Assembly: GCA_964502925.1 (NCBI GenBank)
Contig: CAZCYH010000015.1
Location: forward strand, 6,002-70,001
Source: an uncultured Leptospira sp.
GTDB taxonomy: Bacteria > Spirochaetota > UBA4802 > JAGODF01
Direction of reading: 5' to 3'
DNA: 64,000 nt
The notes beneath the pieces are model-generated. The model was given only the letters and a program-made list of their open reading frames with translations. It was not told the origin of the DNA and searched no databases. The position numbers and the translations under genes are program-made. Positions 1 to 64,000 of this stretch are shown here, one piece after another. The first letter of the stretch is position 1, and every line of letters starts with the position of its first letter.

Positions 1-261
1 CTGGCTGAATATACCAGGAATTTAACATCACGATTGTTGCAGGAAGAGGTGCGTGCCGAGTGCGATATCCGTTCGGAAACCCTCGGCTATAAGGTTCGTG
101 ACGCAATCGCAAAAAAAGTGCCATATATCGGTGTCATTGGAGCGCGGGAAGCGGAATTGGATATGATAGCATTGCGCACGTTTGCGGACAGGAATTCGGT
201 TTCGGTTAAAGTTGGTGAATTGATTGATCGCATCAAAAAGGAATCAGCGGAAAAGAAGTAA
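1..261 (+). CDS. thrS: Threonine--tRNA ligase, C-terminal anticodon-binding end (5' part outside window)
   Basis: Frame open from base 1 (LAEYTRNLTSRLLQEEVRAE...). Contains the ThrRS C-terminal motif ETLGYKVRDAIAKKVPYIGVIGARE and lies directly upstream of infC. Confidence 0.9.
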   Translation: MAEYTRNLTSRLLQEEVRAECDIRSETLGYKVRDAIAKKVPYIGVIGAREAELDMIALRTFADRNSVSVKVGELIDRIKKESAEKK

Positions 262-349
262 AAAAAATTAGAGGTAAAAATTTTTTAATTGATTAATTGA
301 AAAGATATTTCACTTTGACACTCGCGGAACGACATCTGAGGAATTTTGT

Positions 350-411
350 TCTACCATGCGGATTTTCGCCCGTGTTGCGTGTGGGCGGTATATATCCTTT
401 TGCGTGGTAGA
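350..411 (+). other. Long GC-rich hairpin in the thrS-infC intergenic region (candidate leader RNA)
   Basis: TCTACCATGC(350-359) pairs with GCGTGGTAGA(402-411), GGAT with ATCC, and CGCCC(367-371) with GGGCG(383-387). Function not established. Confidence 0.45.
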
Positions 412-549
412 TTATTGTTGTTATAGCGATAGATGAAATCCTCCAGGTGTAATGCTGCAGAGTGTACAGCATTTATTATGTATGATAATAGCCGTGAGCT
501 TTAGACAATGCTGATGTAACTTGCAAAAGTAAAAGTAAGGAGGGAGGCT

Positions 550-1113
550 ATAGACAAGTTCGATTCCAAAAAGCACCGAATCAATGAAATGATCAGGGCA
601 AGGGAAGTCAGGCTCGTGGGAGAGGAAGGGGGTCCGCAAATCGTCTCCCTTGAAGCGGCGATTTCACTTGCGAAGGAGCGGGGTATGGATCTGGTGGAAA
701 TATCGCCAGATCAAGAGCCGCCGGTCGTAAAAATAGTCGATTACAGCAAATTTCGTTTTGAGCAGGTCAAAAGGGCAAAAGAGGCAAAGAAACGGCAGAA
801 AGTCGTTCATGTTAAGGAAATCAAACTCAGGCCTTCGATCGACTCTCACGATTTTTTTCATAAAATTCAACATGCGAAGGAGTTTTTGGAAAACGGCGAT
901 AAGGTAAAGTTCACCATCATGTTTCGAGGAAGAGAGATCGTTCACAAGGAGCTCGGCTTTAATGTGATGGAAAGAGTTCGCGGCGAATTGGGCGATACAG
1001 TTCAAATCGAAAAAGACGCATCGCAGGAAGGAAGAAATATCACCATGGTGGTTGCGCCTATCGTCGGAGGGAAAAAACCAAAAAAATCATCAGAATCAAC
1101 GCACGAGGGATAG
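550..1113 (+). CDS. infC: Translation initiation factor IF-3, probable non-canonical ATA start
   Basis: Clear IF3 sequence (EIKLRPSIDSHD, GDKVKFTIMFRGRE). The conserved RINE motif lies upstream of the ORF-track ATG at 589. In-frame ATA at 550 follows AAGGAGG(537-543) by 6 nt, and there is an in-frame stop at 517-519. Confidence 0.95.
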   Translation: MDKFDSKKHRINEMIRAREVRLVGEEGGPQIVSLEAAISLAKERGMDLVEISPDQEPPVVKIVDYSKFRFEQVKRAKEAKKRQKVVHVKEIKLRPSIDSHDFFHKIQHAKEFLENGDKVKFTIMFRGREIVHKELGFNVMERVRGELGDTVQIEKDASQEGRNITMVVAPIVGGKKPKKSSESTHEG

Positions 1114-1118
1114 GAATA

Positions 1119-1316
1119 ATGCCAAAGTTGAAAACGAACAGCGGCGCAAAAAAGCGCTTCAAAGTGACTAAAAACGGCAAGATAAAAAGGGCAAACGGCT
1201 GGAAAAGCCATCTGCTTGAAGCGAAGAAATCGAAACGTAAACGCAGTCTCCGTAAGGCAAGCTTGGTTTCTAAAACTGAGGAAGGCCGGGTACGGCGGAT
1301 GCTTCCATACGCATGA
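1119..1316 (+). CDS. rpmI: 50S ribosomal protein L35
   Basis: MPKLKTNSGAKKRFKVTKNGKIKR motif; infC-rpmI-rplT order. Confidence 0.97.
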   Translation: MPKLKTNSGAKKRFKVTKNGKIKRANGWKSHLLEAKKSKRKRSLRKASLVSKTEEGRVRRMLPYA

Positions 1317-1351
1317 GCTTTCGGTTATGTCGGCACCGAAGAGCTTCATGT
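1311..1351 (+). other. Bulged hairpin overlapping the rpmI stop codon
   Basis: GCATGAGCTTTCGGT pairs with ACCGAAGAGCTTCATGT with two single-base bulges. No U-tract follows. Confidence 0.4.
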
Positions 1352-1478
1352 GATGCAATGTTGAGTAAACCAATGTGCTTTATAGTATAATCGCAGTTTA
1401 CTGCACCTTAGGGATTATGCTATTAAACACGATGAGCATCGAGCACTATTAAATTTTTTTGTTATGAAGAGGTAAACA

Positions 1479-1835
1479 ATGCCACGCGCAACAACCGGAA
1501 AAATACATCAGAAGCGAAGAAGAAAAATCCTTAAAGACGCGAAGGGATTTTACGGCGCACGGAGCGTTCTCTATAGAACTGCGAAGGACGCAAGAAGAAG
1601 AGCGCTTCAGAATTCCTATATTCACCGCCGCAAGAAGAAAGGCGACTTCCGCTCTCTCTGGATTATGCGTATCAATGCAGCTTCTCGAATCTGTGGAATA
1701 TCGTACAGCTCGCTTATTGGGGGCCTTTCCCGTGCTGGAGTGTCCATAAACCGAAAAATGCTCGCGGAAGTCGCAGTGAGCGACCACGCCGCTTTCAGAA
1801 AACTCGTGGAAACTGCGAAAAGCGCTGCCGTCTAA
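1479..1835 (+). CDS. rplT: 50S ribosomal protein L20
   Basis: MPRATTG...KDAKGFYGAR...RRKKKGDFRSLWIMRINAA...NRKMLAEVA; GAGG RBS upstream. Confidence 0.97.
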   Translation: MPRATTGKIHQKRRRKILKDAKGFYGARSVLYRTAKDARRRALQNSYIHRRKKKGDFRSLWIMRINAASRICGISYSSLIGGLSRAGVSINRKMLAEVAVSDHAAFRKLVETAKSAAV

Positions 1836-1866
1836 CTTCATCGAATGCCGGAAAGAACATTCTTCC

Positions 1867-2847
1867 GTGCGTATGTATGATTACAAGCGTTCCATCGTGC
1901 ATCGGTTGAAAAGGTGGAGCGCTTTTATTATGGGGACGATGCATTGTGAGTATGAAGTTTGCAGACGATTGTATGCTTCGCTGATTCTGATATTAATTTT
2001 TACCTCTTCTGTATTCTCATCCCCGCACACAGCAACACTACACACATTGCAGGAAAACACATTCGAATTTTCCGCGGACATCGTATATCTCAAAGCCGAT
2101 GCACTATTTCGGAAAGAGCACTTCTCGCTTGCGTTTGGTGTGCGGGATGATATTTCGATACGCTATTCGATTGATTATCTTCATAGGGAGAGCGGAGAAT
2201 CGGGAAGCATACTCGGCGATTCACAACTGAAACTATGGTATTATGCGGGAGAATTTGCTTCGGACAAGGTTTGTTGGGGGGTTGCCGGTATTATCCGCAT
2301 TCCCACTGGACCATCGTTCTATGAGAATGAACGCTGGCAACCTGTTTCTTCGGGAATTCATGAATTGAAGATTGGGCCAGTCTTTCAGGCATCATTGCTC
2401 TCCTTTTTTCTTCATGCGAATTTTTTCTATATATTTCGCCAGGCAGAGGGCGAAAATTTCTGGGGTGGGTTTAAACTCAAGCCTTTCGCGCGCGAAAGCT
2501 ATACGGGTGCACTTGGATGCAATCCCTGGCACGAAGGCGCGTTTGCCGATAAAAACCGCCTGAAAAACGATTATGCCTCTGCGGCAATTTCAATTCTTGC
2601 CAACCATTGCTTCCCTTTTATCATTTATTCAGAATTGTACTACTCACATCGTGTGGCCCCGCGCAGCACCGAAAACGATTCGATAGCGGTGGAAGGCGCA
2701 GGAGTGAATCCTCTGTTTATTGGGGCCGGGGTGCGGTATTTTATTTCATATTCATCATATCTTGCGCTTTACGGTAGTATCCGTCCCGGTTCGCATGATG
2801 CATATGTTCATTGGATTACGGGCTTTTCGGTTTCGGCGGTTTTCTGA
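1867..2847 (+). CDS. Hypothetical exported protein, possible outer-membrane beta-barrel (start probably about 1939)
   Basis: Hydrophobic signal-like segment (LILILIFTSSVFS), aromatic-rich alternating segments and C-terminal Phe (FSVSAVF). No family recognised. Confidence 0.55.
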   Translation: MRMYDYKRSIVHRLKRWSAFIMGTMHCEYEVCRRLYASLILILIFTSSVFSSPHTATLHTLQENTFEFSADIVYLKADALFRKEHFSLAFGVRDDISIRYSIDYLHRESGESGSILGDSQLKLWYYAGEFASDKVCWGVAGIIRIPTGPSFYENERWQPVSSGIHELKIGPVFQASLLSFFLHANFFYIFRQAEGENFWGGFKLKPFARESYTGALGCNPWHEGAFADKNRLKNDYASAAISILANHCFPFIIYSELYYSHRVAPRSTENDSIAVEGAGVNPLFIGAGVRYFISYSSYLALYGSIRPGSHDAYVHWITGFSVSAVF

Positions 2848-2969
2848 GCGTGAAGCTAACCGATGTTGGACGACAGCTTATCGAAAGCTAATAATAAGAA
2901 AAGAGATAAAATGTCGCGAAAAAAGAAAAATTATGCTTGATTGTTCAGGCATCGCCTGATATGGCATTT

Positions 2970-3027
2970 CAACAGAGATGATGGTATCTTATGCATTGCA
3001 ACAGAGATGATGGTATCTTATGCATTG
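2970..3027. repeat. Perfect 29-bp tandem duplication
   Basis: CAACAGAGATGATGGTATCTTATGCATTG at 2970-2998 and again at 2999-3027 with no spacer. Confidence 0.95.
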
Positions 3028-3238
3028 GGTCACAAAAAATATTTCACCGAACGGGCTTTGCGGCGTCTTCTCGGAAAGCAATTTTTTGAAAGGAATCGGT
3101 TGATTTCTTCCAAAATCGTGATTTAATTATATCCATACGCGCATCGGAATATAGCATCGGCAAAGAGTTTTTTATTCTTCATGGCCTCCGAAAAAAGGCC
3201 GAAAATATAAGAAGGTATAATATGGTGGGAGGTAGTTT

Positions 3239-3988
3239 ATGATCACTATTCAGCAGCTGGAAGAGCTTGAAAGCAGGATAATCAAAGCCCTGCAACTCAT
3301 CACCGATCTGAGGACTGAAAACGCGAGCCTGGAATCGGAAAATGAAACCTTAAAGTCAGAAAATGAAGAAGTGCGCCTTTCCCTTGAGGAGAAGGAACGG
3401 GAAATTGAGCAGATCAAGAGGGATATGGAAGCGACAAGCAAGGAACTTGCCGCATTGAAGGAAAAAGAAGAGGTCCTCGAGAAGAAGCTCCTTCAGTTGC
3501 TTGGGAAGCTTGATATTCTCCAGGGAGGGGGGAGCCCTGCGATTGCGTCGGCTCCTCGTTCGGTGGAAAGGGCAACGGCTGCTGTGCGGGAACAGGCTCC
3601 TGTTGCTGAAGAGCCCCGGATGGAGGAAGTGCAAATACGCCGCGAATCAACCCCCGCTGGAGATGACGATATCATCATCATCGACGATGAAACCGCTGAA
3701 GGGGATCGTGATGTGGTGGTCGAAACGGTTAGGGAAGAAGACAGAGGCCGTGGAAGAGCCGCTTCAAGGGAATCTGGATCAACCGAAGATGAAGACATCG
3801 TTCTTCTGGATGATAACGATGAAATCGTGATTGATGATACTACCGACGAAATGATTATCATTGATGATACCGAAAGCACTCCAAGAAGCTCCGAATCTTC
3901 CAGACAGCCACAAGGACGCCGGCAGGCGGCTTCCGGGGGTGCGAGCGACGATGACGAGTTTATCATCATCGAAGAGGATAATCGATAA
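3239..3988 (+). CDS. ZapB-like coiled-coil protein with long acidic, motif-repeat tail
   Basis: N-terminal heptad coiled coil (QQLEELESRIIKALQLITDLRTENASLE) directly upstream of zapA; GGAGG RBS; five D/E-flanked hydrophobic motifs in the tail. Confidence 0.75.
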   Translation: MITIQQLEELESRIIKALQLITDLRTENASLESENETLKSENEEVRLSLEEKEREIEQIKRDMEATSKELAALKEKEEVLEKKLLQLLGKLDILQGGGSPAIASAPRSVERATAAVREQAPVAEEPRMEEVQIRRESTPAGDDDIIIIDDETAEGDRDVVVETVREEDRGRGRAASRESGSTEDEDIVLLDDNDEIVIDDTTDEMIIIDDTESTPRSSESSRQPQGRRQAASGGASDDDEFIIIEEDNR

Positions 3989-4035
3989 CCGCCACCATTA
4001 TAATGCTGGAACTCATGCTGGAGGCGTATGCGGTC

Positions 4036-4389
4036 ATGGAAAACAAGGTGAAAGTTCAAATATTTGGTGCAACGTACAGCATTCAGGGAGAGGCGGATGC
4101 TGATTACATCGTTCGCCTTGCGGATTATGTAAATGAAAAAATGGAAGAAGTGGGCGGCAGTCCCCAGGCGGGAAATCATCTCCATGTTGCCATACTTGCA
4201 GCGTTGAATATTGCCGATGAATATTTTCAGATGCGCGAAATCAAACGCCATCTTGTATCGGATCTGGAGAAAAAAGCGAATGCCCTCATCACAATGCTGG
4301 ATGAGGGTCTCATCGGCGACGTCTATTCTGCCGCACAGATGCGAAGAACTTCTGCTACGGGAACAAGTTCTCCTGTGCAAAATCTGTAG
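4036..4389 (+). CDS. zapA: Cell division protein ZapA
   Basis: VKVQIFGATYSIQG...YIVRLADYVNEKMEE...AILAALNIADE. Start placed at MENK (GGAGG at 4020-4024); ORF track starts at 4003. Confidence 0.9.
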   Translation: MENKVKVQIFGATYSIQGEADADYIVRLADYVNEKMEEVGGSPQAGNHLHVAILAALNIADEYFQMREIKRHLVSDLEKKANALITMLDEGLIGDVYSAAQMRRTSATGTSSPVQNL

Positions 4390-4610
4390 TCTTGCTATTT
4401 CGCAAATGGCCGGAGAATCTCGTTGGTATTATTTCATCAGATGACCATTTTTACCGTGCAAATTAATTAAAAATGATTATCACCCATAGAACTTATGCAA
4501 TTACGCCTCTCATCTTTTTTCCGCCAGAGCAAAGAAAATTTAAAAAAAATGTAGTCTCTAAAGACTTTTTTTGTCACCAATCTTCACTGTAACGAGTATA
4601 AGAGGAAGAG

Positions 4611-5192
4611 ATGCTGGAAGATCCGAAATCCCTGACCGATGAAGAAATTGCACGGCGTTTCAGGGAAGGAGATGCAACGCTATTTGATGAGCTGTACAGG
4701 AGGTATCAGGATAAACTACGACGGGTGATTTATTATTATGTAGGTGATTCCGAAGATGCACAGGATATATTTCATGATGTGTTTGTCCGTGTGTATAAGC
4801 ATATTGGCACCTACAAGGATGATAAACCATTTTCCTCATGGATTTATCAGATTGCGGTGAATTGCTCGAAAAATTTCCGCAACAAAATCGCACGTAATGA
4901 TAGCGTTATAGAGCATGAAAAGGAGGAGCAACGCGCGAGTTTTATTGATGACGCAACGTTCCTTTCCCCGGAAGAAGATTTTATCAGGAAGGACGATATG
5001 GCGCAATTCCGTTACGCGGTGTCCAGGCTTAAAGAAAAGTTCAGGGTTGTTTTTCTCATGAGGCACGATCAGGGATTGAAATATGGGGAGATATCGGAAA
5101 TATTGGGCTGTTCTGAAAGAACAGTAAAGTGGAGGATGAAGCGGGCGATTGAGATCATTGCGGACGATTTAAAAAACAGAGGTGTGCTGTAA
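4611..5192 (+). CDS. ECF RNA polymerase sigma factor
   Basis: Region 2 (DAQDIFHDVFVRVY, FSSWIYQIAVN) and region 4 (GLKYGEISEILGCSERTVKWRM). Confidence 0.92.
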   Translation: MLEDPKSLTDEEIARRFREGDATLFDELYRRYQDKLRRVIYYYVGDSEDAQDIFHDVFVRVYKHIGTYKDDKPFSSWIYQIAVNCSKNFRNKIARNDSVIEHEKEEQRASFIDDATFLSPEEDFIRKDDMAQFRYAVSRLKEKFRVVFLMRHDQGLKYGEISEILGCSERTVKWRMKRAIEIIADDLKNRGVL

Positions 5193-5216
5193 AACGGCTT
5201 TTGATTGGTATGAACG

Positions 5217-6572
5217 ATGGAAAGATCTGACAGAGAAATTTTATTGGAAGCGCTGAAAAAGCGGAAACGAGGTGGGAAGATTGATTCCGGCAAGCTGGAA
5301 GCAATGATTGATGATTTTAAACTTTTGCCGGCTCCCTTTCCTTATGAGCATCTGCTTGCGAGAATCAAACGCGATGCCCGCTCTGAAAGAAAAAAACCGC
5401 TTTTGATGCTCCTTTTTATCCGCAAACCTTTGATGGTTTCAGCGATCTGCGGGATGATTATTGCGTTATTCGGGTTTTATTACGCCTTTATGCATACTGC
5501 AGCGGATAAACTGCCCGCTGCGCACGGCGTATCAAAGCTGCCGATTCCAGATCAAGCGTTCGAAATTGTTCCTCAGCATAATACCAAACATCCCGCAATT
5601 TCGCCGGTCACCGCTTTAAACCGACGCGAGCTTGAAAAATGGGCGCTGGCGAAGGATGCGGCCCTGGTTGCATATATCGATGAAGACAACCTCATCGTCA
5701 GCATCGGCAAAAGAGGAACGGTCGATGCCCTGTCTTCCTCCGGCAAAACCTGGTCGTATGAATTGGGTTCTACGGTAACCGCACCGCTTGTGTGGGGGGG
5801 GAATGTCATTTTTTGCGCTACATCCGATTTAAAGGTATCAGCGCTTTCGAAAAGCTCAGGAAAACTCATCTGGTCCCGGCGCCTCGATGGGCGATTGCTT
5901 TTCGGCGGCGGCATGCTGTATTATCATGGAATGCTTTTCGCGGGAACATCGAATGGCTCTGTTTACGCGTTCAGCCAGTCGGGTGATGAAATATGGAGCA
6001 GAAAATTTAATTCTGGAATTTTTATCCCGCCTGTTGCTGCAGGCAAAGATATTATTGTCGCGACAAATGATGGGAAGCTGGTGCACATGAAGATGCATGA
6101 TGGGACCATCGCATCATTTGCTACGACCGGCCGAATCGCCGGAATGACTGCCGGGAAAGACGGAAGGCTCTATCTTTCCGCTGAGGATGGTAATTTCATC
6201 TGCTATGATTATGAAAAAAAGCGTGAGGTCTGGCGCCATGCGACAAAGTCCAGGCTTGCGCAAAGTCCCATTGTGCAGAATAATGGAATTTTCCTGTTTT
6301 CATCATCCGGCGATGTTCACTTTTTTACTCATGATGGCAGGCCCGTCTGGAAAGCGGGGCTTGGCGGGACCATAAACGTTCGCCCCGCAATTCGCAAGGG
6401 CGATCTGTATGTACTTGCCGGAAAAGCATTATATGTGCTCGATGCGAAGGACGGCGGTGTGAAGTGGTCGTATGTGATGGATTCAATCGCAACCACCTCT
6501 GCCGTAATTGCCGAAGGCAATATCATTTACGGTACGCAGGAAGATGGTGTGGTTGTGCTGCGAAGAAATTAA
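5217..6572 (+). CDS. Single-TM protein with C-terminal PQQ-type (BamB-like) beta-propeller; putative anti-sigma factor
   Basis: Cytoplasmic N-terminus, hydrophobic helix (LMVSAICGMIIALFGFYYAFM), repeated Trp-docking blades (GKTWSY, GKLIWS, GDEIWS, GRPVWK, GGVKWS). Lies directly behind the ECF gene. Confidence 0.75.
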   Translation: MERSDREILLEALKKRKRGGKIDSGKLEAMIDDFKLLPAPFPYEHLLARIKRDARSERKKPLLMLLFIRKPLMVSAICGMIIALFGFYYAFMHTAADKLPAAHGVSKLPIPDQAFEIVPQHNTKHPAISPVTALNRRELEKWALAKDAALVAYIDEDNLIVSIGKRGTVDALSSSGKTWSYELGSTVTAPLVWGGNVIFCATSDLKVSALSKSSGKLIWSRRLDGRLLFGGGMLYYHGMLFAGTSNGSVYAFSQSGDEIWSRKFNSGIFIPPVAAGKDIIVATNDGKLVHMKMHDGTIASFATTGRIAGMTAGKDGRLYLSAEDGNFICYDYEKKREVWRHATKSRLAQSPIVQNNGIFLFSSSGDVHFFTHDGRPVWKAGLGGTINVRPAIRKGDLYVLAGKALYVLDAKDGGVKWSYVMDSIATTSAVIAEGNIIYGTQEDGVVVLRRN

Positions 6573-6594
6573 TTTGAAACAAGCGGTCAATATC

Positions 6595-6622
6595 AAACCC
6601 GTGCAGCCGCACGGGTTTTTTT
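6595..6622 (+). terminator. Rho-independent terminator after the ECF/PQQ pair
   Basis: AAACCCGTGC-AGCC-GCACGGGTTT followed by a T run. Confidence 0.85.
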
Positions 6623-6800
6623 ATTGTAGTATTCTGTTGTTGAAATATCTCTATTTTGCCGTATATTAATACAGGAAGTCACGCGGAATACGATATTTAC
6701 TGTCATAAAAAATGCAAATAAGCGAAGAAAATTGATTTACAAAGTTCATCAGGTGATATATTTTAGCCAATGGTATATTATAATCTGGCGGTGAGCGAAT

Positions 6801-7337
6801 ATGGAAATACAGGAATTGATACGCAGGCTTCATCGGGATGAAAACGCCCCGGCTGTACTGGATGCCTCCATTTCGAAGACGAATACAGAAATCGAATCGT
6901 CCCTTGATATCATACAACTGGTGAGTTTCATAATCGATGATGTCGAATACGGCGTCGATATTCTTGCGGTGCATGAAATTTTGCGGCTGCCTGAAATCAC
7001 ACGATTGCCGAATGTTCCAAAATATGTCCGGGGAGTGGTTAACCTTCGGGGAAATGTCATACCGGTGGTGGATATCCGCGAAAGATTTGGCCTTAGCAAG
7101 GCGAAATTCACCGATCTTACGCGGATTATCGTAGTCGAAATAGGCGAAAAGCTCGTGGGGCTTCTGGTGGACAACGTGCATCAGGTGGTGAGGATTCCCG
7201 ATAAAGACATCGACCCTCCTTCAGACCTCATTGAAGGTGTATCGGAGGATTTTATCAAAGGTATCGGGAAGCTGAGGGAGAGGTTGATAGTAATCTTAAA
7301 CCTGGGGAATATTTTGTTCTCCGAAGAGGAGCGTTGA
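6801..7337 (+). CDS. cheW: Chemotaxis coupling protein CheW
   Basis: YGVDILAVHEI...ITRLPNVPKYVRGVVNLRGNVIPVVDIR. Confidence 0.95.
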   Translation: MEIQELIRRLHRDENAPAVLDASISKTNTEIESSLDIIQLVSFIIDDVEYGVDILAVHEILRLPEITRLPNVPKYVRGVVNLRGNVIPVVDIRERFGLSKAKFTDLTRIIVVEIGEKLVGLLVDNVHQVVRIPDKDIDPPSDLIEGVSEDFIKGIGKLRERLIVILNLGNILFSEEER

Positions 7338-7392
7338 CGCCTCGTACCAGGCGTTATGACGATATTAAATCGACTTTTGTGGAGAAATAGCG

Positions 7393-10300
7393 ATGGCTTT
7401 TACACTGGGTGAATATCAGGACATCTTTCTTGAAGAAGCGGACGAACAACTTCAGGAATTAAATCAAAATCTCCTTGAACTGGAGCGCAACCCTCAGGCT
7501 ACAGATATAATAAATAATATCTTTCGTGCCGCCCATTCATTGAAAAGTTCCGCGGCTTTTGTGGGGCTCCACGGCTTAAGTGAGCTTGCCCATAAAATGG
7601 AAAATCTTCTTCAGGGAATCCGTGATAAAACGCTTTCCACGACGCCGGAAATCATTGAAGTGCTTTTCCGTTGCTTCGACACAATCAACAATATCATCGC
7701 GGCGGTATCCTCGGGAGAGGAGCCGAAGCAGGATTTGAGCGGTATCATTGCCGAAATAGAACGGGTGGGAGCCGCTAAAACGGCAGCAGCTTCATCCTCT
7801 AAAACAATTCAGAAAACCCAGGCAGAAGAAGAGGCAGAAACGAAGCCTCAGCAAAAGATCGATTTTTCCCCCGAGGAAAGAAAAGCTATTAAAAAAGGCC
7901 TTGAATCTGGAATGTCGTGTTGCGAGCTTACCGTCTTCATCGACAAAAATGCGCTGATGAAAACGCTCAAAGCGCGGCTTATCATCGCAAATCTTGAGCA
8001 TATTTCAGAAGTGATAAAGACGGTTCCTTCACTTGAGGCGCTGGAAGGCGATGTGGATGTCGATGTCATCCGCGTTATTCTTCTCACCGATCAGTCGATG
8101 GATGATATTAAAAAAGCGTGCGATGTGGATCAGGTCGTTCGCCTCGATGCACGGGAGATCAGTCTCACCAGAAAAGATAATCAGCTTATTTTGAAATTTC
8201 ATGCACCGGAAACGCTTGCGGAAGAACAGGCTTTGGAAATGCCTCAACCCGAAATTGCACCGGCAGCCCAGATATCCGGCAATGAAGAGCTTCACGAGGC
8301 AGAGATTCACGACGAGGAAGAGGATGAGCAAGAAAAGATTACTGAAGACCGCTCGAAAGTTGAACGTAAAATCAGTACTCTGAAAACAGTGAAAGTATCT
8401 GTTGATAAACTTGACCAGCTTTTGAACAATGTTGGTGAACTCGTTATTTCCAATTCGGGTTTTTACAAGCTTTACGAAGAACTCCGAAAACGATCTTTCG
8501 ATAAGTCAGTCATCAACGAATTTAAAAACCGCATGGAGCAGATGTCGCGCATCGCGAAGGATCTTCAAAGCGGCATCATGAAAACTCGAATGGTTCCCAT
8601 CGGCGGAGTTTTCTCGCGTTTTCAGCGCCTTGTTCGGGATCTGAACAGGGAATTCGGGAAAAAAGTTCAGTTGAAAATCATAGGAGAGGAAACTGAACTC
8701 GATAAAAAAGTCATCGATGCGATCGGCGAACCTCTCATGCACCTCATTCGTAACGCAGTTGATCATGGTATTGAAGACGCCGCGGAAAGGAAAAAGCTGG
8801 GAAAAAACGAAATTGCTACGGTGACCCTGAATGCGTACCAGGGTGGGAATCAGATATTTGTTGAGGTAAGCGACGACGGCAGAGGTCTCGACCTGGAGGA
8901 AATTAAAAAAACAGCCATAAAAAACAATTTGGCAACGCCCGAAATGATCGCGAACATGGACAGGGAGGATATCTACAATTTCATCTTTAACCCGGGATTC
9001 TCCACAAAAAAAGAAATTACTGATATATCCGGCCGCGGCGTTGGAATGAATGTGGTCAAGGAAATCGTGAGCGAATTAAATGGTAATGTGCAGATTGAAA
9101 CCGAGCCCGGTATGGGCACGCGGTTCGTCATGGCATTTCCCCTGACGCTTGCGATTATACCTGCGATTATGGTCAAAATCAACCGTGAAATGTACGCGGT
9201 GCCTCTATCCGATGTTATTGAGACGATTAAAATATCAACGGACGAAATCCAGACTATTGAAGGGCATGAGGTGATTAATCTTCGCGGGGAGATTCTCTCG
9301 CTTTTGCGCCTCAACCGATTTTTCAAAATAAGAAGTTCTCTTGCCCCCGATCAGAAAATTCCCGTAGTGGTGGTAGGCTTTGGAAATAGAAAAATCGGCC
9401 TGATGGTGGATGACCTTGAAGGGAAACAGGAAATTGTCATTAAATCCCTCGAGCAGAATTATCGCACCGTTGAGGGTCTGGCCGGAGCATCCATTCTCGG
9501 AGACGGGAGCATCTGTCTCATTCTGGATATCTCGTCAATGATGAATAAGGTGATGACCGAACAGGATATTCTCCAGGAACATGATGAACAAGATTATTTC
9601 GATTACGAAAAAGAATATGGCGTCAAAAAAGAAGAACCGGTGCTCGCGGGGGTGACCGCAGAAGCGAAACGGGGGGAAGCGGCTGCCGTTTCAGCGAAAA
9701 CCGGCGGCGAACCGGCTATCGTCAGTGAGCGCGTTTCCCCACGAACTTCGGAACCTTCGGTTCCGGTGAAAGCCAAGGCCGAACCAATCGAACTGGAGGA
9801 AGATTTTACGATAATTTCCGAAGAAACTGTTCCGGAAAAACCTCAAACTCGCAAACCCGCTGAGCTTTCAGATGAAGAAATTGAAAAGAGAGTAAAAGAA
9901 ACTCTTCATAAGTTTAAGGATGAACTGAGGGAAAACATCGAGGATACGCTCGCAAAGGCAAAACCTCTCGACCACATAAAAGAAGCGCTCAAGATGGACG
10001 ATGACGATCTTGATCGGGTCCGCATTCTCGCCAATACGGGCATCACACATGCGGCGGAAAATCTTTCTAAAATATTAGGTCGCCGCATCGATCTCTCCAT
10101 TCCCGATGTGCGGTTTATTCGGATTGATAAAATACCTGAAACGATCGGCTCAATTGACAGTGTGTATATAGGCGTGTATGTCCCTTTTATGGGCACGATC
10201 AACGGAACAATTCTTTTCAGCTTCAATGAAGAGAATGGATTTGATCTGATCGATACGCTGTGGGGTACGGAAACCGGCAAGACTCGGGAGCTGACCGAAG

Positions 10301-10587
10301 ATGGAGAGTCGGCTTTAAAAGAATTGGGCAATATTGTGGGTTCATCTGTGATAAATGTGATTGCTGACAAACTCAGCATGGCGATTAAACCGTCAGTTCC
10401 AACGGTTACACACGACTACATGCAGGCGACGCTCGATTCAATTCTGGTGATGCACAGCGTGAAAAGCGATTATGCACTGATCATGGAAACCGATTTCTAT
10501 TATGGTGACGACCGCATTATCGGTAACATGCTTGTACTGCCCGACACCGATTCCCTGAAGATAATCGTTGAAAAGCTGAGACAGTAA
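7393..10587 (+). CDS. cheA: Chemotaxis histidine kinase CheA with C-terminal CheC-like domain
   Basis: Hpt (FRAAHSLK), dimerisation, HATPase (HLIRNAVDHGIE, SDDGRG, GFST, SGRGVGM) and P5 CheW domain, then an acidic linker and a CheC-like C-terminus (LSKILGRRIDLSIP, ESALKELGNIVGS). Confidence 0.93.
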   Translation: MAFTLGEYQDIFLEEADEQLQELNQNLLELERNPQATDIINNIFRAAHSLKSSAAFVGLHGLSELAHKMENLLQGIRDKTLSTTPEIIEVLFRCFDTINNIIAAVSSGEEPKQDLSGIIAEIERVGAAKTAAASSSKTIQKTQAEEEAETKPQQKIDFSPEERKAIKKGLESGMSCCELTVFIDKNALMKTLKARLIIANLEHISEVIKTVPSLEALEGDVDVDVIRVILLTDQSMDDIKKACDVDQVVRLDAREISLTRKDNQLILKFHAPETLAEEQALEMPQPEIAPAAQISGNEELHEAEIHDEEEDEQEKITEDRSKVERKISTLKTVKVSVDKLDQLLNNVGELVISNSGFYKLYEELRKRSFDKSVINEFKNRMEQMSRIAKDLQSGIMKTRMVPIGGVFSRFQRLVRDLNREFGKKVQLKIIGEETELDKKVIDAIGEPLMHLIRNAVDHGIEDAAERKKLGKNEIATVTLNAYQGGNQIFVEVSDDGRGLDLEEIKKTAIKNNLATPEMIANMDREDIYNFIFNPGFSTKKEITDISGRGVGMNVVKEIVSELNGNVQIETEPGMGTRFVMAFPLTLAIIPAIMVKINREMYAVPLSDVIETIKISTDEIQTIEGHEVINLRGEILSLLRLNRFFKIRSSLAPDQKIPVVVVGFGNRKIGLMVDDLEGKQEIVIKSLEQNYRTVEGLAGASILGDGSICLILDISSMMNKVMTEQDILQEHDEQDYFDYEKEYGVKKEEPVLAGVTAEAKRGEAAAVSAKTGGEPAIVSERVSPRTSEPSVPVKAKAEPIELEEDFTIISEETVPEKPQTRKPAELSDEEIEKRVKETLHKFKDELRENIEDTLAKAKPLDHIKEALKMDDDDLDRVRILANTGITHAAENLSKILGRRIDLSIPDVRFIRIDKIPETIGSIDSVYIGVYVPFMGTINGTILFSFNEENGFDLIDTLWGTETGKTRELTEDGESALKELGNIVGSSVINVIADKLSMAIKPSVPTVTHDYMQATLDSILVMHSVKSDYALIMETDFYYGDDRIIGNMLVLPDTDSLKIIVEKLRQ

Positions 10588-11639
10588 TGTCCGACAAAAT
10601 CAAAGTCCTGGTTGTCGATGATTCGGCACTTGTTCGGAAAATCATCACCGACATCCTCGAATCGGACCCGCAGATTGAGGTGGTGGGTACCGCGAATAAC
10701 GGGAAGACTGCAATTTTTAAAACGAAGGTTCTGGACCCGGACGTGATCACCATGGACATCGAAATGCCCATCATGAACGGGCTCGATGCGTTGAAGCATA
10801 TCGTCCAGACAAATCCTAAACCAGTCATCATGATGAGCGTGCTTACCCAGGATGGTGCCGAGCCTACCTTTAAGGCTTTGGAATATGGAGCCGTTGATTT
10901 CATACCAAAACCTTCTTCCATTCTTTCGCTTTCGGTTGATGAAATCGGAAATTTGCTGATCGGCAAGGTGAAATCCGTTTATAAATCGAAGATACGCCTC
11001 GTAAGAAAAGATGCTGCGGTTGCGGAGGCAAAACAGCCTTCAGCCAAACCGGTAGAATTGAAATATACAGCTACGTCAAGGGTCGTGGCAATTGGCACCT
11101 CAACGGGTGGACCCTCGGCACTTTTGAATGTGTTTAAAGGCCTTCCGGAGGGATTTCCCGCTCCGGTGCTGGTGGTTCAGCATATGCCTGAAGGTTTTAC
11201 GAAAGCGTTTGCCGAGCGTTTGGATGACAATTGCGCGCTGTCGGTCAAAGAGGCGGAGGATGGTGATGAAATTACCCCTGGATGCGGGTATATTGCGCCT
11301 GGCCATTCTCATATTTTGGTTGAGAGAAAAAACACCCGCGATATAATTCGTTTGGTAAAAGGCGAAAAAGTTTCCGGGCATCGGCCGTCGATAGATGTGC
11401 TCTTTGACTCGGTGGCGGAAGTATACCAAAAGGATAGTATCGGCGTGATAATGACCGGCATGGGGCGCGATGGGGCAAGCGGTATCCTTCATATAAAAAA
11501 GAGCGGTGGATCCACAATCGCTCAAAATGAGGAAACTTCTGTTGTGTATGGGATGAACAGGGTCGCGGTTGAAATGGGTGCTATTGATGTCATTGTTCCA
11601 TTGAATGACATACCGAAAAAAATTATTGAATATTTGTGA
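10587..11639 (+). CDS. cheB: Chemotaxis response regulator methylesterase CheB
   Basis: Receiver domain (VVDD, DIEMP) plus catalytic motifs STGG, QHMP and TGMGRDG. Confidence 0.96.
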   Translation: MSDKIKVLVVDDSALVRKIITDILESDPQIEVVGTANNGKTAIFKTKVLDPDVITMDIEMPIMNGLDALKHIVQTNPKPVIMMSVLTQDGAEPTFKALEYGAVDFIPKPSSILSLSVDEIGNLLIGKVKSVYKSKIRLVRKDAAVAEAKQPSAKPVELKYTATSRVVAIGTSTGGPSALLNVFKGLPEGFPAPVLVVQHMPEGFTKAFAERLDDNCALSVKEAEDGDEITPGCGYIAPGHSHILVERKNTRDIIRLVKGEKVSGHRPSIDVLFDSVAEVYQKDSIGVIMTGMGRDGASGILHIKKSGGSTIAQNEETSVVYGMNRVAVEMGAIDVIVPLNDIPKKIIEYL

Positions 11640-11834
11640 GCGGTTGTTGAAATGTAGTAGAAATTTTATAATTGAGCGATTTTATTCTTGATTATTTCAG
11701 TATGATCTGCTATTTTATACATTAATTGATTATGGTGCCATAGTTGGTATTCACGATAAAAGGAAATAAAATCAGCTGAAAATTAAAGTTGTTTTCCAAA
11801 AAAATTTTGACGATATTTGTAATGGAAAAAAGAT

Positions 11835-11864
11835 TGGACAAAGTGACTATCGTTGTAGTATAGT
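11835..11864 (+). promoter_or_regulatory. Candidate sigma70 promoter for cheY
   Basis: TGGACA-N18-TATAGT in the AT-rich cheB-cheY gap. Confidence 0.35.
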
Positions 11865-11899
11865 GTTGCGTGTTTAATTCATCTATTTCGGGGTGGGTG

Positions 11900-12259
11900 A
11901 TGGCAAGGATTTTGATTGTCGATGACGCTAAATTCATGAGAACCCTTGTGAGGGATGCTCTTGTGCTCAGGGGCCATGAAGTGGTGGGAGAAGCGGAAAA
12001 TGGGAACGAGGCTGTTGAATTATATAAAAAATTAAAACCAGACCTTGTGACCATGGACATAACCATGCGTGAAAAAGATGGAATTGAAGCTGCTGAAGAA
12101 ATACTGCGGATTGATCCGGGTGCGCGTGTCATTATGGTAACTGCATTAGGTCAGGAAAACCTCCTCACAAGGGCAATTAAAATTGGCGTGAAAGATTTCG
12201 TCGTAAAACCATTTCCTCCGGAGCGTTTGCAGAAAGCCGCGGAAAAAGCTCTTTCATAA
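11900..12259 (+). CDS. cheY: Chemotaxis response regulator CheY
   Basis: MARILIVDDAKFMR...DLVTMDITM...KPF. ATG at 11900 preferred over the ORF-track start at 11870. Confidence 0.93.
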   Translation: MARILIVDDAKFMRTLVRDALVLRGHEVVGEAENGNEAVELYKKLKPDLVTMDITMREKDGIEAAEEILRIDPGARVIMVTALGQENLLTRAIKIGVKDFVVKPFPPERLQKAAEKALS

Positions 12260-12437
12260 TTTATTTTTTATATATGCATTGAATAAAGCGGCATGATGAT
12301 GTCGCTTTATTTGTTTATAGGCCGAAAATTTAGGAAAAAAAGGTTTACGGATTGAAGTGGTGTCGTGAAGTGACTGTATCGTCCCTTCGTCGTAGAATCG
12401 ATTAATGCTGTTCCGAAAAGATTGGCGTACTGGTGAT

Positions 12438-13202
12438 ATGATGAGCGTGCTTGCATCTGAAAAATGTGTGATTTCCCTGGAAAAATTCGAAGGCCCTCTG
12501 GACCTTTTATGGAATCTCATCAGGGAATCCAGGCTCGACATTACCGAAGTGCCGCTTGCGCTTGTGACGGAGCAGTACATTGCGTATCTTCGCATGATGG
12601 AAAGCCTGAATATTCAAATAGCATCGGAATTCATTTTGATGGCATCCGAGCTTTTATATTATAAATCAAAGGCGCTTTTGCCGACTGGAGAAATGGAAGA
12701 CGATTATTTTGTGCCCCCGCTTCCTCCGGATCTGGTGGAACGGCTCTTTGAATACAAGAAATATCAGGCGGCGGCATCCTCCCTCAGGGATAAATTCGAA
12801 AAGCAGTCGGATTGTTTTTTCAGAAAAATCGAGCCGGGTGAGATTAAAGATGCTGAAATGTATCTGGAGGTTTCGCTTTTCGATTTGCTGAAGGCGTTTT
12901 CCGATATTATTGATTCTCAGGAAACAATCGAGCAGAAGGAGATTGTTTTTGATGAAGTGCTCGTCAGCGATAGAATCGCGTATATTGAAGCGGTACTGTC
13001 CAGTCGCGGGAGTGCACTTTTTACCGATTTGTTCAGCGACAACCCCTCAAGGGCGGTTATCATCGCTTCTTTTCTTGCGATTCTCGAACTGGCGAAAATG
13101 CGCAGAATTAAAATTTTGCAGCATCGCCTGTTTGGTGAGATTAGAATTTTTCAGGGAGGAGCGTACGATGTTTCTCCCGAACCGGATTACACGTCAGAAT
13201 AG
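12438..13202 (+). CDS. scpA: Segregation and condensation protein A
   Basis: FEGPLDLLWNLIRE...ASEFILMASELLYYKSKALLP...FLAILEL. Start uncertain (12405-12441). Confidence 0.92.
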   Translation: MMSVLASEKCVISLEKFEGPLDLLWNLIRESRLDITEVPLALVTEQYIAYLRMMESLNIQIASEFILMASELLYYKSKALLPTGEMEDDYFVPPLPPDLVERLFEYKKYQAAASSLRDKFEKQSDCFFRKIEPGEIKDAEMYLEVSLFDLLKAFSDIIDSQETIEQKEIVFDEVLVSDRIAYIEAVLSSRGSALFTDLFSDNPSRAVIIASFLAILELAKMRRIKILQHRLFGEIRIFQGGAYDVSPEPDYTSE

Positions 13203-13321
13203 AAAAACAATTTGCTTTTTGCGATATTCCGGATTGTGCTTGAAAAAAAAATCATACTTCACGAAAAGTGCTAAAGCCCGGGGCGAAGTGATGTAATCTT
13301 CTTCCCCGGTACAGTATAATT

Positions 13322-13978
13322 ATGAATCCAGCAGAAAAAAACGAAAACGAATATTCTGAAAGCCTCGGCGATGATGAAACCGGGGAAGTGGAAAACTGCG
13401 CCGAAGAAGACGGCCCCGTCAGCGGGGATGAAAGGGGCGATGAGGCTGAGCTGAGGGGTTTATTTGAAGCGGTGATATTTCTTTCAGGTGAACCGCTGCC
13501 GATTTCCTTTTTTGTTAAGAATTTCGGAATCGATCCGACTCAGGCGAAAATAATCATCGATTCGCTGGTGGATGAATACGAAGAGAGGGACGGTGGCATT
13601 CGGCTACTTGAAATTTCAAAGGGGTACCAGTTTGCCACAAGCGCAAGGTATGCGGATCAGTTGAGGCGCATAATGGGGCTTGAGCGCAGAGAGAAGCTCT
13701 CGAAAGGAATGCTGGAAACACTGTCGATAATTGCTTACAAACAGCCTATTTCAATTGCGGAGATTGATGCACTGCGAGGCGTCTCATCAAGAATGATGGT
13801 GGCCAATCTCATGAAAAAAAATCTCATCAAACCCGTGGGGCGCAAGGAATTGCCTGGGAGGCCTCTGGCGTACGGAACCACTGATGATTTTTTAAAATAT
13901 TTCGGTCTGAATAAGATATCCGATCTTCCGAAACTTTCCGAAATTAAAGAACTCGCTTTTGGCGGTGATGACCAATGA
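13322..13978 (+). CDS. scpB: SMC-Scp complex subunit ScpB
   Basis: LETLSIIAYKQPI...EIDALRGV...GRKELPGRPLAYGTTDDFLKYFGL. Confidence 0.95.
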   Translation: MNPAEKNENEYSESLGDDETGEVENCAEEDGPVSGDERGDEAELRGLFEAVIFLSGEPLPISFFVKNFGIDPTQAKIIIDSLVDEYEERDGGIRLLEISKGYQFATSARYADQLRRIMGLERREKLSKGMLETLSIIAYKQPISIAEIDALRGVSSRMMVANLMKKNLIKPVGRKELPGRPLAYGTTDDFLKYFGLNKISDLPKLSEIKELAFGGDDQ

Positions 13979-15030
13979 ATGAAAAAATAGAAAAGCTGGA
14001 TCGGCAGCTCCTGAAGCTTATTGAGGAGAGGAGTACGCTTTATCTGGAGGAACTGCGGTCTTTAACTGATGAGCAACTCCGAGCTTTAGCAGTGAATCCC
14101 GTTGACATTGAAAAGATAGTCGGTGAGGCGTATCGCGGTCCGATTCCGGCTGAAAACATCATGAAAATATTGAAAGAACTGCACGCTCAGACGATTCTTC
14201 TTCGCAGACCGATGAATGTTGCATACCTTGGACCTGCGGGCACCTTTACGCATATCGCGCTGCTTGAGATTTTTTCAGATTCGGTAAATACCGTTCCACA
14301 AAAGACCGTGCCCGATGTATTCGACGAAGTGGAGCGGGGGGTGGCGGATTTCGGCGTGGTGCCAGTGGAAAACAGCTCGGAAGGAGCGGTCACCTACACG
14401 CTTGATGAATTGCTTGATTCGGATCTGATGATTGTGTCGGAAAAATTTCTGCGCATCACACACAGTCTGGTTAGCCTATGCGATGATGTGAAGCGCATCA
14501 AAAAGCTGTATTCGCATCCTCAGCCTCTGGGGCAGTGCAAAACCTGGTTGAGAAATTATCTTCCGAATGTGGAAATAATTCATGTGAACTCGACCTCGAA
14601 AGCGGCGGAGACGGCGTCCTGGGATAAATTCTCTGCGGCAATTGCGTCTGAAGTTGCGGCGGAGATTTATAAGCTTGGCGTACTGGCGAGAGGCATAGAA
14701 GATTCGAGAAATAATTTTACCCGCTTTTTGGTAATCGGAAAGAAAGACAATCCGGCAACGGGAAATGATAAAACATCCATCGTCTGTTCGGTGAAAGACA
14801 GGCCCGGGGCGCTCTATGAAATGCTGAAGCCATTTCACGAGGCGGGAATCAATATGACAAAAATCGAATCCAGGCCGGACAAGAAAAAAATGTGGGCATA
14901 TAATTTTTTCATTGACTTCATCGGTCACAGGGAGGATGCGGTCGTAAGGAATGCCCTTGAAAAAATGAAGGAAAGTACCATCTTTTTGAAAATTCTGGGT
15001 TCATATCCCGTCCACAGTCATGAACAGTGA
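13975..15030 (+). CDS. pheA: Prephenate dehydratase (P-protein layout; N-terminal chorismate mutase domain appears degenerate)
   Basis: AYLGPAGTFT, VPVENSSEG, SHPQPLGQC, NFTRFLVIG and an ACT domain with IESRP. Confidence 0.92.
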   Translation: MNEKIEKLDRQLLKLIEERSTLYLEELRSLTDEQLRALAVNPVDIEKIVGEAYRGPIPAENIMKILKELHAQTILLRRPMNVAYLGPAGTFTHIALLEIFSDSVNTVPQKTVPDVFDEVERGVADFGVVPVENSSEGAVTYTLDELLDSDLMIVSEKFLRITHSLVSLCDDVKRIKKLYSHPQPLGQCKTWLRNYLPNVEIIHVNSTSKAAETASWDKFSAAIASEVAAEIYKLGVLARGIEDSRNNFTRFLVIGKKDNPATGNDKTSIVCSVKDRPGALYEMLKPFHEAGINMTKIESRPDKKKMWAYNFFIDFIGHREDAVVRNALEKMKESTIFLKILGSYPVHSHEQ

Positions 15031-15064
15031 TGGCGATAATACCATTTGACATAGGAGTTAACCA

Positions 15065-16081
15065 ATGCTGATAGTCCTCAAACCCGATGTAACCCAGGAA
15101 GAGATAGATCATATAGTATTAAAAATTCTTTCGCTGAAGTTGGAGCCGTATGTTTCAAAAGGCGTTCATAGAACCATCATTACCATCATCGGGGATGAAG
15201 ATGTCTTGCGGGAGCAGCCGTTTGAGGCGATAGCTGGCGTTGAGTCTGTGAAGCCGATCCTTCGGCCGTTCAAACTCGTGAGCAGGGAAACGCATCCGGA
15301 TCGCACGGTAGTGCGCGTGGGCAATGTTGAAATTGGGTCCGGTAAAATTGTTGTGATTGCAGGTCCCTGCGCAGTCGAGGGCGAAAAGGAAGTAATTGAA
15401 CATGCGCGGATGGTCAAAAAAGCCGGGGCACATATGTTTAGAGCGGGAGCCTATAAACCACGTACCTCGCCATATTCATTTCAGGGTTTCGGCGAAAAGG
15501 GATTGAAATTCCTGGCCAAAGCGCGCGAGGAAACCGGGCTTCCCGTGGTTACCGAAGTGATCGATCCTCGCGATGTGGCGCTTGTTGAAGAATATGTCGA
15601 TATGCTTCAAATTGGAACGCGCAATATGCAGAACTTCAATCTCCTGAAAGAAGTTGGCAGGTCGAAAAAACCTGTGCTTTTGAAAAGAGGCATGAGTGCG
15701 ACGATCAATGAATTCCTCATGTCGGCCGAATATATCCTCTCTCAGGGAAACCGGAATATTGTCCTCTGTCCGCGGGGAATCAGAACTTTTGAAGATGTGA
15801 CGAGAAATACCCTCGATGCGGGAGTCGTGCCCGTGATTAAGGATTGGTCGCATCTTCCCGTTATTGCGGATCCGAGCCACGCTATGGGCATAAAGGCGTA
15901 TGTCCCCCAGGCAGCTATGGCATATATTGCTGCGGGCGCGGACGGCATTATCATTGAAGCTCATCCTAATCCCGAAGACGCGATTTCCGACGGCCAGCAG
16001 ACAATTGACGGCGAGCAACTTGTATTGCTTATTGAAAGGCTTGGAAAGCTCGCGCGCGCCATGGACAGGGATATTGCCTGA
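15065..16081 (+). CDS. aroF: DAHP synthase type I-beta with N-terminal ACT-like regulatory domain
   Basis: IAGPCAVE, AYKPRTSPYSFQG, QIGTRNMQN, LLKRG, DPSH. Confidence 0.95.
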   Translation: MLIVLKPDVTQEEIDHIVLKILSLKLEPYVSKGVHRTIITIIGDEDVLREQPFEAIAGVESVKPILRPFKLVSRETHPDRTVVRVGNVEIGSGKIVVIAGPCAVEGEKEVIEHARMVKKAGAHMFRAGAYKPRTSPYSFQGFGEKGLKFLAKAREETGLPVVTEVIDPRDVALVEEYVDMLQIGTRNMQNFNLLKEVGRSKKPVLLKRGMSATINEFLMSAEYILSQGNRNIVLCPRGIRTFEDVTRNTLDAGVVPVIKDWSHLPVIADPSHAMGIKAYVPQAAMAYIAAGADGIIIEAHPNPEDAISDGQQTIDGEQLVLLIERLGKLARAMDRDIA

Positions 16082-16965
16082 TGCCTGATGGGTTTCCATT
16101 CAAGCATATTGCTGTGTTCGGCCTCGGTTTGCTTGGGGGCTCGCTTTGTAAAGCGGTCCGTAAGATTTCGCCGTCAACACGCCTTTCCGCGTGGGGGCGA
16201 AGTGCCGATCGTCTTCTTCCCGCCCTGCATGATGGAACTGTTGACCGGATAGGTCTCGCCGAAGAAGCGGATCTGGCTGGTGTTGACTGTGTGGTGGTTG
16301 CATCCACTGTTGTTTCTTCAATCGCAATTTTGAAAAACATCCTCGATAGAGAGGACTTGGGCAAGAATACGGTCGTCATAGATGTCGGCAGTGTGAAAGA
16401 AGCAATCTTAAAAAGCATTTCCACGCATTCAAGATACAATCAGTTTATTGGCTGCCATCCGATGGCCGGTTCGGAGAAAAAAGGCTATGACAATGGTCGT
16501 TCGGACCTCTACAATGCATCAATTGTGATCATCACACCGCATGACAAAAATAGCAATAGCGATATTGAAAAAACAGAAAATTTCTGGAGAATGCTTGGGG
16601 CGAAAACCGTAAGGCTTGATGCAGCCCTGCACGACAGGATTGTCGCGCGGACCAGCCATCTCCCGCACATGTCTGCATGCGTTCTGGTTGATCTTGTGGC
16701 GGGATTGTGGGAAAAATTTGGCGCGGAGCAAGTCAGCTACGGAATCGGCAAAGGATTCAGGGATTCGACACGCATCGCAGCAGGTTCCGAGGAAGTGTGG
16801 AGCGAAATCGCAATGCTCAATGCGGAAAACATTGTTTCCGCGATCGATGATATGGTTCTTTGTCTTGAAGAACTCAAACGGATGATTATAGATTCGAGAG
16901 AAAATCAGGAAAAGCTCAATGATTATCTTGCCCGCACGCGAAGGCATAGAGAGGAGATCGGATGA
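16081..16965 (+). CDS. tyrA: Prephenate/arogenate dehydrogenase
   Basis: GLGLLGGS Rossmann motif, DVGSVK, HPMAGSE, HDRIVARTSHLPH, TRIAAG. Confidence 0.92.
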   Translation: MPDGFPFKHIAVFGLGLLGGSLCKAVRKISPSTRLSAWGRSADRLLPALHDGTVDRIGLAEEADLAGVDCVVVASTVVSSIAILKNILDREDLGKNTVVIDVGSVKEAILKSISTHSRYNQFIGCHPMAGSEKKGYDNGRSDLYNASIVIITPHDKNSNSDIEKTENFWRMLGAKTVRLDAALHDRIVARTSHLPHMSACVLVDLVAGLWEKFGAEQVSYGIGKGFRDSTRIAAGSEEVWSEIAMLNAENIVSAIDDMVLCLEELKRMIIDSRENQEKLNDYLARTRRHREEIG

Positions 16966-19373
16966 TGCAGCAAAGAATAGTTGTGGCGGTCGATGGACCT
17001 GCGGGGTCGGGTAAAAGCAGTGTTTGCAGGGAAGCCGCCGTAATTCTAAATATTAAATATATCGATTCAGGGGCGATTTACAGAGCGATTACGCTGTTTT
17101 TATTGAGAAAGCATGGAGACTTGCAGCGAGAAATAAAATATATTTCTGATCTTTCAGATTTAAAATTGGAACAATATTTCACAACGGATGGAATCTGCAG
17201 TACATTCATTAACGGGGAAGATGTCTCGGCAGCGATTCGCGATGAGGTTATTGCAAAAAATATCGGGATTGTTTCAGATGATCCCGAAATAAGAGGATTT
17301 GTGAATTCCCACCTCAGAGAATGGGCGAGGATATCTTCCATAATAATGGACGGCAGAGATATTGGTACCGTGGTATTTCCTGATGCGGATATAAAAATAT
17401 ATCTGGATGCGTCGGTCGATGAGCGGACGCGCAGAAGATGTGCTGAATATCGAGCACTGGGAAAAACTGTTGACGTAAATGCGGTGCGAAATCAAATTAT
17501 CCAGCGCGACAGGGAAGACACGGGAAGGCCGGTCGGTGCATTGCGAAAAGCAGAAGATGCAATCGTGCTTGACACAACTGCAATGACGAAAGATGAGGTA
17601 ATTTCTCGACTGGTCGAGATTATTGAAGGAAAAATGGCGGCGCCAGGCAGCAAAGAACCGAAAAATAATGCCGCGGAGAAGGGATATACCGAGATGATTA
17701 ACCATGCAGAGCGTTTTGAAGAGCAGATCAACATGGAGCATGTAGCCAATACCGCACCCGAAGATATCAGGCCGAACATCGTCCTCAGAGGTGAAGTCGT
17801 GACGGTTGATAGCGAATTTGCCTATGTGAATGTGGGCGCAAAATCTGAGGGAAGGGTTGCGCTTGCTGAATTTGAAACCCCTCCGCGCGTCGGCGATGAA
17901 ATTCACGTGATGCTTGTCGATAGAAGGATGCTTGACGGAATGTATGTTTTTTCTGCGAAAGTGGCGGCGCGCAAGCTCAAATGGAATGGATTTATGGAAT
18001 ATTATCGCGCCGGCAATAACACCATAACCGGAAATATTACTGAAGTCGGTAAAAACGGATTGTACGTGAATTGTATGGGTTTGCGGGCGTTTGTTCCCTT
18101 TTCCCAGGCGGGAGATATAAAGATAAAAAAAGCTTCAGACGGTACCGTTGAATATAAATTTAAGATTAAAAAAATCGATGAGAAGCGCCAGAGTGTTCTG
18201 CTTTCCAGAAAAGAGTATCTCGATGAAGAAACCGAAAGAGTTTGGAATGAATTCATCGGCAAACATGCTGTTGGAGATCGCGTAAAAGGGCGCGTGCTTC
18301 GATTCGTTGAAAGCGGTGCGATTATCGAGGTGGAAGGGGTCGAGGCGTTTCTTGCGAAAGAAAATATGTCGTGGAAGAAAATTTTCAAGCGCAGAAAAGT
18401 TCTCAAACAGGGATCGGAGCGCGAGTTCGCCGTGATTGCATTGGATCAGGAAAAAAGAAAAGTTGAGCTCGGTCTTAAGCAATTAGAAGAAGATCCATGG
18501 TCGTCGGCTGAATCAAAATATCAAATGGGAAGTGTTGTAACCGGCAAAGTGGCTACGGTTACCGGTTTTGGTGTTTTTATTGAGCTTGATGACGGCATTG
18601 AGGGGCTTGTTGGAAACAACGACCTTTCCTGGACTAAAAAGGCTGTTAATCCGAGGGATCTTTTTAAACCTGGGCAAAAGGTTGAAGCACAAGTCCTCGG
18701 AATCGATAAAGAATCGAGAAAAATGTCTCTCGGCATAAAACAGCTCCAGCCAAATCCATGGGATTCTCTTGAGCAACGTTACCCGGTTGGCACCATAATG
18801 AAAGGAAAAGTAAAAACGATAGTGCCTTTTGGAATCTTTGTTGAGGTCGAAGAGGGCATTGACGGATTGGTACACGTTTCCGATATTTCCTGGGAGGAAG
18901 ATAATAAAAATACGTTGGATACTTATAAACCCAGTGATGAAATTGAATTTAAAATTTTAGGAGTCGATAAAGAAGAAATGAGGATTTCATGCGGCATCAA
19001 GCAGCTTACGAAATCCCCATGGGAAATGATTAGCGAGAAATATCCCCCCAGGACACGCCTCGCCGGCGTTGTGACAAGAATAACCGGCTTTGGGCTTTTT
19101 GTGCGCCTGGAGGATGGAATTGAAGGACTGGTCCATGTTTCAGAAGCATCGCGCAGAAAAGTTGACGATCTCAATAGTCTTTTCAAAGTTGGTGATACCG
19201 TAAACGTAGTGGTGCTCGGAGTTGATGTTGAGAAGCGCCGGCTATCACTCAGCATCAAGCATTATGATATGATGACGGAAAAAGAAGAATTGAACAGGAT
19301 CCTGCAATCCAGCAGCCCGTCCAAAGTTACCCTCGGAGATATTATGAAAAATAAATTGAGCGGTGATCGGTAG
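16962..19373 (+). CDS. cmk: Fused cytidylate kinase / 30S ribosomal protein S1
   Basis: Cmk P-loop DGPAGSGKS, DGRDIGTVVFPDA and RDREDTGR, continuing in frame into multiple S1 domains (FGVFIEL, GIDGLVHVSDISW). Confidence 0.93.
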   Translation: MMQQRIVVAVDGPAGSGKSSVCREAAVILNIKYIDSGAIYRAITLFLLRKHGDLQREIKYISDLSDLKLEQYFTTDGICSTFINGEDVSAAIRDEVIAKNIGIVSDDPEIRGFVNSHLREWARISSIIMDGRDIGTVVFPDADIKIYLDASVDERTRRRCAEYRALGKTVDVNAVRNQIIQRDREDTGRPVGALRKAEDAIVLDTTAMTKDEVISRLVEIIEGKMAAPGSKEPKNNAAEKGYTEMINHAERFEEQINMEHVANTAPEDIRPNIVLRGEVVTVDSEFAYVNVGAKSEGRVALAEFETPPRVGDEIHVMLVDRRMLDGMYVFSAKVAARKLKWNGFMEYYRAGNNTITGNITEVGKNGLYVNCMGLRAFVPFSQAGDIKIKKASDGTVEYKFKIKKIDEKRQSVLLSRKEYLDEETERVWNEFIGKHAVGDRVKGRVLRFVESGAIIEVEGVEAFLAKENMSWKKIFKRRKVLKQGSEREFAVIALDQEKRKVELGLKQLEEDPWSSAESKYQMGSVVTGKVATVTGFGVFIELDDGIEGLVGNNDLSWTKKAVNPRDLFKPGQKVEAQVLGIDKESRKMSLGIKQLQPNPWDSLEQRYPVGTIMKGKVKTIVPFGIFVEVEEGIDGLVHVSDISWEEDNKNTLDTYKPSDEIEFKILGVDKEEMRISCGIKQLTKSPWEMISEKYPPRTRLAGVVTRITGFGLFVRLEDGIEGLVHVSEASRRKVDDLNSLFKVGDTVNVVVLGVDVEKRRLSLSIKHYDMMTEKEELNRILQSSSPSKVTLGDIMKNKLSGDR

Positions 19374-19378
19374 GAGGA

Positions 19379-20083
19379 GTGATGGAGCGAAGGAATATTG
19401 AGATTGAAAGAAACATAATTGAAAACGCCGTCATGGCGGCGAAAGATTTTTTGAAAAGACACCGCGTGAAAGTTCTTTATGGCTTTTTAGCACTGGTGTT
19501 TCTTTTTGCAGCGGTGGTGATCGCGTACCTGTATTATGAGCATCGCGCAAAAACCGAGATGGTCAAGTTCGAAGAGATAATGGAGCAGTACAGATCTCTC
19601 GAGAAAAAAGCAGATGCTTCTCCTGCGGCATTTACGATGACTATCGGAGATATGAAAAATTTAGTTGAATCATCCAGATGGGGTTTTGTCCATAAAATGG
19701 GCGATTATATTTTAGGCGGAATGTACCTGAAAAACAAAAATTATGATGACGCACGAAGGCATTACCTTCAGTTTGCCGACAGAAATCCAAAATCCGATTT
19801 TTCAATACTCGCCTTGAGAAATGCCGCAGTCGCATCTGAATTTTCAGGGAACTATAATGAAGCTTTGCAGATTTATCAGAAGCTTGAGGAATTGCACGGG
19901 AACTCAGCCTATGGGGATCAGATCTATTATGATTGCGCGCGGATGTATCAGAAAAAAGGAGATCTTTTTAAAGCCAAGGAGTATTTCAGAAAAGTAATAA
20001 GCTTACACCCGAGATCAATTTTTTCGCTGCGTTCGCGGCATCGGCTGTTCCTAATGTCGTATCAGGAGAAAAATCTAAAATAA
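19379..20083 (+). CDS. Membrane-anchored TPR protein (YfgM-like)
   Basis: One TM helix followed by TPR-like helices (YDCARMYQKKGDLFKAKEYFRKVI). Confidence 0.75.
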   Translation: MMERRNIEIERNIIENAVMAAKDFLKRHRVKVLYGFLALVFLFAAVVIAYLYYEHRAKTEMVKFEEIMEQYRSLEKKADASPAAFTMTIGDMKNLVESSRWGFVHKMGDYILGGMYLKNKNYDDARRHYLQFADRNPKSDFSILALRNAAVASEFSGNYNEALQIYQKLEELHGNSAYGDQIYYDCARMYQKKGDLFKAKEYFRKVISLHPRSIFSLRSRHRLFLMSYQEKNLK

Positions 20084-20156
20084 TGTTGACAGGCGCGGGC
20101 GCAATTATTTATCTGCATGAATTCAACAGGTAAAATTTTATAAATGGAGTAAAATT

Positions 20157-20354
20157 GTGGCTGTACCAAAAAGAAGAAAATCAAAAGCAAAATCACGCAT
20201 GAGGCGTTCGCACGACGCCATCGGTGTTCCGAATCTTCGTCCTTGCCCAAGATGCGGCGCGTATGTTCTTCCGCATAGAGTATGCCCGGAATGCAATCAT
20301 TATAAGGGCGAACTCATTATGGAAAAAACTGTGAAGATAGCTGAAAGTAAATAA
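20157..20354 (+). CDS. rpmF: 50S ribosomal protein L32 (Zn-binding type)
   Basis: [19 protein letters not shown]...CPRCG...HRVCPEC; GTG start. Confidence 0.97.
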
Positions 20355-20615
20355 TTGTTTTTTCGTGAATCACGATTTTTGGAACATGTAGTTTGTTGAT
20401 ATTTGACTATGATATTATGTCTTGACAATCCTGTGTGATTTGTAGAATGTGTGTTTGTTTCTCGCGACGAATTATTTATTTGCGTTAAATAGTGAAGTTT
20501 ATATGATTGTTCCAAAACGGTATAAGTAAGAAAAGTGTTGCCGGGAAAGAAGGTCTGTTGTAGTTTGTGTATATTCCGGGGAGCACATATCGTGAGGGAA
20601 GGAGGCTAGAAAGGC

Positions 20616-20858
20616 ATGTCGGTTGATTTTGAAAAAGTGAAGAAAATAATTGTCGACAGGCTCGGTGTTGATGAAGCCGAAGTGACGATGGAAGCTTCAT
20701 TCGTCGATGATCTCGGAGCTGATTCCCTGGATACCTTAGAGCTGGTTATGGCTCTGGAAGAAGAATTCGGAATAGAAATACCCGATGAAGATGCGGAAAA
20801 GATCGTCACTGTCGGTGATGCGATTAAATATATCCAGGAGAAGCTTAAAAACGCCTGA
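20616..20858 (+). CDS. acpP: Acyl carrier protein
   Basis: [21 protein letters not shown]. Confidence 0.97.
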
Positions 20859-20946
20859 TCCTAAAATTTATGCTGGGCGATAGTAAACCACCGTTTGCTC
20901 AACTGGGCCGTGGTTAAGCTTTTTTTAGAGGCATTGCGTCTTCATC

Positions 20947-21699
20947 ATGGATTCTGAAGAGAAAAAAAATCGTACAGATAAGAAAAAAAACAGATATCGC
21001 CAGCTGGAAAGCCTGCAAAAGAAAATCAAGGTTAAGTTCAGCAACAAAAGCCTTTTAAACCGCTCTCTTGTTCACCGCTCATACGTAAACGAATCCGGAT
21101 ATTCAAATAAAGATAATGAACGCCTGGAATTTTTAGGCGACTCAGTTTTAGCGCTTGTGGTGAATGAGTATCTATTTAAAAGATTCGAAAACTACAAGGA
21201 AGGCGACCTTGCGAAGATCAAATCGGCTGTGGTATCCGAGTCCACCCTCGCAAAGGTTGCATCGGAACTCAATCTGGGAAGCTATATCCTCATGGGAAAA
21301 GGTGAAGAATGTACCGGCGGGCGCTTTCGCGAGTCCATTCTTGCTAATACCATGGAAGCTTTGATTGGCGCGATGTATCTTGATGCCGGATTGAAGGTGA
21401 CTCGGAAGTGCATTCTTTCTCTTCTAAAAAAAGATATTGAACGCATCGACCAACTGTCCTACCTTCGGGATCCAAAAACAACTCTTCAGGAATTGGTTCA
21501 AAAAAAGTACAAAGCTCAACCCGTCTATGAGATAGTGGAAGAAAGAGGGCCGGATCATCAAAAAGAGTTTACCGTGCGCCTTGTAATAAATGGCAATGAA
21601 GTTTCAAGAGGAAAAGGAAACAGTAAACGAAAGGCCGAGGTGGAGGCTGCCCGATTGGTGTTAGAACGAATACATGAAAAAAATGATTCGGTTTTATGA
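20947..21699 (+). CDS. rnc: Ribonuclease III
   Basis: NERLEFLGDSVL signature plus dsRBD (GPDHQKEF, SKRKAE). Confidence 0.97.
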   Translation: MDSEEKKNRTDKKKNRYRQLESLQKKIKVKFSNKSLLNRSLVHRSYVNESGYSNKDNERLEFLGDSVLALVVNEYLFKRFENYKEGDLAKIKSAVVSESTLAKVASELNLGSYILMGKGEECTGGRFRESILANTMEALIGAMYLDAGLKVTRKCILSLLKKDIERIDQLSYLRDPKTTLQELVQKKYKAQPVYEIVEERGPDHQKEFTVRLVINGNEVSRGKGNSKRKAEVEAARLVLERIHEKNDSVL

Positions 21700-21755
21700 A
21701 ATTATTTTTCTTTTTTGCTTAAACAGTGTTTCAGTAATCAAAACGAGAAGAGAGA

Positions 21756-22205
21756 ATGATTTTCGGACATAATATACGGATTCGAGTAGGAGCACTCATA
21801 TTTAACAACGGACGCGTTCTCCTCGTATCGCATAGAAAAGAAGGCCATGTGTACTGGCTTTTGCCGGGTGGTGGGGTTGACTATGGAGAAAAGCTGCCAG
21901 ATGCACTCAAACGTGAAATTTTAGAGGAACTTGCCGTTGAAATCGAAGTTGGAGATATTGCGCTCATTTCCGAATCCATTGAACCAAAGGGGGGACGACA
22001 TATTTTAAATATAATTTTCTATTGCCACCTTAAAACTGAAGATATCCGAATTGGCAATGAGCCGCGTCTCAATAGCTATCAGTTCTTCCTTCCCAATGAA
22101 ATACTGAACATCACTATGTTTCCTGCCGTCAATGACGACATTGCAGGAATTTTATCGGGAGTAAGGGGAAATGTGTATCGTGAAAAGGTCTGGTTGCCGC
22201 TATGA
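21756..22205 (+). CDS. NUDIX hydrolase
   Basis: Nudix box GGGVDYGEKLPDALKREILEEL. Confidence 0.88.
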   Translation: MIFGHNIRIRVGALIFNNGRVLLVSHRKEGHVYWLLPGGGVDYGEKLPDALKREILEELAVEIEVGDIALISESIEPKGGRHILNIIFYCHLKTEDIRIGNEPRLNSYQFFLPNEILNITMFPAVNDDIAGILSGVRGNVYREKVWLPL

Positions 22206-23275
22206 AGTACATCACTGTGAGAACTATAGACGGTGATTATGATGTCGCACTTGGCAAACGCGCGCTCGATGAACTGGAGCTTGAGCAATTAGCCGAAAGG
22301 TTCGATAGAGTCGGGTGCATTGTAAGCGAACGCGTTCTTGCGCTCCATGAAGAAACGCTGACCAGAGCCGCCGGCCGTTTCGGCGGAAAAATATACCCCA
22401 TGATGGACGGCGAGGAAAATAAGAACTACCGATATGCTGAAAGTTTTTTCAACCTCTTGCTAAAAGAGGGTTTTACGAGAAAATCGCTTCTTATAGGCAT
22501 TGGCGGTGGTGTTGTTGGAGATTTTTCTGGTTTTTGCGCGGCGGCTTATATGCGCGGGATTTCGATTATCCATATTCCCACAACACTTCTGGCGATGGTG
22601 GATTCAAGTATTGGGGGAAAAACTGCAGTTAATATTCAGTCCGGCAAAAACATTGTGGGCGTGTTTCATCAGCCGCAAAGAGTGATTGCCGATATGAGGT
22701 TTCTTCACTCCTTGCCTGAAAAAGAAATACAAAATGGCATTGCCGAAACGATTAAGCATGCCCTCATAGGTGAGCTGAGGCTGATTCCGATACTGACCCA
22801 AAAAAAGCTTCAAACTATCGTTGATGATGACGTCATGGAAGAACTCATTTTCCTTTCCGCATCTTTTAAGGCTGCAGTGGTGGGACAGGATGTCAGGGAA
22901 GCTGAAATACGGGCGATTCTAAATTATGGGCACACGGTGGGCCATGCTCTTGAATCCTGGATGCGTTACAAAGATATTTCTCACGGGGAAGCTGTTGCAT
23001 GGGGAATGAAGGCCGAGGCCGAGATTTCCATGCGGATGGGGTTTTTGAATCAAGGTGATGCGGAACTTATTAACGAATTGCTTGAACGCTATGATTTTGC
23101 TTTAAAGCCGCCGTCATTCGATCCTGCCGGCGTTCTCGAACATATGCAATTCGATAAAAAGAATGTCAAAGATTCTTTGCGCTTTGTGCTTTTGAAAAAA
23201 ATCGGCGAACCGGTGTATAATATTGAGGTTGAGGAAAATCTTGTTTTGGATGTACTTAAAAACATGATTGAATAA
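22202..23275 (+). CDS. aroB: 3-dehydroquinate synthase
   Basis: GGGVVGD, PTTLLAMVDSSIGGKT, LNYGHTVGHALE, HGEAVA, DKK. Confidence 0.96.
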   Translation: MKYITVRTIDGDYDVALGKRALDELELEQLAERFDRVGCIVSERVLALHEETLTRAAGRFGGKIYPMMDGEENKNYRYAESFFNLLLKEGFTRKSLLIGIGGGVVGDFSGFCAAAYMRGISIIHIPTTLLAMVDSSIGGKTAVNIQSGKNIVGVFHQPQRVIADMRFLHSLPEKEIQNGIAETIKHALIGELRLIPILTQKKLQTIVDDDVMEELIFLSASFKAAVVGQDVREAEIRAILNYGHTVGHALESWMRYKDISHGEAVAWGMKAEAEISMRMGFLNQGDAELINELLERYDFALKPPSFDPAGVLEHMQFDKKNVKDSLRFVLLKKIGEPVYNIEVEENLVLDVLKNMIE

Positions 23276-23281
23276 TTAAGG

Positions 23282-23632
23282 ATGGCGGAAAATTTATCCT
23301 ACAGCATAGAAGAGCGCGAAGGAGCCAAGATTATCAATCTGCGGGGGGGCATTCATATTCTTTCAAAAGAAGACCTGGCCGAGCTTGTGAATAAAACCTC
23401 GCAAAAAAGTAATGTGATTCTCAATCTTCGTGAAGTCGAATTGCTCACCTCGTCAGGAATTAATACACTGGTGGAGATATCAAATGAAGCGCGAAAAAAT
23501 TCAAGGCGGGTGGTGATACTCGGATTGAAAGAAGAATTCATCAAAATTATCGACGGCCTTGATCTTTATGAGTATTTCATTTTTGTTGACAGCATTGAAG
23601 AAGGGCTGATGAAATTGAAATTCTTCACCTAA
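23282..23632 (+). CDS. STAS domain protein (anti-sigma factor antagonist-like)
   Basis: 116 aa with VILNLREVELLTSSGINTLV. Confidence 0.8.
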   Translation: MAENLSYSIEEREGAKIINLRGGIHILSKEDLAELVNKTSQKSNVILNLREVELLTSSGINTLVEISNEARKNSRRVVILGLKEEFIKIIDGLDLYEYFIFVDSIEEGLMKLKFFT

Positions 23633-23655
23633 TGAATTGGATCTTCGGAATTGCC

Positions 23656-25104
23656 CTATCGGCCGCTTTTAATTTTATTCTGAATTTCGGAAAATCTGTC
23701 CTTAAAAATGCTGCCAAGAGTGGATGAATCAGCTTCTGGTGTGTGTGTGCCCTGGTATGCTTGAAATTCGTTGGATTCTTGCAGAGATAGCGCCCCTTTT
23801 TCGCTGAGAACCAGTTTTCTTCCCTGGGGAGAAAATTCCTTTACGGCGACTTTGATGGAAGAGCCGGTAGGATATTGCGCCGGAATGTCTCCGCGATTTT
23901 TCAGAAGCTCGCTTTTCGGAGCGAAGCCTTCCATGCCATTTTCAAGCCGAAGCGTTAGACCGCCCGAACGGGAAGACTCTACAACGGCAGTGTGAATTGT
24001 ACTTACAAAAGAAGATGTGTCTGAAATCCATGGATCGGCTTCATCGGTGATGAGTTCGAGCAGCATTTTCTTTTCGGATTTCCTGATTTCAATAATCTTC
24101 ACCTGAACCATTTCGTTGAGCGCAAGGACTTCTTCCGGTTTGTTAATTTTTTTTACAAGGCTCATTCGGTTGACAGGAAGAAAACCCTCAATGCCATCCG
24201 CGATTTCTATGAATGCGCCATTTTTAATTCTATTTACCACGCGGCCGTTTACGCATTGTCCTTCTGAAAACGTATCGATCTTCAACCACGGCTCGGGAAG
24301 CATTTGTTTGTGGCTGAGGACCATTCTTCCGCTTTCATCAAATTCGAGTATTCTGGCGTTAATTCTTTCACCCATTCTAAATCTGGATACATCAGGCTGT
24401 CTGCTCCATGAAAGCTCGCTTTTTGGAATAAAAGCCTCAACGCCGTCTAAATCCACCGTCATGCCATATTTATGCAGAGAAGCAATCGTACCGGCGATAG
24501 TGTCGCCGACTTTCACTGACTTTAGAAGCTGTTCTTTTCGTTCTTCGAAAATTTTATCGAGCAAAGCCCTTCTTGATACTACTATGTTTCTTCCGCGGTC
24601 GGCATACTCAACAATGAGAAACTGGAAAGAATTATGCAAATACTCGTTTGGGTTGTCGGAAACTTTGCGGTCGATCTGAGAAATAGGGCAGAAGCAATTA
24701 ATTCCTGCAACGGACACGGAAAATCCGCCCTTGAGAGAGGCAGTCACTCGCCCTGTCACGGGTATCTGATCGCGATACGCGGTACGCATGAGTTCGGGGG
24801 TTGCAGTACCATGCCCGATTGAGGTAGTGAGCCGGATTTCACCACCTGAAGTGGAAACGACATATGCTGAAATTTCATCTCCTTTTGCTACTGAAAGATG
24901 ACCGTTCTTATCAAGCAATTCAGAGGTATCGATAACCGCTTCGCTCTTACCAGATATATTGATAAAGACTGAATCACCTGAGATGAACACAACTTTCCCC
25001 ACTACGCGGTCGCCTACCATGAACTGGTTTTGGGGTTTCAGGGATTGCTCCAGCATTTTTTCAAAGCTTTCTTCCTTCGTATTTTGAGAGGTATTGTCGG
25101 ACAT
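23656..25104 (-). CDS. Second multi-S1-domain protein (RpsA paralog)
   Basis: Several S1 repeats (GGFSVSV, FCPISQID, GAFIEIADGIEGFLP). N-terminus EESFEKMLEQSL; start after AGGAAG; ORF track starts at 25122. Confidence 0.85.
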   Translation of the reverse strand: MSDNTSQNTKEESFEKMLEQSLKPQNQFMVGDRVVGKVVFISGDSVFINISGKSEAVIDTSELLDKNGHLSVAKGDEISAYVVSTSGGEIRLTTSIGHGTATPELMRTAYRDQIPVTGRVTASLKGGFSVSVAGINCFCPISQIDRKVSDNPNEYLHNSFQFLIVEYADRGRNIVVSRRALLDKIFEERKEQLLKSVKVGDTIAGTIASLHKYGMTVDLDGVEAFIPKSELSWSRQPDVSRFRMGERINARILEFDESGRMVLSHKQMLPEPWLKIDTFSEGQCVNGRVVNRIKNGAFIEIADGIEGFLPVNRMSLVKKINKPEEVLALNEMVQVKIIEIRKSEKKMLLELITDEADPWISDTSSFVSTIHTAVVESSRSGGLTLRLENGMEGFAPKSELLKNRGDIPAQYPTGSSIKVAVKEFSPQGRKLVLSEKGALSLQESNEFQAYQGTHTPEADSSTLGSIFKDRFSEIQNKIKSGR

Positions 25105-25336
25105 GGTGTACTTCCTGCGCATTTGATCATCAAGTATTGGCTTTCGACTTCAGTATCTGTATCAGAGGGAAAGGGGATTTGTGTCAAATAAAAAAAAGAA
25201 TTATTGTAAAGCCGATAAAAGTTGAAGCTCGAAAAAAATATTTGACAACATTTGTCTATTATTGATTATTAACTAAAGATTTATAGCGTATGCCCAGGGT
25301 GTACGCATATTATTACAATTGCTTGCGAGGTTTGCC

Positions 25337-25819
25337 ATGAAAAAAATCCTTATTGCGCTGACCATACTTTTTACCATGAGCGCTTTCCTTTTCGCCCAGG
25401 ATGCAAAACAGGACGCCAAAAAGGAATCGGCTAAATCGGCCAAAGAATACATAGCTGATTTAAACAGCAATGATGAAAATATCATTATTCGCGCTGCCGA
25501 CTGGCTCGGTCGGGAAAAAGAATCCGATGCATTGCCCGGATTGAAAAAACTTCTTAAAGAAGACAATAGGGCGAAAGTTCGCCTTCATTCCGCAATGGCT
25601 ATGGGCTACATCGGCGATAAATCGGCGGTTGACCCCCTGAATGACCGTTTGCTTATTGAACCGGAAGCGGATGTCCGGTACACAATCATTCTTTCACTTA
25701 CAAGAATCGGCATTTCTGAAGAGAAGCATGTGGACGTTCTGAAAAAAGCACGAGATGCTGAAACCGATATCATTATTCGAGATTACATGGACAAAATGGT
25801 GGCGAAGTATAAAAAGTAA
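25337..25819 (+). CDS. Exported HEAT-repeat protein
   Basis: Signal peptide MKKILIALTILFTMSAFLFAQ; HEAT-like repeats (RAADWLG, VRLHSAMAMG, VRYTIILSL). Confidence 0.78.
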   Translation: MKKILIALTILFTMSAFLFAQDAKQDAKKESAKSAKEYIADLNSNDENIIIRAADWLGREKESDALPGLKKLLKEDNRAKVRLHSAMAMGYIGDKSAVDPLNDRLLIEPEADVRYTIILSLTRIGISEEKHVDVLKKARDAETDIIIRDYMDKMVAKYKK

Positions 25820-25866
25820 GATGTAAAGCTTTTTGTACAAGTAAATCTTTAAGAAAGACATGAGTG

Positions 25867-25900
25867 AGCGGCTGCCTCTATCAGATTCGGGCAGCCGTTT
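25867..25900 (+). terminator. Probable terminator after the HEAT gene
   Basis: AGCGGCTGCC-loop-GGCAGCCGTT followed by a short T/A tail. Confidence 0.5.
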
Positions 25901-25952
25901 ATATGCTCATAGGTTAATGCTAAGAAATGTTTGATGATTCAGTGGTGAAAGA

Positions 25953-26762
25953 ATGCTGAAACCGGAAGAAGTGAAATATTTGGTCTTTGATATCGAGTCA
26001 GTGCCGGATGCCACGCTCATTCGAAAAGTGAAATATCCGAATCTGAATATCGATGATGTCACCGCGGTTCGAAAATTTCAGGAAGAGATACTTGCGACCA
26101 GCGGAGGAACCAGCTATTTTGTTCCAGTTACCTTTCAATTTCCGATTTCAATTTGCATTGCAAAGGTAAAGGATGATTTTACACTTTGCGATATCGTGTC
26201 GCTGGATGAGCCGAATTTTCGCCCTTCCGAAATGACAAGGCTGTTCTGGGAAGGCGTTGAAAATGTGTATGCAAACGCGAAGCTGGTGACATTCAACGGT
26301 CGAGGGTTTGACGTGCCGCTTATGGAGTTGATGGCATTTCGATACGGCATCAGGGCCTCGCGGCATTTCAAGGACAAGTTTGCTTCACGGTTTCGATACG
26401 GCGATAAGCATTTCGATATTCATGACTGGCTTTCTAATTATAACGCGATCAGAGTTTCAGGAGGGTTGAACCTCCTTGCGAAAGTGCTTGGAAAGCCTGG
26501 TAAGATGGAAACGACAGGGGATGATGTGTACGATATGTATCTGGAGGGCAAAATAAAGGAAATAAACGAATACTGCATGCATGATGTCCTCGATACCTAT
26601 TTTGCGTTTTTGCGCACCAGGATTCTTTTCGGCGAGCTGACGCTTGAACGCGAAAAGGTCATTCTGGAGAAATCGCGGGAATATATCAAGTCTCAGGTTG
26701 AGCGTATTCCTGCATTGTCAAAATATCTCGAGAACTGGGGAGATTGGGCTCCATGGCCATGA
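25953..26762 (+). CDS. Stand-alone PolB-like DEDDy 3'-5' exonuclease
   Basis: ExoI FDIE, ExoII FNGRGFD, ExoIII YCMHDV. Confidence 0.85.
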   Translation: MLKPEEVKYLVFDIESVPDATLIRKVKYPNLNIDDVTAVRKFQEEILATSGGTSYFVPVTFQFPISICIAKVKDDFTLCDIVSLDEPNFRPSEMTRLFWEGVENVYANAKLVTFNGRGFDVPLMELMAFRYGIRASRHFKDKFASRFRYGDKHFDIHDWLSNYNAIRVSGGLNLLAKVLGKPGKMETTGDDVYDMYLEGKIKEINEYCMHDVLDTYFAFLRTRILFGELTLEREKVILEKSREYIKSQVERIPALSKYLENWGDWAPWP

Positions 26763-26771
26763 AAATCCTGA

Positions 26772-28964
26772 TTAGATTGAAATCCTTTTTGTACAATTTT
26801 CATCAAGAAATTGGGCAACTCTCCTGAAAACATAGGCTGATCCATCACCGTTGACAATGCCATGACGGGAGGCGTGTATCTTAATGAGTTCTTTTCGTTT
26901 CGATCCGATTTTTTCGAAAATTTCATCGGCGCTTTCCGGATTGACCACAGGGTCGTGCGAACCCTGAATAATAAGTGCCGGAATCGAAACCAGTTTTAAA
27001 TTTTTTCTGACCACATCCATAAATCGCTCAAGCTCCCTGACTCCTGCAATGGGGTTTTTAAAGTAATTAATATGAGGATTTTCAGGACGGTTTTCCACGT
27101 ATTCGAAACGTCCTTTTTCGATATGCAGTTTGCTGAGCAGTTTGTTCCAGAAGACAACCGTTGAAGCGAAATTGGAAGCGATGTTTTTGAGGTATAGGGG
27201 GGCGTTTATGGAAACCACGCATGTGAAATGTTCGTTTTTCAAAGCGGCCTGATAGAGAGCCAGATCTCCTCCCGTCGAAAAGCCAACGATGGCAAATTCT
27301 TTGCACAAATTTTTTAAAATCACATAACCACGGTTAACCGACTGATACCAGCTTTCCCATCTTCGTACGGCAAGGTCTTCATAGGAAGTGCCATGTCCTC
27401 TGAGGCGGACAGTGTAGACGGCATATCCGCAGTTGTAAAGATATGTTGACAGCGCTCTCACTTCTTCGGGCGCAGCCAGATAGCCGTGGACAACCAGCAC
27501 GCCGCGGCGGTTGCCAAAAAGTCTTTTAAGCAAAAACGGCCTTCCAATTTTTTCGGGTTTTGATTCATTCTGAATAAAATACTTTTTATAGTCCCGCTCA
27601 AACTTGTCCATATCGCGGTGCAGGAATTTTTTCCGAATTTTTCGCCTGATAAGGCATGACGGAAGAAGCATTATTCTGTTGAAATAGCGCACAAGATTTT
27701 CCATCGGCTCAATTTCATTTTTCAAAACTTCGACAATATTATCGGTGCGGATGGTGTGAAATTCATAAGAACTGGAAAAACGATCGCGGTTTCGAATAAT
27801 CCAGCCATTTTCCACGGTGATCACACCGTCAGATTTTGCTGCTTCAATAAAGCTTTCATAGCGGTCGTGATAGTCATCGGATAGGAGAAATCCCTGCCTA
27901 AATTTGATGCTTGTGTGATGCGATTCAATCTCAACGTCACGCAAATGATCGATAGCGAGATACGCTCTGTTTTTAAAGTCGGATTCGCGGATTCTGTTTT
28001 TGCGATAACGAGTCAGGATGTATGCGAAAACATGATCGTGATTTACAGTAGTCATCGAGTATATCGAGTTCATATATCGATACATCAACTGCAAACTTTC
28101 TCGCCTCAGAGAAAGTTCGCGTTCCATATCGGCGTCGAAGAGATATAGTTTTGTATTTTCGATTATTTTTCTATTCTTTTTTTTCTGAAAAAAATGAGAG
28201 ATTTGTATGGGTTCTCCGAAATTTATGTCAATATCAACACCGTCGATGATCATTGCGCCTTCCACCTGAAGCTCTTCGTTCAGGCGGTCGGGAACATTTT
28301 CAACAAATCGCGATGCAAGCCGATTGAGGATATTATTGCGGGCACGTATGGGGAAATACGTGATGTTCACGGGAACGATTACGGTTTCTTGTGAAATAAT
28401 CGACCTGATTGAGTCTTCGGATATGTCGAAATAATCGCGGTATTGATTTATGCCTTTATGATAGCCGTTCTCAATGAAATATTTCAATTTTTGACGGAAA
28501 AATTCAGCGCGCAGTGCAAGCATTGCCGCACCGGTATGCGGCGGCCTGCGGATTCCGGTATTGTAAATCATAAATTTTCCTTTTTCAACCAGCTTTTTAT
28601 CTTTGATCATCTGGCCCTCGGGATAGATGAGACAGGCAAGCTCGCCAGTGAGAAGCGCTGAGGTCATTGTTTTAAATCTGTCGGTATCGGCAGTTGAAAT
28701 CGCACCAATTTTATTCAAATATCTTCCGAAAGCGCCGCCGAAAAAAGAGTGATGGGCGAGGGATAAGACAACTTTTCCTGTGAGCTTGTTGATGATGTAC
28801 GGCAAAAAAAAGGTTTCCATTCGAGTAAAGTGATTAATGACATAGAGCACCGGTCCTTCGGGAATTCTGTCTTCGTCGTGAGTGCGTATGGAGGCATTGG
28901 TGGTTTTAATAATCGCATTGATGGCGGCGCCTGTCATTTTGAGTAAAAAATTTGAAATTTCCAT
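26772..28964 (-). CDS. PlsC-like acyltransferase fused to C-terminal alpha/beta hydrolase
   Basis: N-terminal NHFTRMET and IYPEGQ acyltransferase motifs; C-terminal VHGY, GFSTGG (GxSxG), HDPVV and RHGIV. Confidence 0.82.
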   Translation of the reverse strand: MEISNFLLKMTGAAINAIIKTTNASIRTHDEDRIPEGPVLYVINHFTRMETFFLPYIINKLTGKVVLSLAHHSFFGGAFGRYLNKIGAISTADTDRFKTMTSALLTGELACLIYPEGQMIKDKKLVEKGKFMIYNTGIRRPPHTGAAMLALRAEFFRQKLKYFIENGYHKGINQYRDYFDISEDSIRSIISQETVIVPVNITYFPIRARNNILNRLASRFVENVPDRLNEELQVEGAMIIDGVDIDINFGEPIQISHFFQKKKNRKIIENTKLYLFDADMERELSLRRESLQLMYRYMNSIYSMTTVNHDHVFAYILTRYRKNRIRESDFKNRAYLAIDHLRDVEIESHHTSIKFRQGFLLSDDYHDRYESFIEAAKSDGVITVENGWIIRNRDRFSSSYEFHTIRTDNIVEVLKNEIEPMENLVRYFNRIMLLPSCLIRRKIRKKFLHRDMDKFERDYKKYFIQNESKPEKIGRPFLLKRLFGNRRGVLVVHGYLAAPEEVRALSTYLYNCGYAVYTVRLRGHGTSYEDLAVRRWESWYQSVNRGYVILKNLCKEFAIVGFSTGGDLALYQAALKNEHFTCVVSINAPLYLKNIASNFASTVVFWNKLLSKLHIEKGRFEYVENRPENPHINYFKNPIAGVRELERFMDVVRKNLKLVSIPALIIQGSHDPVVNPESADEIFEKIGSKRKELIKIHASRHGIVNGDGSAYVFRRVAQFLDENCTKRISI

Positions 28965-28981
28965 CGTAAGCCTTGTGCCTC

Positions 28982-29389
28982 TCAGTAACGTTTGTTGATG
29001 TAATCGTCGATGATGGTTCTATGATCAAAAGCCATGTTTTCCGGCAGATTTCGCGGGTTGCAAACAATCACTTTTCGCGCGTCATCCGCAGCGCGTGGTT
29101 GGCCCGTTGCATGAGCAATAAATACTGTTGTGATTGTGTGCTGACGGATGTCGCGGAGAGGGTCGGAATAAGAATGAAATTGCCTCACAAGTTTCACCTC
29201 AAGCGATGTTTCCTCCCGCGCTTCACGCACTGCGGCGCTCTCCAGCGTTTCTCCGTAATCAACAAATCCGCCGGGAAGTGCCCAGCCGTATGGTTCATTT
29301 TTCCGCTCGATGAGAACGATTTTTTCAGGATCACCATCGATCTGAATGATGATGTCAACTGTCGGGACAGGATTTCGGTAGGTGGCCAT
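28982..29389 (-). CDS. NUDIX hydrolase
   Basis: [26 protein letters not shown]; [10 protein letters not shown]; AFDH. Confidence 0.9.
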
Positions 29390-29390
29390 A

Positions 29391-30496
29391 TTATGCTGTT
29401 CTTTCCGGAAATTCTTTTATGAGCGTGATTTCATTCCCCACATCGTTGTAACTTACTTTGAAGACGGATTTGACGATGGCAAGACCCACGCCGTGGTAAT
29501 TCTTCACAATATCGTTGCGGACAGTTGATGATTCATCAACAAGGAATTTTTTCCAGTCGAATCCCTTTCCTTCATCCCGGATGGTATACACTACCCGGTT
29601 GTTATCCATAAAGTATGAAACGTATATCTTCCTGCTGTTCAGATGCTCTTTATTGCACTCCCTGAGCAGGAGTTCCCAGTAATTTTTTTTTGCGCTTTCA
29701 ACTGCGTTTTCTTTTCATAGCTGATTTCAAGATTGCCGTGCTCAATGGCGTTCATGAACACTTCCTGCAAAGCTACCTGAGCCATAAGGATGGTGTTTTT
29801 CGGCAAACGATCCTCAAGATTTCGGGTGAGTCGATGACATAAAAGAAAAATAATCGATAAGTTATTATCGATGATATAGTTGCTCGATTCACTGGTCAGA
29901 TAATTTTTCGTGAGGCTGTCGGTATGAAGGGGGCCGCCTATCACGAGTATATGTGTTACCTCGTTTGCCTCCATTATCGGAATCATCCTGAAAGATATGG
30001 ATACCGGTTCATTGTCGCCGCTGCGTTTGCAGGAGCAGATGAATCGGGTTTCATTGCCTTCAAAGACTTCCTTCAGTTTTGTGAGAAATTTTTCTTGAAT
30101 ACGCCGATTGCTGAATTCGGGATGGATGAGGTTTCTAAATGGTTGTCCGATGAGTTCATTTCTTTGGTAGTACAATGTGCGGGTAAATGCCTTGTTGAAA
30201 GAGAGAATCTGCCCGTATTGATTGAGAATGATAATTATTTCATCATTGTTCTCATATGCGTATTGAAACCACCGATATTCTTCTGTGCTGATGTTTTGCT
30301 TCGTGCCAGGTTTACTGAAATCGTGTCGATGAAGTTTCAACATAAGAAGCAAGATCAGGCCTGAAATGATAATAAGAAACATGTATTGCCGCATACCGGC
30401 GTTTTCAATGAGGCCAAATCTGGATAAAACCGCGAAGAACGGCACAATCGAAATAATAAGCGCATACACTATGTAGCGGTGGGCGGTATATTTCAC
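29391..30496 (-). pseudogene. 2TM-PAS-HATPase_c (RsbW-like kinase) gene frameshifted at an A9 tract
   Basis: ORF 29639-30496 carries the TMs, PAS and N-box (QEVFMNAIEHGN). ORF 29391-29609 carries G1/G2 (DEGKGFDW, HGVGL). One extra A in the tract at 29683-29691 joins them (KAQKKNYWELLLRECNKEHLNSRKIYVSYFMDNNR). Could be slippage, pseudogenisation or a sequencing error. Confidence 0.8.
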
Positions 30497-32145
30497 GGGT
30501 CAATCTCCGATCCGGCAAAGGGACGTACGGTTATTTCCGATGAAAGTTCAGATTCATGGTTGAATGGAGTGTCAGGTTTATATGAATCGTACGCGCTTAC
30601 CGCAACATAATACAGAATGGTATTTTTGAGCGCTGGATAGTGAAGAACGGATTGGGGGTCGAGCTTTTTGTTTTCATTTATAACATCATTGGTTATTTCG
30701 ATTTCAATTATATTACCCTTAATATGCTCGGCCGAAGGGATTCTTTTCCCATTGACGTGTGAAATCACACCATCGTACTTCTTCGATTGGATTCCATAAT
30801 AAACTCTGTAGCCGCCTACATCGCTCTCAGGATTTTTATTCCAGCGGATTGTAAACCGTTTGTCTTTCACGGAAGAGATTCGAACCCCTGATGGCGGCCC
30901 GGGAGGAAGGTCGTTTTCGTATTTAACAGCGACATCATACAGGGAAGGAGCGCGTTTTCCGTCCGGAGAAGCTATCAGATGTGCCCGCCATTGGAGATAT
31001 TTGCCACGAAGGTAATCGCCTTCCTCGGTCTTTTTGTCATAGATCCCACGCTGGCCGCGCGAAATGCGATACCAACGCGGGGTTGCATCGTTTGGGCCGA
31101 AAAGATAATCCGAAATTCTCATTTCCATCCAGACGAAGGTGCCGGGCGGAAGCTTTTCCTCCCAATCAAAAGAGGTGATTTTTGTGCCTGAAAGGGGAAA
31201 GGTGTACACCGGGCTTGTTAGCACTCCTTCGCGATTTACCGGTACACGTCCTTTTTCGCTTACGGCTTTATAGCGCTGATAGGCAAGAGCAGTTTCTTTT
31301 TTCAGGTCGCTGTATTCTCTGTGTGCAATCCGGATTTCGTCGATGATGCCGAAAAAATCTTTGCCGATGACCACAAGCGGCAAATCTTCGCATCGAAATA
31401 ACGGCATATAGGCATCGATGTAAGGTTCTCTGGTTCGCGTGATATACGCGGTTTCTTCTTCATCGCCATTGAGGTAACGGCCGATTTTACCGGAGAGGCG
31501 ATCGTAGCTTATCATAAAATGATACCATCGGCTGGTTTTAAGGGTTGTGCCGCGTTCAAGATACACATCGACGGGATGTCCCCCGGCATTTCTGAATACT
31601 CCGTAAAACCTTGCGTGGATGCGACCATTGATGAGCAATATTTCAAATCCGTTTTTAATTCCAGAAAGATAGCCGATTCGTTTTATTAACGTCTGAGTGC
31701 CGGTGAGGGATGCCGGTTTGAAGCGGAATTCTATGGTAAAAGAACCCAGGTCACCACATTCGCTGAGCCAGAGCCCTGAAGCGGTTTCAAGCTCAACGCG
31801 ATCCGCTTTTCGGAAAAACCTTGCGCCTCCAGTGCCGAGGACACCGCTTCCTTTTTCCAGCAGGTACGAAGCGTGTCGTACCTTATAATGGTTCGTGTCG
31901 TCACGGACAAGCTCTTTTGACGGCTGGTTGAATGAAAGGACCAGATCGGTGATATGTGTTGCCGTGTCGGTAGCGTAGGTATTGTCCAGCAGAGAAAAAA
32001 CAGTTTTACCATGATGGTCCTTTGTAATTCTGACATTCATCAAATCGGCCCTTTTTTCAGAGAAACGCATGATGTCGCGCGGTGGAAGCGCGAGGGCCGT
32101 CAGTGCGAAAAGAAAAATCGGCAATATGTAGCGCAGAATTTTCAT
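30493..32145 (-). CDS. Exported LamG/ConA-like domain protein with FN3-like C-terminus
   Basis: Signal peptide; FTIEFRFKP, WYHFMISYD, FFGIIDEIRI; later WNKNPESDVGGYRVYYG and VAVSAYD. Confidence 0.75.
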   Translation of the reverse strand: MKILRYILPIFLFALTALALPPRDIMRFSEKRADLMNVRITKDHHGKTVFSLLDNTYATDTATHITDLVLSFNQPSKELVRDDTNHYKVRHASYLLEKGSGVLGTGGARFFRKADRVELETASGLWLSECGDLGSFTIEFRFKPASLTGTQTLIKRIGYLSGIKNGFEILLINGRIHARFYGVFRNAGGHPVDVYLERGTTLKTSRWYHFMISYDRLSGKIGRYLNGDEEETAYITRTREPYIDAYMPLFRCEDLPLVVIGKDFFGIIDEIRIAHREYSDLKKETALAYQRYKAVSEKGRVPVNREGVLTSPVYTFPLSGTKITSFDWEEKLPPGTFVWMEMRISDYLFGPNDATPRWYRISRGQRGIYDKKTEEGDYLRGKYLQWRAHLIASPDGKRAPSLYDVAVKYENDLPPGPPSGVRISSVKDKRFTIRWNKNPESDVGGYRVYYGIQSKKYDGVISHVNGKRIPSAEHIKGNIIEIEITNDVINENKKLDPQSVLHYPALKNTILYYVAVSAYDSYKPDTPFNHESELSSEITVRPFAGSEIDP

Positions 32146-32585
32146 TTTATAAATGACTTTTCAATCGCGGCAATTTTGTCCAATCTCCGCTGGTGCCGCC
32201 CCCCCTCGTATGGCGAGGAAAGCCAGGTCTGCACGATTCTGAGTGCTAAGTCTTCACCGATGACCCTCGCGCCAAGGACCAGAACATTTGAATCATTGTG
32301 GCGCCGCGACATTTCGGCCATAAAACAATTAGTGCACAACGCTGCTCGTATGCTGGGAAATTTATTTGCGGTGATTGAGGCGCCGATTCCGGTCCCACAG
32401 ATTGCGATACCTTTTTCTGAAGATCCGGAAATTACTTCCTGGGCGACACGTCCTATGTAATCGGGATAATCACAGGAATCTTCATTATGGGTGCCGACAT
32501 CAGTAAAATCGATGTCTTTGAAGGCGCTTTTGATGATTTCTTTCAGTTTTACACCCGCATGATCTGAACCGATTGCTATTTTCAT
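32142..32585 (-). CDS. rpiB: Ribose-5-phosphate isomerase B
   Basis: GSDHAG, DYPD, ICGTGIG, ANK, HNDSN, GGRHQRR. Confidence 0.97.
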   Translation of the reverse strand: MKIAIGSDHAGVKLKEIIKSAFKDIDFTDVGTHNEDSCDYPDYIGRVAQEVISGSSEKGIAICGTGIGASITANKFPSIRAALCTNCFMAEMSRRHNDSNVLVLGARVIGEDLALRIVQTWLSSPYEGGRHQRRLDKIAAIEKSFIK

Positions 32586-32862
32586 TATTACCTCGAAAAA
32601 ATATAGCTTTTTAAAAAAATTTTTTTATTTTTTCCCCCTCAGATGCGTATTAATAATGGGAGGATATTATTAATACAAAATTATTTGCTTGCATTAAAGG
32701 GGAATCTCATTCACCTTACAGATGCGATTGATAATCAGTGTACTCTCATTTCATGTATGAGCTTTTATTCATCTTTTGTCAATCTTTTCTTTGATAATAA
32801 ATTTGATTGTCAATTATATGTACTACTATATATTATATTACAGAGATATTAAATTAATGTGA

Positions 32863-33858
32863 TTGAAGAGAATGGAAAATGTAATAGAAGAAAAAACGCC
32901 AAAGGGCATTACTCTCAAAATAATGGCCGAAAAATCGAAGTTTCTGGCTTTCAGCCGTGAGGGTAAAACAATCTATTCCGACGAAAGCAAGACGAAATTG
33001 CTTCACGACATACCGGTGGTGGTATTCATCGGTGCTGATTTTATCATTCCCGCAACAGCATTGAAGGGCGATTACTCTCTTCATAAAGTTTTGAAAGGAA
33101 AAGCCCTTATTGCATTTCAATTACACGTAAAAGACCAGGAAAGATATCTTTTTCTTCCAGTTTTTAGCGAAGTGGACCTCATTCCGCTAAAAATAAAAAA
33201 AATGAATTCAGTAGCTGAACTGGTGAAAGCAATTCAGGGAGGAATGAAACCGAGCTGCATTATTGTTACGAAAACAATCACGCGCGGTGATGTGATTATC
33301 ATCAAAAATAGATTCAGTGCTGCATACATCGTACTGGTTGATGATCAGAAATCATCATTTGAAGCAGAATCACCCATCCATATTGAAACGAAAGAAATCC
33401 TCAGCGATCGCAGGGCAAGCGATATTGCGAAAGAAATAAATATAAACATGCTTTCGACTAATCCGGTTTTTTTGGCACGTCTTCATCTGAGGGAACTCAA
33501 TTTTGCGAAAGTAAGCCAGCTTTTGTTTGATTTCGAGCTTTCAAAAGAAGACACAGAATATATTTTATCGTTTCTTGCTACAATGATTAAAAGATCGGAA
33601 GAAAAAGAGGAACTATGTAAAAATATTGATAAAATCACGGTTTTGAAAAATTCGTTTCAGTTCTACCTGAACCTTTTAAATTTCAAGGGGGATGAAATAA
33701 AGAACATGATACATGAGTGTCGCAGCGCAACCGATATTGCAGCGTACAGAACACTTATTGCAAAAGTGAAGCCGTTGTATGAAGGAACTGAAACAGAATT
33801 TATCTTTACCGATTTTGAAAACCTGCTGTATGAACAAAACGAGAGGCTGCAATCGTGA
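32863..33858 (+). CDS. Hypothetical cytoplasmic protein (ATG alternative at 32872)
   Basis: 331-aa ORF filling the gap, divergent from rpiB; no recognisable motif. Confidence 0.65.
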   Translation: MKRMENVIEEKTPKGITLKIMAEKSKFLAFSREGKTIYSDESKTKLLHDIPVVVFIGADFIIPATALKGDYSLHKVLKGKALIAFQLHVKDQERYLFLPVFSEVDLIPLKIKKMNSVAELVKAIQGGMKPSCIIVTKTITRGDVIIIKNRFSAAYIVLVDDQKSSFEAESPIHIETKEILSDRRASDIAKEININMLSTNPVFLARLHLRELNFAKVSQLLFDFELSKEDTEYILSFLATMIKRSEEKEELCKNIDKITVLKNSFQFYLNLLNFKGDEIKNMIHECRSATDIAAYRTLIAKVKPLYEGTETEFIFTDFENLLYEQNERLQS

Positions 33859-33934
33859 TATCATTCGCATCGTACTGCTGAAAGTGTGCATACGGCGTGC
33901 GAATGCATTATTATAGCAAGGATATGATATACGA

Positions 33935-34963
33935 ATGCATTGTTACTATTATGCTATTTTTGGATGTGCCTTATCGCTGTGGCTGATTGTATCTGAACAA
34001 ATTTCCGCACAGCACACGACGCCGATAAGAGTGTTTTTCAGCAATTCCGAAAAGAAAAATGCTAACAACTCTCTTGAACGCGCGCTAATCGAACTCATCG
34101 ATTCTGCAGAAAAAACTTTTGATGGCGCATTCTTTGAGCTTTCTTCAGAAAAAATAGCTGACCGCCTCATAGCAATCTATGGGCGGGGAGTGAAGGTTCG
34201 CCTTGTCATTGAAGCGGACTCGAAATTCCGGCCTGCCGTACAGAGGCTTCTTGCGTCCGGAATCCCGATCGTCTTCGACGATTCTGAAGGTCTGATGCAT
34301 AATAAATTCGCAATTGTGGACGGTGAGGCGGTATGGACCGGCTCATACAACCCCGTCGCAGGAGGGGAACACAGCGACAATAACGCGGTGCTCATTTATT
34401 CACGGACGCTAGCAGAAAGGTTTAGCGCGGAATTTCGCGACATGTTTGAAAAACGGCTCTTCGGCCGCTCGCGAACGGGCATGCCGTTCGATAGATTAAT
34501 TGCAATTACTCCGGTCAATGTGCATGGGGTAGCTGTCAGGGCATTTTTTTCACCGCGGCACGGTATTGAATCGATTGTTGCTGAACTCATCCAGACCGCT
34601 TCATCAAATGTTCATTTTATGGCATTTTCCTTCACCAGCGATCGTATAGGCGAATCGCTAATCGATCGTGCTCGAAGAGGAGTTGCTGTACATGGCATTG
34701 TTGAGGAGCGCGGCGCATTTTCCGAATTTTCGGAATACATGAAATTCCGGGTTGAAGGAATCGATGTGCGCATTCGACGCGGAAGAGGCGTGATGCATCA
34801 TAAAGTGATTGTGATCGATAGCAGAATTGTCATTACCGGTTCATTTAATTTTTCCAGAGGAGCGGATTCGGTTAACGATGAAAATATTGTGATTATTGAA
34901 AGCGAAGAGCTTGCCCGCGCATACCTCGATGAGTTCACCCGTGTGAGGGAACGCTCAGGATAA
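33935..34963 (+). CDS. Exported phospholipase D-family protein (two HKD motifs)
   Basis: HNKFAIVD...TGSYN and HHKVIVID...TGSFN; signal-like N-terminus. Confidence 0.88.
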   Translation: MHCYYYAIFGCALSLWLIVSEQISAQHTTPIRVFFSNSEKKNANNSLERALIELIDSAEKTFDGAFFELSSEKIADRLIAIYGRGVKVRLVIEADSKFRPAVQRLLASGIPIVFDDSEGLMHNKFAIVDGEAVWTGSYNPVAGGEHSDNNAVLIYSRTLAERFSAEFRDMFEKRLFGRSRTGMPFDRLIAITPVNVHGVAVRAFFSPRHGIESIVAELIQTASSNVHFMAFSFTSDRIGESLIDRARRGVAVHGIVEERGAFSEFSEYMKFRVEGIDVRIRRGRGVMHHKVIVIDSRIVITGSFNFSRGADSVNDENIVIIESEELARAYLDEFTRVRERSG

Positions 34964-34977
34964 AGTCGTATCCTTAT

Positions 34978-35090
34978 GGGCACCTCTAAAAACCGCTTTC
35001 ATCCTTAAAATTAGCACCAAAGAAAGCGGTTTTTACCAATATATTGTGCCCACAAGGGAACATCCTTATACATGGTTTTTAGAAGTTCCC
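34978..35090. mobile_element. MITE/REP-like element, copy 1 (113 bp)
   Basis: Imperfect 17-bp terminal inverted repeats GGGCACCTCTAAAAACC (34978-34994) and GGTTTTTAGAAGTTCCC (35074-35090). Internal perfect 13-bp IR at 34988-35000 / 35022-35034. Related copy at 54069-54120. Confidence 0.7.
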
Positions 35091-35713
35091 TTATTGCGTT
35101 TTTTATATACCCGGTACAAAATCCAACCAGGAATCACAACGGCAAGGATAATAGCGACAGCGATGTTATAGTTTCGCAAAAGTTCCTCAACGCTTTTGCG
35201 CACTTCAGCCCAGTTATTGCCTAAACGATAACCAGCCTGAATCCAGATGCAGTTCCAGACAGCTGCGCTTGCAAGAGCGTATAAACACACTTTAAAAGGA
35301 CGCAGCATGGATGCACCGGCCACAAGTGAAATGACGGAACGGATGCCGGGAAGGAAGCGATTTGCAAGAACGACAAAATAGCCGAAACGGGAAAACCAGT
35401 GTTCGCCGTGAGAGATGCTTTTTGCCGGAAAGAAGCGAGAATCTTTTTCAAGGAAAAACTCCTTCCCCAAAAACCAGCCAAAGCCGTACAGGATGATAAA
35501 GCCGACGGTACTTCCGAGCGTCGTGATAAGATACACCAGGGTAAAATCAAGCTTGCCCTGGCCAACCAGAAAAGCACCAAGAGCGGTGATGGTGTCGCCG
35601 GGTATAGGCGGAAAAAGGTTTTCAACAACCGAGCTTAGAAAAAGAAACAGATAGAGCATCCCGGCAGGCGCGTTGAGCACCCTTTCTATGAGTGAATCAA
35701 TAAATCCGAACAT
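35066..35713 (-). CDS. DedA family membrane protein
   Basis: ENLFPPIPGD, ANRFLPGIRSVISLVAG; the last residues (GTSKNHV) are read from the repeat element. Confidence 0.92.
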   Translation of the reverse strand: MFGFIDSLIERVLNAPAGMLYLFLFLSSVVENLFPPIPGDTITALGAFLVGQGKLDFTLVYLITTLGSTVGFIILYGFGWFLGKEFFLEKDSRFFPAKSISHGEHWFSRFGYFVVLANRFLPGIRSVISLVAGASMLRPFKVCLYALASAAVWNCIWIQAGYRLGNNWAEVRKSVEELLRNYNIAVAIILAVVIPGWILYRVYKKRNKGTSKNHV

Positions 35714-35821
35714 GTTTTATGCAAAAAAGAGTTGAAATTTAGTGCGTGTGTATATATCAATAATATTATCCGTGATGACAAGAAAAAAACGATAAGAAGA
35801 AATATTTCGAGCGAGGTGCAA

Positions 35822-36358
35822 ATGAAAAAAGCAGTAATAGTGTTTTCAGCAATCATTTTTGCTGCAATGCTTCATGCCTGCAGGACCACAGAAAGCGTTG
35901 GTCGGTCCAAATCCGAGCATGAAAAATTCATTGAAGCGGAAAAGGGCCAGGGAGAACTCTTCCGTGTCCTGTATATGTCCGATACCTATAAAGTGAAACA
36001 GATGTGGGCGGAAGGCTCGATTGTGAGGAATCAGGATCCCGGCGGCGATTCGTACATGTGCAATGAACTGAAAAAACACGATAAATTCGAAGAGGTAAAG
36101 GAATCCGTCATTTCAGTATGGCTCTACCCTGACAGCGGCGCGTTGATGAAAATTCGCCCGAAAGAGCCCACATTTCTTTTTGAAATCGATAAGCTGATAC
36201 TGGAAGACATTCAAAGATGGACGTTCAAATTCCCACGGAAAACCGTCGTCCCTTCAAAATTTGATGTGCGCTACCGGGTTGTTATCCGGAAAACCCTTTC
36301 CGACCAGGAGATTTTAAAAGACCTTCAGGAAAGCCTTAAAGAAAAGAGCCAGTATTGA
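35822..36358 (+). CDS. Putative lipoprotein (resembles Leptospira surface lipoproteins, from recall)
   Basis: GAGGT RBS; signal MKKAVIVFSAIIFAAMLHA-C; ORF track starts at 35732. Confidence 0.72.
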   Translation: MKKAVIVFSAIIFAAMLHACRTTESVGRSKSEHEKFIEAEKGQGELFRVLYMSDTYKVKQMWAEGSIVRNQDPGGDSYMCNELKKHDKFEEVKESVISVWLYPDSGALMKIRPKEPTFLFEIDKLILEDIQRWTFKFPRKTVVPSKFDVRYRVVIRKTLSDQEILKDLQESLKEKSQY

Positions 36359-36396
36359 ATTACTCATATTGCACATGATCATCAAAGTAAAGCATA

Positions 36397-38625
36397 TTAC
36401 AGCGACGTCGTGTTGATAATAAACCTCACTGAGTTTTCATCCAATAAAAGTTTTTTTGAAATTTCAGTTGGCGTCCAGCCTTTGGTGGAAAGCTCTCGAA
36501 CAACTTTTATAGTTCCTTCGTTGACATGCTTACCAAGAGGTATTTCGCCTTTCACCTGGCGTGAAATCGGGTTGTTTGTCTCAACCGCTTTGAGGAAATC
36601 TGCAAGCTGCCTGATCTTTCTGTCGGTTTCATCGTACATGCCTTTCAGGCGGCTGTCGGTCTGGTCGACTTCCTTGCGCATCGATTCAAGTTTCTGGAAC
36701 ATCGCGTGAATCTGGTCGATTTTGCGCTCAATGTGCTCTGATAGTCCTTCGAGTTCGCCGAATTTATCCTTAACTTCGGTGATTTCCTGTTCACGTGTTT
36801 TGAGGGAAAGCATTTTCTCTTCGATTGATTGAAGATAGGAGGTAAGCTTTTCGTTCTTTTTCTCCGAGCGCTCCAGGACTTTCTGGAATGACTTTACCCT
36901 TGTTTCAATGGAATTGATAATCATCTCGGTCCGTGTGACCGATTCGAGATTTTTAACAATGCTGTCTTCATATTCATGGAGTTCGTGAATCCGCGCATCC
37001 AGATCTCTGTAGCTTTCTGAAAGCGCATCGATGCGGGTATTCACCTGGTCAACGCGGGATATTTTATCTTCCAGCGCATCGATTTTCCCGAGTACGGTGT
37101 CGGTGAGACCCATAATACCCTGGATTTCGGATTCGAATTCGCGCACCTTCTCCCGTCGGGTTTCGAAAAACTTGATTTCTTTTTCGACTGCTTTCCTGAT
37201 ATCTTTGAATTTCTGAACATCTTCCATGAATTTTTCCATTGCTTTTGACTCGTCTTTCGCCTGTTTCATTATTTCGTTGAAACCCTGAAGCGTTGTTTCA
37301 ACGCGGCGTATCATCTCGTCGGTGCGCGTAAAAATGCTCTGGCTTTCCTCGTAGCGCACAATTTCGGCACGAATACTGGCAAGGCGCTCCTCCATCGCGG
37401 TGAACTCCATCTTCGCGCGTTCCATTTTATTTTCCATGGAGCTGGCGAATTGGCTTTCAAAATGTGTGAGGTTCTCTTTTATTTGTTCATATTTTTCCCC
37501 GAACTCATCAATTCTTGCCATTATTTCTTCGGCCTCTCTGCGGGCTGCTTTTACTATATCATCTTTCTTTGATATTGCATGTATGCTGAGGTTGTCGATT
37601 TCCGTACGAACTTTATTGACTTCTTCTTCAAAGGAGCTGATGAGTTTTGATTTTGACTGGTCGATGTTATCCTCAACGCCCTTGAGCTTGGCATAGACTC
37701 GTGCGATTTCCGAGTCTAACTTTTCCATAAACGACTCTTTGATGGAATTAAAATCATCGATGGTGCCGGCAATATTGGATTTGATTTCATCGGATTTGGA
37801 TTTAATTTCGGCAAAAACGGTGTTTTCAAGATCTGAAACGGTTTCCTCAAGCGATTCGATCTGACGGTTTACGCCAGACATTTTCTTTTCTGCAAATTCG
37901 ACTCTGTTTTCGACCGAAGTGGCGGTTTTATTCAATGTGTCCACCTTCAGCCTCATATTGTCCAGAAGGGCGCTGCCGGATTCATTTACGCGGCTTTCAA
38001 GCTCGGTTAAAAGTTCCGAGAATTGTGTCGCCATTTTTTCAACTTTTTCCTGGGTAGCATTGATGAGCTTTTCTTCTTTATCTTTTACGCTGTCTTTGAT
38101 GCGGTTGATCTGAAGGGATATTTCTTCTGAAAGTTCACGGGAGCGTTCGCGTATTTTATCGCTGAAGGCGGCCGAGAGGGAAGCGGTTTCCCGTTCAATT
38201 CTCGTGAGGTTTTCAGTAAGAAATGAAACTCTTTTAGTGAAATCTTCAAAATCCGCTCTGGCGGATGATATAAATTCAATTTGTTTATTAACATCACGCG
38301 CGGCTGCGGATATAACCTTGAGGTCTTCCTCGACTTTGCCCAAATTCGCTTTTTCGACATGGAGACCTTTGAGTTTCTGTTCAATTTCCTGAATGGAATC
38401 TTTTAATCCGGAGCTTAAGGAGGTTCCTTTTTTAATGAGAATATCCATCTCAATTGTCGCATCACGGTAGCGGCGCTGTTCTTTTTCCGCGAGCTTCTGA
38501 AAATCATTTGCGGCTTTGTCGGCGTATCTTTTAAGTTTGTTCATGCGTAGATTTGAGCGGTCCAATCTCCTGAAAATGAGCATAAGGGCTATGCAGGATA
38601 TGAACGTGATGATATTCAAAGCCAT
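36397..38625 (-). CDS. SpiroCoCo-type long coiled-coil protein
   Basis: N-terminal anchor with RRLDRSNLRMNKLKRYAD, about 650 aa of heptads, and a C-terminal HTH-like segment (KGWTPTEISKKLLLDENSVRFII). Confidence 0.78.
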   Translation of the reverse strand: MALNIITFISCIALMLIFRRLDRSNLRMNKLKRYADKAANDFQKLAEKEQRRYRDATIEMDILIKKGTSLSSGLKDSIQEIEQKLKGLHVEKANLGKVEEDLKVISAAARDVNKQIEFISSARADFEDFTKRVSFLTENLTRIERETASLSAAFSDKIRERSRELSEEISLQINRIKDSVKDKEEKLINATQEKVEKMATQFSELLTELESRVNESGSALLDNMRLKVDTLNKTATSVENRVEFAEKKMSGVNRQIESLEETVSDLENTVFAEIKSKSDEIKSNIAGTIDDFNSIKESFMEKLDSEIARVYAKLKGVEDNIDQSKSKLISSFEEEVNKVRTEIDNLSIHAISKKDDIVKAARREAEEIMARIDEFGEKYEQIKENLTHFESQFASSMENKMERAKMEFTAMEERLASIRAEIVRYEESQSIFTRTDEMIRRVETTLQGFNEIMKQAKDESKAMEKFMEDVQKFKDIRKAVEKEIKFFETRREKVREFESEIQGIMGLTDTVLGKIDALEDKISRVDQVNTRIDALSESYRDLDARIHELHEYEDSIVKNLESVTRTEMIINSIETRVKSFQKVLERSEKKNEKLTSYLQSIEEKMLSLKTREQEITEVKDKFGELEGLSEHIERKIDQIHAMFQKLESMRKEVDQTDSRLKGMYDETDRKIRQLADFLKAVETNNPISRQVKGEIPLGKHVNEGTIKVVRELSTKGWTPTEISKKLLLDENSVRFIINTTSL

Positions 38626-38784
38626 GCTGGTGCTCCGAAATTAGATTAAACGGCTATGATAAATGGCGAATAGCAGCGAAATAAACAATATATTACAAAA
38701 TAACATTGCTATAATATATAGTAATAATTGTCAACAATTTTTATGTCGCATTAAATTATGTCTCTAAAAATATTTTCATAAAAT

Positions 38785-39405
38785 ATGCTTGAATTTTGCA
38801 GGTATTCAATGTTTGGATCTGGCAATTCGCGTGTGGAGCATGTAGCAATGATGCATATGAGGCATTTTTATTATGTTTTAATTATAACCGTTTTGTTGTT
38901 TGCCTGCATTTTGAACGAAGAACTCAGCGCGACAATGCTGTACACGACAGTTGGAAGCGGCTTTTCGCACAGAGGCGCGAATGGGGCTGATATACCTTTT
39001 CAAAATGGATTTCTTTCACCCGTGATTGAAGTTGGCGCGCGCATCGGGAGAGACGAGTTCGCGGGTTTTTATGTGCGGTTCCTCCTTGATCCTGAAAATA
39101 CTTCTCATGTTTCTTCGTATTATTTAACAGGGAAATGGAATTATTTCTATTTTGCCGATGTGCTGTATGTCGGGATGAGCGGCGGTATGCATATAGAGAG
39201 CGGTTTCAATCAAGAAAATGATAATGTTAGCACCGTTTCATCGGAAGAAGCGCAGTTTTTATTCACAGCGGCCCTGCATGCCGGGGTTTCTTTGGAAATA
39301 ATGAGGTATCATTATCTTGTTTTCGAAGGGTTTGCCACGTTTTCCATAGGTGGAAGCATGCAAGGGTCGGTGAATTGCACAATCGGCATAATGAGTATGT
39401 TTTAA
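38785..39405 (+). CDS. Hypothetical exported protein, possible small beta-barrel (start probably about 38848)
   Basis: Signal-like hydrophobic segment, alternating beta-strand patterns, C-terminal Phe. Confidence 0.55.
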   Translation: MLEFCRYSMFGSGNSRVEHVAMMHMRHFYYVLIITVLLFACILNEELSATMLYTTVGSGFSHRGANGADIPFQNGFLSPVIEVGARIGRDEFAGFYVRFLLDPENTSHVSSYYLTGKWNYFYFADVLYVGMSGGMHIESGFNQENDNVSTVSSEEAQFLFTAALHAGVSLEIMRYHYLVFEGFATFSIGGSMQGSVNCTIGIMSMF

Positions 39406-39410
39406 AGTTT

Positions 39411-39872
39411 TCACCGGTATTTCAGCGCCCTTCTCAATTCCCTATCCGCGTCGCGTTTCTGTATCGCATGGCGTTTGTCGTGCTTTGCCTTGCCTTTCCC
39501 CAGCCCCAGAAGGACTTTTGCCTTCCCTCTGGAAAAATACACTTTAAGCGGTATGAGCGTGAATCCTTTTTCCTTCAGCTTGCCGGTGAGGCGTTTTATC
39601 TCCTGGTGGTGCAAAAGGAGTTTTCGTTCGCGTTCCGGGTCGTGGTTGAAGCGGTTGCCCATTTCGTACAGCGCAATGTTCATTCCCACTAAAAAGACTT
39701 CTCCGTTTTTTATCTTTGCATACGCATCGTTGATGCTCACTTTCCTTTTGCGGACCGATTTTACCTCCGTTCCTTTGAGCACAATTCCAGCCTCAATCGT
39801 TTCGATTATCTCGTATTCAAAACGGGCTTTCTTGTTAGCAACGACCTCAAATGATTGTGCATCCTGCGTCAT
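39411..39872 (-). CDS. smpB: SsrA-binding protein
   Basis: NKKARFEYEI...EAGIVLKGTEVKS...RKLLLH...GKGKAKHDKR. Confidence 0.97.
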   Translation of the reverse strand: MTQDAQSFEVVANKKARFEYEIIETIEAGIVLKGTEVKSVRKRKVSINDAYAKIKNGEVFLVGMNIALYEMGNRFNHDPERERKLLLHHQEIKRLTGKLKEKGFTLIPLKVYFSRGKAKVLLGLGKGKAKHDKRHAIQKRDADRELRRALKYR

Positions 39873-39888
39873 AGATACCCTGCGTTGT

Positions 39889-42072
39889 TTATTGCTTTAC
39901 CCGCCAGAAGGCAAGGAAAAGTCCGAGTGCAATGAGAGCCGAACCAAGCCATACCAGTATCACCAGCCGTTTGTATGATATTTCAACTATGAGTTCATCC
40001 GGTGGTATTGGAGCGGAAGGATTCGGCTCAATAAAAAGAAGCGCTTCCTTCGTTTCCGGGTTTATGCTGTGAAGGGAGACTTTTCTTTTTTTCGGAGAAA
40101 AGAACGCGTCGATGTGCACAATGCGATCGTTATCTTCCAGACGAAAACCCGGGGAAAGGCGATAGGCCTTTGTCTCATGAACGACCTGGATATCAGCGAA
40201 CACTTCCGGCATACCTTCGCGCATCGCTTTACGGCTGGCGTCTTTGAGTCCTGTGTAGGTGACCACGGCATCGCCAATTTTTCCCGTATCGCCTTGTTTC
40301 AGCATAATCAACGATGCAATGTCGCGTCCGGTCGCATGCGATACCGGTGCAATGTAGATATCGCTCTGAATTCCGGTCAGTATGACTGGTTCTTTGTAAA
40401 GAGAGCCGGTACGCTCGGAATGGTAATATGCCGCACGGATTTCTCGGGAAAATCGACCGTAGGATATGTGCAGCCGCAGATGTGGTTTTTCTTCATCGGT
40501 GAAACCCAAAAATTTCAAAGCCATGCCGCCGGAAAGCGTTTCGATATCTTTCTGGAGATTTTTTTGCATGGATACTGAATGATATGTCGATGCGATGATG
40601 CCGATTACCATAAGGGTAGTTGCAGCGTGGACTATTCGTGAAGGTCGATGTGCTTTTGAATGCCTGAGAAACCAGTCCCGGCATATCGCAAGCAGGGCAA
40701 AAAGAGATGAAATGGTCAAAAGATATGCAGTTGGAATCGAAGTATGAAAGAGATTGAACAGCATGCCGACAATGATGGATATTGCAAGAACGGCAATAAA
40801 CGCCTTTGTTTCAAATTTTTTCCCGCGTGAAAAAGTGATAAGGCCGATGAACGCAAAAACCATGATGCCGGCTGGCACTGACCAGATGGCATAGAATTCC
40901 TCGGTAACGGTTGAAGGCTGGCGGAAGACTATTTTCGTGAAAATCGGCATCGATGTACCCAGGAATATCATCCCGGCGTAGAGAAGAAGAATGAGCATTC
41001 CAAAAAAAAGGAGGTTTTCCTGCGTCAGACTTTTCTGCTCCAGTGGCATGGTTTTGCATGACGTAAATCGCAGTGCGAAAAGCGCTATCGCAATCACCAA
41101 GAAAAATATGAGATAGTATAAAATCTGGTAAGAAACAGAATCTCCAGAAAAAGAATGAACAGAAAATTCAGACAGAATCCCGCTTCGCGTGAGGAATGTG
41201 CTGTAAAGAACGAGAATAAATTGCAGCATGGCGATGGCACAGTTGGTGCGCACAAGCGCGCCTCTTCTTCGCTGAACGATGAGCCCGTGGATGAGGGTGA
41301 TGAGAAGCAGCCAGGGAATGAGCGATGAATTTTCAACCGGGTCCCATCCCCAGTAGCCGCCCCAGCCGAGCACTGCGTATGCCCAGTAGCCGCCAAGAAA
41401 AATGCCGCTTCCGAGAGTCGCTGCAGTGAAGATGACCCATCGGTATGCTCGCGCGGGCATGATATCGTAATCGTTTTTTAAAAGCGCGGCAACCGCATAT
41501 GCAAAGGGAATCACCGATGCTGCATAACCGACAAAAAGAATGGGAGGGTGTACCGCCATCCAGAAATCTTGTAAAAGAGGATTGAGGCCCAGCCCATCAG
41601 GCACCTGCGGCATGAGATGTGAAAATTGTCCGCTGTGCGTTTCCCACAGACGTGCAAAAGGGCTGTTGATAGTCAGAGAAATGAGAATGAAAAACTGTGC
41701 GAGCGTGATGACTGAGAGCAGTATGCTTTCATGGCGATCATTGGTCCAAATAATCGCGATGCCCGCGATGCAGATGAATAATGCCCAGATGAGAAAACCT
41801 CCTTCTTTGCCTGCCCATACCGCCGAAATTTTATACAGGAGCGGAAGGTCGCGTGAAGAATTCTGGTATACATAGCCTATTGTAAAATCATTTGAAATGA
41901 AAGATTGCAAAAGCAAAATAAAAGTAAATGCGGTAATGAGCGAAATTAAATAGTGAATACGCCGGGTCGTCAGTTTCGCGAAAAGATTGCCGCCCGCGCT
42001 CTGAGCCAGAAATATGAGATTGAGAGCGCTGAGGACCATCGAAGCGATAATTAACATTGAGCCTGTGTGCAT
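39889..42072 (-). CDS. ccmF: Cytochrome c biogenesis heme lyase CcmF
   Basis: WAGKEGG, GLNPLLQ, HPP, WGGYWGWDPVENSSLIPW, FLTRSG, SVHSF. Confidence 0.95.
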   Translation of the reverse strand: MHTGSMLIIASMVLSALNLIFLAQSAGGNLFAKLTTRRIHYLISLITAFTFILLLQSFISNDFTIGYVYQNSSRDLPLLYKISAVWAGKEGGFLIWALFICIAGIAIIWTNDRHESILLSVITLAQFFILISLTINSPFARLWETHSGQFSHLMPQVPDGLGLNPLLQDFWMAVHPPILFVGYAASVIPFAYAVAALLKNDYDIMPARAYRWVIFTAATLGSGIFLGGYWAYAVLGWGGYWGWDPVENSSLIPWLLLITLIHGLIVQRRRGALVRTNCAIAMLQFILVLYSTFLTRSGILSEFSVHSFSGDSVSYQILYYLIFFLVIAIALFALRFTSCKTMPLEQKSLTQENLLFFGMLILLLYAGMIFLGTSMPIFTKIVFRQPSTVTEEFYAIWSVPAGIMVFAFIGLITFSRGKKFETKAFIAVLAISIIVGMLFNLFHTSIPTAYLLTISSLFALLAICRDWFLRHSKAHRPSRIVHAATTLMVIGIIASTYHSVSMQKNLQKDIETLSGGMALKFLGFTDEEKPHLRLHISYGRFSREIRAAYYHSERTGSLYKEPVILTGIQSDIYIAPVSHATGRDIASLIMLKQGDTGKIGDAVVTYTGLKDASRKAMREGMPEVFADIQVVHETKAYRLSPGFRLEDNDRIVHIDAFFSPKKRKVSLHSINPETKEALLFIEPNPSAPIPPDELIVEISYKRLVILVWLGSALIALGLFLAFWRVKQ

Positions 42073-42156
42073 TGGCGTTTATCCATAATGTAATGTGGGT
42101 GCAACATTATATCGCATAGCGGATGAGTCAATATAATTTAACTGATGCAGGCGCTA

Positions 42157-42540
42157 TTAATTGTCGTTGGGGGATGTTGCTTTCTTCGCGTAACGCGAAG
42201 GGCATTTGACGAGAATTTTTTCCGCTTCGAAATAGCCACTTTCTGGATTGAACAAGCCCCGTGCGACAATGGAATCGGCATGCTCGATATTGACCGGTTT
42301 TATGCCACGGTGGCGAACGCGAAGCGCCGTTCCATCCTTATCTTTGAGAAGCAGGGTATAATAGCCGTCTTTGTGCTGAATTATCTCATTTTTGTAGAGA
42401 GTGCCGAGTATCTGTACCGAGCGTTTTGCGGTTATGGCTTCGGAAAAGGGCACATAAGTCCTCAGTGAGTCTTTCAGGGAATAAAAAGCGAATGCGCCGC
42501 ACGCGGTCGCAAAGAGGATGATAAGAATTTTTTTAGTCAT
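42157..42540 (-). CDS. ccmE: Heme chaperone CcmE, CxxxY variant
   Basis: N-terminal anchor and OB-fold-like body; ILVKCPSRY replaces the canonical HxxxY. Confidence 0.88.
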   Translation of the reverse strand: MTKKILIILFATACGAFAFYSLKDSLRTYVPFSEAITAKRSVQILGTLYKNEIIQHKDGYYTLLLKDKDGTALRVRHRGIKPVNIEHADSIVARGLFNPESGYFEAEKILVKCPSRYAKKATSPNDN

Positions 42541-42794
42541 TTTTTATGCTTCTTTTCCAGGCTGCTGATTTTACGGTCAATATATACAAGATACAGTGAT
42601 ACTACAAACCAGATTCCGAGTATTACCCACATTACTGAAAAGCTTTGTACATTTTCAACGTGTTGTTCCTGGGCAGTTACTCGCAAAGCTCCCTGCGCAA
42701 AAAGGTTCGCGCTATCTGAGAATACAACTACTACCGCGGAAAAGAAAATTTTCAGAAAAAAATAGAGAAGAGGATTATTGCAGTTTATGGTCAT
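42537..42794 (-). CDS. ccmD: CcmD-like small membrane protein
   Basis: Between ccmC and ccmE; TM (VMWVILGIWFVVSLYLVYID) followed by charged RKISSLEKK. Confidence 0.65.
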   Translation of the reverse strand: MTINCNNPLLYFFLKIFFSAVVVVFSDSANLFAQGALRVTAQEQHVENVQSFSVMWVILGIWFVVSLYLVYIDRKISSLEKKHKK

Positions 42795-43425
42795 CTGCCT
42801 GCCTCGAAAATTCATAATGATGTATTCTCTGACGAATTGAAAGAAACTGTAGATATAAAAGAGTGAATGCCACTAATGAAACGATGAGGGTGAGTCTTGT
42901 CGGTACATCGGCCACCAGGCTTCCCGAATGAGGGTGCAGGGAACCGAATATGCGGGGAAACACCGCGATGAGGAAGGGGAGAGATGCCATCGCAATAATC
43001 AAATACGCTGAGGTTATTTTGCCTCGTCCCTCGTTACCTCTCAGGGAGGCATTCAGGCTGAAGTATGCAAGGTAGATGAGCATGAGGATGATGATTGATG
43101 TTTGTCTCGGATCCCAATTCCAGAAAGAGCCCCAGCTCAACTTCGACCAGATAGAGCCGGATGCTGTGGCAAGGACGGTAAAAAATAAGCCGATTTCAGC
43201 GGAAAAACGCGCAGTTATCTCATGAGAATCACGCCCTCTCAAAAGAAATGCGATGGAGAGTGAACCCGCTATCAGAAACGCGAGCGTTGCCGTCCATGCC
43301 AGAGGTACATGGAAAAAAAGCAGCCTGCCTGCTTCGCCGTGGACTTCCGCAGTGGGTGCATAGCGAAAAGCCAGAACAATTGAAATGGGCATTGCAATAT
43401 GTATGAGCCGTGCGATGTGTTTCAT
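42775..43425 (-). CDS. ccmC: Heme exporter CcmC
   Basis: FFHVP, WWD motif WGSFWNWDPR, SLHP. Confidence 0.93.
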   Translation of the reverse strand: MKHIARLIHIAMPISIVLAFRYAPTAEVHGEAGRLLFFHVPLAWTATLAFLIAGSLSIAFLLRGRDSHEITARFSAEIGLFFTVLATASGSIWSKLSWGSFWNWDPRQTSIIILMLIYLAYFSLNASLRGNEGRGKITSAYLIIAMASLPFLIAVFPRIFGSLHPHSGSLVADVPTRLTLIVSLVAFTLLYLQFLSIRQRIHHYEFSRQADDHKLQ

Positions 43426-44081
43426 TCATTATTCCAGATATGAGGAAAAATAAGATAGGATATCGAAATGAGCGCGCCAGAAAATGCAAGAAAAAAAATC
43501 ATCTCAGATGCTACGGAGATAGTATGCCGTTCAAAGCAAAGCGCGGTGGCGCGTATTGCGGCAATGAGAACAGGAAGAAGAACCGGAAATGAAATCACGG
43601 CGAAAAGAGCTCCTTTCATGGCTGATCTGGCTGCAATTGCGGAAAGAACTGTTGCCGCTGACGAAAGCGCAAAGCCGCCGCCAAGGATGATAGTGATAAA
43701 AATAAATGGCGATGGCACTTCTCCTTCATGGAAAAAGACAAATGCAGAGACAATGACAACCTCTAAAAGTGTAAAAAAGCAGATGTTGAAAATCAATTTG
43801 GAGAAAAACACAGCAGCAGGGGTTGATGTCAGCCTGAGAAAAAGGGAAGTGCCGCGCTCCTCCTCGCGCGTAAAAGAATGCGCAAGACCGATAATTCCAG
43901 CAAAAAAAATGATTATCCAGAGGAGAATGGCTCGTTCCCATGCACCAAGGGATGTCCCTGCAGATGCAATGGCGGAAGAAAGCGTTGTGCTGATGGCAAA
44001 AGAAAGTACGATGAATATTGAGCGCCGTTCACGGAATTCCACCAGGAGGTCTTTGCGTATTAATCGTCGTATCTCACGCAC
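43422..44081 (-). CDS. ccmB: Heme exporter permease CcmB
   Basis: KDLLVEFR, REEERGT, FPVLLPVL; six TM segments. Confidence 0.9.
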   Translation of the reverse strand: MREIRRLIRKDLLVEFRERRSIFIVLSFAISTTLSSAIASAGTSLGAWERAILLWIIIFFAGIIGLAHSFTREEERGTSLFLRLTSTPAAVFFSKLIFNICFFTLLEVVIVSAFVFFHEGEVPSPFIFITIILGGGFALSSAATVLSAIAARSAMKGALFAVISFPVLLPVLIAAIRATALCFERHTISVASEMIFFLAFSGALISISYLIFPHIWNNE

Positions 44082-44697
44082 CGAGCACTACCCTCCTGGG
44101 GCAGATTGCCGCTTCATCCGGGTCGTTGGTTGCAATTACGATGGTTTTATGAGGAATTAATGTTTCCATGAGGGAAAAAAATGTTTTTTTTCCCGTTTCG
44201 TCTAAATTTGAAGTCGGTTCATCGAGCAATAGCACTGGAGGATTCAAAATCAGAGCTGTGATGATTTTCAGGCGCTGAATCATGCCGGTTGAAAATCGGC
44301 CGATGTGCAGGTCGCGGTACTCATGCAGAGCGAATTGTTCAAGCAGATGCGCACCTCTTTTCATTGTATCAGTATTGCCAGAAATGAATTGTATTGTTTC
44401 CAGAGCAGTCAGTTCATCGTAGAAGCGAAGCCGTGGACTTACGAATCCAAAAAAACATTCGAAATTTGATATGATGGTACGACTGTTCTGGAGGTAGCGC
44501 ACGCTTCCTGAGGAAGGACGCCGAATGCCCCCCAAAATTTCAAGAAGGGTCGATTTTCCCGAACCATTGGGGCCGCAAATTGCACACGGATGTGATGGGG
44601 AGGCATCAAAATCCATACAGGAAAAAATAGTTCGATTACCGTATTTTTTTGAAATATTAGTAGCGTGGATAGAAATTGAAAGCATGAATGTGCACAA
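44074..44697 (-). CDS. ccmA: Heme exporter ATPase CcmA
   Basis: Walker A GPNGSGKST, signature FSTGM, Walker B LLLDEP; first gene of the ccm cluster. Confidence 0.85.
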   Translation of the reverse strand: MCTFMLSISIHATNISKKYGNRTIFSCMDFDASPSHPCAICGPNGSGKSTLLEILGGIRRPSSGSVRYLQNSRTIISNFECFFGFVSPRLRFYDELTALETIQFISGNTDTMKRGAHLLEQFALHEYRDLHIGRFSTGMIQRLKIITALILNPPVLLLDEPTSNLDETGKKTFFSLMETLIPHKTIVIATNDPDEAAICPRRVVLGA

Positions 44698-44993
44698 ATG
44701 CCTTTTTGAAAAAATTTTTTGATATATAGAATTCTTTGGTTTAATAAAACATAGTTGCTGTCAAGAAATATTATAAAAATTGTAATTACGAACATGAGCA
44801 ATCTGCACATGTTTTACCTTAAATCCCGATGTTGGTGTGCAAATGGCACGAGAATTAGTTTTTCTCTGTTGTATAATAAAACGCCGCATGATACAATTTG
44901 AAAATTTTCCTGGTGGAGTAAAAAAAATTTTTTCGCCGTACGCATTTTCATCGTATTAATGGGTAGAAGGATATTATATTCAAGGAGGAAGCT

Positions 44994-45479
44994 ATGAATA
45001 TCGATACCACCTACGTGATGTGCGAAGACGTCATTGCGCTTCTTGATGATGCGGAAGAAAAGACGAAGCGCCCCAAGGAAGAACTGCTCGTGCTTGCCAT
45101 GCGCATGATGTTGAAGGACTGTGAAGCATTCTTTCGCATGGATGGCCGCATTGAGTATCAGAAGCGCGTGGATGAAAAAACAGGCGAGAAAATCAAAAAA
45201 CATCGGGTGAAGATGCGCCTGATGTGCCGGGAATATGATTATTATCAGGATATGCGCAAGCTTTTTCGAAGGTCGATTTCCCTGGTAATGGCGATTGCGG
45301 TACGCACTTATATCGTAAAAATTGTCGAGGCGATTGTGAATAAGACCGCCGATTCGGTTCTTGCGGATACTTACCCGTTCGAAAATTATGCAATTTCTAT
45401 AAATCGTATATGTTATGCGTCATCGTTCCGCATCTGGTGGGGATTGCCGAAAAATCTGGATTTATTGTTTATAAAATAA
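44994..45479 (+). CDS. Hypothetical protein, DUF1564-like / possible tandem ribbon-helix-helix
   Basis: AAGGAGG RBS; two strand-helix-helix-like units (TTYVM..VIALLDD..PKEELLVLAM; VKMRL..EYDYYQDMRK..SISLVMAIAV). Family call from recall only. Confidence 0.6.
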   Translation: MNIDTTYVMCEDVIALLDDAEEKTKRPKEELLVLAMRMMLKDCEAFFRMDGRIEYQKRVDEKTGEKIKKHRVKMRLMCREYDYYQDMRKLFRRSISLVMAIAVRTYIVKIVEAIVNKTADSVLADTYPFENYAISINRICYASSFRIWWGLPKNLDLLFIK

Positions 45480-45669
45480 CCTATACAAATACATCAAAAC
45501 GTCAATATGTTATGCACCGCCTTTATGTGTGACAGGGAAATCTTTGTTCTATGAACGATTTTTTCCCATTTTGCCTCAAGCGAGACAGCTGCATATAATC
45601 CATGTTTAATAAATTGACATATTACATATTATCAAGAATATCGTAACTCTTGAATGGATATAGTGCACT

Positions 45670-46254
45670 ATGCTTCATTTAAAAAACACCTATTATCTGA
45701 TGCGGCATGGAGAGAGCGAAGCAAATGAAAAAGGAATTATCATCAGCTCTCCTCTTGTCGGCGTTTCGCGCTATGGGCTCACCGAAAAAGGGCGGGCTGA
45801 AGTGCTAAAAAAGGCGCGTACGATTAATCAGCAGCTACATCTGGATTGTGTTATCTCATCGGACTTCTTGCGTGCACTCGAAACGGCAAGGATTCTGGCT
45901 GCCGAGTGCCATATACAGGAAATCCATACCAGTGCTCTTCTCCGCGAGAGGTCTTTTGGAAGCCTTGAAGGTGGTGATGACTCGGCATACCAGAGAGTAT
46001 GGGAACTGGATGCGATTGACCCGGACCATCATGAATATGGGGTAGAATCCTGCAGGGAGGTTGCTAAACGCGTCCTTGAATTCATATCCGATTGTGAAAA
46101 TACCTATAGCGGTTCGACTATTCTGGTGGTCGCGCACGGTGATGTTCTTCAAATTCACTACTGTGCCGTGCATGGTATTCCAGTTCGATTGCACAGAACC
46201 GTGCCAAATATAGAAAAAGCGGAAATCCGACCGCTTATTGCACTGAACATGTAA
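45670..46254 (+). CDS. Histidine phosphatase (phosphoglycerate mutase family)
   Basis: RHGES, SSDFLRALETA, LRERSFG, VAHG. Confidence 0.9.
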   Translation: MLHLKNTYYLMRHGESEANEKGIIISSPLVGVSRYGLTEKGRAEVLKKARTINQQLHLDCVISSDFLRALETARILAAECHIQEIHTSALLRERSFGSLEGGDDSAYQRVWELDAIDPDHHEYGVESCREVAKRVLEFISDCENTYSGSTILVVAHGDVLQIHYCAVHGIPVRLHRTVPNIEKAEIRPLIALNM

Positions 46255-46310
46255 GTGCATATCTCGGTTTGGGTATCATTACATTTTTTTATGTAGCATT
46301 AAAAATTTTT

Positions 46311-46339
46311 TTGACGCCAAAGAAGGCTTGGAGTATATT
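46311..46339 (+). promoter_or_regulatory. Sigma70-type promoter
   Basis: TTGACG(46311-46316)-N17-TATATT(46334-46339); predicted start site about 46345-46346. Confidence 0.7.
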
Positions 46340-46345
46340 ATATAT

Positions 46346-46424
46346 GTCGTCGGGAAACCGGCGGCAAACCTTCCAAACAATCCGCTAAGTTGCTGACGAT
46401 TCCGCCAGGAGTCGTCTTTTTTTT
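46346..46424 (+). ncRNA. Candidate riboswitch/attenuator or about 79-nt sRNA upstream of the MCP gene
   Basis: Begins at the predicted start site with an 8-bp GAAA-tetraloop hairpin (46346-46365), then an A/C-rich linker, then an intrinsic terminator. The 5' arm can alternatively pair with the terminator 5' arm. Confidence 0.55.
46395..46424 (+). terminator. Intrinsic terminator in the MCP leader
   Basis: GACGATTCC-GCCA-GGAGTCGTC followed by T8. Confidence 0.8.
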
Positions 46425-46481
46425 AAAAAATTTATCAATTTTCGTGTTATTACGAAAAAAATACTTGACGATATCAAATAG

Positions 46482-46495
46482 ACTGACATGTCAGT
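46482..46495. promoter_or_regulatory. Perfect 14-bp palindrome, candidate repressor operator
   Basis: ACTGACATGTCAGT, 42 bp upstream of the MCP ATG; a TetR gene follows the MCP. Confidence 0.55.
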
Positions 46496-46536
46496 ATTAT
46501 ATACACAGCATCGTTTCCCGTGCAGGCGGCCAATTC

Positions 46537-48702
46537 ATGAAAATATGTATTGCTGGAATAATGCTCTTTTTTCCTTTCGCACTTTTTGCTTTAGAACCGG
46601 TGATGCTTGATGATAACTTTTCCAGTGGCGCCATCAGCAATAAAATAGAGTATTTGGAAGATAAAACTGTTCGTCTTTCATTTGATGATGCTCGAAAAAG
46701 CCGCGAATGGAAGCGTTCTGGTGAAGATGCGTTCAATTTCGGTTTTACCGAAAGCGCATACTGGTTCCGATTTACGATTGATAATCGATCGCAATCCGAT
46801 AAGTTTCTTATTGAAATCTCCTATCCGATGCTTGATTCGATCATCCTCTTGCGTCCTGATGAAAGGGGGGGATACACTGCATACGAAACTGGCGACATGT
46901 TTCCCTTTTCGCATCGTGAGGTGGAACATGTATCATTTGTGTTTCATATTGATCAGCAGCGTGGAAAGACGGAGGAGTATTATTTCAGGATAAAGACTGA
47001 AAGCTCTTTTAATTTTTCAGCAAAATTATATACCTACACATCATTTTTTACGAAACTCAACAGCGAACAGCCGATAATCTGGATTTTTTACGGACTCATG
47101 ATCATTATGGTGGTGTACAATTTAATAATATTCATTTCGAGTAGAGATGTAAGCTACCTTTTTTATTCAATATTTATTTCAACATGGATTGTCCTTCAAA
47201 TGTGCCTAAACGGCTATGCTTTTCAGTATCTATGGCCCAACGCGATATGGTGGGCGAATAGTTCTCTTCCTTTTTTTATTGCGATGACATATGGCACGGT
47301 AGGAATATTTTTCATTTTTTTCCTGGAGCTTAGAAAGCATCCTCGGTTTTTTCGAATGGGGATATGGTTTTTTTGTATTATACCAGCGTTTGTTTTGTCG
47401 GGATTATCGCTGATAGTGCAGTATTCAGTTGCAATCAAGATGACGACGGTGTTTGCCGGTATTTCAGCGGCATTTTTGTATTGTGCGGGATTGATACTTG
47501 CCTTGAAGTATAAATCCCGGCAGGCGTATTTTATCATTATGGGATTTATGGGGTTTGTAATTGGAATCCTTCTATACGTGCTAAAGACTTTTGGTATGTT
47601 GCCGCAGAATTTCTTTACGCAATGGAGCATTCAAATCGGATCTGCTCTCGTTGTTGTGCTGCTTTCATTCGGACTAGCTGATAAGATAAACATAATGAGA
47701 AGGGAACTTGTGCATTTGCTGGATGCTCAGAAAATTAATGAACGTACAGCGCTGGAAAAAGCTCATTTCTTGGAGGGAATTGTTTCCACCGTCAATGGAA
47801 TATCGTCTGATTTTATAAGCCTAAGCCGCGAGCTCGGAGAAGTCAGTACGGCTTTTTCACAGCTTTCAATGGAACAGGCATCCACCAGCGAACAGATGTC
47901 GGCGACGTTTGATGAGCTGGTAGCATCTATTGAAAGAATTCACCAGTCAACACTTCATCAGCAGGAGGAAGGTGAAAAATCAAAGCGGCTTGCAGATGAG
48001 TTGAGTGCAGCTCAGCGATCGATGGTGAAAGAGAGCATTCAAGTTGCCAGAAGCGTTGAGTCAATTTCCCGTGCTGCGAAAACCACTGAAGAAAGTTTGA
48101 AAATGATGACTGAGCGGATGAATATCATAAACGCGGGCGGTAAAGAAATTGACCAGTTTGTCTCCATCATCGACGATATTTCTGATAAAATCAATTTGCT
48201 TTCCCTCAATGCCGCGATTGAAGCAGCCCGTGCCGGAGAGTATGGACGTGGATTTGCCGTAGTTGCCGATGAAATTGGAAAGCTTGCCCAGGCTACATCG
48301 GACAATTCTAAAAGCATTGCAAGCCGTATTAAAAGGATAATTGCCGATATTGAGGAGGGAACCAATTTAGTCCTGAGCACAAAAGATTCGACGGATGTCA
48401 TCTTTTCAATGGTTGCTACAATAAAGAAAGGCATTGATGAGGTAAAAAACTTGATGGCGGCGCAGAACAAACTATTGGATGTTGTCGTACATCAAGTCGG
48501 GATAATTGAGACCCTTTCAAAAGATGTTGTTGTTTCGACACAAGAGCAGAAGGATTCCATGGTGCAAACCATGCACACCATTGAAAGGTTATCTGAAATG
48601 GCTATGGAAATATCATCCGCAAATCATAAAATCGTGGGCTTCATACAGGCCATCAGTTCTAATTCGGAGAAACTTGCCAGGGCTGTTGAAGGTGCCTCGT
48701 AG
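46537..48702 (+). CDS. Methyl-accepting chemotaxis protein with 7TM-DISM sensor
   Basis: Signal peptide, 7TMR-DISM extracellular domain ([12 protein letters not shown]), seven TMs ([10 protein letters not shown]) and MCP hairpin ([33 protein letters not shown]). The ORF-track TTG at 46390 overlaps the terminator. Confidence 0.92.
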
Positions 48703-48803
48703 CTTCCTTCATGGTTTTGTATTACCATTCAAAATTATCTCAGTGAATATTTTACTTGCAGGATTTGCCTTTCCCGTCAATAATGGTTGCGGGTGGGCTG
48801 AAA

Positions 48804-49424
48804 ATGCGGGGTGAGTTACGCAAAAAACAAATATTGGACTGTGCTAAAACGATTTTTTCCAGGAAGGGGTTTTACGATACCCAGATGGATGATATCGTTG
48901 AGATGGCGCGCATCGGGAAAGGAACCATTTACCAGTATTTTCGAAACAAGGAAGATATCTTTTTGACCCTTCTTGAATCCTTTGCTGCTGAATGGGAAAA
49001 ATTTTCGCAAATTAATCTACGTGAAATCACAGATGGACCTCCGTTTGAAAGTTTTCATATAAATTATCTCTATGCACGTATATCAAAAACGCTCCAGTTT
49101 TTTCAGGAAGACCCTGAGCGCAGCAATATCATACTTCGTATGGGCCCTGGTGTTAACATCGAATTCGACAGGTATTTTAAGCATTTTGAAAGCAGGATTA
49201 TTTCTGCGATTTTGGGCGATATTCGGCTGGCTCAGCGCCTCGGTAATATTTCAAAACACATCAACCGCGAACTTCTTGCCGATGGCATCCTCGGCGCGGT
49301 GTACCGCATGGCGCATACGCTTTTTGTGGTTGAGCGTGAAAAATATGCCGCGGGCAATTACGATGAACATCTCAGGCAGATTATTCTTGTGCTCGCACAT
49401 GGGATTTTTTATCAGGATCTCTGA
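48804..49424 (+). CDS. TetR/AcrR family transcriptional regulator
   Basis: ILDCAKTIFSRKGFYDTQMDDIVEMARIGKGTIYQYFRNKEDI. Confidence 0.92.
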   Translation: MRGELRKKQILDCAKTIFSRKGFYDTQMDDIVEMARIGKGTIYQYFRNKEDIFLTLLESFAAEWEKFSQINLREITDGPPFESFHINYLYARISKTLQFFQEDPERSNIILRMGPGVNIEFDRYFKHFESRIISAILGDIRLAQRLGNISKHINRELLADGILGAVYRMAHTLFVVEREKYAAGNYDEHLRQIILVLAHGIFYQDL

Positions 49425-49487
49425 TAATCCCACACAATAACGTAAAATGAAGTGACCATATCAGCGAGATAACTGGAAATATAATAA

Positions 49488-49524
49488 CATGAAAAGGCTG
49501 CGCTTCCCGCGCAGCCTTTTCATG
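49488..49524. terminator. Bidirectional terminator between convergent tetR and DUF2490 genes
   Basis: Perfect 16-bp IR CATGAAAAGGCTGCGC-TTCCC-GCGCAGCCTTTTCATG. Confidence 0.8.
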
Positions 49525-49550
49525 CGTGCGAATATCAACAACAAGTAGCA

Positions 49551-50381
49551 TCAGTACAGTTTGATTGTATAGGTTACCACGAGGTAGAAATAATGCCCTT
49601 TCTTGGTAAGTTCATAATCATCAGCCGGATTATGTAAGGACTCAAGAATATACTGTGGGTGAATTGACAGCGTCGGGTCAAAGCGATACAAAATCCCGGC
49701 ATAAAATCTGTTCATGCTGAATCCATGTTGTTCGAAGAAAGGCTCGCCAATCTTGGCGCGATTATCGTTGGTTCCGCGGTCTTCAATGAGACCGATGAAC
49801 ACTTCATTGCCGATTGAGAGGGCGATCGAATCATTCAGAAAATACATCATGCTGACCATCTCACGCATAAGCAGCGACCATCCGCGTCGTTGAGCTTCTT
49901 CGGTATATACCGCATTGTTCGCATAGAGCTTGTTGTGCAGAATGATTCTATTGGCGAGCACAAAGCTTCCAAGTTTAATTTCGAATGTCGGTACCACTTC
50001 AAAATTGTGGGAATAATAATAATCATTATCCCTTCCACTCGCCCCACCGGGTATGTTCGGAAAACCCATGTAGTAATACCAGAGGGGCAGTTTGAAGGTC
50101 ACATTGTCGTTTAGTTTGTTAATATAGACGGGGCCCAGGAAAAGTTCATAAAACTGATTCCCTCGTCCTTCGTTGTCGGGTTGTGTGTCATCGTAAAATT
50201 CATAACGATGCCCCGGCATAATGGTAAACGCCCAGTTTGGGGAAAGTGCAAGGTTGATGTTAAAATACTCCCAGGTGCGGCGATACGTCGGAACGGCGGC
50301 TTGCGCATCGATTGCCGAGAAGAAAATGGCAAAAGCGACAAGCAGAAGAAGCACTACTACACAAAATCTTCCCTTTTTCAT
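49551..50381 (-). CDS. DUF2490-like outer-membrane beta-barrel protein
   Basis: GAGGAG RBS, signal peptide, NEVFIGL...MNRFYAG...PQYI, aromatic C-terminus. Confidence 0.7.
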   Translation of the reverse strand: MKKGRFCVVVLLLLVAFAIFFSAIDAQAAVPTYRRTWEYFNINLALSPNWAFTIMPGHRYEFYDDTQPDNEGRGNQFYELFLGPVYINKLNDNVTFKLPLWYYYMGFPNIPGGASGRDNDYYYSHNFEVVPTFEIKLGSFVLANRIILHNKLYANNAVYTEEAQRRGWSLLMREMVSMMYFLNDSIALSIGNEVFIGLIEDRGTNDNRAKIGEPFFEQHGFSMNRFYAGILYRFDPTLSIHPQYILESLHNPADDYELTKKGHYFYLVVTYTIKLY

Positions 50382-50558
50382 TACTTTACTCCTCGAATAA
50401 AATATGTTCACGGGGACATGCATCCCACGGTGAGGCGTAGTACAGTGTTTGAAGGCATTTTTTTTGATTTTTTTGTAAGCTAAAAAATTTGTTATGCTAA
50501 TGTCAATTGAAAATTTATAATATTTTCAAAAAAACATCATTGAATTTTTAAAAGGCTG

Positions 50559-51464
50559 TTAACGTGTTTTGTAAAAAATATTGGTAATTGCCGAATCGAT
50601 GTCGGGGTATTTGAAACTGAACCCTGCATGTAATATTTTGGCAGGAATGATGCGCTGTCCATGGAGCAACGTCTCCCCGAACTCACCGAGCAAGAGTTTC
50701 ACCGCAAAAGAAGGAACAGGCATAAACGAGGGCCGATGAAGAACTTTCCCAAGTGATGTGGAAAATTCAGCATTTGTGACTGGATTTGGCGCACACAGGT
50801 TTACCGGGCCGGATATATTCGTGTTTTCAAGGAGAAAGATATAAGCACCAATGATGTCCTCAAGATGTATCCACGAAAACCATTGTTTCCCGTTGCCGAG
50901 TGCACCACCAAGGAAGTATCGAAATAGCGGTTCCATGATTCCCAGTACGCCGCCGCCTTTGCCGAGGACAATTCCGAAGCGGGTGATGACGAATCGTGCG
51001 CCTTTCTCTCCCGTTCGCAGTGCTTCGCCTTCCCAATCGCGGCAAACGGAGGCTAAAAAATCATCCCCGGCATTGGCATTTTCATCGATACGTTCATCTC
51101 CTCGAAAGCCGTAATATCCCTGGGCAGAAGTGCTGTACAATGTGACGTTTTTACCTGCGGGAATCGCATCAACAATATTTCGTGTGGTGAGAATCCTGGA
51201 ATCATATATGGCTTTTTTTCTTTTTGCAGTCCATCGTCCGAATATGGATACGCCCGCCAGATTTATTATCAGGTCGGCGCTTTCAACTTCCTTTTGCCAT
51301 GGACCCGGCGATGTCATGTCGGCTGCAAGGTAGGCAATGCGGTTGTCCGGGATGTGCGGATTGGCAGGCAGATCGGCGATGAGTACACTGTGCCCCTTTT
51401 CTGCAAGATGCATGGCTACTGTTTTCCCGACAAAACCAAGTCCTCCTGAGATAAAAACTTTCAT
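50559..51464 (-). CDS. TIGR01777-family NAD-dependent epimerase-like oxidoreductase
   Basis: SGGLGFVG, INLAG, SRILTT, GNGKQWFSWIH, NLCAPNPV. Confidence 0.9.
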   Translation of the reverse strand: MKVFISGGLGFVGKTVAMHLAEKGHSVLIADLPANPHIPDNRIAYLAADMTSPGPWQKEVESADLIINLAGVSIFGRWTAKRKKAIYDSRILTTRNIVDAIPAGKNVTLYSTSAQGYYGFRGDERIDENANAGDDFLASVCRDWEGEALRTGEKGARFVITRFGIVLGKGGGVLGIMEPLFRYFLGGALGNGKQWFSWIHLEDIIGAYIFLLENTNISGPVNLCAPNPVTNAEFSTSLGKVLHRPSFMPVPSFAVKLLLGEFGETLLHGQRIIPAKILHAGFSFKYPDIDSAITNIFYKTR

Positions 51465-51667
51465 TGTGCAGGCTCCATCCTTATACGTGATTTTCGCGCA
51501 TACTATCTGATAGCGCGCTATGATTTATTCATAAGCGTGTAGAAGCGTTAAAATTTTTTCAAATATTAAATTATGCAAAGTAAAAAAAAAATTGATAAAA
51601 ATATATATATTGCTACATTTTAACTGTTATTTTTACAATCGATATCGGCACGATACAAGGGTGAGAT

Positions 51668-52126
51668 TTGTTGGATGAAATAATGATGACCAATACCGAG
51701 CGTGCGCTGTTTCTCTTCCGCAATGGGAACAATTGCGCCCAGGCGGTTTTTTCTACCTTTGGTCCTCTTCTCGGACTCGATGAAGATACATGCCTCAAGG
51801 TAGCATGTCCTTTTGGTGGGGGAATTGCTCGCTTCGGCAATGTATGTGGTGCGGTTACCGGAGCCCTTATGGTGATTGGCCTCTGCCATGGCAAAGGTGT
51901 CGATGGCGATGAAGCGTGTAAAAAACGTTTATACGAACTTGTGCGGAATTTTATTGAACAATTCAGCCAGCGCCACGAAACGATAATATGTCGGGAGCTC
52001 ATTGGGCTCGATATCAGCCGTCCCGAAGAGTATGAACGAGCGAAAAAAGAAGGAATTTTTTCTCAGTATTGTGAAAGCTATGTCATCAGTTCAGCGGAAA
52101 TTCTTGAAAAAATGTTGGCCCTTTAA
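51668..52126 (+). CDS. C-GCAxxG-C-C family putative redox protein
   Basis: NCAQAV, FGGGI, VCGAVTG, ICRELIG, YCESYV. Confidence 0.88.
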   Translation: MLDEIMMTNTERALFLFRNGNNCAQAVFSTFGPLLGLDEDTCLKVACPFGGGIARFGNVCGAVTGALMVIGLCHGKGVDGDEACKKRLYELVRNFIEQFSQRHETIICRELIGLDISRPEEYERAKKEGIFSQYCESYVISSAEILEKMLAL

Positions 52127-52137
52127 ATAATTGCGCC

Positions 52138-52388
52138 ATGGAAGAAGTGGCAGAGGGCATATTTCGAATTACCGAAAAAGGGTCGTGCGGAGCGATCAAA
52201 CCGTCGGTAAATATCTACATTATTCCAGGTTCAAATGGCCTTGTGTACGATGCAGGTTATGGAACCATACGGGATGTCCGGGTGAGGGCTGAGTGATAGT
52301 GACGCTCGACTACCTTGAGCGGAAGGGAATAATCTGGCACAGGTTCGTCGGAAAAAAAGTCTATTTTTCCTGCGATGATGCTGTCTAA
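52138..52388 (+). pseudogene. Internally deleted remnant of an MBL-fold metallo-hydrolase-like gene
   Basis: 52138-52296 reads MEEVAEGIFRITEKGSCGAIKPSVNIYIIPGSNGLVYDAGYGTIRDVRVRAE*. 52293-52388 in another frame reads VIVTLDYLERKGIIWHRFVGKKVYFSCDDAV*. The HxHxDH core is absent. Confidence 0.6.
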
Positions 52389-52390
52389 GT

Positions 52391-53737
52391 TCATCGCGCC
52401 AATATAATGCGCATATCCATCACATTTGTTCTTGTGGGGCCTGTTTTTGCAAGGTCGCCGAGTGCTTCGAAGAAGTGATACGAATCATTGTTTGCAAGAT
52501 ATTGCTCGCTATCAAGGCCTTTCTGACGAGCTCTTTGCAGTGTTGTTCCGTCTGCGATTGCACCTGCGGCATCGGTGGGTCCATCGGTGCCATCGGTACC
52601 GACGCTTGCGATGAGCATGTTGGGAAGCCCTGCAATTTCAATTGCGCTTCGAAGCACAAATTCCATATTTCTGCCGCCGAGGCCATTGCCCTGGACGCGA
52701 ACGGTCGTTTCTCCGCCGCTGATGATGCAGGCGGGGCGGGGGATGGGATTTCCGGTTGCATATATCTCACAGGCAATCCTTCCATGCAGAAGCGCTGCTT
52801 CGGATGTATCGCCTTCGAACATGGAAGAAAGTATCAGCGTTTTATAGCCGAGATGTTGAGCGCACTCTTTTGCCGCGGCGAGCGCCTGTATGTTTGATGC
52901 AAGAATTATCGGTGTGATGCGGGTAAAAGCAGGATCGTCGCATTTCGCCGTTTCGGGAACCCTTCCTTCTCTACCCGCGAGAAGCCGTACCGTCACCGAT
53001 GCAGGGAGAATTTCGGCAAGATGATATTTTCGCACGATCTGGAGTGCGTCATCGTAGGTGCTTATGTCGGGAGAAAAAGGTCCCGATGCAATTGCGGAGA
53101 TGTCATCGCCCACGACGTCGGAAATCATGCAGTTTACTACCATGGCGGGATATGCTGCTCTGGCGAGCAAACCGCCTTTCACCTGAGAGATATGTTTGCG
53201 GACACAATTAATTTCTTCTATGTTCGCGCCGCAGCGAAGCAAGATATTGGTGGTAGTAATTTTATCTTCAAGAGAGATGCCTGCGGGAAGCGTCAAAAGC
53301 GATGAACCGCCGCCGCTTAGAAGCGATATGATAAGATCGTTTTTCCCGGCGCTTTTCACCAGTTGATATAACTGTGCGGTAGCTTCCATGCCTCTTCTGT
53401 CGGGGAGCGGGTGAGAGGCTTCCACCTGCGCGATGCGCCTGAGAGTGCCACAATGCCCGTCCTTGACGATGATGATGCCTTCGGAAATTCTATCGCCCAA
53501 CAGTGTTTCGATGGCTTCTGCCATCGGAGCGGTTGCTTTTCCCGCTCCGACGACGAAAATGCGATCGAAATTATTTAGCGGCAATCTGAGGTGCTGCCCG
53601 TCGCGTCTGGTTATGTTGAGGATATTCCCATCGCGATTGATGTGACGTAGTACTGAAGCGTACGGATCAACCGCCGTGATGGCGGATGCAAGAATTTCAT
53701 GAAAATTCGCACGAAGCGTATCGAGATGAGAATTCAT
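52391..53737 (-). CDS. Glycerate 2-kinase (MOFRL family)
   Basis: GAGKA, LLSGGGSSL, GGETTV, GGRN, GTDGTDG, TGPTRTNVMD. Confidence 0.92.
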   Translation of the reverse strand: MNSHLDTLRANFHEILASAITAVDPYASVLRHINRDGNILNITRRDGQHLRLPLNNFDRIFVVGAGKATAPMAEAIETLLGDRISEGIIIVKDGHCGTLRRIAQVEASHPLPDRRGMEATAQLYQLVKSAGKNDLIISLLSGGGSSLLTLPAGISLEDKITTTNILLRCGANIEEINCVRKHISQVKGGLLARAAYPAMVVNCMISDVVGDDISAIASGPFSPDISTYDDALQIVRKYHLAEILPASVTVRLLAGREGRVPETAKCDDPAFTRITPIILASNIQALAAAKECAQHLGYKTLILSSMFEGDTSEAALLHGRIACEIYATGNPIPRPACIISGGETTVRVQGNGLGGRNMEFVLRSAIEIAGLPNMLIASVGTDGTDGPTDAAGAIADGTTLQRARQKGLDSEQYLANNDSYHFFEALGDLAKTGPTRTNVMDMRIILAR

Positions 53738-53814
53738 CCGAATGATATAATTGGAGCACGCATTTGCTTGAATACAGTTTCCACTGTCCTGGCTTTTACT
53801 ATATGTCGGAAATC

Positions 53815-54003
53815 TTACCGTGCGCGCGATTCAAGCTCGCGTTTCCGCTGGAGTAAGTGCTTGTAGTACACCGATTTTGTCTGCCGGGCGCTTTCAAAAT
53901 CGCCGATCTTTTTCTGAATTTCTGCAAGAGTGAGCTTATTGATTTTTTTGGTTTTGTTACCAGTTTGCTGGCTGCTTTCCTGAGCTTGAGTTTCGCCTGC
54001 CAT
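53815..54003 (-). CDS. Small basic helical hypothetical protein (62 aa)
   Basis: GAGGT RBS before ATG at 54003; KKINKLTLAEIQKKI...SVYYKHLLQRKREL. Confidence 0.7.
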   Translation of the reverse strand: MAGETQAQESSQQTGNKTKKINKLTLAEIQKKIGDFESARQTKSVYYKHLLQRKRELESRAR

Positions 54004-54068
54004 TATGCACCTCACAATAGAATATAATCTTTTCCTGCATAACCGTGCCGGTAAGATGCAAGAAATAT

Positions 54069-54120
54069 GGGAACTTCTAAAAACAGTTTTTTAGGATGAA
54101 AGCGGTTTTTAGAGATGCCC
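54069..54120. mobile_element. MITE/REP-like element, copy 2 (52 bp, opposite orientation)
   Basis: Reverse complement GGGCATCTCTAAAAACCGCTTTCATCCTAAAAAACTGTTTTTAGAAGTTCCC shares both ends with copy 1. Confidence 0.7.
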
Positions 54121-54186
54121 ATCAATATCATTTCAACAATAAATAAGCGCGGTCTGTCAAGAAAAATACTGCAACGCGATTTATAG

Positions 54187-55359
54187 CTACAGCGTTTGTA
54201 ATGCCTCTTTGAAACCGGGCAAAGACCTGTGTATCGTATCTTCATCAACACAGTACGCGATGCGGAAATACCCTGGCCCTGCAAATCCTGAACCGGGAAC
54301 GACTAAAATATTATATTTCAACAGATGATTGACGAACGCTTTATCGTCGGGAACGGGCGATTTGCAGAATAGGTAGAAAGCTCCCTCGGGCTTAACAACG
54401 CTATACCCCGCATCCACAAGCCCTTTATAGAAAAGATCACGGCGTCTCTTATATGCTTCGACGGGGACCGATATGTGAATCAGTTTTGCAACCGCGCGCT
54501 GCATGAGTGCTGGCGCATTGACAAATCCCAGAATTCTGTTCGAAAAAACAAGTCCGGAGAGGAGCAACTCAGAATTGCGTATGGATGGATTGACCGCCAC
54601 ATAGCCGATGCGCTCACCGGGTATCGAGAGAGTCTTGGAGTATGAAGTTGCTATCATGGAATTGGTGCAGTGCCGGAAAATGCTCGGCACTTGTACGCCA
54701 TCGTATACTATCTCACGATACGGCTCGTCGGCGATAAGGTAGATCGACCGCTCTTCCTTCCTTTCATTGAGCATTTCTCCGAGCTTCTGTATCTGGGCTT
54801 CGGGATAGACACGGCCGGTTGGATTATTTGGCGAAGTGATGAGCACAGCCCTTGTTTTCTCGGTGATTGCTGATGCAATTGCATCAATATTCAGGGTGAA
54901 ATCTTCGGCACTTTCCACCAGTACCATTTTCCCGCCGTGGTTTTGAATGTAAAATCCGTATTCGACAAAACAGGGACGCGGGACAATCACCTCATCGCCA
55001 GGATCGAGTATTGTTTTGAATATCACATTCATCCCACCGGCAGCGCCGCAGGTCATAATGACATGCGATCCAGGTATCGCCATTTGCTGCTCTTTTGAAA
55101 TTTTTTCAGCAACAGCATCGCGCACATCGGGAAAACCGGCGTTGGACATGTAGCCATGCATCCCTTTCTGAGGCGCTTTCATGAAATCGATAATTACATT
55201 GAAGAACTCTTTCGGCGGGTCAAGATCGGGATTGCCGATGCTGAAATCGAACACGTTTTCGGGGCCAAATTTCTTTTTGAGTTCCATGCCCTGCTCAAAC
55301 ATCTTTCGAATGAAAGAAGCATTTTTCATGGATTCTTCGATATAGCGCGATATCATCAT
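54187..55359 (-). CDS. PLP-dependent class I/II aminotransferase
   Basis: FSIGNP, SPNNPTG, ADEPY, SYSKTLSIPGERIGY, PEGAFY. Confidence 0.93.
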   Translation of the reverse strand: MMISRYIEESMKNASFIRKMFEQGMELKKKFGPENVFDFSIGNPDLDPPKEFFNVIIDFMKAPQKGMHGYMSNAGFPDVRDAVAEKISKEQQMAIPGSHVIMTCGAAGGMNVIFKTILDPGDEVIVPRPCFVEYGFYIQNHGGKMVLVESAEDFTLNIDAIASAITEKTRAVLITSPNNPTGRVYPEAQIQKLGEMLNERKEERSIYLIADEPYREIVYDGVQVPSIFRHCTNSMIATSYSKTLSIPGERIGYVAVNPSIRNSELLLSGLVFSNRILGFVNAPALMQRAVAKLIHISVPVEAYKRRRDLFYKGLVDAGYSVVKPEGAFYLFCKSPVPDDKAFVNHLLKYNILVVPGSGFAGPGYFRIAYCVDEDTIHRSLPGFKEALQTL

Positions 55360-55474
55360 ACGGGTAACTCCAAAATCTGGGATGTTCGAACATACGTGGT
55401 AGGGAAATTGCTTTATGCAAACACTTTTTTATGTGATTCGCTGAAATTTGCGTACGGGGGGCTGGTGCAGCACA

Positions 55475-56911
55475 TTATTCCTTAATTTTCGATCCCCGGA
55501 AAATAAACACGGTTCTTCCGATTTTTATTTCGTCCCAGTCACAGAGCGTTTTTGGGCGAAGCAATTTTTTCTCATTTAAATACGTGCCGTTTTCGGACAC
55601 AAGATCGAACAGCATATACGAATCTTTAAAGCGTTTTATTTTAGCATGGGTGAGCGACACCGCCTGATCGGGTACCACGATGGTGTTGCTTGCTTCTCTT
55701 CCGATTGTGGTTTCATCCCAGAAAATTGGAAATTTCTTTCCGGAGGCCGGCCCGTCCTTCATCACCAGCCAGGCTTTAGAATAGGCAAACTCCGGATCGC
55801 GCGGCGTGAGTGTGGGAGCATGTGTTGATATGGGTTCATCATCAAAGGAATCGAAAAAAATAGGATGCGATGATTTTTGTGGAGCGGGAGCAACGTGTTC
55901 TCTGAAAAGCCGATGCCCGCTTCGAATGATAATCGCAATCAGCAGGGAAAGCAGTATGATGAGAATGAGAATAAGCGCGGCAATGAGAATGTCGAGCAAA
56001 TGAGGTATATTCAGCGGCTGCACAGAACTGGAAGTTGCGAAATCGGAAAACGCGCGATCGGAGAGTGCTCCTTTTGAAAATCGAATTTCAAGCTGATGTT
56101 TTTTTCCGTCTAATGGAGTCTTCGATTCATAGCTAATGAGATATTCGGCTTTTCTGGGTATGGATGATTTTTTTACGGAGCTGACATTAAATGATTCAAT
56201 TGAGCTGGCTAAATTGCCGCCCGTTTCCTGTGCGAGGCGTTTAATCAGGGAGGTGCAGGATTGCTCGGCGGGGCAGATCACGTGAACAGGGATGCCAGAT
56301 TCTTTTGAAAGCCGGACTACATCGTGCAATTGGACGGGACTTCCTTCGTCTTTGCCGTCGGTGAAGACGTAGAGCGATTTTTGTTTTCCATGCATGTCGC
56401 GAAGTTTCAGGAGTGAATCGTAGAGCGCGGAGTAAAGAAGGGTTTTGCTCCCATGCCGCTTTAATGCGGAGATATTCGATACTATTTGTTCGCGGGTGGC
56501 GTGTAAGCTGTTCATTTGAACCACATGATCGTTAAAACGGACAATGGCGGCTTTTTCGCTTTCCGCGAGTGATGCGACAATTTCACGGACAGATTGTTTG
56601 ATTTTTTCGAAGTGCCTGTATGAAATGCTTTTGCTCGTATCTATTGCGATGATGAGAGCATGAACAGTCTCCGGCGCGGATAGCGGCACAAGGTCGGTGA
56701 GAGCAATAGCTTTTCCGTCTTCAAAAAGGGTGAAATTCTCTTTTGATATTTCAAAAATAGAACCGTCATTGACATCAATAGCTATTTTGACCGTGACGAG
56801 TGGGTATTTTGAGCAGGCATCGATTTCATTGATGGTGAGCGCACTTTCGGCACGAATTGCATGTGCTGAAATGATAATGAGTGCTATGATAAATTGTAAT
56901 AAACGCTTCAT
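55475..56911 (-). CDS. Exported VWA domain - TM - cytoplasmic FHA domain protein
   Basis: Signal peptide, MIDAS DTSKS...T...TDG, long TM helix, FHA motifs IGR, VSLTHA, SENGTYLN. Confidence 0.87.
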   Translation of the reverse strand: MKRLLQFIIALIIISAHAIRAESALTINEIDACSKYPLVTVKIAIDVNDGSIFEISKENFTLFEDGKAIALTDLVPLSAPETVHALIIAIDTSKSISYRHFEKIKQSVREIVASLAESEKAAIVRFNDHVVQMNSLHATREQIVSNISALKRHGSKTLLYSALYDSLLKLRDMHGKQKSLYVFTDGKDEGSPVQLHDVVRLSKESGIPVHVICPAEQSCTSLIKRLAQETGGNLASSIESFNVSSVKKSSIPRKAEYLISYESKTPLDGKKHQLEIRFSKGALSDRAFSDFATSSSVQPLNIPHLLDILIAALILILIILLSLLIAIIIRSGHRLFREHVAPAPQKSSHPIFFDSFDDEPISTHAPTLTPRDPEFAYSKAWLVMKDGPASGKKFPIFWDETTIGREASNTIVVPDQAVSLTHAKIKRFKDSYMLFDLVSENGTYLNEKKLLRPKTLCDWDEIKIGRTVFIFRGSKIKE

Positions 56912-56952
56912 GCTCGTATTCTCGGTATGCTGTACTGTCTAAGTGTCATGCT

Positions 56953-56979
56953 GTATCGGCTTTTTACAATAAAAATTTG
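56953..56979 (-). promoter_or_regulatory. Candidate sigma28 (FliA)-type promoter for the VWA-FHA gene
   Basis: Minus strand reads CAAA-N15-GCCGATAC, against the consensus TAAA-N15-GCCGATAA. Confidence 0.45.
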
Positions 56980-57135
56980 TTGAAAAATGTATGAAGATAC
57001 AGAGATTGATCCTTCGCATTATCGTGTTCATGAAGAGCACTCCCTACGATATATTGTCGGTACAAAGCGGATGAATGGTTTATGATATTTTATACACGCA
57101 TATCATTCAATCAATGAATTGGAGAGCGGTATGTA

Positions 57136-57822
57136 ATGTACATCTTCAAGCAGCCTGATATATCGCATGAAAGTCCCTGCAGTTATCTCCCGGATCGTTT
57201 TTGGCGCTTCTGCTATTTTTATGCCGACGGGGTAAGCGCGGATGAATTGCAGGCACTTTTGAATGCCGGGTGGAGAAAATTCGGAAGCTATTTTTTTATG
57301 CCATTTTGTGATGGCTGCACTCAGTGCCTTCCGCTTAGGGTGCGGACGATGGAATTTTCGCCATCGCGGAATCAGCGGGATGTGCTCAAGCGGTGTCGCA
57401 ATGTCAGGGTGGAATTTCATCCGCTTGCGTATTCCGAGAAAATTTTCGAATTGTATGTTATTCATTCAAGGGACAGATTCGGCAATCAGGCATATAAGCG
57501 AGAATTTATGAACAATTTCTATAACCCCTCATGCCCTGCGATGCAGTCCGAGTATTATCTTGATGATGAACTCATCGGTGTTGGCTTTTTAGATGTCGCC
57601 AGCGAAGGCATCTCAAGCGTCTATTTTATTTTCGATACGAAGTATTCTTCTTTAAGTCTGGGGACTTTCAGCGTGATGAAGGAAATTGAGTATGCGGCAT
57701 CACAGGGGCTTCCATATTATTATTTAGGGTATTATATCAGCGAATGTCCCCGTATGCAATATAAGGCGCGTTTTAAACCATTTGAACTATACGACTGGGA
57801 TGCGAAAATCTGGAAATCCTAA
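57136..57822 (+). CDS. ATE-family aminoacyl transferase (Bpt-like Asp/Glu leucyltransferase)
   Basis: CSYLPD, GWRKFG, CDGCTQCLPLR, SSVYFIFD, SLGTFSV, YYYLGYYI..C..M.YK. Confidence 0.88.
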   Translation: MYIFKQPDISHESPCSYLPDRFWRFCYFYADGVSADELQALLNAGWRKFGSYFFMPFCDGCTQCLPLRVRTMEFSPSRNQRDVLKRCRNVRVEFHPLAYSEKIFELYVIHSRDRFGNQAYKREFMNNFYNPSCPAMQSEYYLDDELIGVGFLDVASEGISSVYFIFDTKYSSLSLGTFSVMKEIEYAASQGLPYYYLGYYISECPRMQYKARFKPFELYDWDAKIWKS

Positions 57823-57939
57823 TACACGCGGGCTTGAATAACGCAAGCGATATCATTCTTGACTTTTTCGCTATTGCGGATATGATGGCTTTTTGAGAAT
57901 AACTGCCTGCCAGTAAACGATGAAAATATTTTGCGCGCA

Positions 57940-58473
57940 ATGAAAAACCGTTTCACATTAATGCTGCCGCTGCTATTCATAGCGCTGGTATGTTCGAAAG
58001 ATGAAAACGACATCCCTGCGTATGGGTGCCTTGAAGGCAATTGCACCAACGGAATTGGAAAATACGCCACGCAATCCGGCGTGTACACGGGAAACTTTAA
58101 AGCCGGAGTGCCGCACGGTGAAGGGACATTCGTTTTCACCAACGGCGAACGATATGAAGGATATAATGAAAACTATAAAAAAATGAGATACGGCACATAT
58201 TTTTATCGTTCTGGCGAACGCTATGTGGGTGAGTGGAACAACGATGTCCGCGAAGGGCAGGGAGTATATTATTATTCAAACGGCGATAAATATGTGGGGC
58301 AGTGGGTTGGCGATATAAAAAAGGGGAAAGGAGTGTATCATTACCGAAATGGTGAACGCTTTGAAGGCAGTTTCGATGCCGACAAACCTCATGGCGCTGG
58401 TGTGCTGTATCGCAATGATGGAACGGCAAAGAAGGGCTTCTGGGTGTACGGTCAGTATGCCGGGCAGAAGTGA
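57940..58473 (+). CDS. MORN-repeat exported protein
   Basis: Repeats of Y.G.W....R.G.G.Y.Y.NG; signal ending ALV-C. Confidence 0.88.
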   Translation: MKNRFTLMLPLLFIALVCSKDENDIPAYGCLEGNCTNGIGKYATQSGVYTGNFKAGVPHGEGTFVFTNGERYEGYNENYKKMRYGTYFYRSGERYVGEWNNDVREGQGVYYYSNGDKYVGQWVGDIKKGKGVYHYRNGERFEGSFDADKPHGAGVLYRNDGTAKKGFWVYGQYAGQK

Positions 58474-58513
58474 AGGCCTGGAACTTTTTAATAACGAATG
58501 TATTGGAGAGTTG

Positions 58514-58864
58514 ATGATGCTGCAGTGTACTGTTGATGAGCTCAATAATAATATCGCGATTATTCATATTTCAGGAGAGTTTCGCATCGAAATGATTGGC
58601 AAGGTGGAGGAGGTGTGGAATCGTGAGATAGCAAAAAAGCCCGTAGCCATTGCTTTCGACTGTCGCGATATGGAGTATATCGACTCGTCTTCCATCGGAA
58701 CGCTCGTTAAGTTTGTAAATGCGGCAACGAATAAAAAAGTCGAGTTTGTGCTCTTCGGCCTTAATCGCGAGGTGACAAAGATTTTTGAAACCGCACGGCT
58801 CACTCGATTTTTCGGGATAATGAGGGAAGACGAATTTAAAAGCAAATACCTCAAGGATAGATAA
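58514..58864 (+). CDS. STAS domain protein (anti-sigma factor antagonist-like)
   Basis: FDCRDMEYIDSSSIGTLV...IFETARL. Start after GGAGA; ORF track is over-extended to 58349. Confidence 0.85.
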   Translation: MMLQCTVDELNNNIAIIHISGEFRIEMIGKVEEVWNREIAKKPVAIAFDCRDMEYIDSSSIGTLVKFVNAATNKKVEFVLFGLNREVTKIFETARLTRFFGIMREDEFKSKYLKDR

Positions 58865-59127
58865 TTCATCCTGGATCTATATCACATGCGCCGTTTCCTC
58901 ATGTTATTATGCATATCTAAATAATTCAATTGTTGTCATAATCACAAACCGCATTATTCTTCTCAATGACATTGCATCAAGCGCTGAAGGAACGAAATCT
59001 AAAACAGATTTTTTGCAAAATTTCATGAAAAATTGTTGCCTTTGATGAAAATGTGTATATTATTAATAGGTTTTATGTCTGATGAAATATGGCAGTAGAG
59101 ATAGTTGCGTGTGTATGGAGTCTTGAA

Positions 59128-59451
59128 ATGCCGTCGAAAAGGGAAATAGAAGAGCTCACCAATGGAGAGGTACAGCTTGAGGAGCGTCACAAGCTTGATG
59201 AGCCGAAGCTTTACAGGGTATTCATTCTCAACGACCATTATACAACGATGGATTTTGTGGTGAAAGTGCTCATGGAAATATTCAACAAACCCGCTGCCGA
59301 GGCCACCATGCTCATGCTCGATGTACATCGTAAAGGCAGGGGTGTGTGCGGGGTGTACACGCTGGATATCGCGATGACGAAAGTGTCGCAGGTACATGCG
59401 CTTGCCAAACAGCACGGTTTTCCGCTGAAATGCACCTACGAGGAGGCATAA
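59128..59451 (+). CDS. clpS: Clp protease adaptor ClpS
   Basis: YRVFILNDHYTTMDFVV...MLDVHRKGRGVCGVY...FPLKC. Confidence 0.96.
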   Translation: MPSKREIEELTNGEVQLEERHKLDEPKLYRVFILNDHYTTMDFVVKVLMEIFNKPAAEATMLMLDVHRKGRGVCGVYTLDIAMTKVSQVHALAKQHGFPLKCTYEEA

Positions 59452-61725
59452 TTGACCATGCAGATAAATGAAGAATTGAACAATATAATGATGGCCGCCT
59501 ACAACGAGGCGCGCAAGCGTCACAATGAATATCTCACGCCGGAACATTTGCTCTATGCGTCGCTCTTTTCTGATTCAGGGAATGATATTATCCGCCACTG
59601 CGGTGGGGATATTGAAAGGCTCAAGCGGAATCTTGATGATTTTCTCAATACGCGCGTGCCGGTAGTGAAGGGCAAGGAACCGCAGCAGAGCGTGCAGTTT
59701 CAAAACATTTTAGAAAAAGCAATATGGCATACGGCGTCCGCTCAGAAGGAAGAGCTCGATATCGGCGATGTATATGTTTCCATGTTTGATGAAAAAGATT
59801 CGTATGCGTCATTTTTTCTGCAGAGGGAAGGCATTACCCGGCTTGATATCCTGAACTATATCTCGCATGGAATATCGGTCATCCCTGATGACGGAGAGAT
59901 GTTGCCGGGCGAAGCCGATGAATTTGAAGAAGAATTCCAGGATGAGGTTGCAAAAAAGCCTTCAAAAGGGGAAAAGTTTCTGGAAATGTTCACCACCGAA
60001 TTGGTGGCGAAAGCAAAGGCAGGGGAACTGGATCCTCTTATCGGACGCGAAGATATTTTAGAGCGCACCATGCAGGTGCTCTGCCGGAGGCTGAAAAATA
60101 ATCCCGTGCATGTGGGAGAACCCGGCGTGGGGAAGACCGCAATTACTGAAGGGCTGGCGCAACTGATTGCGAGGGGCGAAGTACCCGACCCGATAAAAAA
60201 ATCAAAGATTTACGCGCTCGACATGGGTGCGCTCCTTGCCGGCACAAAATACCGTGGCGATTTTGAAGAACGGCTGAAACGCGTGATACGGGAATTGAAG
60301 GCAATTCCCAACGCCATTCTTTTTATCGATGAAATCCATACCGTTGTGGGGACCGGGGCGGTATCCGGTGGTTCAATGGACGCGTCGAATATTCTCAAGC
60401 CCGCACTTGCGTCCGGGAAGATGCGCTGCATCGGTTCGACCACCTATGATGAATATCGCAAGTACTTTGAACGCGATAACGCGCTTTCAAGAAGATTTCA
60501 GAAAATAGAAGTGCCCGAGCCGAGCATCGAAGATACGCACAAAATTCTTCTGGGACTTAAAGATCGCTATGAGGAGTATCACGACGTGCGCTATACCGAT
60601 GAAGCGGTGCGGGCAGCAGCGGAACTTTCAGCTCGCTACATCAACGATAGGCATTTGCCCGATAAAGCGATTGATGTGCTCGACGAAGCTGGTTCGTATG
60701 CACGGATGAACAGGCCGAAAGAGAGCGGAATAATTGATATCACGGTGCGCGATATCGAACGGGTTGTGTCGAAAATATCGCGGGTTCCGGAAAAAAGTGT
60801 CAACTCCGACGAAGCGGACAAGCTACATGAGCTTGAAGCGGAACTCAAAACGCGGATTTTCGGCCAGGATGGTGCAATTGAACAGGTGGTGGCGGCAATC
60901 AAGCGCTCACGCGCGGGGTTTAATGAACCATCGAAACCCGTGGCATCCTTCCTCTTTGTGGGGCCTACGGGGGTGGGAAAGACGGAGCTTTCGCGTCAGC
61001 TTGCGCTCATCATGGGAGTGCCTCTCATTCGTTTTGATATGGGTGAATACCAGGAAAAGCATACGGTTGCGCGGCTCATCGGCGCGCCGCCGGGCTATGT
61101 GGGCTACGAAGAGGGCGGGCTTCTCACCGAAGCGATACGCAAAAATCCTCATTGTGTGCTTCTTCTTGATGAAATTGAGAAAGCGCATTCCGATATCTTC
61201 AATACGCTTCTTCAGGTGATGGATTATGCAACGCTTACTGATAATGCCGGCAAGAAAGCTGATTTCCGCAATGCCGTCATCATCATGACATCAAACGCGG
61301 GGGCGCGAGAAATTGGAAAGCAGCGCGTTGGTTTTTCCGGCGAGCGGATGATGAACGAAGATGCGCTCAATGAAGCAGTGAAAAGAATTTTTTCGCCGGA
61401 GTTCAGAAATCGGCTCGATGCGGTGGTGCGGTTCAATGGCCTCACCAGGGAGAATGTGCTGTCGATTGTGAGGAAAAATCTTTCAGAGTTTGCAGACCAG
61501 CTTAAGGAAAAGAACGTGGCACTTTCAGCGAGCGATGAAGCGGTACGCATCCTTGCGGAAGAAGGATATTCACCGGAATTCGGCGCGCGGGAGATTGCAC
61601 GCCTCATTCAGGAAAAGGTGAAAAAGCAATTCGTTGATGAAGTGCTCTTCGGAAAATTGAAAAATGGCGGAAAGGCGTTTGTTGATATTGCCGATGGTCA
61701 GATTGTAGTGGTAATCGATACATAA
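59452..61725 (+). CDS. clpA: ATP-dependent Clp protease ATPase ClpA
   Basis: N-domain HNEYLTPEHLL, two AAA modules (GEPGVGKT, GPTGVGKT) and VGF loop. No ClpB/ClpC middle domain. Directly after clpS. Confidence 0.96.
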   Translation: MTMQINEELNNIMMAAYNEARKRHNEYLTPEHLLYASLFSDSGNDIIRHCGGDIERLKRNLDDFLNTRVPVVKGKEPQQSVQFQNILEKAIWHTASAQKEELDIGDVYVSMFDEKDSYASFFLQREGITRLDILNYISHGISVIPDDGEMLPGEADEFEEEFQDEVAKKPSKGEKFLEMFTTELVAKAKAGELDPLIGREDILERTMQVLCRRLKNNPVHVGEPGVGKTAITEGLAQLIARGEVPDPIKKSKIYALDMGALLAGTKYRGDFEERLKRVIRELKAIPNAILFIDEIHTVVGTGAVSGGSMDASNILKPALASGKMRCIGSTTYDEYRKYFERDNALSRRFQKIEVPEPSIEDTHKILLGLKDRYEEYHDVRYTDEAVRAAAELSARYINDRHLPDKAIDVLDEAGSYARMNRPKESGIIDITVRDIERVVSKISRVPEKSVNSDEADKLHELEAELKTRIFGQDGAIEQVVAAIKRSRAGFNEPSKPVASFLFVGPTGVGKTELSRQLALIMGVPLIRFDMGEYQEKHTVARLIGAPPGYVGYEEGGLLTEAIRKNPHCVLLLDEIEKAHSDIFNTLLQVMDYATLTDNAGKKADFRNAVIIMTSNAGAREIGKQRVGFSGERMMNEDALNEAVKRIFSPEFRNRLDAVVRFNGLTRENVLSIVRKNLSEFADQLKEKNVALSASDEAVRILAEEGYSPEFGAREIARLIQEKVKKQFVDEVLFGKLKNGGKAFVDIADGQIVVVIDT

Positions 61726-61729
61726 CGAA

Positions 61730-62416
61730 ATGCCGGTTTTTCTTCTGGACAATAACTTACTATTTCCTCCGGTAGAATTGGCCATTGAAGGAGGAATACT
61801 TGCGGTGGGAGGGGACCTATCGCCGGAGAGGCTTTTGCTTGCCTATCGGGAAGGAATTTTCCCGTGGTATTCCGAGGGCGAACCTATCATCTGGTGGTCG
61901 CCGGATCCGCGATTTGTGTTATTTCCAGAAGAGTTGAAAGTGTCGAAAACGACACGGCAGGTCATCAATAGAAAAATTTTTGATATTACATTCGATAAAG
62001 ATTTCGAAGGTGTTATTTCAAGATGTGCGGCCGTGAAGCGCCGGAGGCAGAGAGGTACCTGGATTACCGCTGAAATGCGCAATGCGTACATTGAGCTTCA
62101 CCGGCTTGGCTATGCCCATTCGGTGGAAAGCTGGCGCGAGGGCAGGCTGGTGGGTGGATTATACGGAGTATCGCTCGGAAGTATTTTTTTCGGAGAGTCG
62201 ATGTTTACAATGGAAAGCAATGCGTCAAAGGTGGCGCTGGTGACGCTTGTGCGCGTATTACAATCAAAAGGATTCAAGCTGATTGACTCGCAGGTCTATA
62301 CTGAAAACATGGAACATTTCGGGGCCAGGGAAATACCGCGAACGCAATATATAATGATTTTGAAAGAATGCCTGCGCGATGAGACAATCAGGGGAAGCTG
62401 GAGCGGATTGCTTTGA
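61730..62416 (+). CDS. aat: Leucyl/phenylalanyl-tRNA--protein transferase
   Basis: GGDLSPERLLLAYREGIFPW, WWSPDPR, HSVE, GESMF, NASKVA. Confidence 0.96.
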   Translation: MPVFLLDNNLLFPPVELAIEGGILAVGGDLSPERLLLAYREGIFPWYSEGEPIIWWSPDPRFVLFPEELKVSKTTRQVINRKIFDITFDKDFEGVISRCAAVKRRRQRGTWITAEMRNAYIELHRLGYAHSVESWREGRLVGGLYGVSLGSIFFGESMFTMESNASKVALVTLVRVLQSKGFKLIDSQVYTENMEHFGAREIPRTQYIMILKECLRDETIRGSWSGLL

Positions 62417-63081
62417 CAAAACTTGCGTTTGATATCGACGGGACGATCTTCGATTGCGGAAATATCGTCGGTGATGCCTTTTCGGAAGGGGCTCGAACAT
62501 TCGCAGCTCGCTATGGTATTGCATTGCCGGACTATTCGAGCGAAGAAATCATGCGCGTGGTTGGTCTTCCTACAGATGAAATTTTCAGTATGCTCTATCC
62601 TTCCCTCAATACTCACCATCGCCACATACTTTTAAAAGAAAGTCAAAAAGCTCTTGCCACAATGGTGCGAAATGGCGGCGGCCGTTTGATTGAGGGAGTG
62701 TGCGAAACTCTCGACTCTCTATCAAAAAAAGGGTATCGCATCTGCGCAGCATCGAATGGCACGAAAGAGTATATTGAAGCGATCCTGAAGACGCATGATT
62801 TGTTTAAATACTTCGAGCCACTCGTGGTAATCGATGAAAAGCACGAAAATAAGTCGGCAATTGTACGGCAGTATATTCAGCAGTCGCCATTTGGTGATAG
62901 ATTTATTATGATCGGTGACCGTCAGTCGGATATCGATGCCGCGCGCGATAATGCAATTCCATTTATAGGTTGTGCCTTTGGCCATATGGGTTCATCGGAA
63001 ATTGAAAGAGAACGATGGATCGCGCGAAAATTTGAGGATATTCCTGCCCTCGTGCAAGAAATAGAAAATGCCGTAGTATAA
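62413..63081 (+). CDS. HAD family hydrolase
   Basis: FDIDGT, ASNG, K, IGDRQSDIDAA; TTG start overlapping the aat stop. Confidence 0.88.
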   Translation: MTKLAFDIDGTIFDCGNIVGDAFSEGARTFAARYGIALPDYSSEEIMRVVGLPTDEIFSMLYPSLNTHHRHILLKESQKALATMVRNGGGRLIEGVCETLDSLSKKGYRICAASNGTKEYIEAILKTHDLFKYFEPLVVIDEKHENKSAIVRQYIQQSPFGDRFIMIGDRQSDIDAARDNAIPFIGCAFGHMGSSEIERERWIARKFEDIPALVQEIENAVV

Positions 63082-63092
63082 TAAAAAAAATC

Positions 63093-64000
63093 ATGAAATG
63101 TACTCTGACACCACTGGCGGTCCTTGCTCTGACACTGGCGATATTCGCAGGGTGTCGTGCACAGATTACTCACCATGTGAGCAGGATGTATCTTGGCACA
63201 ATTGTAAATATTACTATCATTGCCGACTCCCACGAGCATGCCGCGCGTGCGGCAGAAGCGGCGTTTTCGGAAATCGCACGAATTGAAGCTCTGATGAGTC
63301 CGCGTTCAACTTCTGGCGATGTATATCGCATTAACCACCATGCTTCGCGCAAATCGGTCGCGGTGAGCGATGAAACATTCGAGCTTCTCTTGCGTGCGCA
63401 AGAGGTGTGGGCAAAAAGCGGTGGAGCGTTCGATATCACATTTGCATCAATTGCTTGCTTCTGGAATCTCGCTGATAGCAAATTCAAACCGCCGGCAGCA
63501 TCACTTCTTAAACGGCACATAACTAAGGTTGATAGCGCCAGGATGATTCTCAACCGTAAGAAAAAAACAGTGAAATTTACTCTTCCCGGGATGAAAATCG
63601 GACTTGGGGGAATCGCCAAGGGATATGCAATCTTGCGCGCGATAGAGGTGCTCAGAGCACAGGGAATACGGCATGCAATTGTTGAAGCGGGTGGCGACCT
63701 CATGGTTATCGGGGATAATAATAGCACTCCCTGGCGTGTGGGACTGCGCAATCCGAGAAGAGATGATATTCTGGCAGCACTATCTCTGCGAAGCGGTGAA
63801 ACGATTGCCACCAGCGGGGATTATGAACGATTCGCCATGTATCAGGGCATGCGGTATCATCATATCTTCGACCCCAAAACAGGTTTTCCTGCAAACCGAT
63901 GTATTTCGGTGTCAGTGTTGTGCGATGATCCCGTGAAAGCCGACGCATACGCTACCGCTTTCTTCGTGATGGGAAAGGAGCATGCGTTTCTTCTGGCAAA
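63093..64000 (+). CDS. apbE: FAD:protein FMN transferase (ApbE/Ftp) lipoprotein, 3' end outside window
   Basis: Not in the ORF track. Reading from ATG 63093 gives MKCTLTPLAVLALTLAIFAG-C lipobox, MYLGTIVNI, GAFDIT, LGGIAKGYA, VEAGGD, ATSGDYER, HHIFDPKTG, ADAYATA. Confidence 0.93.
   Translation, partial: MKCTLTPLAVLALTLAIFAGCRAQITHHVSRMYLGTIVNITIIADSHEHAARAAEAAFSEIARIEALMSPRSTSGDVYRINHHASRKSVAVSDETFELLLRAQEVWAKSGGAFDITFASIACFWNLADSKFKPPAASLLKRHITKVDSARMILNRKKKTVKFTLPGMKIGLGGIAKGYAILRAIEVLRAQGIRHAIVEAGGDLMVIGDNNSTPWRVGLRNPRRDDILAALSLRSGETIATSGDYERFAMYQGMRYHHIFDPKTGFPANRCISVSVLCDDPVKADAYATAFFVMGKEHAFLLA

Follow-up and report, generated by a model that had tools for sequence, protein, structure and literature searches.

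The window, by which we mean the whole stretch of 64,000 nucleotides analysed here, holds a compact intergenic unit between a histidine phosphatase family gene and a gene for a 7TMR-DISM methyl-accepting chemotaxis protein (MCP). The earlier note had read this unit as a TTGACG-N17-TATATT promoter, an 8-bp GAAA-capped hairpin, an A/C-rich linker with CCTTCC and a terminator with eight Ts, upstream of a 7TM-DISM chemoreceptor. All of these elements are present, and Pfam domains confirm the class of the downstream gene. The features are as follows.

45670-46254, + strand: histidine phosphatase family gene, upstream neighbour (Pfam His_Phos_1)
46300-46310, + strand: A/T-rich, UP-element-like tract (AAAAATTTTT-type tract in 12 of 12 copies)
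46311-46316, + strand: -35 hexamer TTGACG (promoter scan; TTGAC(G/A/T) with a fixed 17-nt spacer in 12 of 12 copies)
46334-46339, + strand: -10 hexamer TATATT (promoter scan; TATATT or TATAAT in 12 of 12 copies)
46346-46424, + strand: predicted small RNA of ~79 nt, with a predicted start and conservation from G46346
46346-46365, + strand: 5′ hairpin P1, 8 bp with a GAAA loop, GTCGTCGG-GAAA-CCGGCGGC (alternative spelling GUCGUCGG-GAAA-CCGGCGGC)
46367-46388, + strand: invariant, predicted single-stranded core AACCUUCCAAACAAUCCGCUAA, candidate seed, identical in 12 of 12 copies
46369-46374, + strand: CCUUCC (CCTTCC in the DNA) inside the core
46395-46424, + strand: intrinsic terminator, 9-bp stem, 4-nt loop and T8 (terminator scan)
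46395-46416, + strand: terminator hairpin GACGATTCC-GCCA-GGAGTCGTC, with T8 at 46417-46424
46482-46495, no strand assigned: palindrome ACTGACATGTCAGT in the MCP upstream region, outside the small RNA, a conserved island
46537-48702, + strand: 7TMR-DISM MCP gene, downstream neighbour (Pfam 7TMR-DISMED2, 7TMR-DISM_7TM, MCPsignal)
48756-49424: TetR-family gene, flanking, beyond the MCP gene

The linker between the two hairpins is A/C-rich and ~29 nt long, and the terminator stem has five G-C pairs in its 9 bp. The hexamer GTCGTC occurs twice, at 46346-51 and 46411-16, which agrees with the earlier placing of one occurrence at the 5′ end and the other in the 3′ arm of the terminator. From the stop codon of the phosphatase gene to the terminator of the small RNA, the terminator scan found no other terminator-like site on the + strand. 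The A/T tract may act as an UP element.

Scans of the window found 4 promoter-like sites where chance predicts 3.5, and 3 terminator-like sites, a slight excess over the 1.3 that chance predicts. The 79-nt RNA folds with a minimum free energy (MFE) of -31.2 kcal/mol (z = -4.0; 1 of 200 shuffles was equally good), and the arrangement of hairpin, open linker and terminator accounts for 79% of its ensemble. The window holds no second copy, either within 3 mismatches of a 34-mer or by covariance model. Because the promoter match taken from the window alone is no better than chance, the case had to rest on comparison, and the decisive evidence for the predicted unit is comparative, drawn from 12 copies.

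Homologues and conservation footprint

Eleven homologues were collected via four routes from spirochaete metagenome-assembled genomes (MAGs) and Logan contigs, making 12 copies with that of the window. An exact 29-mer search gave two syntenic copies in GTDB genomes (L001 and L002). Relatives of the upstream phosphatase (65-78% protein identity) were traced to their contigs and gave four more (L046-L049), which were thus not selected on RNA sequence. Five more spirochaete copies (L061-L064 and L066) came from a second 18-mer that allows for a CAACC variant; its match L065 is the contig already counted as L049. A covariance model built from the first seven copies gives these five distant ones 66-81 bits. 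The distribution is narrow: eight species-level genomes among GTDB representatives and three Logan contigs, the carriers being labelled Leptospiraceae, Spirochaetota or Spirochaetes MAGs. The homologue searches matched no genome of a named Leptospira isolate.

The edges of this distribution were probed from several sides. A GTDB scan with AAACCTTCCAAACAATCC gave only chance matches beyond L001 and L002, and the only one of these to be checked, L018, falls within a coding sequence; the CAACC variants escaped this pattern and were picked up by the second. A metagenome scan with GGGAAACC-N7-AACCTTCCAAAC returned one chance match, again within a coding region. Phosphatase relatives at 56-59% identity (L050-L058) no longer show synteny and gave no RNA copy. 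Upstream of MCP orthologues at 40-52% identity (L005-L014), nhmmer detected no RNA homologue, and the covariance model run over these whole loci found no copy. Rfam 15 at gathering score matches nothing in the window or in seven homologous loci, and relaxing the threshold to E <= 10 over 46200-46600 brings up only weak, chance-level, terminator-driven matches to small RNAs, the best being bablM at 21 bits against a 38-bit cut-off. The RNA is a new family, narrowly distributed, absent from Rfam and of a familiar architectural kind.

All 12 copies share one layout, consisting of an A/T tract, TTGAC(G/A/T), 17 nt, TATA(T/A)T, 6-7 nt and a first G, with spacer and discriminator sequences that vary freely. 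Mean pairwise identity across the five complete syntenic intergenic regions is as follows.

Stop codon to A/T tract: 46%
A/T tract plus -35: 91%
Promoter spacer (17 nt): 53%
-10 hexamer: 100%
Discriminator: 63%
P1 hairpin: 88%
Linker: 94%
Terminator: 94%
Spacer after T-run: 45%
TTGAC-to-palindrome block before the MCP gene: 70%
MCP leader: 44%

Promoter spacers and flanks overall are only 35-53% identical. This profile is the footprint of a putative promoter, a predicted functional transcript and its terminator, and comparison of the copies shows where the predicted unit begins and ends. The promoter geometry proposed in the earlier note is kept throughout, with the promoter holding its position relative to the predicted RNA 5′ end in all 12 copies. 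Because this geometry is conserved and conservation begins exactly at that G, the predicted start at ~G46346, as the earlier note had placed it, is well supported.

The unit occurs in three gene contexts. In the window and in L001, L002 and L046-L049 it lies between the phosphatase and MCP genes. In L064 the order is MaoC, the small RNA, a convergent 125-aa ORF and the 7TMR-DISM MCP gene, and in L061, L062, L063 and L066 it is guaA, the small RNA and a convergent ~125-aa ORF. The convergent gene thus follows the RNA in 5 of the 12 genomes, its stop codon abutting the T-run; neither it nor guaA has a homologue in the window or the close loci. Comparison across these contexts shows the predicted small RNA unit to be independent of its neighbouring genes.

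The MCP gene, for its part, appears to have an operator-like palindrome of its own. Between the terminator and the MCP start codon (the ATG at 46537, itself conserved in the alignment) the palindrome forms a conserved island, and CTGAYATRTCAG precedes the MCP orthologue in L001, L002, L047, L049, L064, L006 and L007. It is still present in L064, where the small RNA is further from the MCP gene, and it is kept in L006 and L007, which have no RNA within ~450 nt upstream of the MCP start. Its presence in loci that lack an adjacent RNA suggests that the MCP gene carries its own regulatory site. A standard sigma-70 promoter could not be pinned down for this gene, TTGAC standing at a variable distance from the palindrome; the case for an MCP promoter of its own is made by the conserved palindrome and the loci without an adjacent small RNA, not by a clean -35/-10 match.

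Hairpins and core of the predicted RNA

Comparison establishes both predicted hairpins of this ~71-80-nt family. In the 12-sequence alignment, which for pairing counts was fitted to the model, 98.4% of the cells of P1 plus terminator are paired, and 96% of those of P1 alone. At three P1 pairs both partners have changed, C-G having become U-A in four sequences at one pair and in one sequence at another, and G-C having become A-U in two at the third. None of 500 shuffles reached either the covariation score or the paired fraction of P1 and terminator. RNAalifold recovers both hairpins from a plain MAFFT alignment, and single-sequence folds give the same two in all ten copies tested. In L061, L062, L063 and L066, P1 is shortened to a 4-bp GCUG/CAGC stem closing a 5-8-nt loop of unrelated sequence, and the loop variants of the family include GAAA, GAGA, GUAGAA, AUUAA and AUAGAAAA. 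That the distant copies keep a P1 so different in sequence and loop points to selection on a 5′ hairpin as such and not on its sequence or loop. In the terminator, 100% of cells are paired across the 12 sequences; its loop is variable and its stem changes only from A-U or U-A to G-U or U-G wobbles. A 9-bp stem with a U-run, as would end a short product, is present in every one of the 12 copies.

Between the hairpins, the 22-nt core AACCUUCCAAACAAUCCGCUAA shows no variation in the 12 copies. Eighteen of its nucleotides were required by the search pattern for the five distant copies, so that invariance there is partly forced; the core is equally invariant in the unbiased L046-L049, and the four positions outside the pattern do not vary either. 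Its predicted unpaired probability is 0.91-0.99 in all ten copies folded. Comparison thus shows an invariant core that is predicted to stay unpaired, a conserved and apparently accessible candidate seed region. The core also resembles the anti-SD end of 16S rRNA.

Mode of action and alternatives

With this organization, 46311-46424 is very probably an independent small non-coding RNA gene, and the stand-alone ~79-nt sRNA that the earlier note had offered as one of two readings fits all of the comparative evidence as a predicted transcript. We infer that the unit is transcribed: a strong sigma-70-type promoter (A/T tract, TTGACG, 17 nt, TATATT) would start the RNA at ~G46346, the 5′ hairpin probably protects its 5′ end, and the 3′ intrinsic terminator hairpin with its U tail would close it. 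The two hairpins would keep the ~29-nt linker single-stranded, leaving the core exposed as the presumed working part, which would most likely pair in trans with mRNAs. CCUUCC is complementary to GGAAGG and, with wobble, to the ribosome-binding-site-like GGAGGG or GGGAGG; by covering GGAAGG- or GGAGG-type ribosome-binding sites it could alter translation or stability. The earlier proposal that CCUUCC acts as an anti-SD seed suits the invariant, predicted-unpaired linker core and holds as far as sequence comparison goes. Hfq typically binds sRNAs by the terminator hairpin and its U tail, and an Hfq-like chaperone may assist. Leptospira encode Hfq-like and Rho homologues (PMC5243855). That the core base-pairs with mRNAs at translation-initiation regions is the mechanism towards which we lean, and an independent sRNA gene acting by base-pairing is, taken as a whole, likely.

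A stand-alone sRNA could instead bind or titrate a protein through the 22-nt core. It is the chief alternative: a seed typically needs 7-12 nt, fewer than the 22 that are invariant and unpaired here, and the same alternative was raised for the ultraconserved motif of Yfr1 (PMC2190773). The target searches would also suit it. By duplex energy on both strands of the 64-kb window, the best candidate (-25.0 kcal/mol) is antisense inside a gene and no better than the minima of shuffled seeds (-24.0 to -30.6 kcal/mol), and against the start regions of the neighbouring 125-aa genes the seed scores no higher than shuffles. Such a missing target is weak evidence, however, since the scan covered 64 kb and a few neighbouring genes. 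Protein sponges such as CsrB/RsmZ carry many motif repeats, whereas the motif here stands in one copy per RNA. GGA is not conserved in the P1 loops, on which ground a CsrA sponge was rejected as a separate candidate. We consider protein binding in place of mRNA pairing unlikely.

The small RNA gene may also have additional local effects in the clade of the window, where it lies between the phosphatase and MCP genes and co-oriented with them in seven loci. Its terminator probably ends the phosphatase transcripts too, since it is the first terminator-like site after that gene, with no other on the + strand beyond the phosphatase stop codon. Some read-through into the MCP gene is possible. A fuller form of dual use, with leaky termination adding the promoter's output to MCP expression and part of the RNA pool being processed from the phosphatase 3′ UTR, would draw on the alternative pairing available in most close copies, but the terminator is strong (9 bp, five G-C pairs, T8) and conserved. 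The arrangement is also not ancestral, because a convergent gene separates the small RNA from the MCP gene in L064. As an account of a mainly sRNA-producing unit, this dual use is quite improbable. Something of a long shot is a clade-wide master regulator whose unusually long core does something other than ordinary seed pairing, for example by docking on a conserved component of the translation apparatus, be it RNA or protein; in the window clade the RNA could in addition have been recruited, by way of the alternative pairing between P1 and terminator, as a conditional read-through leader for the MCP gene.

Far less credible is the other reading put forward in the earlier note, a riboswitch for the chemoreceptor gene, in which the 5′ arms of P1 and the terminator would pair with each other as an antiterminator, leaving a ligand or factor to determine whether transcription continues into the MCP gene. 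The unit does stand immediately upstream of the MCP gene and co-oriented with it in seven loci, and the two alternative pairings that had been proposed (46346-53 with 46393-400, an 8-bp helix, and 46360-64 with 46382-86) can both be drawn in the window sequence. Nascent RNA lacking the 3′ arm of the terminator even favours the alternative fold slightly in five of the seven close copies (-16.1 to -18.2 kcal/mol, against -14.7 to -15.2 for P1; in the window, -18.2 against -14.7 for P1 alone). In L047 and L049, however, the MFE fold of the nascent RNA is still P1, and P1 is also the earlier of the two to be transcribed and to close. For the full-length RNA, P1 with terminator reaches -31.2 kcal/mol, against -21.1 for the best antiterminator fold, a gap of ~10 kcal/mol.

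The antiterminator pairing is not conserved: across the 12 copies 85.4% of its cells are paired and 21 are not, no compensatory change is seen, and 478 of 500 shuffles match it. Where the 5′ arm has changed, the matching change lies in P1 and never in the terminator arm, and the distant copies with the 5′ arm GCUG cannot make this pairing. A conserved choice between terminator and antiterminator is thus lacking, nor was a position in the 5′ leader of a co-oriented gene found to hold for most homologues. In L061, L062, L063, L064 and L066 the next gene is convergent, so that in these five genomes there is nothing in cis to regulate, and the MCP gene keeps a conserved palindrome of its own upstream, even in genomes where no RNA was found beside it. 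The unstructured 29-nt linker is unlike an aptamer fold. The resemblances to the fluoride/crcB motif and to c-di-GMP-I that the earlier note had seen did not bear out, neither RF01734 nor RF01051 being matched at gathering score or at E <= 10, and no other Rfam family reaches its gathering score. Riboswitch or antiterminator control of the MCP gene was rejected on Rfam, energy, covariation and gene context. It costs little to draw mutually exclusive pairings in a single sequence, and here they failed comparison; a false lead is thereby removed, the chemoreceptor gene not being under riboswitch control.

Least credible of all is that no functional RNA exists and the locus is the phosphatase gene's terminator with a chance promoter match, or a short peptide gene: promoter-like matches do occur at chance rate in the region and a 14-codon frame (ATG 46344 to TAA 46388) can be read in the window sequence, but all 12 copies keep the promoter hexamers and geometry while the spacer varies, the RNA body stands well above its flanks in conservation and recurs in three gene contexts, the ATG is missing in L002 and elsewhere absent, replaced or shifted, a 1-nt indel (CAAACC against CAACC) breaks the frame, and a ribosome-binding site is absent. 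The opposite strand has no ATG. A small-peptide gene was accordingly rejected on the unconserved ATG and the frame-breaking indel, and the copies share no conserved reading frame, as befits a non-coding RNA.

Comparison with known systems

To our knowledge, spirochaete regulatory RNAs beyond those of Borrelia and pathogenic Leptospira are almost unknown. In a survey of transcription start sites and sRNAs in L. interrogans, most sRNAs were detected without recognisable terminators (PMC5243855). With its conserved promoter, covarying 5′ hairpin, terminator and invariant core, the family described here could be submitted to Rfam as a new entry and used for annotating such genomes, and it gives access to RNA regulation in a lineage of uncultured spirochaetes. 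It is a useful family, although one that would not surprise a specialist.

The riboswitch expression platforms compared here are those of the fluoride and c-di-GMP-I families. The RF01734 (crcB) model describes a pseudoknotted ~52-nt aptamer with conserved nucleotides, and RF01051 (GEMM-I) two adjacent hairpins with a tetraloop and its receptor. Our RNA resembles such platforms only in that the 5′ arm of its terminator has two possible partners, and this in the window sequence alone; it has no aptamer-like conserved structure, its alternative pairing is not conserved, and five of its genomes have no co-oriented downstream gene.

RoxS/RsaE of Firmicutes, CcsR of Rhodobacter and AbcR of Rhizobiales are trans-acting sRNAs with C/U-rich anti-SD seeds. 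Like them, the RNA described here appears to be encoded by a stand-alone gene with its own promoter and intrinsic terminator, and it exposes a C/U-rich motif that could pair with G-rich ribosome-binding sites. Their C-rich motifs, however, lie in hairpin loops, often several per RNA, whereas here there is one, in an open linker, and no sequence homology links them to this family.

The closest architectural parallel is Yfr1, in which two stem-loops flank an unpaired stretch with the ultraconserved ACUCCUCACAC (PMC2190773). Both are short RNAs (54-69 nt for Yfr1, ~71-80 nt here) with a 5′ stem-loop and a 3′ Rho-independent terminator, both carry an unpaired, pyrimidine-rich, anti-SD-like motif (ACUCCUCACAC in Yfr1, AACCUUCCAAACAAUCCGCUAA here), and in both the stems and loops vary while the unpaired motif stays constant. 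Both were also found by searching for motif plus structure, and both often have a purine-biosynthesis neighbour, guaB for Yfr1 and guaA in four loci here, which is probably a coincidence. The two nevertheless share no sequence similarity and no Rfam match, ACUCCUCACAC being absent here, and the invariant stretch of our RNA is twice as long. Yfr1 is cyanobacterial and phylum-wide, whereas the present family belongs to spirochaetes and to a handful of uncultured Leptospiraceae-like genomes. The RNA is an analogue of Yfr1 and not a member of its family, the two having in common an architecture in which paired ends hold a constant, unpaired motif between them.

Palindrome before the chemoreceptor gene

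The sequence upstream of the chemoreceptor (MCP) gene contains a perfect palindrome that looks like a candidate operator for a dimeric regulator. The orthologues of this gene keep CTGAYATRTCAG also at loci without an adjacent small RNA (sRNA), and exact CTGAYATRTCAG occurs only once in the whole window.

Window 46482-46495: palindrome ACTGACATGTCAGT, perfect, 14 bp, 42 nt 5' of the MCP start codon
CTGAYATRTCAG upstream of the MCP orthologue, close loci: L001 4713-4724; L002 2206-2217; L047 3345-3356; L049 3314-3325
CTGAYATRTCAG upstream of the MCP orthologue, other loci: L064 2624-2635; L006 2858-2869; L007 2776-2787

A TetR-family gene lies 3' of the MCP gene in the window and at L003, L004 and L064; none was found within 1.5 kb after the MCP gene at L006 and L007, where no sRNA copy was found beside it.

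At three of the distant sRNA copies (L062, L063 and L066), the -35 hexamer of the sRNA promoter is embedded in TTGACTGGTCAG, a TGAC-N2-GTCA inverted repeat whose half-sites and spacing are identical to those of the MCP palindrome (TGAC-AT-GTCA). A promoter comparison showed such a repeat at the sRNA -35 to be absent from L061, another distant copy, and from the window's clade. The likeness may be coincidence, because TTGAC already gives one half-site.

Upstream transcription and chemoreceptor start codon

Window 42775-44697, - strand: cytochrome c maturation cluster (ABC_tran), divergent from the histidine phosphatase gene

At the related loci L046-L049 the domains of this cluster are ABC_tran, CcmB, Cytochrom_C_asm, CcmD_alt and CcmE, and the synteny of this cluster is kept in all close relatives. 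From the phosphatase stop codon (46254) to the sRNA terminator, we found no terminator-like site on the + strand (46255-46424). The sRNA terminator is probably also the end of the phosphatase mRNA, in which case the sRNA sequence would be contained in the 3' UTR of that message. The situation differs at L062 and L063, where a separate hairpin terminator of guaA precedes the sRNA promoter.

A mechanical ORF list gives the MCP frame as 46390-48702, stretched upstream to a TTG at 46390 and over the sRNA terminator, whereas it is the ATG at 46537 that is conserved as start codon; in an automatic annotation, a coding sequence wrongly extended in this way could therefore mask the sRNA.

Species label of a close locus

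The metagenome-assembled genome holding L001 (DYLV01000100.1), which also has an sRNA copy, is titled 'Leptospira biflexa'. This label is probably wrong, because the L001 chemoreceptor is 84% identical to its counterpart in the window (GC 44%) and neither of two 18-mer scans found the sRNA in named Leptospira isolate genomes.

Reading frame convergent to the small RNA

Each of the five distant sRNA copies is followed by a conserved, convergent ORF of ~125 aa, whose stop codon abuts the sRNA T-run (sRNA-oriented coordinates).

L061 4497-4874; L062 2773-3150; L063 669-1046: ~125-aa ORF, convergent
L064 1892-2344; L066 5538-6035: ~125-aa ORF, convergent

A Pfam search gave no match, and a search of the window and the close loci for homologues of this ORF found none. 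Any transcript of the ORF that runs past its end would lie antisense to the sRNA.
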